A stretch of 63,521 nucleotides of DNA, the filler included, from Octopus bimaculoides (Eukaryota): assembly GCF_001194135.2 (NCBI RefSeq). It is 4 parts of 3 records of this genome, joined end to end, with 100 filler letters (N's around TTAATTAATTAA, not from the genome) between each part and the next. Parts side by side here need not be neighbours in the genome. Positions count along the whole stretch, not along the records: positions 1 to 29,222 come from NC_068995.1; 3 more parts are not named here. One strand, 5' to 3'. The notes beneath the pieces were generated by a model. The model saw nothing but the letters and a program-made list of their open reading frames with translations, was not told the origin of the DNA and did no database searches. Shown here in pieces: positions 1 through 63,521 of this stretch (positions are counted from its first letter, which is position 1; the number at the start of each line of letters is the position of its first letter). The translations under genes were made by a program, and so were the position numbers.

Positions 1-12226: not shown

Positions 12227-13496
12227 TATGTATGTATGTATGTATGTATGTATGTATGTATGTATGTATGTATGTGTGTGTGTGTATGTGTGTGTGTGTG
12301 TGTGTGTGAGTGTGTGTGTGTGTATGTGTGTGTGTGTGTGTGTGTGTGATATAGATATAGAAAAAGAGGGAGGGAAAGGAATAGACAGATAGAGATAGAA
12401 ACAGACAGAGAAAAAGACCGACCGACTGGCAGAGAGAAAAAGAGAAATGTATGTGTGTGTTTGTAACTTTTTAACATCTTTTCTTCGATTCTTGCATTTT
12501 TTCGCATTTTTTTCTCTAGCTAATGCTAATGTTGATGACATACACATGGGCGGTTGAAATGTTCAAAATTAAGTACATATATGATGTCTTCACTTCTCCC
12601 CAGGCGGGTTTTTGCCTTGGGAGTCTTTATTGGATATTTCCGTCCTTAACGTTTATTTGGTGTAATGATTATTTGAGCAACTATACAGCTGGAAAAGACC
12701 GTCGTAGCTTAATGCTTCGAGTAGTAGCAATAACTGCTTAAATAACTCGTTGTATAAACAAATAAAATTGGATCAATTCCTATAAACTGTAACTGTTTCT
12801 TTTGTATGAATGCAATCTTAACTCATGCAGGAGGTCGTACAGAAACAACATGTGGAACTCTTTTGTAAATCAAAACATATAACGTAAGCATCTTGCAGTG
12901 TTTTTCTTTGTGTGCTTACGTACCAAAAGTGTATTGTCACTGTTTGTGATGGGTATATATTAAATGTTGTTATGGCTTTCTGAAGAGACATGAAACGGAC
13001 ACAATTTTTAAATACTGAGTTTGATTTTCGAATTATTCTTCCAGGTCAACCATATTAGTAGTTGAGATGAATTTATATGGTCCTTGGCATGTTTAAAAGT
13101 GTTTGTTCAGATCTCATCTAACTTAATGTTAAATGTAAATTTCATCTTAGTTTTCTACTCAACTAAGCAATTATTACTTTATGATAATACATTGGTGATT
13201 TGTTTGGTATTGTTCCAAGGAAGTTGACCAGATAATGCTTGAATATGCTGTATGTTTTTTTTTTATCTGGTCAAGGTAGAAAAAGTAATGGTCTAAAGCG
13301 TGCTTAGCCATTTGTAGATTCTTGAATTACATATTAGCTGCATACTAGCAAGCTAGAAATACATGCTATCATAACTAACGTAATATGATCAGATTTCTAA
13401 AAGTTATTTAGAATCAAGGCTCTTTCAGCATAGGTTATTGTCAACAATGAATCTGAATTCTTCATGCTATTCGGTAAAAGAAAATCTAGGAATATA

Positions 13497-13548
<52 letters not shown>

Positions 13549-13982
13549 TTCAGTAATTCAGGGGTGTATGCCATTTCTTTTTCCAATAACCATTCTCTGT
13601 GAAGATTTATTTATATAGTAGCCCTAGTAAGGGGATATTCCTGATAGTACCAACTGTAACTGGAAAATTAGTGGTTTGAATACAAGGTGTTTAGGAGCCA
13701 GTTACACAATGCAAGCAGTATATTTGCTATTGTGCGAATTCCCACAAATGTTTTCGTCGACATTGATTCTAAATATCTAACTTTACGAAGGAACTATATA
13801 TAAGGTTATCCTGTTTTCGAGATTGATGAAATCAAATCATTGAATTAAACATTGAATTAGTTAATTAATCTGAAAATAATTGAGAACCTTGGATGTTCGA
13901 AAGTTGAAATCATTGGCCAACGTTATTATCAGCATTATTATTATTATTACTATTATTATCATTATTATTATTATTATTATTG

Positions 13983-14478
13983 AGTGAGAGAGCAGTGCAT
14001 GCAATCAAAGTGATACTGGGGTAAAATATACGAAGCCCATTATACCCATCATGACTACCCCTCTGATAAGGGTACACCAGACACATGCATCACAACCATA
14101 TGTGCGTGACATAGTGATCTCATATCAAGATAAACAGCGCATAACCTCGCAGGTGGGGCCCAGTTAGAATTTTCTTCAGGTCGAGTAGCCCACCCCGCTC
14201 AAAAGGTCCCTGAATAAGGTCTGTTTAAGGATGTTGACACCCATATTTCCAAAGGTGAATTATTCAAACCTCAAAGAATCCCTCTCAACGAATGGCTATG
14301 ATGCTCCTCCACTACTTCTGCTCATGATCAGAGATGCACATATCGCCAGCCACTAGAGGACATGCTCAACTGATTAAGGTCAAACAACTGACAAGCAAAT
14401 CTGTGGTATTGAGCAGAATATTTACTGTAGCCCATCTTTTATACCAAGACAAAACAATGTACATGATAACACTTCCAA
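13983..14478 (-). repeat. Unclassified interspersed repeat ending in a (TAA)n tail
   Basis: Non-coding, more GC-rich block bounded by (TAT)n at 13930-13982 and (CTT)n at 14480. Orientation is inferred from the tail. Confidence 0.45.
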
Positions 14479-14479
14479 T

Positions 14480-14718
<239 letters not shown>

Positions 14719-16619
14719 TATGTTTGATTTTTGCTTTGCATTTGTACAACTTGTACAGAGACATCAAGAGACTACAAATTAGAAGTTCATGTTGGTATTA
14801 TGCCTAGGATATCATATATTTACTTTTGCGCATAGTATTGTTCTAGAGAATGTTTAAGAAAACATAAGAAAATTATAAGTTTGTTTTAAAATTTGAGATT
14901 ATATAGACAGTATTTGACGTAGGATATGGGCAGTTCCCATGAGTACTATCTTTTGAATTTCTGCCATTTTGGGGTTTCCTGGTATCTGAGCTAGGTAGGA
15001 ATCCCCTTTTGCTATCGTTCTTAGGACACCTATGACAACAAGTATTGTTTTAATCGTGAGGTTCCACATTTGGCAATTTCTATTTCAAGATCTTTATACT
15101 TGCTCAGTTTTTGCTAGGTCTTGACAGATACATTTATGCCGATTGGGACAATCATATCAATGAGAAGGCATGATTTTCGCCTAAAGTCTTTCAATATAAT
15201 GTCTGGCCTATTTGCATCTATCTTTCTGTCAGTTTGAACGGTGAAGTTCCAGAGAAGTGAGATGTGATCATTTTCAAGCAGGTGGTTTGTATTCCCATCA
15301 GTTTTTATCATGGAGCAGGTCCAGGTTTTTGCAAATTACCTAGTGAATATATTGTGCTACTCTATCATGCCTGCTGAGATACTCCGTATGCTCAGGGAGA
15401 CAACATGATCAATGGTTTCATTTTGTTGTTTACATACACGACATGTTGGGCTACTGCCGTTCTTTAATATGTTAGCCTGGTAGTTCCTTTTAGGTAGGCA
15501 TTGATCTTGGGCTGTTATAATAAATCCTTCTGTTTCTGATTTTAAGCCAGAAGACACTAGCCATTGATTGGTAAAGATTTGTCAACAACGGCTCTATTAG
15601 CTCTCATTGAGAGGTTTTTCTTGCCATTTATCAGTAAGAATATCTAAGGCAGGCAGTAGTTTTAGCATGGGTTTTCATACGCTTAGCTTTTTCTGTGCTT
15701 GTTTCCAGTACGTCTAATTCTGGGATATGTTGTATTTGGAATTCACTTAGATATTCCTTTGCCTGTTTTGCTACCGAGTGTGACACTTTCTTGTTTAAGA
15801 CAAGTTTTGACATCCAGTCAACAGAGTTTTTCAAGCAATCTTCATTGTTAATTCCAGATGTAAAAGTCTACGGCCACCCTATTTTCTTGTCAGGTAAAAT
15901 CGTTCTATATCTGCCTTGGAGTGATGCATTCTCTGCATTCTCAACAATTTTCGTATGTTTCTGTCAATATTACATATTTCAGTAATTGACAAGTTAATGA
16001 TATTGAAACTGTAAGTTACGACAGATATGGATAAAGCATTGATTGCTTCGATTCTGTTTCTTGCATTTAGGTCTGTCTTGAGTATTGCCCTTACCCTGTG
16101 ATAACATTCTCTTCTGATTCATTCTCTCATCATTGAATGTTTGATTCCATCACCTTCAGATACTCCTAGGTATTTATAGCGCTCCGCTGGTTCTAACTCC
16201 TTTATGACATTCTGTTGGTCAAGATTAACGTTGGATGTTTCTGTCATTTTCCTTTTGATAAAGGTAACTTTTTCACATTTATCAAGGCCAAATTGCATTC
16301 TAATGTCATCACTGAATTGTTTAACAATCGCTAGTAAGCCCTGTAGCTGTTGGTCATTTTTTGCAAAAAGCTTTAAATCATCCATGTAAATGAGGTGATT
16401 TATATTTTTATCAAATATTTTATAGCCGTATTGTACATCATCAAGCAATTTCGAGAGAGTTATTAAGGCTAGACAAAAGAGGAATGGTGATAGAGAGTCA
16501 CCCTGGAAAATTCCACATGAAATACATCTCCAGCATTGAGAGATTCATTGTCACTGTTCAAAGTCAGTGTGGTTCTCCATGATCTCATATTACATACAAG
16601 AAGTTTCGCAGGGTAGGTT

Positions 16620-17506
16620 CTAGGTACATGGGTACATGTTTGGGTACATGGGGGTTAACACATACTTTTAAAACAAAACAATTTTATTTAATTATAATGT
16701 TAATAAATTATATTTTCAAAATGATTGCCATCATTTTCAATGCATAACTTGATGCGCCTTGCAAAATTCAGGTGAACTCGATTAAATAAGTCTACATTGC
16801 CGTCAATTTCAGCACACTGACTGGTAATGCGTTCTCTCATGTGGTTTCTCTTTCAACATACCCCAGAAAAAGAAGTCAAGGGGAGAAAGGTCTGGTGAAC
16901 GAGGGGACCATTCCACATGACCCCTTCTTCCAATCCAGTGAGGAAAAGTGTCATTAAGCCAATCTCTAACAGTTATGGCAAAATGGGCAGGGGCCCCATC
17001 CTGCTGAAACCAATTCGGAAATCCCTCGCTTAGGCACTCAATTTGAGGTATTAATTTGTTAAAAAGGAAAATTATTATAGCGTGGAAGGTGTTTATAAGC
17101 CATTTAAGAAACACACAAAAACCGTTAGATTCACTTCAACATTTAAATTTAATTTGTCAAAATATTTTCGTCGCTTTGAGACCGCGACCTGTTCACTGAC
17201 AAAATTCTGTGCAGCACAGAATTTTATCTGAACAGGTCGCGGTCTCAAAGCGACGAAAATATTTTGGCAAATTAAATTTAAACGTTGAAGTGAATCTAAT
17301 GGTTTTTGTGTGTTTCTTAAATGGCTTATAAACACCTTCCACGCTGCAATTGTTTTCGTTCCAGCACAGGATCCCAGATCAGGTCACTTGCTATGCAAGT
17401 ACATCTCCGAAAATTATTATTTCTTATATTTAATTGTTTATGTTATGATTGGTGGGTGTCCACAAAGTCTGGGTACTCCATGTACCTAGACTTTCTGGAC
17501 ACCCAG
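16620..17506 (-). mobile_element. IS630-Tc1-mariner (Tc3-like) transposon remnant inserted in the LINE
   Basis: WFQQDGAPAHF...WSPRSPDLSPLDFFFWG. Right TIR ends ...ctggacacccag|TA at 17506; partial left TIR tctaggtacatgg at about 16620. The LINE resumes at 17507, as shown by comparison with the 1-345 paralogue. Confidence 0.82.
17078..17346. mobile_element. Foldback/MITE: near-perfect 267-bp palindrome
   Basis: Arms 17079-17212 and 17214-17345 differ by 3 substitutions plus one small asymmetric loop. Ends ta|tagcgtgg...ccacgctg|ca resemble a decayed TA-flanked CAGCGTGG TIR. Confidence 0.8.
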
Positions 17507-19125
17507 TACATTTCCAGACATTTCTTAACCCAGCTATGTGGTAGACTATCAAAAGCTTTTTTATAATCTATCCAAGCTATCGACAAGTTTTTGTGTCGTT
17601 TGTGACAATCTTCCAAGATCATCTTATTGATGAGTAGCTGATCTTTACAACTATAGGTCACACGTTTACATCCTTTCTGCTCATTAGGGAATATGCCACT
17701 TTCTATTAAAAAAACTATAGGTATATTCAGTCAAGACAGATGTTACTATTTTATACATTGTTGTTAAGCAGGTTATGGGTCTGTAACTTTTTGGTTCATC
17801 TGTTTCTTCATTTTTTGGAAGTAGGAATATTACACCATTAACTAGCCAAGAGGGAATCAAACTAGGCTGTTGCAAAGCATTGTTCTAAAGTTTTGTTAGC
17901 AGTTTATGGCTCTCTGGGCAGGCATTCAACTAGAAGTTAGAAATTTTATCCTTTCCTGGAGGCTTACATTTGTTTGACTTCCTGAGAACAGATCTTACAT
18001 CCTCTACCTTGATGCCCTCTCATTTTTGTTCTTCTAAGGAGTCTAAGTCTATCAATCCATAGGGCCTTTTCATTGTGTGTTTTTTTCTTCTGCCCAAATT
18101 TTATTTCAAAATTCCTGCACTTCTTCTTTTGATGCGACAGACTTTAGTGTAACTGGTATTTGAGTAGGTTTGTACTGTATTATATATATTTGTGAGGAAA
18201 TACATGACATGTATTTCTCCCCTAGACCATTTTTCATTCTTTTTCGGTTGGTTATTTGATAACAAGCATGGATTTCCATCTGTTGAAATATTCCGGTTGC
18301 GGGGTACTTCCAGCTCCAATGTGTTTCGGGAAGATTTGATCCAGTAGCTGATTTTTCGTACTCAATCTGGTTCCTCACTCGGGTACGCGGCTCTTGATGT
18401 TCCGGGTGACGGCAGATTTGGTTTGTATTTTGCTTTGTTACCATTGAGGCACGAGGAGCTTGGACGTTGACATTTGGGGACGGATCTGTCTGTTTAGAGT
18501 TAATTGTTTGAGACAACACCGTCTCCGCGTTCGCTGAATTAAAACATTGCTCGTAACGTAGCGTCTTAAAGCTAAGAGATCTGTATTCGCCTGTACTTTT
18601 TTTGTTGATAGATCTATCGCCAGGTATAGTTTTTTGTGGTGTTTTAAAACTTATGAATTGTTCACTCTGTGTTAGTTCGAAAAAAAAAAAAATGTTCTTT
18701 TTTTTTCGTTTGTGAAACGTATTTTCCCATGCGTGTATGTGTGTCCTGTAAATTTCACGTAGTTGTGTAACCATTGGGATGTATGTGTAGTCCTATGGGT
18801 ATTGAAATATATATATTATATATATGATTATGTAGACATTCGAGTGTATGCGTAATTAATCAATTTATATACTGTTTTGTTCCACTTATATTTTATGATT
18901 TGTAAACTTTCCAATGTTGATTTCACATATATCTTTCGCACATGTTTCACTGAGACATCGTGAATAGGAGAAACTATGCTTTGTATGGCAGTAAAATTTC
19001 GTTTTTGTGATTATTTTCGCTAAAAGGCGCTTCCTTCAAGTCTTTTACAGGTTCCTTTATCCCATTCCACCAATGTTATTAGATTAGATTTGTTTTTGAA
19101 TGGAAAAACCGGTGTAGCACATCCA

Positions 19126-19269
<144 letters not shown>

Positions 19270-19319
19270 GGTGGCGAGCTGGCAGAATCAATTTAACCAT
19301 TTCCAATATCCCCAAGTAC

Positions 19320-20960
19320 TTATAGCCCTTCTCTTCTATTTACTTCATAACCTCCCCCAACAGTATCGCTTGCCCGTCCATACTTAATTTTGCCTTTCTT
19401 CAAGACTAACACACCACACTTTTTCAGTCCGAACTCCATTCTGATATCAGCAGTGAAAGTGTACACCGTGTCAACAATGGAACTGAATTGGAATTCATCC
19501 TTGCCATAAAGTTTGAGGTCATCCATGAATAGCAAGTGGTAGACTTTTTGTTGGCGGCTCTTGAATACATACCCAACCTTTGCTTTCCACAGTATCAGTG
19601 TTAGTTGTATCATGCACAGTACAAAGATCAGTGAGGGCAGCAGTCCCCGTGGAAGATGCCTCTCATGATTTCTATTGTCTCTAAACTTATTCCATATGCT
19701 GTCATGTTCGTCCTCCACTTTGCCATACTTTTCCAAGCAATCGTTCAACATTCGTTACAATACCAAATACATTCCATAATCCAAGAATATGGGATCATAT
19801 CGTATGCTTTACGATAATTGGTCCATGACATGGCTAAGTTAGTTTCCTCCTCTTGCAGTCTTTATGTACAATTTTGTCTACCAGGACTTGATCCTTGGTA
19901 CCTCTGTACTTACGTTTGCACCCTTTCTGCTCATTGGCAAGACTCCATGTTTTTCCATATATCCGTACTCTGCGACTATTCCAGTCAATAATTTCCACAT
20001 AAGTAACAAGCAGGCCTACCCATTGTTAACCACTCTGGTATTAATTACTTGGTCGGCATTTAACAAGGTGTTGAGTTGTGCAGCTATTCGTGCATGGCAT
20101 TTACCAAAGTTTTTGATCCAGTAGCCTTGAACTCCATCTGGTCCCGGGCCCTTTCAGTTGCCCACTTTTTTGCTGATTTTCTTCACTTTCCTAATTGAAA
20201 TGACTAGTTCTGTCTGTTTTGGATAGCCTACTGCTTATTTCAGTTCTTGCAACCATTCAGCATCCTTTTTGTGTTCCTTGTTTTTGCTCCAGATGTCACT
20301 CCAAGACCTTGGACTTTCAATGTTATCTGGTATCAACTTTTCTTCTGTACAGTCTAAATTTATTTCTTTATAGAGTCTCTTCTGATCTACTCTGAATAAC
20401 CTATTCTGCTGGTATTCATTCTTCGGTCGTATCTTACCATCTTTGCTTTCTTTGCAACGAGGCGCTGTTTCCGTTCCTCCACTAATACTTTCAGGCCTAT
20501 TTTTTTTTCATTATCATACTTCCTGTTCAGTGCCCTGTATTTTTGTTGGCTTTTAAGCTCCCCCTTTTCTTTTCGGTTTAACACAGAAATGTCCTTCGAG
20601 AGCATATCTTACCCCGCCTGTATTCTTCTTTTCCACCATAGATCTTTTCTTTTGTCACTCCCATTATACTTATTCTTCGTGACATCAACACTCATATTTT
20701 CTGATACAACAATACTTGCTGCCTTAATCAAATTGTTTGTTTCTGTGATGTTTTTTGTTCTGATGTATTTCAGAATTCACATTTTTCGTTACTTGATTCA
20801 ATTTCCACCAATCAGGTTTTTTAAGGTTGCAAATAATGTTGCTCTCGTTCTCTTGTAGCCTTGTCTTTATTCTGTCGTAGATTGTCTTTTGCCCATCTGT
20901 CATGTCACCATTAGTTTTATTGCCTTCTTCCAGACCAACTAAATGTCTCTCATAGAGCAA
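19320..20960 (-). mobile_element. Second R4/Dong-like LINE fragment (different subfamily)
   Basis: HLLFMDDLKLYGK...DIRMEFGLKKCGVL and GPGPDGVQGYWIK motifs; N-terminal QRLVAKKAKMVRY region. Confidence 0.82.
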
Positions 20961-21098
20961 GCTACCACTGTTCCTTTCTTGTGTTTATTAGAGATCTCAC
21001 ATCTGTTTTCTGCTATGAGATTACTTTTATCAGTAAGAACTGTATTTTCTTAGTTTCCTCTGCTGCTGTTTTCCAATACCCGTCTTTTGATAGCTTCG

Positions 21099-21099
<1 letters not shown>

Positions 21100-21151
<52 letters not shown>

Positions 21152-21345
21152 CGTTTTCCCCCTTACAGCTTGAAAAGTGGTGTTCGTTTGTGTACATCTC
21201 GACACCTTAACGGTTCGGTAAAAAAGACGGATAAATTAAACTTAAAAGAATATGTACTCATGTCAATGTATTCAACAAAACTCTTGAAGACGACACCCCT
21301 GCAAGGCCACAGTCTAGTGACTGAAGCAATTAAAAGAAAAAGTTA
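21100..21345 (+). mobile_element. SINE family B, 3' half
   Basis: (TG)n followed by gcttga...ggccacagtctagtgactgaagc. Confidence 0.6.
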
Positions 21346-22501
21346 TTGACAGTTGTGAAATCTTCAGCGGTTTTGGACTGTTGTCAGCCGTTCTGGACAA
21401 TTCATTCAAACTTTTGGATCTAAGTATCTCTACTCAGATTAGTAATTTATTTATATATACTTTGGCACACTTTGTTATGTTACTGAGTGTGAAATAGTAT
21501 GAAAAGTTGGGGATGTGGGAGGAAGATTTACACGTGAGACTTTTCTGAATTCCAACATCAAACTTCTACCGTTGTTATGATCTAAATTCCAGTGACGAAG
21601 CTTGAAATATTTTTTATTAGAAACAGCTTCTTTATGGGAATAACTCAAAGAACTTAAAAATAAGACAAATGCATACAACGGAATTCAGTACGTTTAGTCG
21701 CTATAGTGCATCCAGATATTATAACCTTTTGAGCTTTATAGTTTATCTGAGAAAGTGGCATCACTGCTTAAGCTTTGACCAAGGAAATGAAGACGGGATT
21801 TAAATAGAAGGAGTCGGGGGAAGGTCAAGCCAGAGGCCGTGTGAGAAGATTAGAAATCTAGAGTGCAGGGTGAACGAGAGAGGAGAAATCAAAGAATTAC
21901 AGAAGGAATGTAGAAAGAGTCAAACGTTGCAAAAGGAAATTTGGAAGCGTCTAAGAAAGAAAGAACGAAATGCAAACGGAAAGTAGGAGCACTGACTCAA
22001 AGTAACAGTAACTGGAAATGATAATTAGGCGTAAAGGATCTCATAGAATATTCTTTATTATGAATGAATAAAATGTGTAGATCGTAAAAAGATTGTAAAC
22101 TCATATACACGCATTCACGGTACACGTACACCCACAGTAGAATACATGTACACATATACTCACATTCGTATACGTACACATACATGCATAATTTCATTTT
22201 GGGAACACACACACATACCCTTACATTAGCATGTATTTATCACCATCCATATATGTATAATTATTAATAGAGTCAAGGATCTTTTATTTGTTTCAGTATT
22301 GCACCATCCTGGGGCACCGCTTTGAAAGGTTTAGTCAAACAAACTGACTCCAGTATTTATTTTTAAGTCTGGTTTAGTCTATCAGTTCTTTTTGCCAAAC
22401 TAATAGGCTACTGGGACAAAAGCAAACTAACACCAGTTGCCAAGAGGGAACAAACGCAACACAAAGATGCACTCATATACTTATATATATAGGAACATAC
22501 A

Positions 22502-22538
<37 letters not shown>

Positions 22539-23727
22539 ACACGCACACATATTCCAGCTATACTATTCCTACAATTTCCGAAAGACCTGCCGTTGAGTGA
22601 ATGTCTTTTGGTTGTGCTGTGTCCAGGACTAAAATCATACTACTCTTCGGCAGGCTTGGGCTCAACAATCTCCCTACATTTCTTTTCCAGACACTTTGTG
22701 TAGACTTTACCAGGGAAGCTCAACAAAGATTAGAGTACTCTTTCTTATTTCCTTTTTTAACAATTAGAGTTATCACTCCGGATTGCCATTGGTTTGGTGT
22801 CTATCTTATGGCAAAAAGAGAAAAACAAATGAAAGTCAGTCTGGTAACATTTCTTTCAATGACAGTATCCGACAGAAAATGCTGCAGACATCTAGGGAAG
22901 GATAAAAGATATATACCATTTTGGGATATGTAACAATGAACACGTAACTAGGGAATTTTACACCGATGAAAAAATTATCCTGAATACTGTCTATATACAA
23001 TAAACCAGTGGAATATAACGTGTTCGCCGCACCGGTATTCATACAAATATTTAGGCTACTCGATTGAATGCCAGATGAGATCTATGACATAAGAAAATTA
23101 TCAGCCGCCATCAAAAATTTCCCTTCATATTACCACACAAGTGTACGTTTTTGAAATCCAAGAACAAAAATTGATAACCTGATGCTTAAGGTGGTTATAG
23201 GTATAATACCAAGATGAGACAACTGATGCAGACTTGTAAAGGGTCAAGACTAAAATACGGCAAGCTTTCTTTTTATAATTCTGAAATTACTGGATAATAT
23301 TGATTTTTGTTTGACAAGGTACAAAGAAAAAAAAAAAGGAAAGAAAGAAAGGAAGAAAACAGCCGTTTCGAGAGTTTCTCTGATGGTGACTACCGCAGTA
23401 TAGTTTGTCTTATAGAACACCCACGTTTAAGTGGAGATAAATACTACCTCTCAGTTTTAATACTGCCTCTGTCACTAATATGCTCTATATTTTAAAATCT
23501 TCGTGTGTATAATTTTAATATGCATAAATGATTTCAAATGTAACCAGCGTGATTATTTGTTAACCGTTACCTAAATACATAGCAAATACATAGACTACTA
23601 TCCTCGGATCTACCATTACTCTTATCATCACCAATGTCATGGTCATTCGTATTGCTATCATCATCGTTATTGTATATGGATCACCAGTAATTGCTCTATT
23701 ATTTTCTTGTATTATTTCTATTTGTAG

Positions 23728-23957
23728 GTTTCTTGGAGTATCATCACTGAGTACCCTGCATGGAGACACTTGCAATGAAGTACCTGGATTAGTGTGGAGG
23801 CAAATAGAAGTATGTCGTAACAATCCTCAGACACTCTATTGCATCAGTGAAGGTGCTAGGAAAGGAATTATGGAGTGCAAAGCACAGTTTCGTTATGAAC
23901 GTTGGAACTGTACAACCCAACGGAATCTTTCGGTGTTTGGACAAACTTTAACTAAAG
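23728..23957 (+). CDS. Wnt: Internal coding exon (typical exon-2 position) of a Wnt-family ligand; subfamily unresolved (WntA-like is a guess)
   Basis: Translates (W)FLGVSSLSTLHGDTCNEVPGLVWRQIEVCRNNPQTLYCISEGARKGIMECKAQFRYERWNCTTQRNLSVFGQTLTK(G), with the Wnt N-terminal C..PGL..Q..C / EC..QF...RWNC / VFG motifs. Acceptor tttgtag|G at 23727/23728 after a pyrimidine tract; donor AAAG|gtaaca at 23957/23958. The 230-nt exon is phase 2 to phase 1, as in Wnt genes. Confidence 0.93.
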
Positions 23958-24261
23958 GTAACATTACTTTCATTATCGTTAAATCATCAGACAAAATGCC
24001 ATGAGGTAATTACGGCTTTTTTGTATCCTGAGATCAAACCGCACTGGAGTCAACACTGATTTCAATCTTTCTGAGTCGATGAACTAAATGCTACTCAAAT
24101 ACTGTTGTCAGTACTATCGACTAATCCCTCACACCCAAATTTCTAGGCTTGTACCCCTGTACGGAACCATTATTACATATAACTTCTCCGCAATCCTTCT
24201 GAACTTCTCTCCCTTACTTAACATCTTTTTAAAAACGTTGTTTATTATTATTTTTCTGTTT

Positions 24262-24325
<64 letters not shown>

Positions 24326-25112
24326 TCATGTCTATTATATTAATTGAGTGAACGAATAAATAATACCGGAATTTATCAATCATGTCACTCTCTAATGTAG
24401 TAAACTTTAAAACAATATAACATTTTAAATGGTTTCTTTTGAACAGCGTCGGCAGCTTTCTTTGAACATGATTTGATAGGGTCAAAATATTCTGCTTGGG
24501 TCCTGCTATCCGCGTATAGAAGCACGTTCTGCCTTTATGGACGAAGTTGCGAAGTTTAATGACATATTCAAAATAGGAATACCTTTAACGGTTCTTTAGC
24601 TTACCACCGCATTCGGTTATCTACCTCTTCTTTTTTGTTTTCGATTGAAAGATTGTAGTCCCACCCATTTAGCATTTCTTAAGTGTTAGTAATCCTGATT
24701 AGAAATTTTACTTGATGATTTGTTGATTAATCAACATGTTGCCGCTTGCTTGTTTATTTGGTTGGCCTGATGAGTTGAGAGTATGCAGCATATTACGTAA
24801 TCTTATGAATGTTGTTTATATTGCATACCTAACTGTATTATGCTTACGTCACAATAAAACCTCTCAACGAAACAAATGTAGCAACTACCAGATAACCCAG
24901 TTGTCCGTTTTTGTGTGTTTTTTCTTACAACACGTTTAATGTTCCATTCATCGTTTGATACTTTTGAATAATATTGCAGTTGTGGATTACATAACAACGG
25001 TGAACTTCCCTACATCGAAACATTCCGTGCTATGATAATGGATATCATAACTTTCTGCTTTGCGTTATTCTGGGTGGGACCCTTGTAAATCAAAATTATA
25101 TATATGTATGTA

Positions 25113-25168
<56 letters not shown>

Positions 25169-25172
<4 letters not shown>

Positions 25173-25590
25173 TGGGGTTAAACTAGTAGTAACATTCATC
25201 AGCCAATTTGATGTGACGACTGACTTTACTGTTCAGTATAGTTTCTACTCCGGTCTCTTCGTGAGGTTTCACAACTAGCTATATTGTTTGTTGCAAATCA
25301 GTGACCGATGGTCACTTTGTTTACAATATATCGTTAGCGTTAGCGGACTCTGGCTATCGCTTTGGCGGAGGTACTCCCGACTGAGGAGTGGCCAAATAGC
25401 TCGAAACTGAGTCAGTCTCGCGACCCTGATACCCGCTAGAGAGTGATAGAGGTTCGCTCCCCCTGCTAACAATATATTGATTGTATATAAGAGGTGCAGA
25501 GTTGCGCCGATAACCAGCAGGCGGAGAATCTGCTTGGGGTTAAATTGGTAGTAACCTTCAACAGCCACTTTGATGTGGCAACTGGCTTTA

Positions 25591-25594
<4 letters not shown>
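25169..25594 (+). mobile_element. Hammerhead-containing retrozyme-like or Penelope-pLTR-like element (362-nt unit plus about 60-nt terminal redundancy)
   Basis: Direct repeats 25173-25232 and 25535-25594 (52/60 identical by hand, period 362) enclose the hammerhead. Flanked on both sides by (TA)n. No recognisable coding capacity. Confidence 0.7.
25371..25427 (+). ncRNA. Extended type I hammerhead ribozyme
   Basis: CTGAGGA (25381-87), stem II G88-C02 with loop CAAATA, GAAA (25403-06), 4-bp stem III (ACTG/CAGT, loop AGT), GTC cleavage triplet (25415-17), stem I TCCCGA/TCGCGA (5 of 6 paired) preceded by GTAC. Confidence 0.88.
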
Positions 25595-25631
<37 letters not shown>

Positions 25632-25634
<3 letters not shown>

Positions 25635-25870
25635 CTTTATTGCCCACAGGAGGCTAAATACAGAGGGGACAAACAAGGACTGACAAAGGGATTAAGTCGA
25701 TTACATCGACCCCAGTGCGTAACAGGTACTCATTTAATCGACCCTGAAAGGATGAAAGGCAAAGTCGACCTCGGTGGTATTTGAACTCAGAACGTAACGG
25801 CAGACGAAATACCGCTAAGCATTTCGCCCGGCGTGCTAACGATTCTGCCAGCCCTATGCCAGCTCGCCGC
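25632..25870 (-). mobile_element. SINE family A with a third 3' tail type
   Basis: Standard head and body; 3' end ...gtcccctctgtatttagcctcctgtgggcaataaagaaa followed by (TA)n. Confidence 0.88.
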
Positions 25871-25887
25871 CCTATGCCAGCTCGCCG

Positions 25888-26900
25888 GTTGAGTAAAAGT
25901 AAGTAACGCTTTGAAACATGAAGAATTTATATCGGATTTTTGCAGAGTTTCGAAATGATTTTAAACATTTTTTTGCAATTGTCTTATAATACAGACATAC
26001 ACTTACCCAAATGCATCAACAAATGAGCATTGATCTTTTATTCACCGCTGTTACAATCATCTGAAATGGAACTCTCAAAGCGCGATATTCGAGCAATTTT
26101 GCTATTCAACTTTTAAAAAGGTTGTGAAGCCGCTGAAACTGCTCGCGATATCAACGAAACGTTTGGTGAGGAAATGGCTAGTGAGTGGTCAGCTCGAAAA
26201 TGGTTTAAACGATTTCGCAGTAGAGACCTGAGCCTTGAAGATTGTGAGCATAGTGGACCTCCATCTGTCATCGGTGACGGTCAATTAAAGGCCGTCACTG
26301 AGAAAAGATCCACGTAAAACCACTCGAGAACTAACAAAAGAACTTCAAGTTAGCCCAGAAAACTGCTTGCAACCATTCGCATGTGATCGGAAAATTTAAA
26401 ATCCCGACAAATGGGTACCACTCTATTTGAATGAAAATCAGAAAATGCGCAGATATGAAATTTTCTCGTCGCTTTTCCGTAACCAGACTGATCCATTTCT
26501 CGACCGTAATGTAAGTTGTGATGAAAAATGGATTCTGTACAATAATAAAAAGGTTCTTCGCAGTGGTTGGACCTAAATGAAGCACCGAAAACCTTCCCTA
26601 AACCTGAGATTTACAAAAAGAAACCTAAATGAAGCACCGAAAACCTTCCCTAAACCCGAGATTTACAAAAAGAAAGTTATGGTGCCTGTTTGGTGGTGCA
26701 CTGCTGGACTCATCCACTATAACTTCTTAAAACCCGGAAAAACCATTACTGCAGAAACATATTGCCATGAAATTGGCAAAATGAACGAAAAACTGCTACT
26801 TCTCCGTCCCAGACAAGTCAATACAAGAAAGCCAATCATTTTTCATGACAATGCTCGACCACACGCTTCACTAATAATGCTGAAGAAGTTGAGGGGACAT
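25888..26900 (+). mobile_element. mariner (Mos1/Hsmar-like) transposon, 3'-truncated pseudogene
   Basis: ATG at 26066: MELSKRDIRAIL...AAETARDINETFG...WFKRFRS, DEKWILYNN, KKVMVPVWW and FHDNARPH, with frameshifts. Confidence 0.9.
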
Positions 26901-27327
26901 AAGTATCGTATGATAATATTCATGACCATATCTAGCCATGATCTGTCAACTCACTCTTGTTCTTTATTCAAAATAGACATAGTCTTCTAGTCTCAGATTT
27001 AATAGATGACACGGAGAGAAATAAATTAGAAATGAATTACAACACATACAACCCTATGACCCCCACTATGCTCCATGCGATTCTAAGAAATTGCAGTCTA
27101 TTCTAAGCCTAGTGGATTAGCTACAATAGCGATAACATGAATTTCTTCCATCTTCTTAGTCTGTTAAAATATTTCAGAAAAATTATTTTAATGTGTCCTA
27201 CTTGTTAAAAAATTCTATATTTTGCGCTGCATTTAAATTGATGTAATGATTGCATTGTTCAATTAAATGGAGCCGCTTGAAACGGTCGTACTCATTACTA
27301 CTTGCTATTCTTTTGCTTATTTTGACA

Positions 27328-27385
<58 letters not shown>

Positions 27386-27490
27386 CACATATATACACAC
27401 ACACATGCACCACACATACACACACACAGACTCTCTCACTCTCTTCCACTCTCTCCCTCTCTCTTTCACATACACACACATACATACATA

Positions 27491-28049
27491 CAGGGTGTTT
27501 CGGCTAGATTTGATGGGCATAAAAGGAAAAGAAAACGCAATATTCCATCCAACTTAAAAGTATTTTAAAAGCTCAAAACGTATGGCTGTGAGATAACAGC
27601 TTACTCAAAGCAGCCAGCCTCAGCTTCCACCATAGTTTTAAGACGGCTCCGAAACCTGGTGCGTGCGTTCCCTACTGTGTCCCTGGAAAGATCATTGAAT
27701 ATCTCCGTGATTTTGGCCACTAGCTTGGCCTTGGTGTTGTGGGCAGAGTGGTTGATGTCTTTCTCAACCGCACCCCACACATAGTAATCTAAGGGATTGC
27801 AATCGGGGGAATTTGGGAGGCCAAAAATTGGGACAACTACTTCTGACTCTTTCCGGAGGTGTGATAAGGAGCCAAATTCTGCAGCCACATATACAGCCTT
27901 CCTGCAGCAACCCTCTCAAGACAGGGATTGAACACAGTCTCCAGTATGGCTGTTGAAATTGAGCCTAAGGCCTTGTTCAAAGGTGTGGGGTGGCAGGACC
28001 TCACTCTCACTGCACACACGAACGCGCACGCGCATACACTCACTCTCTA

Positions 28050-28089
<40 letters not shown>

Positions 28090-28734
28090 GAAGACCATCA
28101 TAGTTTGGGTTAACTTGTTTCCATGATACGTGAGAAATCACAAGGAATGTAGGTAAGCTACCTGTTGTACTGAGTGCTGTGGAACTTGCCCCGGCTCAAC
28201 GGGATGTTTCAGCTTGTTCAATAGCTTCTTTGTCTACGTCAAGCGGCTCTCCGTGATCTTGGCTGTCAAAATTTGTCCCTTGCACCTCTTATACGAGTGG
28301 CAACGAAGGTTGTCATGCTGGCGACTCCATCCAAAGCCTGGATTCTCTTGTTTGGATCTTCCATCATTTTGTCCTGCAGTTGTTGGGTGAATTTCGGTGC
28401 GCCAACGGGGTCAAAATCTCTACTGTGTTCCTTCCCGCTGATCGTAGCTTCGTAGTCTACGTTGCAGCTGCCCATGTCACGTTTTACAACCTTTACAATG
28501 TCCATAGAGCATTGAGTAGCAGTCATGATATTGGTATTTTTATATCCAGTGTGAAACATGATCCAGGTAACACTTTTCCAATATTGAGATGGGTCCATTT
28601 CTCCGTGTCAGCTAACCTTTTCTCAACTATGAATTTAATCTTTATGTTCTTCAACGCTGTTTACTGTTCACGAATACATTAAGCTGTTCTTCAAAAAAGA
28701 GGCATTGAGTCGTCAAATTTAGCCCGAACACTGG
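27491..28734 (-). mobile_element. maT/DD37D-like Tc1-mariner transposon, internally deleted
   Basis: Imperfect TIRs TA|cagggtgtttcggctagatttgatg (27491) and cgtcaaatttagcccgaacactg (28711-28733). Minus strand gives PNSPDCNPLDYYVWGAVEK...RFRSRLKTMVEAEAGCFE* and N-terminal KEHSRD...EDPNK. The DD37D assignment is from motif resemblance only. Confidence 0.8.
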
Positions 28735-28741
28735 ATATATA

Positions 28742-28920
28742 CGGTGGGCTTCTTTCAGTCTCCGTCTACCAAATCCACTAACAAGGCCTTAGTTGGCCTA
28801 GGGCTATAGAATAAGACACTTGTCCAAGTTATTAAACAGTACGACAGAATCCGGAAGCATGTGGTTGGGAAGCAAGCTTCTTACCACGTATCAACGCCCT
28901 GTGCCTGCACTCACCCACGA
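28742..28920 (-). mobile_element. SINE family B, 5' half
   Basis: Reverse complement contains ttggacaagtgtcttattctatagccc...ggatttggtagacggagactgaaagaagccc. Confidence 0.7.
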
Positions 28921-29222
28921 TATATATATATATATATATATAGATTCAAGGCTTGAATATGGTACTTATGCGAAGGCACCCGAATTTCACATCCCAAAAG
29001 GATGGGTGATTAAAATCAAATAATAAGCAACACGGATTTCAAAAGTGATTGCAGTACGCACGTTTCATGCTACTTCAATTTATTTAAGTAATGTGAGCAT
29101 TACCTTAAATGCAATATGAAGAGCAATCTTCAGCTGCACGAAAAAATGTAGAAAAAAAGACATATTACAAATGTGGCAACATATTAAAACCAAGTGGGAG
29201 AGAGCAGAGGAAGAATATATAA

Positions 29223-29322
29223 NNNNNNNNNNNNNNNNNNNNNNNNNNNNNNNNNNNNNNNNNNNNTTAATTAATTAANNNNNNNNNNNNNNNNNNNNNN
29301 NNNNNNNNNNNNNNNNNNNNNN
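29223..29322. other. Scaffold-join linker N44-TTAATTAATTAA-N44
   Basis: Identical 100-bp construct occurs three times; the 12-mer has stops in all six frames. Confidence 0.92.
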
Positions 29323-29762
29323 TGTGTGTGTGTGTGTGTGTGTGTATACATATATATAAACATATATCTTCTCGAAACGGCCGTCAAACTTTGCGCCTGC
29401 TCAAGATTCCTTTTAAAATCATTTTATACCAACTTTCTCATCTATTTAGATTGCCGCTATAGATTCACCATCTGCATATTTTAATGTCCTCGTTGATTTT
29501 AATACAGACATACAACCTCGCAAGTACATCTATGTATTTTTATATATTTATATATTTATAAATTTTTATATTATATCTTGTATATTTGAATGCACCTACG
29601 TATATTGTGGAACATTCCGACACTTTGAAATATATTGAGTGAATATGAACACTGACCGTTGAAATTTGTACTCGCTTTCTTGGTTTTATATTCCCGAGGC
29701 TCTATGAAAGCGCTAATTAGTTGTGCTGTATAAGGAGATAATTATCCCATTTATTTCTTCAT

Positions 29763-29798
<36 letters not shown>

Positions 29799-29804
<6 letters not shown>

Positions 29805-30123
29805 ATATGTTACATATTTATTGTATCATACCATGATACTGTGTGGACTAAGATCCCTGTTGACAGGCCTCTGGTATTTATACAGTGTTAAACACTTTCG
29901 GTGCGCAAGTTAGGGACTCCTTCATAGAGTAACTGCTGCATTTGTTGAGTATATATAGTTTGGCTGCTTAATTCTCCTGAGAATGTCAGAATGATTTACA
30001 CGCCTCTGATGAGAACCCAATAAGTTTCGAAAACCGATTAAGGTTGTTCATCATTTTTTTTTCAGTCTGTTAGAAATGGCTAAAATGTTTGCCCTGTTTG
30101 TAATTATACCATGTGTTACATAT
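29799..30123 (+). mobile_element. Second retrozyme/pLTR-like unit (about 306 nt plus short terminal redundancy)
   Basis: TATACCAT(A/G)TGTTACATAT repeated at 29799-29817 and 30105-30123 (18/19), bracketing the hammerhead. Left end abuts a (TA)n tract. The repeat is AT-rich, so support is weaker than for the first element. Confidence 0.45.
29990..30055 (+). ncRNA. Second type I hammerhead ribozyme (slightly decayed)
   Basis: CTGATGA (30006-12), stem II GAAC/GTTTC with loop CCAATAA, GAAA (30029-32), short stem III AA-CCGA-TT, TTA cleavage triplet (30038-40). Stem I ACGCCT/AGGTTGT, then internal loop TTAC/TC and distal helix AATGAT/ATCATT. Confidence 0.68.
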
Positions 30124-30149
30124 ATATTCTTGTAATTGTTTCACCATTT

Positions 30150-30309
30150 GACTGCTGCCGAGCCGGTTTTAGTCGAAGAAATTGACTCCAGGACTTATTT
30201 ATCTAAAGGCTAGTAATACTCTATCGGTCACTTTTCGCTAGGTTACGGAAACGTAAACACACTAACATTGGTTGTCGAGCGATGGTAAGGGGACAAATAC
30301 AAAAGCAAA

Positions 30310-30362
<53 letters not shown>

Positions 30363-30460
30363 TTTCAGTTTCTGTCTACCAAATCCACTCACAAGGCAAT
30401 AATAGAAGACACTTACCAAAGGTTCAACGCAGTGGGACTGAACAGGGGACAAGAACAGGA
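30150..30460 (-). mobile_element. SINE family B with internal (TG)n
   Basis: Reverse complement of the family B unit, including aagtgtcttc...tggatttggtagacagaaactga-(TG)n-tttgtcccc. Confidence 0.7.
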
Positions 30461-30499
30461 GTAAACTGCTGATTCCACCAGTAAAACACGCTCGTTGTA

Positions 30500-30900
30500 T
30501 TCGGTAGGACTCAAATGAATTCGGCAGGATTCGGTTGGACTTGGCAGAACAGGAGAGAAGGAATTCGTGATGGTGTTATATTATACACCCGGAAAGATGT
30601 CACGCCTGTAGTTTGGCTGTCGCACTCAAACTCAACTTGCTGCACTCTGGTAGCACACGTCAAACGAATCAAAGTGGTAAAACGTACTATATGTTGCTCA
30701 CCAGATCCTCCAAATCCTGAGCACTCATTCGAGGAGTTGCACTCCGCTGTAAGTCGTTGTGAATCAGAGATGTTTTCCTTTGAAACTTCCCTTTAGAACT
30801 CAGGCTCGGAAATTTGCATGCTAGCACTTGCTCCCATCTGAATCAGCTTCCCTGATTTCACATCTCCACACCTTTGCAGGTTCTATCCTTTTCAATCATC
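30500..30900 (+). mobile_element. CR1/L2-like LINE APE endonuclease fragment
   Basis: NRREGIRDGVILYTRK...SNSTCCTLVAHVK...ICCSP resembles the R...GGV.LY and IYRPP motifs of APE domains. Confidence 0.55.
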
Positions 30901-31504
30901 GTTTAGCGTATATGACAAAATGGAAAATAATAATTATCAGCGACGGAAGTAGTAGTAGCGCCAATAGGCAATCTTTATGCCCAACTTAACGTAAATGTCT
31001 TGTTAGAAAACTGAATTCAACGTTATAAGCCTTGAGACATCCTTTCATATTCGCACTGAAACATATCTATGGAAAGTTGAATTTAAAGATTTCCATTTGG
31101 CATTAAAAATACCTCCGTCGATAATAATTAATTTTTAATAAGTCTGCTCACTATTTGCGACATCAATGTCTGAAAAGATGATTTCCAGTATTCCAACGCC
31201 CATAACTGACGTTTCTCGTCAGCTACGATCTAAGTGTGTGCGTTTATGCACGAAGTGCCTATAAGAGAGGATCTCTCGAGGCAAATAACACAGTAGTTGG
31301 TGTTCTGTATATATTCATATATATTATATATATATGTATGTATATGTTTGTGTGTATATGTGTATGTATATATGTAGATATATATGTAAATGTATATATA
31401 TATATGTATATGCATTTATATTTATATATATATATATATATAATAGGCATACATAAATTCATACACAAGTATATAAATATATATGTATATATATATACAT
31501 ATGA

Positions 31505-31542
<38 letters not shown>

Positions 31543-31610
31543 GTGTGTATACAAATATACATATGTGTATATATATAAATATATATATATTATATATNNN
31601 NNNNNNNTAT

Positions 31611-31644
<34 letters not shown>

Positions 31645-32509
31645 ATATATGCTTGAGTGTGCATGTATGGCTGTGTATATGTGTTAGTGTATCCACGCAC
31701 CGATATGTATGTGTAGATGTTTACATACATATATGTCTATACTCGCATATACACTCATACGCATATTCGCATAAACACACACACATAAAGAACCGCTCTT
31801 CAGAAAACAGAATACTCGTTAAAATGATGTACTGAGGGGCGTTAGTGAGCATATCAATTTGTTGAAGAGAGCACTAATTTGAGAAAATAATTCGTAAGTT
31901 TACTTCTTTCTTGTTTGCATTCTCTTATTTCTAAAAAAAAAAAAATAAATAATAATAATAAAATAGTACAGCAACATCAAATAATGAAACTATAAGAATA
32001 ATAATAAAAAAAAAATACTTCGAAAACCATGTCTACTGTAGGAAGAACTATTACAAAATTGACAACGAAAAGAACAACAAGAACACTCGGAAAAGTTGTA
32101 ATGAAAGAGCAACGGTAGAAGTAGGATTGATCAGAAACATAAGAAAAAATAAATTTAATAAGAAATCTAAACATACAAGAAGTTCCAAATAGTGACGTCA
32201 TGTCATTACACGTGTATAGGAAAGCTTGTCATCTTTTCTCCGTGTAACCCGAACACATAACACAATATTTCATACACCCATACATCCACACAACCACAAA
32301 CATACATGCATAAATTGTGCGCGTTGTATATTATATGTTTATGCAATTGTGTCTGTACACATACATACATAAATACATACATGCATGCATACATATAAAT
32401 ATATATGCTTGTATATATATATATATATATATACATCCATAAGTATATATACATATACATGTACATTTTATACATATGTATAGAGACAGACAAATGAATA
32501 AATAGATAT

Positions 32510-32547
<38 letters not shown>

Positions 32548-32735
32548 TGATAGATAGATAGATAGATTGATAGATAGATAGATAGATAGATAGAGAGAGA
32601 GATAGATAGATCACATATACTTGTGTAAAGATACACATGCAAATAAATAGATGAGGAGAAATGAACAGACATATATTATACAAACATCTACACACACACA
32701 GACACACGCATACGCAGAAAGAAACACACACATAA

Positions 32736-32803
<68 letters not shown>

Positions 32804-33883
32804 GTGTGTGTGTGTACGCACACGTTTGAATATATGTCCATATAATTATATACATGTAGATACATAGATGCGGTCTTATAAGCATAAATGTCTACCTTTT
32901 TTTTCGTTGATATGAGTGCGCGAGCGGGTCTGTGGTGAGAGTAGGATATGTGTATGTTTGTGTTTATAAATGATGTTCTATATTTTGAAAAGAAGAAGAC
33001 AGATGATGTAGCCCTTCTAATTAAGTATTTTCCACCCTTGGGAAATAAACATTTTGAATAGCAATGATTTTGCTATCCATTTTGCGTCAACAATACGAAA
33101 CTTTGAAGTTTAGTCTTTTTCTGTGTCTGCATGTATGTGTTGTAATTTATAACGATGTAGGTTCGCACTCAGACACATGTATAAATGAACAACAAGATAT
33201 ATGCGCATACACAAACACATACTTTCCAACATATATACGTATTTAATCGTTCACAATGATATCTATATCTCCTACTGTTCATATTCCCCTACACTCACAC
33301 ACACTCATATATATATATATATATANNNNNNNNNNNNNNNNNNNNNNNNNNNNNNNNNNNNNNNNNNNNNNNNNNNNNNNNNNNNNNNNNNNNNNNNNNN
33401 NNNNNNNNNNNNNNNNNNNNNNNNNNNNNNNNNNNNNNNNNNNNNNNNNNNNNNNNNNNNNNNNNNNNNNNNNNNNNNNNNNNNNNNNNNNNNNNNNNNN
33501 NNNNNNNNNNNNNNNNNNNNNNNNNNNNNNNNNNNNNNNNNNNNNNNNNNNNNNNNNNNNNNNNNNNNNNNNNNNNNNNNNNNNNNNNNNNNNNNNNNNN
33601 NNNNNNNNNNNNNNNNNNNNNNNNNNNNNNNNNNNNNNNNNNNNNNNNNNNNNNNNNNNNNNNNNNNNNNNNNNNNNNNNNNNNNNNNNNNNNNNNNNNN
33701 NNNNNNNNNNNNNNNNNNNNNNNNNNNNNNNNNNNNNNNNNNNNNNNNNNNNNNNNNNNNNNNNNNNNNNNNNNNNNNNNNNNNNNNNNNNNNNNNNNNN
33801 NNNNNNNNNNNNNNNNNNNNNNNNNNNNNNNNNNNNNNNNNNNNNNNNNNNNNNNNNNNNNNNNNNNNNNNNNNNNNNNNNNN

Positions 33884-33943
<60 letters not shown>

Positions 33944-33944
33944 T

Positions 33945-34060
33945 AACGACCCTGAAAAGATATAAAGTCGATCTCGGTGGAATTATAACTGAGAACCTGA
34001 CGACTAGCGAAATATTGCTAAACATTTCGCTCGGTATGCTAACACTTCTACCAGCTCGCC
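33945..34060 (-). mobile_element. SINE family A, degenerate
   Basis: accctgaaaagatataaagtcgatctcggtggaatt...ccagctcgcc. Confidence 0.65.
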
Positions 34061-34859
34061 ACATTCGAAGCAAATAATTTATCGCAAACATGTAAAGTGT
34101 ACGTTTGAGATACCCTTAGCTCCCTCCTCTCTCCCACTCCCACCCATCCTGGATTCTTCTATTATTCCAGACTCCGTTTTCATACCTGTCTGTTTATCAC
34201 AAACACCACCAACACCAACACACTCACTGGAACCAAACATTACACCATCCACATAAGAGGCTCTTTCTGTTGTATCTCTCCTAGCATCATTTTGAACTCA
34301 AATGCACCTTTCCGACTCTTTATAAGTTGATCACTACAGTCTACCCGCCGTCTAGCTGAGAGACATACTGTTCTAAAAAAAAATATCGCAGAAGAATCCG
34401 TTTGAACGGACAGCCATGCTGCAGTGGCTATGAATATTACTTGATAGTACAACTACTGCGTTCATCTCTCAGATTTTAAAACTAGCATTTTTGCTAATAT
34501 ATATATACTAATACATCCATTTGTTCTCTACACCACCTGTCTTCGTCTGTTGATTTTTCGTGAATTCTCCGTATATATATGTATATATATANNNNNNNNN
34601 NNNNNNNNNNNNNNNNNNNNNNNNNNNNNNNNNNNNNNNNNNNNNNNNNNNNNNNNNNNNNNNNNNNNNNNNNNNNNNNNNNNNNNNNNNNNNNNNNNNN
34701 NNNNNNNNNNNNNNNNNNNNNNNNNNNNNNNNNNNNNNNNNNNNNNNNNNNNNNNNNNNNNNNNNNNNNNNNNNNNNNNNNNNNNNNNNNNNNNNTATAT
34801 ATATGCGCATATGTACGTGCATATATAAATCAGGAATCTTGTAACACAAATTCATAAAC

Positions 34860-34898
<39 letters not shown>

Positions 34899-37268
34899 TG
34901 TCTGTCTGTCTGTCTGTTTGTGTGTATGTGTCTCTTTCATTTTCATTAAAATACCAGTAATATACAAGATCTGATATCCAAAACAATGCAAACTGTAAAT
35001 ATGGGAATATATATTATTTTTAGCATCCAAATATGATAAAATTATTGATTATTTTTTCAACATTTTCTAATTAAATTATAATCTCAGCACTGAATTTAAA
35101 GTAAATTAATATCAATTATACTGCACTAACACTTCCCTGAGAAGTATCTACTCTAAAGTGTCATAACTATTAGCAGCTGTTCGTTTTGTTGACTAGAAAT
35201 CTAAGTGAATTTTCCGTTGACAATGAATAATGAGCATGAACCTTAGGGACAGCAGACAGACACCGTGTAGCGTCAGTGATTAGCCAACACTGACCCGAAC
35301 CGTTAACTCTACACAGAGAGTTCAACATGTCATCCGTGATGATACGTAGACATTATCTAAAAATGCGACACATGCAGACGCGAACCACTTTTATTTGGCA
35401 AGAAATTCGAAATCATATCTTTTCATTTCTAGAGCTTCCAAATTTAGACTCGGATAAATTTTAACAGGACTGACATGTCATAAGCAAAATCTGTCCGAGA
35501 TGCGCAGATCTACAAAACGGTTCAGCACGCACTCGTTTGATTTACGAGGTTTAGTGAATTATAGAAAAGTGTCAAAATTGAAGTCGTAGCGTTCAGCAGA
35601 TCAGCTATTTTGCACAGAGAAATTAAAGTAGATTTCCTCTATCTTGAGCATAAGGGGAAAGAACTTGTGTGTTAGTTCCAAATAAAAGAAATGAAAAGGA
35701 TGTTGTTTTTTTTCTTTTGCTAAGAAGTCATTAACATTTTCAAGTTTCAGTCGAAGGGAAAATGATAGTATAAACAGAGATGCTACCCTCGGAGAATTAC
35801 TTTAAAGGAGGATGAGAGTGGTAGGAATAACATACATGAGCAGGCCTTATACAAAATACATCTGCAAGAGGGGTGGATCAACCAGGCACGTGTGCTTGGT
35901 TGCCGAATTGGTTCTGCATCTATGAATTTTTTGGTACATCGTAGGGACACACCTTATCTGGGAACTCTATCACAAATTTGTATACATACTTTATATGCAT
36001 ACTCTATTAGCTTATTCGTCTCATTTTCTCTTATTTCTATCTCTTAAACTTTTTCTAATATTTTTCGGTAACGTCCACTTTATCGTTGTCCTTGAGACAA
36101 ATACTTGGAATTATTATAATAAAATAGCATTGATAATAATAACGATTTTTTTTTCACCTTCTCCTCGTCTTCCTCCTCTTTCTCTTTGTTATAACTTTTA
36201 ATATTATTAATATTATTTAAATTTTGCTACTTTAATAAACTAATTAAATATTGTATTTTTATACGCCATGTACATGTCTTTTAAGATTATTGAAGTCACG
36301 AAAATTTCCCTGATGCCATCGACACAAAATAACTAATATTTAATTTATTAAATTTAATTACATCATGTATTATCTTGAAGGCAGGAAATATATTGTGGCA
36401 AAGCACGATTTCATTTTTGTAAAAGTTTTGTTAGTAGTTAAATGAGGTAAACAAAAAAGGAAAAAGAAATCATAAAATATATAAATGCCTTCGTAAAACT
36501 TTCTGTATTCTTCATTTCAATTATTTTCTCTGCTTTATTTTTCTTTCATTCTTGTACAATACGAGTGGGCCTGTTCCTTAAAGTGGTGCTGAGTCTATTC
36601 AGATATATATATATTCAGTCTCAGTTTAAATTTATTCAAATACATTTTCTATGTAATTCTACCTTTTGATAGTCGTCATAATTTTTATCTTCACGTTTTT
36701 ATTCATCTTTATTGTTCTGGTTGAAAGCTGTGAAATATTTGAATTATGTATATATTTAATAGAAACTACCATATCGCTCTATTATGTAATCGGCAATACA
36801 GTTCTCGGTGGATGGATGAGGGAACTATTCGATAGATTATGGCATATAGTGTCTAATGTGCAACCCATGTATTACAATTATTCATATTTTGGGGGTTAAT
36901 TGTCGAGATCAACTAAGAATTGAAGTAAGCTAATTAATTCTGTCAGTGGAATCTATGTATTGGTACTAAATGAAATTTTAAATATTTATCAAATAAATGG
37001 AAAATTTATCAACGCATTACTGTCACACAAGTAAAGCATACACACAAAGATACACAAAGACACACACACACATATACAAACATATAGTCTATTGGACAGA
37101 AGCAACAGAAACTCTCTAATTTAATCTTAGAAACATTCGCCAAGAAGACGATAGACATGTTTCAAGCCTCTTTTGAGACACTCTTGCTTCCATGTTAGAT
37201 TAGTGCTTAGCTTATATCTTATATCATTTATTTTCAAAATTTAGCCATTCTTTTACAAAACACACGTG

Positions 37269-37308
<40 letters not shown>

Positions 37309-38389
37309 GGTAGATGAAACTAAAGTAGCATTCGAGTTGTGTTTAATAACAGTTTGACCATATTACTTACAGTTTCGTAGACGCAGATATGCGTCTATAT
37401 TCTCAACTCACAATAAAAGAGGTTTACAAATATCGTTTGTGGGTTGACAACATTTCTACCTTCAATGGTCAGTTCTGGCTAAGTGAATATTTTGGCAAAC
37501 CAGTAACGCCATTTGATTTTACATAAGCTCTATCTAGCGCTCACGTATAACTTCCTCATCACAGAACTTTAGCTATAGCCAACGTTTTAAACGTGCACTA
37601 TGATTAATCTAATTTATTATAAAGGTCATGCTGGACGATTTCGCTCTGCACTTCAGATCTACCGCCTTTTCTTGTCACTGCAATGAATCACAATATAACT
37701 TTATTAATCCCAAATTAATTAAACAAGGGATCATATATGAAACTGATTGATTTGTCACCAAGAGAAACCAAATTTATTGTAAACAACACCTTAATGTTCT
37801 AAAAATATTACTATTTGATAGTAGAATGAATAAATCGATATATCATAAATATATAATAGCCCCTAACACCCAAAACAGATAGAATGACAGAAATGTCATG
37901 AAAGACATCTTGAAAAAATAGGTCCATTTAATCATGGCTGATTTGGACACAAACGATTAAGAAACCAGCTATAAGAATGAGGACAATAACAAGAGCAACA
38001 TATCTAAGATCCTACTGGTGAAGAGTGCGACTGTGCATACATGTGCAGGCCTGGGCAAGCTCTTTTGAAGAGGACTAACAGTTGCTCATATATGCAAATC
38101 TCCCCTCTCCAAACCACAGATATTCATCATTGGAAAGGCCGCTAAAATAAGTCAATAATTTGTCATTAGTGTCACCACTGGCATTGCTACCAAAACACAA
38201 AGAGCCAGGACAAATACCTCAACGTATTCCAATAGTGGACTGAAGGAGCTTTGTCTAAAGTTTCTGCCACTGGACTGTCCTGCACGGTAATTTTCTTTTA
38301 TCAGTCCCTAAGGAATGAAAAATAAAGCTGACATTAGAGGAGGTATTACTGAAATCTGAGTGCAGACAGTGTGAAGTGATATCGGGAAG

Positions 38390-38700
38390 CATTCTATCTT
38401 TTTCAAGCATTCATTTGTAAATGATATAAATGCGAGCATATTTCATTGTGCATTACCTGATTGAAGTATTGTCATTGGTTTCAAACGCTTTCAGCAAATC
38501 ACAACAGGCTTCAGCCTATCTTTCCATTGACTTGGGTTTCAATAACCGAGGTATACACATTACACATACCTTCGACACCGAAAGCTTTCCACCATGTTCT
38601 GTAAAGTATTGTGATCACAGTCTAGTTGTGCAGCATTCTCACAGATTATGACTCGTCTCTCCGCAGGAATCGATTCGCCCACCCACCATGACAAACGTGT
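38390..38700 (-). mobile_element. Degenerate mariner transposase fragment
   Basis: ERRVIICENAAQL...LSVSKVCVMCIPRLL...R*AEACCDLL resembles the DRR.T / KVCARWVPRLL mariner region. Confidence 0.5.
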
Positions 38701-39149
38701 TCGTCTGTATGTACTTTTCTATACTGCTTTTTTAATATCCCCAAAAATGACTAGGCCTACGTTGCTAAAGCAAATTTCCACTCATGAGGGTAGCGACCTT
38801 ATATTTGTTTTTTTGGATTCAGGTAAGTATTCAGGTCGTGTGAATTTTGTTGAACGCTTCACCTCTTCACCAAGTAAAGCTGGCAACGCCTTCTTCCACT
38901 AAATTATGGTTCAGATCTTCCAATAACTTACAGTTGATTCCTCTTGCCACATATAGCTGGTTAACGTTGTAACTGTTTGTCTCTCTTTGATTCTTTAAGA
39001 TATTCAGCCAGACTTTAACGGTACACCCCGTTGCTTAAACACATTTCTCTATGTGCTTCGCTCCGTTGTAATGGAACGATACCAACTTTATTTCGTAGAC
39101 CAAGGCTTCTGTTTTGTATTGACCATTCAACTCGAGGTCTTGGGATACT

Positions 39150-39450
39150 AACTAATATTTTTGGTATGCCTCCTTTAAGTCATACTTATGGAATGTTTTA
39201 CTATACCTAGAATACTGTGTAAAATGCGTATCCACTAATCTAAAGGGGGATCTTCTCACGCAGTTTTTCACGCAGTAGTGGGGGTAACCAGAACACTTTC
39301 CGACTATGTTTTCTCTTGAAGGTGCTAGGATTAGGCGTATATATGATGCGGTCTTTGAAGCCGCTAGCTGTCTCAGCCTCATTGTAATATGGGCACACTG
39401 CGTTAAAAGCATCTTTACATGAAGATAGCTTCAAAATTCTCCTGCAAAAA
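39150..39450 (-). mobile_element. Penelope-like element (PLE) fragment, RT-to-GIY-YIG linker
   Basis: KDAFNAVCPYYNEAETASGFKDRIIY...KRKHSRKVFW(L)PP and, in another frame, LVDTHFTQYSRYSKTFHK. Resembles the PLE Y..AL..SG / R.R.I.WFNPP / ID.HF...H..HKIF linker. Confidence 0.6.
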
Positions 39451-39799
39451 CCCATTACAAGAACATGATAGCATGATGTACAACAAATTTTTATTTGATT
39501 ATCTACATGTACATAATTGCTTGTACAGTGATTCTGCTTACGGTTGGACATATGTTTCACTCTATTACTTTTTATTTTTACTAGTTTCAGCCAGAGGATA
39601 CGGCCATGCTGGAGCATCGTCTTTAATGCGACTGGCTTTTATTTCACACACCCTTTCATGTATTTTCACCGAAAATTTTTTTGAAGTGCGTGTTGGACAG
39701 AGCTGCTCTTCTTTATGTTATTTGCTGCAATGTGGGTTCATCTGTTTCTCAGATAAAAATTTGGTAACATATTTTTGAAAATATACACATTTACACCTC

Positions 39800-40900
39800 C
39801 CAGATCCCTTAGTGTTAAAAGTTGTGGGAATTTGAGATTTAAGCTGATATAATATTGGGTCATTACTCTACATAGAAACGACAGGATCTTTGATAGTATG
39901 TAGTGTCTTCCGGTTCAGTAATTGGTATTGCTTTACCATCCAAAAGAGAGCTACACCTCCTAAGATCTTCCACATATATATCACTGTGTATCTTTCACAT
40001 CTCTCTTGAGAGCAGTGCTTCTGTTCGTTTAACCTCACAGAGTAGTTCATCTGTTTCATCGAATTAATCTTGTTTGTGCAGTGGGATAGGGTTGTCTTGA
40101 TGAACCCTGTCGAAGATCATGGCAAAATCGAGATATATTACATCATCTCCTGAGTGACTCAGCTGCTTCAGTACTCAATCAAAATGCATTAGTAGTTGAG
40201 TGAGACAACTCTTCCAAGGCTTCCTGTTTTGTTTGAGAGCAGGCTGTTTAACCTAGGAACGTGATAAAACTCCTTTAGACAATGTGTTCGACGACTTTGG
40301 TGATATATGAAGCCAGAGAGGTCGGCCTGTAATGTTTAGCATCTGCAAGGTGTCCTCCTTTATGGACAGGGCATATTACACCTTTTTCTAGAATTTTGTG
40401 AAGGAAACTCGGAAAGAGTACTCGCAGTGATTTTGCGAGGGCTTTCCATCTGGGTACATTGCAAAGTTCATCTCATTAATTGTTGATATTACATCGTCAT
40501 CCTTTATGTCGATGTAATCAACGGCTATCCCTTCCTTGTGTAGACCTACAATGCTGAAGAACACATCAGGTTTGCGTATTTGCATATCCTTCAGTGGGGA
40601 AGTAAAAGCACTTTGAAATTTTTCATTTATTTTTTTTGACTTACCCTCACAGGATCTCCAGTCAGTGAAACGATTTCTTCACACTGAGGGTCTATCTTGA
40701 AACTCACTAAACCAGATTTATTTGCAAATTGGTAGAAATCTTTAGGACATATTTTTATAACTTTAGCTGCCTTGCCCCACTTTCTTCTCGAAGGAGTTTG
40801 AGCTTATTTTCGATTTCTAAACGTGCCTCCTTGAGGTGGGATTTCTAGCTTTTTTCAAACGAATGATGTATTACCTAATTTGGAGGAACATATGGGCTAT
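39800..40900 (-). mobile_element. CR1-group LINE fragment (RT and 3' region), internally deleted
   Basis: YRPTSLASYITKV, DVIYLDFAMIFDRV and YSVRLN...ERCERYTVIYMWKIL motifs. Confidence 0.72.
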
Positions 40901-42779
40901 ATATTCCAATGAAACAAACCTCATTTATTTGAAAGCCTTTAATCATGTTAAATGAATGCTATTTGTAAGGAATAAAACTGAGTTTAGTTTAATACCTTAT
41001 AGCATAATTCGGGACGACTAAAATTATACAGATAATCTTCTAGAAGACCAGCTACATACACGCATATGTATGTATGTGTAAGCGTATATATGCATGTATA
41101 TATATCACAAAATATATTAATGATTGTATATACGATATCATATGAATTAAAACAAAGAATCAACCCCAGTTTTGGACTGGTACGTTAATTTTCGACAACA
41201 AAATGATTTCACAGTCAAAGACGTGTGCATTTATATGCGTATATGTATGTATGTATATATATATACATACACACATATGTATAAAAGTGTGTGTACATGT
41301 ATATACGTGAATGTACATATGACTATATATATGATATATATGATATATATATACACTATATATATATATATATATATGATATATATATATATANNNNNNN
41401 NNNNNNNNNNNNNNNNNNNNNNNNNNNNNNNNNNNNNNNNNNNNNNNNNNNNNNNNNNNNNNNNNNNNNNNNNNNNNNNNNNNNNNNNNNNNNNNNNNNN
41501 NNNNNNNNNNNNNNNNNNNNNNNNNNNNNNNNNNNNNNNNNNNNNNNNNNNNNNNNNNNNNNNNNNNNNNNNNNNNNNNNNNNNNNNNNNNNNNNNNNNN
41601 NNNNNNNNNNNNNNNNNNNNNNNNNNNNNNNNNNNNNNNNNNNNNNNNNNNNNNNNNNNNNNNNNNNNNNNNNNNNNNNNNNNNNNNNNNNNNNNNNNNN
41701 NNNNNNNNNNNNNNNNNNNNNNNNNNNNNNNNNNNNNNNNNNNNNNNNNNNNNNNNNNNNNNNNNNNNNNNNNNNNNNNNNNNNNNNNNNNNNNNNNNNN
41801 NNNNNNNNNNNNNNNNNNNNNNNNNNNNNNNNNNNNNNNNNNNNNNNNNNNNNNNNNNNNNNNNNNNNNNNNNNNNNNNNNNNNNNNNNNNNNNNNNNNN
41901 NNNNNNNNNNNNNNNNNNNNNNNNNNNNNNNNNNNNNNNNNNNNNNNNNNNNNNNNNNNNNNNNNNNNNNNNNNNNNNNNNNNNNNNNNNNNNNNNNNNN
42001 NNNNNNNNNNNNNNNNNNNNNNNNNNNNNNNNNNNNNNNNNNNNNNNNNNNNNNNNNNNNNNNNNNNNNNNNNNNNNNNNNNNNNNNNNNNNNNNNNNNN
42101 NNNNNNNNNNNNNNNNNNNNNNNNNNNNNNNNNNNNATATATATATATATATATAAACATATCTTGCTATCTAACCCAACGCCTATGATAAATGAATTAA
42201 GAATTAACTTTTGATTACTTTATGGAACTATTCATCAAATATATCATTTTTCATTTCTTATTTTTAGAGGTCCCTCTCCCCCACTCTCTCACCTGTCTCT
42301 TTCTCACTATCTCACCCACCTGGACGTCTCTTCCCATCTTTCAGTCTTTGTTATTTTCTACCATATTTTTTTTGACGCGCTTCAACCGCCATATTATATT
42401 TCAAGTAATTTATTCATTAAACTTTCTGATCTTACCATCAGATAGAAGTGAAGTCCAGAATAATTCATAATAATCGCACACACATATACAAAAACACGGA
42501 CGATCACACAAATGCATTTATTCGCGCACACACACACGCACGCACTCAAACACACACAAACAGCGTACGCACGCACACACATACACAGACCTACATGTAT
42601 CTATGTATATATATATATATATGTGTGTGTGTATGTATTTGCATAATAAAGTAATAAATAAGTTTAATACAACATGAGAATAACACGAAGAGATTTAAAA
42701 AATAATGACGTGGAAATTGGCAAAATATTCTCGGATTGTAAATATACATACATTGGTACGCACACAAATACGTCAATGC

Positions 42780-42859
<80 letters not shown>

Positions 42860-43108
42860 CTGTATGTGTCTGTGTGTCTCTGTGTGTGCGTGTGTGTTAT
42901 ATATATATATATATATATACGCTTATATATATACAGAAATATATATACATATGTATGAATATTCATTAAATATATATCTGCACATGCGCGTGGGTGCATG
43001 GAAGCGCGCGCGTATTCATATATTGTTATGTATATTCTTACTTCGTATCCTATTCACCTAACAATTGTTCTCTCCCTCTCTCACTCTCTCTTCCTCTCTC
43101 TCTGTCTG

Positions 43109-43167
<59 letters not shown>

Positions 43168-43192
43168 ATCTATCTATTTTTGTTTCTCTGCT

Positions 43193-43225
<33 letters not shown>

Positions 43226-44206
43226 GTATGCATATGTATATACTGTAGTTCATTCTAAACAATAGCATTACACACGCCCAAACACACACACTCAGTTACG
43301 CGTCCCACACGAACACACACATATATTATAATATAATATAACATATATATACACACATACGTAGACATGCATACACTGATATATATAGATATAGATATAA
43401 GTATATGTATACATATATAAAGATATATGTATATATAATATATGTGTGTGTGTTTGTGTGTGCTTGTGCGCGCGCATATAAATAAGCCTTGCCTTTCATT
43501 GTAGGCTATCCATCATCTTCAAACAAGTCTTCTTTTTTTTTCAAAACTTTGCGTCATACTTTATTTCCATTTTTTAAAGATATTATAAATCTTTCCTTTC
43601 GCATTTCTTTTTTTCCTTCTTCCTTTCTTTCACTCTTTCGCTCTATCTTTCGTTTTGTTTTGTTATCTTTATATCCAATATTTATTTTCACTTATATATA
43701 ATTTGAAGTGATTAAAAAACTTCCTCAGATTTCTTATGAATGCACCACGTCTTTTGATAATGTCATATATACATGTATGTATTATGTTGTAGATGGTAGT
43801 GTCATCTGCTTTCAATGTTTTGATAGTTATTTTTGTTGTATGTGCGCTAGTGTCTCTCCAGTTCTTTACGTTGAGGTTGATAATACCGCTGATAGTGATT
43901 TATTTGATGGCGATATTGTTGGTATATTTCCCAGATGGTATTGTTTTTCTTTTGTATAATATTCTGATTTCTTTCTTTTTTTTTTATATTAATATCTATT
44001 GATATGTTTTGCTTTCCTTGAAGTTTAATTAAGTTTTGTTAAAACTGTAGAAAAATAAATAAATTTAAGAAGAATCAACGGAAACTGGAAATGAAAATAA
44101 TGAAAATTAGAAAACAACGAACATTTTTGAATTCCTTTTCATTTGGTGAAGTTTGAAAGTGAGAAATAGATTTCCTCTGACGTTTACAATTCATGTTCAG
44201 AGTGAG

Positions 44207-44306
44207 NNNNNNNNNNNNNNNNNNNNNNNNNNNNNNNNNNNNNNNNNNNNTTAATTAATTAANNNNNNNNNNNNNNNNNNNNNNNNNNNNNNNNNNNNNN
44301 NNNNNN
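44207..44306. other. Scaffold-join linker N44-TTAATTAATTAA-N44
   Basis: Same construct as at 29223. Confidence 0.92.
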
Positions 44307-44340
<34 letters not shown>

Positions 44341-44399
44341 TTCTGGTGTATGATATTTCTGCACCACCCAGGCAACGACACTCCAATTCATAGATTTGT

Positions 44400-44650
44400 A
44401 TGGGTAGTCGGTGCTAATGAAGATTTTATGAGGTCGGCGGCAAATCTTATCTTCACCTTTCTTAGTCGCCTTTTATGACGCGCAGAGTCAACGTTGGGTT
44501 TATCCTTCGACATACCGTTCTCCACACAGCACAAGAGCAACGTGAAATGACGCGCTTTTTACTCAAGACTCCAACACGCCAGCTAGTCTGGAAATTGAAC
44601 ACACGATCTGACGATCATGTGTGCTACACACTAACAACTAAGCCACTAGT
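44400..44650 (-). mobile_element. tRNA-derived SINE (family D)
   Basis: Minus strand has A-box-like tggcttagttgttag, B-box-like gttcaatttcc, CORE-like gtcttgag...tttcacgttgctc and tail gtcataaaaggcgactaag. Confidence 0.6.
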
Positions 44651-45318
44651 GAAATGTTTGAAGAAAATTTCTTCCGATAGTTAAAATCAGACATACACAT
44701 TACTATAGTACTGATTACGTAATCAGTCGTTTTGCACTCTCAGCGATTAGATATCTCGCTGAGATAAACAGTATCTGTACTACCCAGCTTTATGTGTCCA
44801 TCAAGTGTATACCTTCTAGAATGTATTTAAGACACCCAGTATATTGCAGTCCACGTGTATATTAATATGAAGGTAATTCCATTAGCTTTCTAAGATAGTT
44901 ATTAGTTCTCCGTGATATATAAAGTGACCCTTCTTGTCTTCGTCCTCCGTGGTCGATTTATATATCAATCAGTAGTCATATCATCAGATATTGCATATTG
45001 TGTGGCTAGACGATTAATTCTCTTCAGTTCAACAGCGGGGCTGATGAAGTGCATAGCAACTGTAACAACGAGATGCCCTTTCCACTTTCAGTGATTAAAT
45101 TTCTGGTTGAGATGAAGCAAAATTGCTTTGGTTAGATTACATTGGTTGTGTGTGCGTAACAGAATACAAATTCGTACATGAGTACATAAGTGGAGGGAAA
45201 GGAATAAAGACGGAGAGATATATGATAAATATATATATCCATTTATCTCTTCCCTTCACTCACTCACCCAATCCCGTGTTATATATCTATGTATCTACTT
45301 ACCTACCTACCTACCTAC

Positions 45319-45353
<35 letters not shown>

Positions 45354-45751
45354 GCTAGCTAGCTAGCTATCTATACCTATATACCTGAGTGTGTCTCTGC
45401 ATGTAGATGTATTAGTGATATGCTTATTTTATGTTATGATGCATAGAAAAGTCGTAGGAATAATGTATAGACTACTCTAGAAAAATGTAACGGTAACAAA
45501 ATATTTGAATAGGAATAAAACAATAAACTGCGTAGCCTGTATTCATTTGTTATCTGCACACTCTTTTGTCCATTTTGTGTGTTTAAATAGATAAAGACAC
45601 ACATGCAAGAACTGTGATGGTACTGCAGTATGAAAGACTGATATTTGTGTTGGGAAGCTATTTGTTCCCAATTTGTACACTGCATTTCGATGCACGGTAA
45701 CCTTTTTGGAGGGGTGTTTTGTGCATTTGGTCATCAATATATGAAATTTGA

Positions 45752-46109
45752 CTGAGTTCAAATTCCGCCGGTGTTCACTCTGCCTTTCATCCTTTCGGGG
45801 TCGATAAATTAATTACTGGAGTCAATCTAATCGGACTGGCCCCCTCCCCAAATTTCGGGCCTCCTGCCTAAAATAGAAAAGAATATATGAAATTTGAAAT
45901 GGGGCGAACTGGCAGAACCGTTAGTGCGCCGTGCAAAATACTTAGCAACATTTCGCCCGTTTTTACAATTCCGCGTTCAAATTTTGCCGAGGCCGACCTT
46001 GCCTTTCATTGTTTTGGGGTCGATAATAAATACCAGTTGAACACTGGGATCGATGTAATTGACTTGCTCCTTCCCTCGAAATTGTGGCCTTGTGCCCAAA
46101 TTTGAAACC
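45752..46109 (+). mobile_element. Two tandem SINE family A copies (first is 5'-truncated)
   Basis: 45752-45881 and 45898-46109, separated and flanked by identical 16-mers. Confidence 0.88.
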
Positions 46110-46429
46110 AATATATGAAATTTGAAGAGGAATAGAATCTAAATCGGGACACTGAGGGACTAGATACAAGATTTATTAAAAAAAAAATCAAAAAGTATAG
46201 AAATCAATCACAATCTATCGCCATAGCACTTGATAATCTAAAGAAAGGTAGTCAGTTAGTGACTTCTTCTCGTGACATGCATTTCAATTCAAATAATCGA
46301 GGAATTTAATATTCAGATAGGTACATATAATAAAATATGTACCTATCTGAATCTGTCTTTTCCCATATAATTGACCTATCTTAATATGCCCTTTCCGATA
46401 TAATTATATTCTTAAACAGCATTCCGACA

Positions 46430-46720
46430 ATAACGGCGACGTGGCCAACAGTTGACCCGATCGAAATCAAAGTACAAGCGGTTTCCCACTCCACAGATTC
46501 GCGTACCCTTAACGTAGTCTTCGTGGAGATTCAGCATGGCATAGAATATTATAAGGTTGGCTCTTAGAAATACAGGTTCGACTCATTTTTGCATCCTCAC
46601 TGGACTGGAACAACTAGAAATAAACTGGTGTGCTCAAGGACGCAACGCGCCGCCGGGAATCGAACGCACGAGCTTACGATTGTGAACCGAATGCCCAAAT
46701 CACTAAGACACGCACCTTCA
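46430..46720 (-). mobile_element. tRNA-derived CORE-like SINE (family C)
   Basis: Minus strand gtgaaggtgcgtgtcttagtg...gttcgattcccggcggcgcgttgcgtccttgagc: A box, B box and CORE-like box. Confidence 0.72.

Positions 46721-63521: not shown

What the first reader, a model, noticed from the sequence alone, without database searches (positions are those of the whole stretch)
25169..25594. Retrozyme-like unit: 362-nt non-coding monomer with about 60-nt terminal redundancy, inserted in (TA)n
Seen: direct repeats 25173-25232 and 25535-25594 (8 differences in 60, period 362) bracket one hammerhead, with pure (TA)n on both sides. Established: non-LTR retrozymes and Penelope pLTRs in animals carry type I hammerheads, and tandem transcripts self-cleave to monomers that circularise. 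Inference: one monomer plus partial overlap is what reverse transcription running slightly more than once round a circular RNA would leave. This would be a cephalopod family of small ribozyme circRNA retroelements targeting TA microsatellites. I cannot tell from the window whether such a family is already catalogued.
Basis: partly seen in the sequence, partly recalled or inferred. Interest (0 to 1): 0.88.

Follow-up and report, generated by a model that had tools for sequence, protein, structure and literature searches.

The report
Lone hammerhead retrozyme copy in TA repeat
A 425-base insert splitting a TA microsatellite is one old, solitary copy (1.17 units of 362 bases) of a small non-coding retroelement carrying a complete hammerhead ribozyme, a known kind of animal element (non-LTR retrozyme); one copy cannot show that it came from an RNA circle or that a family exists.

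Summary
They bracket one type I hammerhead, and pure (TA)n abuts both ends.

The hammerhead is structurally complete: all core bases, three helices, a GUC cleavage site at 25417|25418, and the UAC bulge plus CAAAUA loop of canonical animal type I ribozymes. It scores only 18.7 bits in Rfam (threshold 52) and has two stem defects.

Unit size, GC content, lack of coding capacity and strong self-pairing fit published non-LTR retrozymes. Partial-tandem insertion into (TA)n fits the published insertion habits of Penelope-like elements, the proposed mobilisers.

The insert runs unbroken across the cleavage site, so its template was a ligated circle or an uncleaved multimer. The data do not separate these. 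Hammerhead-less Penelope-like elements also make partial tandems, and the two repeats differ by 14%.

There is no second copy in the 29 kb, and no cephalopod genome was reachable. Copy number, a TA preference of the family and circular RNA are therefore untested.

Verdict: probably a new member of a known kind, of modest interest.

The parts
25097..25169 (.). Left half of the target microsatellite: impure TA/TG 25097-25115, pure (TA)27 25116-25169
   Evidence: TRF row 25097-25169; pure run 25116-25169
25170..25232 (+). Upstream partial copy (terminal redundancy). It equals unit positions 115-177 when numbering starts at the ribozyme cleavage site
   Evidence: 54/63 identical to 25532-25594 at offset 362
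25233..25594 (+). One full 362-nt unit. GC 47%, non-coding, strongly self-paired
   Evidence: Period 362. Linear MFE -123.8 kcal/mol, z=-3.4. Circular MFE -116.0, z=-3.1, 64% paired, GC 0.47 vs 0.369 for the piece
25532..25594 (+). Downstream copy of the terminal repeat. It is the 3' end of the insert and abuts (TA)n
25361..25446 (+). Type I hammerhead ribozyme. Distal stem I GGCGG/CCGCU. UAC bulge at 25372-25374. Stem I 25375-25380 / 25418-25423 (one C.C mismatch). Core CUGAGGA 25381-25387. Stem II 25388-25402 (4 bp, bulged U25389, loop CAAAUA). GAA 25403-25405. Stem III 25406-25416 (ACUG/CAGU, loop AGU). C17 = 25417
   Evidence: Full-length Rfam HH9 alignment, 18.7 bits; pair list; descriptor 1 hit vs 0 in 40 Mb random; alignment with metagenomic canonical type I hammerheads
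25417..25418 (+). Predicted self-cleavage site (GUC|U). It lies inside the insert and is uninterrupted
   Evidence: Position follows from the alignment; cleavage itself not tested
25595..25632 (.). Right half of the target microsatellite, (TA)19, in phase with the left half
25633..25890 (-). Context: SINE copy whose 3' end (..AATAAAGAAA) abuts the (TA)n, so the microsatellite may have grown from the SINE tail
   Evidence: Six related copies in the piece; sequence; ARAGORN finds no intact tRNA
23780..23957 (+). Context: early exon of a Wnt gene with an AAG|GTAAC donor. The insert lies about 1.2 kb downstream on the same strand, probably intronic
   Evidence: Pfam wnt E=5.4e-14, profile positions 2-62 of 305; no later Wnt motifs anywhere in the piece

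Best explanation
This is one old retrotransposed copy of a small non-autonomous, non-coding element of the non-LTR retrozyme type.

Shown: the insert is 425 bp, that is 63 nt of a preceding unit followed by a full 362-nt unit. It splits one (TA)n tract and carries a single, structurally complete type I hammerhead on the + strand. The predicted cleavage site lies intact inside the insert.

Inferred: a + sense RNA that was continuous across the cleavage site was copied by target-primed reverse transcription from a nick in the (TA)n. That RNA was either a ligated circle or an uncleaved multimer. The enzyme was most likely a Penelope-like element (PLE) reverse transcriptase/GIY-YIG endonuclease, because partial tandems and (TA)n targets are published hallmarks of PLE insertions. 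Synthesis ran 1.17 unit lengths.

Since then the copy has decayed. The terminal repeats are about 16% apart and two ribozyme stems are damaged. With only one ribozyme, the locus cannot release a unit-length RNA. It is best read as a dead daughter copy, sitting in sense orientation in a probable Wnt intron.
For: - Repeat geometry and sharp boundaries, and (TA)n on both sides in phase.
- Hammerhead: every invariant core base is present (CUGANGA, GAAA, A15.1-U16.1, C17), with three helices in a full-length Rfam alignment. My descriptor finds 1 hit in the piece and 0 in 40 Mb of random sequence.
- The spacing TAC-6 nt-CUGANGAGU...CCAAAUAG...CGAAAC matches canonical type I hammerheads recovered independently from metagenome Ga0126343.
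- Stem III has 4 bp, unlike the minimal helix-III-less variants of PLE pseudo-LTRs (PMC7761336).
- Unit length (362 nt; published range 170-400), GC (47%; published <50%), high self-pairing (z about -3) and absence of an ORF match the published description of non-LTR retrozymes (PMC7229834).
- PLEs are the proposed mobilisers of retrozymes (PMC7229834; preprint 10.64898/2026.07.22.740005).
- Penelope-like elements are annotated in Octopus vulgaris (PMC13282606).
Against: - Only one copy is visible, with no second copy in 29 kb. Multi-copy status, the defining tandem arrangement and expression are unverified.
- The Rfam score is far below gathering (18.7 vs 52).
- The catalytic fold (-14.0 kcal/mol) is less stable than the competing fold of the same 86 nt (-25.2).
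- Stem II needs a bulged U, and stem I has a C.C mismatch.
- No PLE ORF lies nearby; the two RVT_1 fragments at 16-19 kb were not classified.
- One (TA)n insertion does not prove a preference. The tract may simply be a SINE tail, and another (AT)27 at 13492-13545 is unoccupied.
No tool confirmed it.
Confidence: 0.6

Rival explanations
1. One reading: a 362-nt circular RNA, made by hammerhead cleavage and ligation, was reverse transcribed slightly more than once round (rolling-circle cDNA). This left one unit plus a 63-nt overlap.
For: The cleavage site 25417|25418 is internal and intact, and the insert ends (unit positions 115 and 177) are unrelated to it, as expected for priming at an arbitrary point on a circle. 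[quoted passage not shown] The monomer folds as a stable circle.
Against: Two passes over the same circle give identical overlaps. Here they differ at 9 of 63 positions, so all of that must be later decay. Partial tandems arise in PLEs that have no hammerhead, so circles are not needed (PMC8557442). An uncleaved dimer transcript gives the same product and explains the divergence directly. No RNA data exist.
Confidence: 0.3
2. The template was a linear RNA: either an uncleaved multimer transcribed from a tandem array, or two monomers joined by the template switching that builds PLE pseudo-LTRs. No circular intermediate was involved.
For: A 5'-truncated copy followed by a full copy is exactly the PLE partial-tandem layout (PMC8557442). 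The 14% difference between the repeats is natural if they copy two different monomers of an array. The weak catalytic fold would favour uncleaved transcripts.
Against: A linear unit defined this way (25233-25594) has ends that match neither the ribozyme cleavage site nor any recognisable promoter or terminator feature. Internal priming on a multimer is as ad hoc as priming on a circle.
Confidence: 0.3
3. It is not an independent small family but a fragment of an autonomous Penelope-like element: a pseudo-LTR or 3' end, 5'-truncated or internally deleted.
For: PLE insertions are heavily 5'-truncated and carry hammerheads in their pseudo-LTRs (PMC8557442). Xenopus retrozymes resemble PLE termini (preprint).
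Against: The repeat period is 362 nt, not the 3-4 kb of a PLE unit. The hammerhead is canonical, with a 4-bp helix III and loop-loop motifs, whereas PLE ribozymes are minimal variants lacking these (PMC7761336). No RT or GIY-YIG coding remnant lies in or next to the unit.
Confidence: 0.1
4. It is a DNA-level remnant: a satellite array of 362-bp units shrunk by unequal crossing-over or deletion to 1.17 units, with TA tracts that expanded independently at its edges.
For: Non-LTR retrozymes exist mainly as tandem arrays that behave like minisatellites (preprint). Divergent repeats fit old array neighbours.
Against: Both edges meet pure (TA)n precisely, and excision restores a single in-phase tract. 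The unit's own ends are not TA-rich. Identity drops to background immediately outside the repeats.
Confidence: 0.07
5. It is a chance hammerhead-like motif inside an unrelated repeat, such as a TA-targeting Tc1/mariner MITE or a Helitron fragment.
For: The Rfam score is below threshold, with an extrapolated whole-piece E-value above 1. TA is the Tc1/mariner target, and mariner fragments are in the piece.
Against: There are no terminal inverted repeats; every inverted repeat found is the TA tract itself. The termini are GCCTGG...TACTGT, not TC...CTRR. The descriptor and motif controls give 0 random hits. The design is shared with independent canonical type I hammerheads.
Confidence: 0.03

Closest known systems
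Metazoan non-LTR retrozymes (Cervera & de la Pena 2020, PMC7229834; review PMC7761336)
   Same: Canonical type I hammerhead with helix III and loop-loop motifs. Unit of 362 nt (published range 170-400). GC below 50%. No ORF, LTR, PBS or PPT. Strongly self-paired monomer. More than one unit length per insertion.
   Different: Only 1.17 units and one ribozyme at this locus, whereas the published elements are dimers to large multimers. No copy-number or circular RNA evidence. Insertion in a (TA)n microsatellite was not found for retrozymes in the held literature. No held paper reports them in cephalopods.
Penelope-like elements and their pseudo-LTRs (Craig et al. 2021, PMC8557442)
   Same: Partial-tandem insertion (truncated copy + full copy), a (TA)n microsatellite target with no discernible target-site duplication, and presence of a type I hammerhead.
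   Different: No RT/GIY-YIG ORF. Unit of 362 nt rather than 3-4 kb. Canonical rather than minimal hammerhead. No adjacent inverted truncated copy.
Intronic hammerheads of amniotes (Rfam Hammerhead_HH9, RF02275)
   Same: Best Rfam match, full-length type I architecture. Sense orientation in a probable intron.
   Different: Scores 18.7 bits against a threshold of 52, so it is not a member. HH9 is a conserved single-copy motif, not part of a repeat unit.
Canonical type I hammerheads in metagenome Ga0126343 (loci L051, L067, L078, L097, L108)
   Same: Same layout: TAC, 6-nt stem I, CUGANGAGU, loop CAAAUA, CGAAAC.
   Different: Helix III is only 2 bp. The surrounding element is unrelated in sequence, occurs in inverted arrangements and has no microsatellite flanks.

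Membership tests
Non-LTR retrozyme | Canonical type I hammerhead: full catalytic core, helices I-III, GUH cleavage site | tested here: met
   All core bases are present and cleavage is at GUC|. Two stem defects: bulged U in helix II and a C.C mismatch in helix I.
Non-LTR retrozyme | Loop 1 / loop 2 tertiary-interaction motifs of canonical type I ribozymes | tested here: inconclusive
   The UAC bulge and CAAAUA loop sit at the same spacing as in independent canonical examples. The interaction itself cannot be tested by sequence.
Non-LTR retrozyme | Tandem repeats (dimer or more), so that two ribozymes flank a unit | tested here: not met
   1.17 units and one ribozyme. The 2026 preprint counts such monomers as derivatives of active arrays.
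Non-LTR retrozyme | Unit of about 170-400 nt, GC below 50%, no ORF, LTR, PBS or PPT | tested here: met
   362 nt, GC 0.47. The ORFs have no relatives.
Non-LTR retrozyme | Highly self-paired monomer RNA | tested here: met
   z=-3.4 as a linear molecule; z=-3.1 as a circle, 64% paired.
Non-LTR retrozyme | Many genomic copies; expressed as linear and circular RNA | not testable with these tools
   No second copy in 29 kb. No eukaryotic genome or RNA-seq collection was available. Protein-route and pattern searches were empty.
Penelope-like element insertion | Partial tandem: 5'-truncated copy upstream of a full copy | tested here: met
   25170-25232 followed by 25233-25594.
Penelope-like element insertion | Microsatellite target, (TA)n as in Naiad elements | tested here: met
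   One case only. A preference cannot be inferred from it.
Penelope-like element (autonomous) | ORF with RT and GIY-YIG endonuclease | tested here: not met
   None in or next to the unit. The RVT_1 fragments at 16119-16448 and 19320-19751 are distant and unclassified.
Penelope-like element pseudo-LTR | Minimal type I hammerhead lacking helix III and loop contacts | tested here: not met
   Helix III is ACUG/CAGU and the loop motifs are present, against the description in PMC7761336.
Rfam Hammerhead clan CL00010 (HH9) | Score at or above the gathering threshold | tested here: not met
   18.7 bits against 52.
Tc1/mariner MITE | Terminal inverted repeats flanked by a TA duplication | tested here: not met
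   No inverted repeats other than the TA tract.
Helitron | 5'-TC ... CTRR-3' termini with a subterminal hairpin, inserted between A and T | tested here: not met
   The termini are GCCTGG ... TACTGT.

The most novel reading that the evidence does not exclude
The source genome (said to be a cephalopod) carries a multi-copy, possibly still active family of ~360-nt hammerhead retroelements that are integrated preferentially into (TA)n by a Penelope-like GIY-YIG endonuclease. That would give retrozymes their first target-site signature, tie them to a particular PLE clade, and extend them to cephalopods.
Probability: 0.25. Interest if true: 0.5.

Novelty: new member of a known kind. Interest (0 to 1): 0.3.

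Why it matters
Retrozymes are a recently recognised route to abundant ribozyme-made circular RNAs in animals, and it is still debated which enzyme moves them.

This copy combines a canonical retrozyme-type hammerhead with two insertion habits published for Penelope-like elements: a partial tandem and a (TA)n target. If the rest of the family shows the same, that would be structural support for the Penelope hypothesis in a phylum branch where retrozymes have not been reported in the literature I could search.

On its own, the locus is a single decayed copy with no demonstrable function. Its one local point of interest is that a sense-strand self-cleaving motif sits in a probable Wnt intron.

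Tried and rejected
- Rfam at gathering thresholds over the whole piece found nothing. At E<=1 it found only microsatellite-driven miRNA look-alikes and no second ribozyme.
- A search for other copies in the piece by sensitive blastn found none.
- Route to other copies through predicted proteins: a concatenated six-frame ORF query of the unit gave no hit, and an exact look-up of the 133-aa ORF gave none.
- Route to orthologous loci through the Wnt exon: no candidate in the protein collection. Presence/absence in sister species could not be checked.
- The strict ribozyme pattern gave 0 hits in metagenome, viral and prokaryote-genome collections.
- A looser pattern gave 120 metagenome loci. Only about six carry true hammerheads, all from one sample (Ga0126343). 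They were useful as design comparators but are unrelated to this unit and have no TA flanks.
- A tRNA-like origin of the unit: ARAGORN found nothing.
- MITE and Helitron readings were rejected on the termini.
It was replaced by a motif scan, which found no further Wnt exons.
- The first version of the self-match shuffle test missed offset 362 through an off-by-one error. It was corrected.
- The literature search found no held paper on hammerheads or retrozymes in cephalopods, or on retrozymes in microsatellites. PMC5785218 is not held.

Full report
**1. Observation**

The region reads as (TA)n, then a 425-bp insert, then (TA)n.
- The repeat finder reports one two-copy direct family, 25166-25232 vs 25528-25594 (67 nt, 85%, spacing 362). 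blastn of the unit against the piece gives the same.
Over 25170-25232 vs 25532-25594 there are 9 in 63 (6 transitions, 3 transversions; JC 0.158, K2P 0.161).
- The self-match is 54/63, against at most 34/63 in 300 shuffles.
- In register just outside the repeats, identity is 7/30 and 9/30, so the repeat ends coincide with the insert ends.
- Pure TA runs occupy 25116-25169 and 25594-25632. Deleting 25170-25594 joins T25169 to A25595, giving one in-phase tract. Phase agreement alone has even odds.
- No target-site duplication can be read inside a dinucleotide repeat.

**2. The ribozyme**

At curated thresholds Rfam finds nothing in the piece. With permissive settings the only ribozyme match is Hammerhead_HH9 at 25361-25446 on the + strand. 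It scores 18.7 bits against a gathering score of 52, but aligns over the whole model (1-77).

The alignment and my pair list give this structure:
- Distal stem I: GGCGG/CCGCU.
- Bulge containing UAC.
- Proximal stem I: UCCCGA/UCGCGA, with one C.C mismatch.
- Core: CUGAGGA.
- Stem II: G-C, G.U, G-C, C-G, with a bulged U and loop CAAAUA.
- GAAA.
- Stem III: ACUG/CAGU, with loop AGU.
- GUC, with cleavage predicted between 25417 and 25418.

Every invariant core nucleotide is present.

Controls:
- A descriptor requiring the core and all three helices hits only here in the piece (both strands) and never in 2 x 20 Mb of Markov sequence of piece or unit composition. I set its thresholds after seeing the motif, so it is an upper-bound argument, not a blind test.
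- The sequence motif GTACT-N5-CTGANGAG-N3-6-CAAATA-N3-6-GAAAC occurs once in the piece and in none of 100 shuffles.
- A looser pattern pulled 120 metagenome loci. The descriptor recognised true hammerheads in five of them (L051, L067, L078, L097, L108), all from sample Ga0126343; L019 and L104, from the same sample, matched the pattern but not the descriptor. These true hammerheads align with the window motif at TAC, CUGA.GAGU, CCAAAUAG and CGAAAC with identical spacing.

So this is the canonical animal type I design. It is not the helix-III-less minimal form described for Penelope pseudo-LTRs (PMC7761336).

Weak points:
- The catalytic fold of the 86-nt region is -14.0 kcal/mol, against -25.2 for its best alternative fold.
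- Stems I and II are imperfect.
- Activity is untested.

**3. The unit**

Numbered from the cleavage site, the insert covers unit positions 115-362 and then 1-177.
- The 362-nt monomer has GC 0.47 (piece 0.369).
- It folds to -116.0 kcal/mol as a circle (z=-3.1, 64% paired) and -123.8 as a linear molecule (z=-3.4).
- Its longest ORF is 105 codons on the minus strand. A concatenated six-frame ORF query found no relative in the protein collection.
- ARAGORN sees no tRNA-like part.

These values fit the published description of metazoan non-LTR retrozymes: about 170-400 nt, GC below 50%, highly self-paired, no LTR/PBS/PPT, canonical type I hammerhead (PMC7229834).

**4. Mechanism: what the anatomy does and does not say**

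The cleavage site is internal and intact, and neither insert end corresponds to it. A hammerhead-cleaved linear monomer primed at its 3' end is therefore excluded as the template. The RNA must have been continuous across the site, either as a ligated circle or as an uncleaved multimer.

It is not the only way to obtain 1.17 units:
[quoted passage not shown] This also holds for Naiad PLEs, which lack hammerheads (PMC8557442).
- A circle read twice predicts identical overlaps. The observed 14% difference must then be later decay. Using the octopus repeat-age calibration in PMC13282606, that is roughly 20 My. This is a rough inference from 63 nt and assumes the host is an octopus.
- Two different monomers of a transcribed array would explain the difference directly.

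The same paper reports a strong (TA)n insertion bias in Naiad, and a hypothesised microsatellite bias in Neptune PLEs, that obscures target-site duplications. PLEs are the favoured mobilisers of retrozymes (preprint 10.64898/2026.07.22.740005). My best reading is therefore a PLE-type target-primed insertion of a retrozyme RNA into (TA)n, with the template topology left open.

With only one ribozyme, this locus cannot release a unit-length RNA. It is a dead daughter copy.

**5. Surroundings**

- A SINE on the minus strand (25633-25890) has six relatives in the piece. It ends ...AATAAAGAAA directly against the right (TA)n, so the microsatellite may have grown from that tail.
- A Wnt exon lies at about 23780-23957 on the + strand (Pfam wnt E=5.4e-14, profile positions 2-62 of 305, donor AAG|GTAAC).
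- No later Wnt motifs occur anywhere in the piece. The insert, about 1.2 kb downstream on the same strand, is therefore probably intronic and in sense orientation.
- No PLE ORF is nearby. Two RVT_1 fragments and mariner-type fragments lie elsewhere.
- A similar (AT)27 at 13492-13545 is unoccupied.

**6. What could not be done**

No eukaryotic genome, repeat library or RNA-seq collection was available.
- There is no second copy in the piece.
- Protein-route searches failed.
- Strict pattern scans of metagenome, viral and prokaryotic collections were empty.

Copy number, a TA preference, circular permutation of junctions, circular RNA and the cephalopod origin itself are therefore untested.

**7. 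Comparison and novelty**

It works like a non-LTR retrozyme and was inserted like a PLE.
- Retrozyme features met: ribozyme type, size, GC, non-coding, self-pairing.
- Retrozyme feature not met at this locus: tandem multimer.
- Retrozyme features not testable: multi-copy status and circular RNA.
- It is not an HH9 member (score below threshold), not an autonomous PLE, not a MITE and not a Helitron.

In the held literature I found no report of hammerhead retrozymes in cephalopods, or of retrozymes inserted in microsatellites. Retrozymes are, however, described 'from molluscs to arthropods'.

Verdict: new member of a known kind.

Noticed in passing
window 23780-23957 (+): Early exon of a Wnt gene (Pfam wnt E=5.4e-14, ...ECKAQFRYERWNCTT...) with an AAG|GTAAC donor. 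The hammerhead-bearing insert lies about 1.2 kb downstream in sense orientation, probably in the following intron, so an active ribozyme would cut the pre-mRNA.
   Followed up: partly
window 25633-25890 (-); also 452-544, 6848-7004, 7526-7673, 7733-7884, 7936-8102, 8179-8326: Family of SINE copies. One abuts the right (TA)n with its 3' end. The copies at 7735-8276 form a 223-bp-period cluster (TRF, 2.4 copies).
   Followed up: partly
window 25851-25886: Perfect 18-bp tandem duplication (GCCCTATGCCAGCTCGCC x2) at the head of the SINE.
   Followed up: no
window 13492-13545: Uninterrupted (AT)27, similar in size to the split tract. It is an unoccupied potential target in the same piece.
   Followed up: no
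window 16119-16448 (-) and 19320-19751 (-): Two reverse-transcriptase fragments (Pfam RVT_1, E=1.2e-8 and 9.6e-6; ..YMDDLKLF.. / ..FMDDLKLY..). The clade (LINE or Penelope-like) was not determined.
   Followed up: partly
window 26577-26990 (+), 16809-17114 (-), 27601-27888 (-): Mariner/Tc1-type transposase remnants. The first hits Pfam Transposase_1 at 8.4e-21. A 52-bp tandem duplication at 26571-26675 lies at its start.
   Followed up: partly
window about 2320-2660: Run of N (assembly gap) inside the piece, seen as X runs in ORF translations.
   Followed up: no
window 14479-14716 and 19126-19268: Long adjoining trinucleotide microsatellites: (TTC)27 next to (TTA)53, and (TGT)24 next to (TTA)24.
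   Followed up: no
window 25183-25223 vs 25545-25585: Of the 9 differences between the terminal repeats, 4 are A (left copy) vs G (right copy) and 1 is the reverse. Whether this reflects A-to-I editing of the RNA template or ordinary decay is unknown.
   Followed up: no
L051, L067, L078, L097, L108 (+ L019, L104), metagenome Ga0126343: A repeated element carrying a canonical type I hammerhead (GCUACACAGUG-CUGACGAG-UCCCAAAUAGGAC-GAAAC-AGCUGUC). It is present in several contigs, often as inverted partial copies (e.g. L078 2089-2259 vs 2401-2553), and has no microsatellite flanks. Probably host (animal) DNA in a host-associated metagenome.
   Followed up: partly

What the first reader, a model, noticed from the sequence alone, without database searches (positions are those of the whole stretch)
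25371..25427. Complete extended type I hammerhead ribozyme with both tertiary-contact motifs
Seen in sequence: GTAC-TCCCGA-CTGAGGA-GTGGC-CAAATA-GCTC-GAAA-CTG-AGT-CAG-TC|TCGCGA. All conserved core positions match (C3-A9 at 25381-87, G10.1-C11.1, G12-A15.1 at 25403-06, U16.1 at 25416, C17 at 25417). Stem I has 5 of 6 pairs, stem II has 4 pairs with one bulged U, and stem III has 4 pairs. Established: the Schistosoma full-length hammerhead uses loop II CAAAUA docking on a GUAC bulge 6 bp from the core, and both motifs are here at the same spacing. Inference: a possibly still active ribozyme cleaving after 25417. The stem III palindrome ACTGAGTCAGT could also allow dimeric folding.
Basis: partly seen in the sequence, partly recalled or inferred. 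Interest (0 to 1): 0.92.

Follow-up and report, generated by a model that had tools for sequence, protein, structure and literature searches.

The report
Hammerhead ribozyme in a retroelement copy
The sequence really does carry a complete hammerhead self-cleaving RNA motif, but it sits inside a single old copy of a small mobile repeat of a kind already known to be common in animal genomes, so it is a sound but ordinary find.

Summary
There is a full type I hammerhead core, three helices, a CAAAUA loop II and a GUAC bulge 6 nt before the core. My own descriptor hit once in the window and never in 1500 shuffles. Rfam gives no gathering-level hit: the best is Hammerhead_HH9 at 18.7 bits against a cut-off of 52.

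The motif is not free-standing. It caps a 39-bp imperfect hairpin inside a 362-bp non-coding unit. That unit is present as 1.17 head-to-tail copies (25170-25594) and is flanked on both sides by (TA)n. It lies in sense orientation about 1.2 kb into the intron after a Wnt16-like exon, in what is most likely octopod cephalopod DNA.

This matches the known metazoan hammerhead retroelements, namely non-LTR retrozymes and non-autonomous derivatives of Penelope-like elements. Those elements form partial tandems and prefer (TA)n targets.

The locus holds one ribozyme only, so it cannot release a unit-length RNA. The copy is old (repeat arms 14% diverged). It has a C·C mismatch in stem I and a bulged U in stem II, and both pair in a competing hairpin. 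Activity is therefore possible but unproven.

Verdict: a new member of a known kind, of modest interest.

The parts
25097..25169 (.). (TA)n microsatellite, left flank of the insertion (inferred target)
   Evidence: TRF, period 2, 36.5 copies. The junction ...ATATATATG|CCTGGGG is visible.
25170..25232 (+). 5'-truncated partial unit: the last 63 nt of the repeat unit, which acts like a pseudo-LTR
   Evidence: Direct repeat of 25532-25594, spacing 362. It is 85% identical over 67 nt, with 9 differences in 63 nt and K2P 0.16.
25233..25594 (+). One full 362-nt non-coding repeat unit carrying the hammerhead
   Evidence: Repeat spacing is 362. The 425-bp insertion is 46% GC; the 362-nt monomer is 46-47% GC. 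No other copy exists in the window and there is no tRNA. The only other weak Rfam matches are low-complexity matches on the flanking (TA)n tracts. As a circular monomer its MFE is -116 kcal/mol against -99 +/- 5.6 for shuffles, z = -3.0.
25324..25368 (+). 5' arm of the long imperfect hairpin that extends stem I
   Evidence: 39 pairs with 25433-25479 in the MFE of 25318-25484; z = -3.7 on the + strand and -4.6 on the - strand.
25369..25374 (+). Stem I internal loop, 5' side (AGGUAC), containing the GUAC/UAC tertiary-contact motif
   Evidence: UAC aligns with the UAC of the HH9 consensus and of L001, in each case 6 nt before CUGA.
25375..25380 (+). Proximal stem I, 5' strand (UCCCGA)
   Evidence: 5 of 6 pairs with 25418-25423; C25377·C25421 is mismatched.
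25381..25387 (+). Core C3-A9 (CUGAGGA)
25388..25402 (+). Stem II (G10.1-C11.1, bulged U25389, three further pairs) with loop II CAAAUA at 25393-98
   Evidence: The Rfam alignment treats U25389 as an insertion.
25403..25406 (+). Core G12 A13 A14 A15.1
25406..25416 (+). Stem III (4 pairs, loop AGU); a near-palindrome that can form an intermolecular duplex
25417..25418 (+). Predicted cleavage site: after C17 (25417), before U1.1 (25418)
   Evidence: Position in the motif (GUC|U). No cleavage was tested.
25418..25423 (+). Proximal stem I, 3' strand (UCGCGA)
25424..25432 (+). Stem I internal loop, 3' side (CCCUGAUAC)
25433..25479 (+). 3' arm of the long hairpin that extends stem I
25594..25632 (.). 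(TA)n microsatellite, right flank of the insertion
   Evidence: TRF, period 2, 19.5 copies. The junction is ...TTTACTGT|ATATAT.
25633..25885 (-). SINE-like repeat copy whose end abuts the (TA)n tract. Context only: it is the probable source of the (TA)n target.
   Evidence: 77-91% identical to six other copies in the window.
23728..23957 (+). Wnt16-like exon with AG/GT splice sites. Context only: it places the element in the following intron, in sense orientation.
   Evidence: Pfam wnt, E 5e-14. Splice sites are. tblastn with Pomacea Wnt-16-like finds only this exon in the window.

Best explanation
The hammerhead belongs to a single, old insertion of a small non-coding retroelement. The element is of the type described as metazoan non-LTR retrozymes, or non-autonomous derivatives of Penelope-like elements (PLEs).

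In the active form of such elements, tandem units are transcribed and each unit's type I hammerhead cuts after C17. [quoted passage not shown] A retroelement reverse transcriptase then copies the RNA back into DNA.

Here, target-primed reverse transcription began in a (TA)n tract. It ran through one 362-nt unit and 63 nt into the next round, then stopped. That left a 5'-truncated partial tandem, 25170-25594.

Shown by the data: the motif, the repeat architecture, the (TA)n flanks, the lack of coding capacity and the strong self-pairing.

Inferred: the mode of mobilisation, the existence of other copies in the genome, and any activity. With only one ribozyme, this locus can at most cut a host or read-through transcript once. 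It cannot produce a circular monomer.

The ribozyme is probably weakened by a C·C mismatch in stem I and a bulged U in stem II.
For: - The motif is complete and is not a chance match.
- The best Rfam family is a hammerhead, with loops aligned to the family consensus.
- The 362-bp unit is present as 1.17 copies, with (TA)n on both sides.
- There is no protein family, no tRNA and no other credible RNA family in the element.
- The insertion is 46% GC.
- The circular monomer folds with z = -3.0, and the ribozyme caps a 39-bp hairpin with z = -3.7.
- Literature on metazoan type I hammerheads: they lie in 150-450 bp repeats of under 50% GC, lack LTR, PBS and PPT, and are expressed as highly self-paired circRNAs of about 170-400 nt (PMC7229834).
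- Literature on PLEs: they insert as partial tandems with a truncated upstream copy, carry hammerheads in the pseudo-LTR and prefer (TA)n (PMC8557442).
- Monomeric retrozyme derivatives are common and retrozymes are related to PLE pseudo-LTRs (bioRxiv 10.64898/2026.07.22.740005).
- An unrelated metagenomic contig, L001, carries the same hammerhead subtype in a 511-515-bp partial tandem.
- The host is a coleoid cephalopod, probably an octopod. Octopus genomes hold recently active Penelope families (PMC13282606).
Against: - Only one copy is available. There is no second copy in the window, and no relatives were retrievable through spurious-ORF protein searches or look-ups. So multi-copy status, a family consensus and covariation are all untested.
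- No PLE reverse transcriptase or GIY-YIG gene was identified in the window. The two RT fragments match only the general RVT_1 model.
- The locus fails the 'tandem with at least two ribozymes' feature of retrozymes.
- The Rfam score is far below gathering.
- The 14% divergence of the repeat arms could mean a heterogeneous template rather than age.
Confidence: 0.75

Rival explanations
1. A Sm-alpha-like SINE. The unit would be a polymerase III-transcribed short interspersed element carrying a hammerhead, as in Schistosoma. It would be mobilised by a LINE rather than by a Penelope-like element or through a circular RNA.
For: - The size (362 bp) and the Schistosoma-type loops fit.
- GGTTCGCTCCC at 25451-61 resembles a B box by eye. 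This comparison was made from memory and not tested.
- LINE-type RT fragments and many SINEs are present in the window.
Against: - There is no tRNA-like gene or tRNA Rfam match in the element.
- There is no poly(A) or LINE-like 3' tail.
- The head-to-tail partial duplication and the (TA)n target are hallmarks of PLE-type insertion.
Confidence: 0.12
2. An exapted intronic ribozyme. The hammerhead would have been retained by selection in the Wnt16-like intron, in sense orientation, to influence pre-mRNA processing, as proposed for the amniote HH9 and HH10 ribozymes.
For: - It lies on the same strand as the Wnt exon, about 1.4 kb from the exon end to the ribozyme.
- Every core position is intact although the repeat arms are 14% diverged.
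- The best Rfam match is HH9.
Against: - An intact core is expected by chance about 35% of the time at this divergence.
- Helices I and II carry defects.
- The motif is still embedded in a recognisable insertion.
- The cuttlefish orthologous contigs reach about 1.28 kb past the Wnt exon and match the window only in the exon, apart from a 30-nt low-complexity match. Conservation therefore cannot be shown.
- The HH9 gathering score is not met.
Confidence: 0.05
3. A chance resemblance with no ribozyme ancestry.
For: Rfam gives no hit at gathering score. 18.7 bits corresponds to about E 3 for the whole window.
Against: - There were 0 descriptor hits in 1500 shuffled windows, even without requiring the two loop motifs.
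- The loop motifs sit at the same spacing as in HH9 and L001.
- The motif lies at the tip of a significant long hairpin inside a repeat unit.
Confidence: 0.02

Closest known systems
Metazoan non-LTR retrozymes (Cervera & de la Pena 2020, PMC7229834), e.g. the Mytilus 350-390 bp, Acropora 220-245 bp and axolotl 330/350 bp repeats
   Same: Type I hammerhead; non-coding unit within the 170-400 nt range; GC below 50%; no LTR, PBS or PPT; strongly self-paired predicted circular RNA; head-to-tail arrangement.
   Different: Only 1.17 units and one ribozyme are present here, so no monomer can be excised from this locus. Copy number and expression are unknown. Unlike the mussel ribozymes, this one keeps the canonical loop 1 and loop 2 nucleotides.
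Penelope-like elements and their pseudo-LTR hammerheads (Cervera & de la Pena 2014; Craig et al. 2021, PMC8557442; Li et al. 2026 preprint)
   Same: Insertion as a partial tandem with a 5'-truncated upstream copy; (TA)n target, so no discernible target-site duplication; a hammerhead in the repeated part.
   Different: There is no RT or GIY-YIG ORF. PLE hammerheads are usually minimal variants with a very short helix III, whereas this one is a canonical extended motif.
Schistosoma mansoni Sm-alpha hammerhead (the type I ribozyme of the full-length crystal structure)
   Same: Loop II CAAAUA on a 4-bp stem II (S. mansoni sequence in PMC5666329); GUAC 6 nt before CUGA (from memory of the crystallised construct); a non-autonomous repeat of about 330-360 bp.
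   Different: N7 is G rather than U. There is a bulged U at 10.2, a C·C mismatch at 1.4/2.4 and a larger 3' side of the stem I internal loop. No polymerase III promoter was demonstrated.
Rfam Hammerhead_HH9 (RF02275), the conserved intronic hammerhead of amniotes
   Same: Best-scoring Rfam family, with a full-length alignment (model positions 1-77). Intronic and in sense orientation.
   Different: 18.7 bits against a gathering score of 52. Different phylum. No evidence of orthologous conservation.
Newt/salamander satellite 2 and ASBVd hammerheads, which act as dimers
   Same: Near-palindromic helix III that can pair between two copies.
   Different: Helix III here has 4 pairs and a triloop, which is more stable than the 1-2 bp helices that make dimerisation obligatory.

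Membership tests
Hammerhead ribozyme, type I | Invariant core: C3 U4 G5 A6 N7 G8 A9, G12 A13 A14, the A15.1-U16.1 pair, H17 and G10.1-C11.1 | tested here: met
   All are present at 25381-87, 25388/25402, 25403-06, 25416 and 25417.
Hammerhead ribozyme, type I | Three helices around the core, with helices II and III closed by loops and helix I open | tested here: met
   Stem I has 5/6 pairs plus a distal 8 bp. Stem II has 4 bp plus a bulged U. Stem III has 4 bp. The imperfections are C25377·C25421 and U25389.
Hammerhead ribozyme, type I | Loop 1 / loop 2 tertiary-contact nucleotides (UAC in the stem I internal loop, CAAAUA-type loop II) at canonical spacing | tested here: met
   Met at sequence level only. 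UAC is 6 nt before CUGA and loop II is CCAAAUAG, aligned with the HH9 consensus and with L001 and with the S. mansoni loop II.
Hammerhead ribozyme, type I | Score at or above the Rfam gathering threshold for a hammerhead model | tested here: not met
   No gathering-level hit. HH9 scores 18.7 bits against 52, and the other clan model scored lower.
Hammerhead ribozyme, type I | Site-specific self-cleavage after position 17 | not testable with these tools
   Needs in vitro transcription. The nearest-neighbour model puts the hammerhead-compatible fold at -19.4 kcal/mol against an MFE of -31.4. The model also misses the hammerhead fold for the HH9 consensus and L001.
Metazoan non-LTR retrozyme | Non-coding unit of about 150-450 bp with a type I hammerhead, GC below 50%, and no LTR, PBS or PPT | tested here: met
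   362-bp unit; insertion 46% GC; only spurious ORFs.
Metazoan non-LTR retrozyme | Tandem array with at least two ribozymes, so that a monomer can be released | tested here: not met
   1.17 units and a single hammerhead at this locus. It fits the 'monomer derivative' class described in the 2026 preprint.
Metazoan non-LTR retrozyme | Predicted highly self-paired circular RNA | tested here: met
   Circular MFE -116 kcal/mol, z = -3.0, 64% of bases paired.
Metazoan non-LTR retrozyme | Many copies in the genome and expression as linear and circular RNA | not testable with these tools
There is no second copy in the window and no relatives were found.
Penelope-like-element-type insertion | Partial tandem (truncated copy upstream of a full copy) and a microsatellite (TA)n target | tested here: met
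   63-nt truncated copy plus a full unit, flanked by (TA)n on both sides. Criteria are taken from PMC8557442.
Penelope-like-element-type insertion | Sequence relationship to the pseudo-LTR of an autonomous PLE in the same genome | not testable with these tools
   No PLE was identified in the window and the genome is not available.
Hammerhead_HH9-type exapted intronic ribozyme | Conservation at the orthologous intronic position across species | tested here: inconclusive
   The cuttlefish contigs carrying the orthologous exon do not align in the intron. No closer relative is available.
Sm-alpha-like SINE | tRNA-derived polymerase III promoter (A and B boxes) | tested here: inconclusive
   ARAGORN finds no tRNA and there is no tRNA match at E <= 10. 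A B-box-like string at 25451-61 was seen by eye only.

The most novel reading that the evidence does not exclude
The hammerhead is not just debris. It would be kept, or tolerated because it is useful, in sense orientation in the intron of a cephalopod Wnt16-like gene. The competing hairpin built from the two 'defects' (C25377, U25389) would act as a switch that limits co-transcriptional cleavage. That would make it an invertebrate counterpart of the amniote intronic hammerheads.
Probability: 0.04. Interest if true: 0.65.

Novelty: new member of a known kind. Interest (0 to 1): 0.3.

Why it matters
It shows that canonical, Schistosoma-type extended hammerheads occur in what appears to be an octopod genome. 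It also gives a clean single-insertion example linking such a ribozyme-bearing unit to the insertion signature of Penelope-like elements: a partial tandem in (TA)n. That supports the recent proposal that animal retrozymes are non-autonomous PLE derivatives.

For the host gene, it is a candidate for a self-cleaving site inside a Wnt pre-mRNA intron. It does not open a new class of element or mechanism.

Tried and rejected
- **Rfam.** The gathering scan of the whole window found nothing.
- **Second core string.** The site at 12168-12209(-) was inspected and is not a hammerhead.
- **Other RNAs in the element.** There is no tRNA. The E-value Rfam scan of 25050-25700 gave only low-complexity matches on the (TA)n tracts and no tRNA or other ribozyme.
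- **Retrieving other copies of the unit.**
  - blastn of the unit against the window found none.
  - The protein search with the spurious minus-strand ORF across the element found none.
  - The exact look-up of that ORF found nothing on record.
  - The hammerhead pattern gave 0 hits in viral contigs.
  - In metagenomes it gave one unrelated element, L001.
- **Identifying the organism.**
  - The word-index protein search with the Wnt exon found nothing.
  - Exact look-ups of three window ORFs, including the one across the element, found nothing.
  - The full HMMER search succeeded. Through a run accession, it led to a cuttlefish relative.
- **Orthologous intron comparison.** Only the exon aligns.
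- **MFE folding as a test of the hammerhead fold.** I rejected it as decisive because it also fails on the HH9 consensus and on L001.
- **Further Wnt exons in the window.** None were found by motif regex or by tblastn.

Full report
**1. The observation**

I checked each proposed pair:
- Proximal stem I (25375-80 with 25418-23) has five standard pairs and one C·C mismatch (25377/25421).
- Stem II is G25388-C25402, a bulged U25389, then G-U, G-C and C-G, closing the loop CAAAUA.
- Stem III is A25406-U25416 plus three pairs, with the loop AGU.
- C25417 is the predicted cleavage nucleotide.

Beyond an internal loop (AGGUAC on the 5' side, CCCUGAUAC on the 3' side), stem I continues as an 8-bp helix, 25361-68 / 25433-40.

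**2. Is it more than chance?**

The bare string CTGANGA...CGAAAC occurs twice in the window, against 0.08 expected. The second site, 12168-12209 on the minus strand, has A at 10.1 and no stem III or U16.1-H17, so it is not a hammerhead.

I wrote a structural descriptor requiring the core, G10.1-C11.1, three more stem II pairs with at most one bulge, a stem III, U-H, and at least 5 of 6 stem I pairs. It found this site only, and found nothing in 1500 dinucleotide-preserving shuffles of the window on both strands. The descriptor did not require the loop motifs. It was written after seeing the sequence, so it is lenient towards it.

Rfam is less generous. No family reaches its gathering score anywhere in the window. 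In E-value mode the best family is Hammerhead_HH9, at 18.7 bits against a cut-off of 52, with E 0.024 for a 201-nt search and 0.079 for 651 nt. Scaled to the whole window this would not be significant on its own. HH9 is a narrow amniote family, so I read this as 'hammerhead-like, not an HH9 member'.

The loop features are shared with independent hammerheads. In the HH9 consensus and in a metagenomic hammerhead (L001), UAC also lies exactly 6 nt before CUGA and loop II reads CCAAAnAG. A published S. mansoni ribozyme sequence has GAGUCCCAAAUAGGACGAAAC (PMC5666329).

**3. What surrounds it**

The motif is not isolated.
- A 67-nt segment at 25166-25232 recurs at 25528-25594, with 85% identity and a spacing of 362.
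- The insertion therefore spans 25170-25594. It consists of a 63-nt 5'-truncated copy followed by one full 362-nt unit.
- It is bracketed by (TA)n on both sides, at 25097-25169 and 25594-25632.
- The right-hand tract abuts a minus-strand copy of a SINE-like repeat (25633-25885). That repeat has at least six other copies in the window, so the target was probably that repeat's microsatellite end.
- The unit has only spurious ORFs, no tRNA and no other credible Rfam match. The insertion is 46% GC.

The unit is strongly structured.
- The hammerhead caps a 39-bp imperfect hairpin, 25324-68 / 25433-79. The 167-nt region folds at -59.2 kcal/mol, with z = -3.7 on the + strand and -4.6 on the - strand.
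- The 362-nt unit folded as a circle gives -116 kcal/mol, against -99 +/- 5.6 for shuffles (z = -3.0).

No other copy of the unit is in the window.

**4. Genomic setting**
- An ORF at 23639-24004 contains a Wnt-domain exon (Pfam wnt, E 5e-14). It has a polypyrimidine tract and AG at 23726-27, and GT at 23958.
- tblastn with a full-length gastropod Wnt-16-like protein finds only this exon, aligning residues 18-112. A motif search also finds no later Wnt exon in the 5.2 kb downstream.
- The element therefore lies about 1.2 kb into the following intron, on the sense strand. This assumes the gene continues beyond the window.
- The full HMMER search gave a best relative with 85% identity (P0001/P0151). 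Named matches are gastropod Wnt/Wnt-16-like proteins at 63-65%.
- P0151 is encoded on Logan contigs from runs that include ERR12945500. A cuttlefish genome paper identifies that run as Acanthosepion esculentum short reads.
- Only the exon aligns between those contigs and the window, at 75% nucleotide identity. The window therefore comes from a different, fairly distant coleoid cephalopod.
- The same paper notes that SINE expansion is specific to octopuses. At least seven SINE-like copies in 29 kb points to an octopod. My recollection that this SINE looks like the common octopus SINE is memory only.

**5. What it most likely is**

The architecture matches known hammerhead-bearing retroelements of animals.
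- Cervera and de la Pena (PMC7229834) showed that most type I hammerheads in animal genomes lie in non-coding 150-450 bp head-to-tail repeats. These repeats have under 50% GC and lack LTR, PBS and PPT. They are transcribed, self-cleaved, circularised by a tRNA ligase and presumed to be reverse-transcribed by PLEs or LINEs.
- Craig et al. (PMC8557442) describe the PLE insertion signature: 5' truncation, a partial tandem in which a truncated copy precedes a full one (a pseudo-LTR), hammerheads in that repeat, and a strong bias for (TA)n that hides target-site duplications.
- A 2026 preprint reports that retrozymes are related to PLE pseudo-LTRs and that monomeric derivatives are common.
- Octopus vulgaris carries recently active Penelope families (PMC13282606).
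- The metagenomic contig L001 shows the same ribozyme subtype in a 511-515 bp partial tandem. Its upstream copy has lost A6.

I therefore read 25170-25594 as one old insertion of such an element. Reverse transcription would have been primed in (TA)n, run once around or along the template and 63 nt further, and then stopped.

**6. Is the ribozyme active?**

This cannot be decided here.

In favour of activity:
- All invariant positions are present, and so are both tertiary-contact motifs.
- Helix III has 4 bp, which is longer than in the salamander ribozymes that need dimers.
- The helix III string can also pair between two molecules (10 of 11 pairs, -13.2 kcal/mol).

Against activity:
- There is a C·C mismatch in the middle of stem I and a bulged U next to G10.1.
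- A competing hairpin, ACUCC (25373-77) with GGAGU (25385-89), uses exactly those two odd nucleotides.
- The nearest-neighbour model puts the hammerhead-compatible fold at -19.4 kcal/mol, against an MFE of -31.4.
- In silico, C25377G alone removes the competitor and brings back stem I.

The same model fails to recover the hammerhead fold for the HH9 consensus and for L001, so this is weak evidence against activity.

The repeat arms differ at 9 of 63 positions (K2P 0.16). At that divergence an untouched 14-nt core is expected about 35% of the time, so its integrity does not indicate selection. Whatever its rate, a single ribozyme cannot release a unit-length RNA from this locus.

**7. Rivals**
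- A Sm-alpha-like, polymerase III-driven SINE is possible. It has no tRNA-like support, and the element lacks a LINE-type tail.
- An exapted intronic ribozyme, like HH9, is suggested only by the sense orientation and lacks any conservation evidence.
- Chance is effectively excluded.

**8. Verdict**

This is a new member of a known kind. It has some value as a clean example of a PLE-type insertion signature around a canonical hammerhead in a cephalopod, and as a sense-strand intronic copy in a developmental gene.

Noticed in passing
window 452-544, 6848-7004, 7526-7673, 7733-7884, 7936-8102, 8179-8326, 25633-25885: At least seven copies of one SINE-like repeat (77-91% identical), three of them in a 223-bp-period array at 7735-8276. 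From memory it resembles the abundant octopus SINE. This density fits the octopus-specific SINE expansion.
   Followed up: partly
window 23728-23957 (+): A Wnt16-like exon with canonical AG/GT splice sites. It is 85% identical in protein to an ORF on cuttlefish (Acanthosepion esculentum) contigs and 63-65% identical to gastropod Wnt/Wnt-16-like proteins. It is the only Wnt exon in the window.
   Followed up: yes
window 25373-25377 with 25385-25389: A competing hairpin, ACUCC/GGAGU, pairs exactly the two nucleotides that are 'defects' in the hammerhead fold (C25377, U25389). It sequesters part of the core. It could be an accident of decay or a conformational brake, and this cannot be tested with one sequence.
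   Followed up: partly
window 26577-26990 (+), 27601-27888 (-), 16809-17114 (-): Mariner/Tc1-like transposase remnants. The first matches Pfam Transposase_1 (E 8e-21). The other two are recognised by motif only. A 52-bp segment is duplicated at 98% identity at 26571-26675, at the start of the first remnant.
   Followed up: partly
window 16119-16448 (-), 19320-19751 (-): Two reverse-transcriptase fragments (Pfam RVT_1; motifs YMDDLKLF and FMDDLKLY), probably from LINE remnants. They were not classified further.
   Followed up: no
window 2340-2672 and 5886-5957: Runs of N (assembly gaps) inside the piece.
   Followed up: no
window 14479-14716, 19126-19268, 12229-12348, 24260-24327: Very high microsatellite density, including the compound arrays (TTC)27-(TTA)53 and (TGT)24-(TTA)24.
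   Followed up: no
window 12168-12209 (-): A second CTGAGGA...CGAAAC string. It lacks G10.1, stem III and U16.1-H17 and is a chance match.
   Followed up: yes
L001 (metagenome contig Ga0126343_10297528) 1-760: An unrelated 511-515-bp partial tandem carrying the same hammerhead subtype (GUAC, then 6 nt, then CUGACGAG, loop CAAAUA). The downstream copy is intact. The upstream copy has CUGUCGAG (A6 to U) and a deletion next to UAC. Helix III is a 2-bp stem with a palindromic AGCU loop.
   Followed up: partly
window 25451-25461: GGTTCGCTCCC resembles a polymerase III B box (GGTTCGANNCC) by eye. No A box or tRNA-like fold was detected.
   Followed up: no
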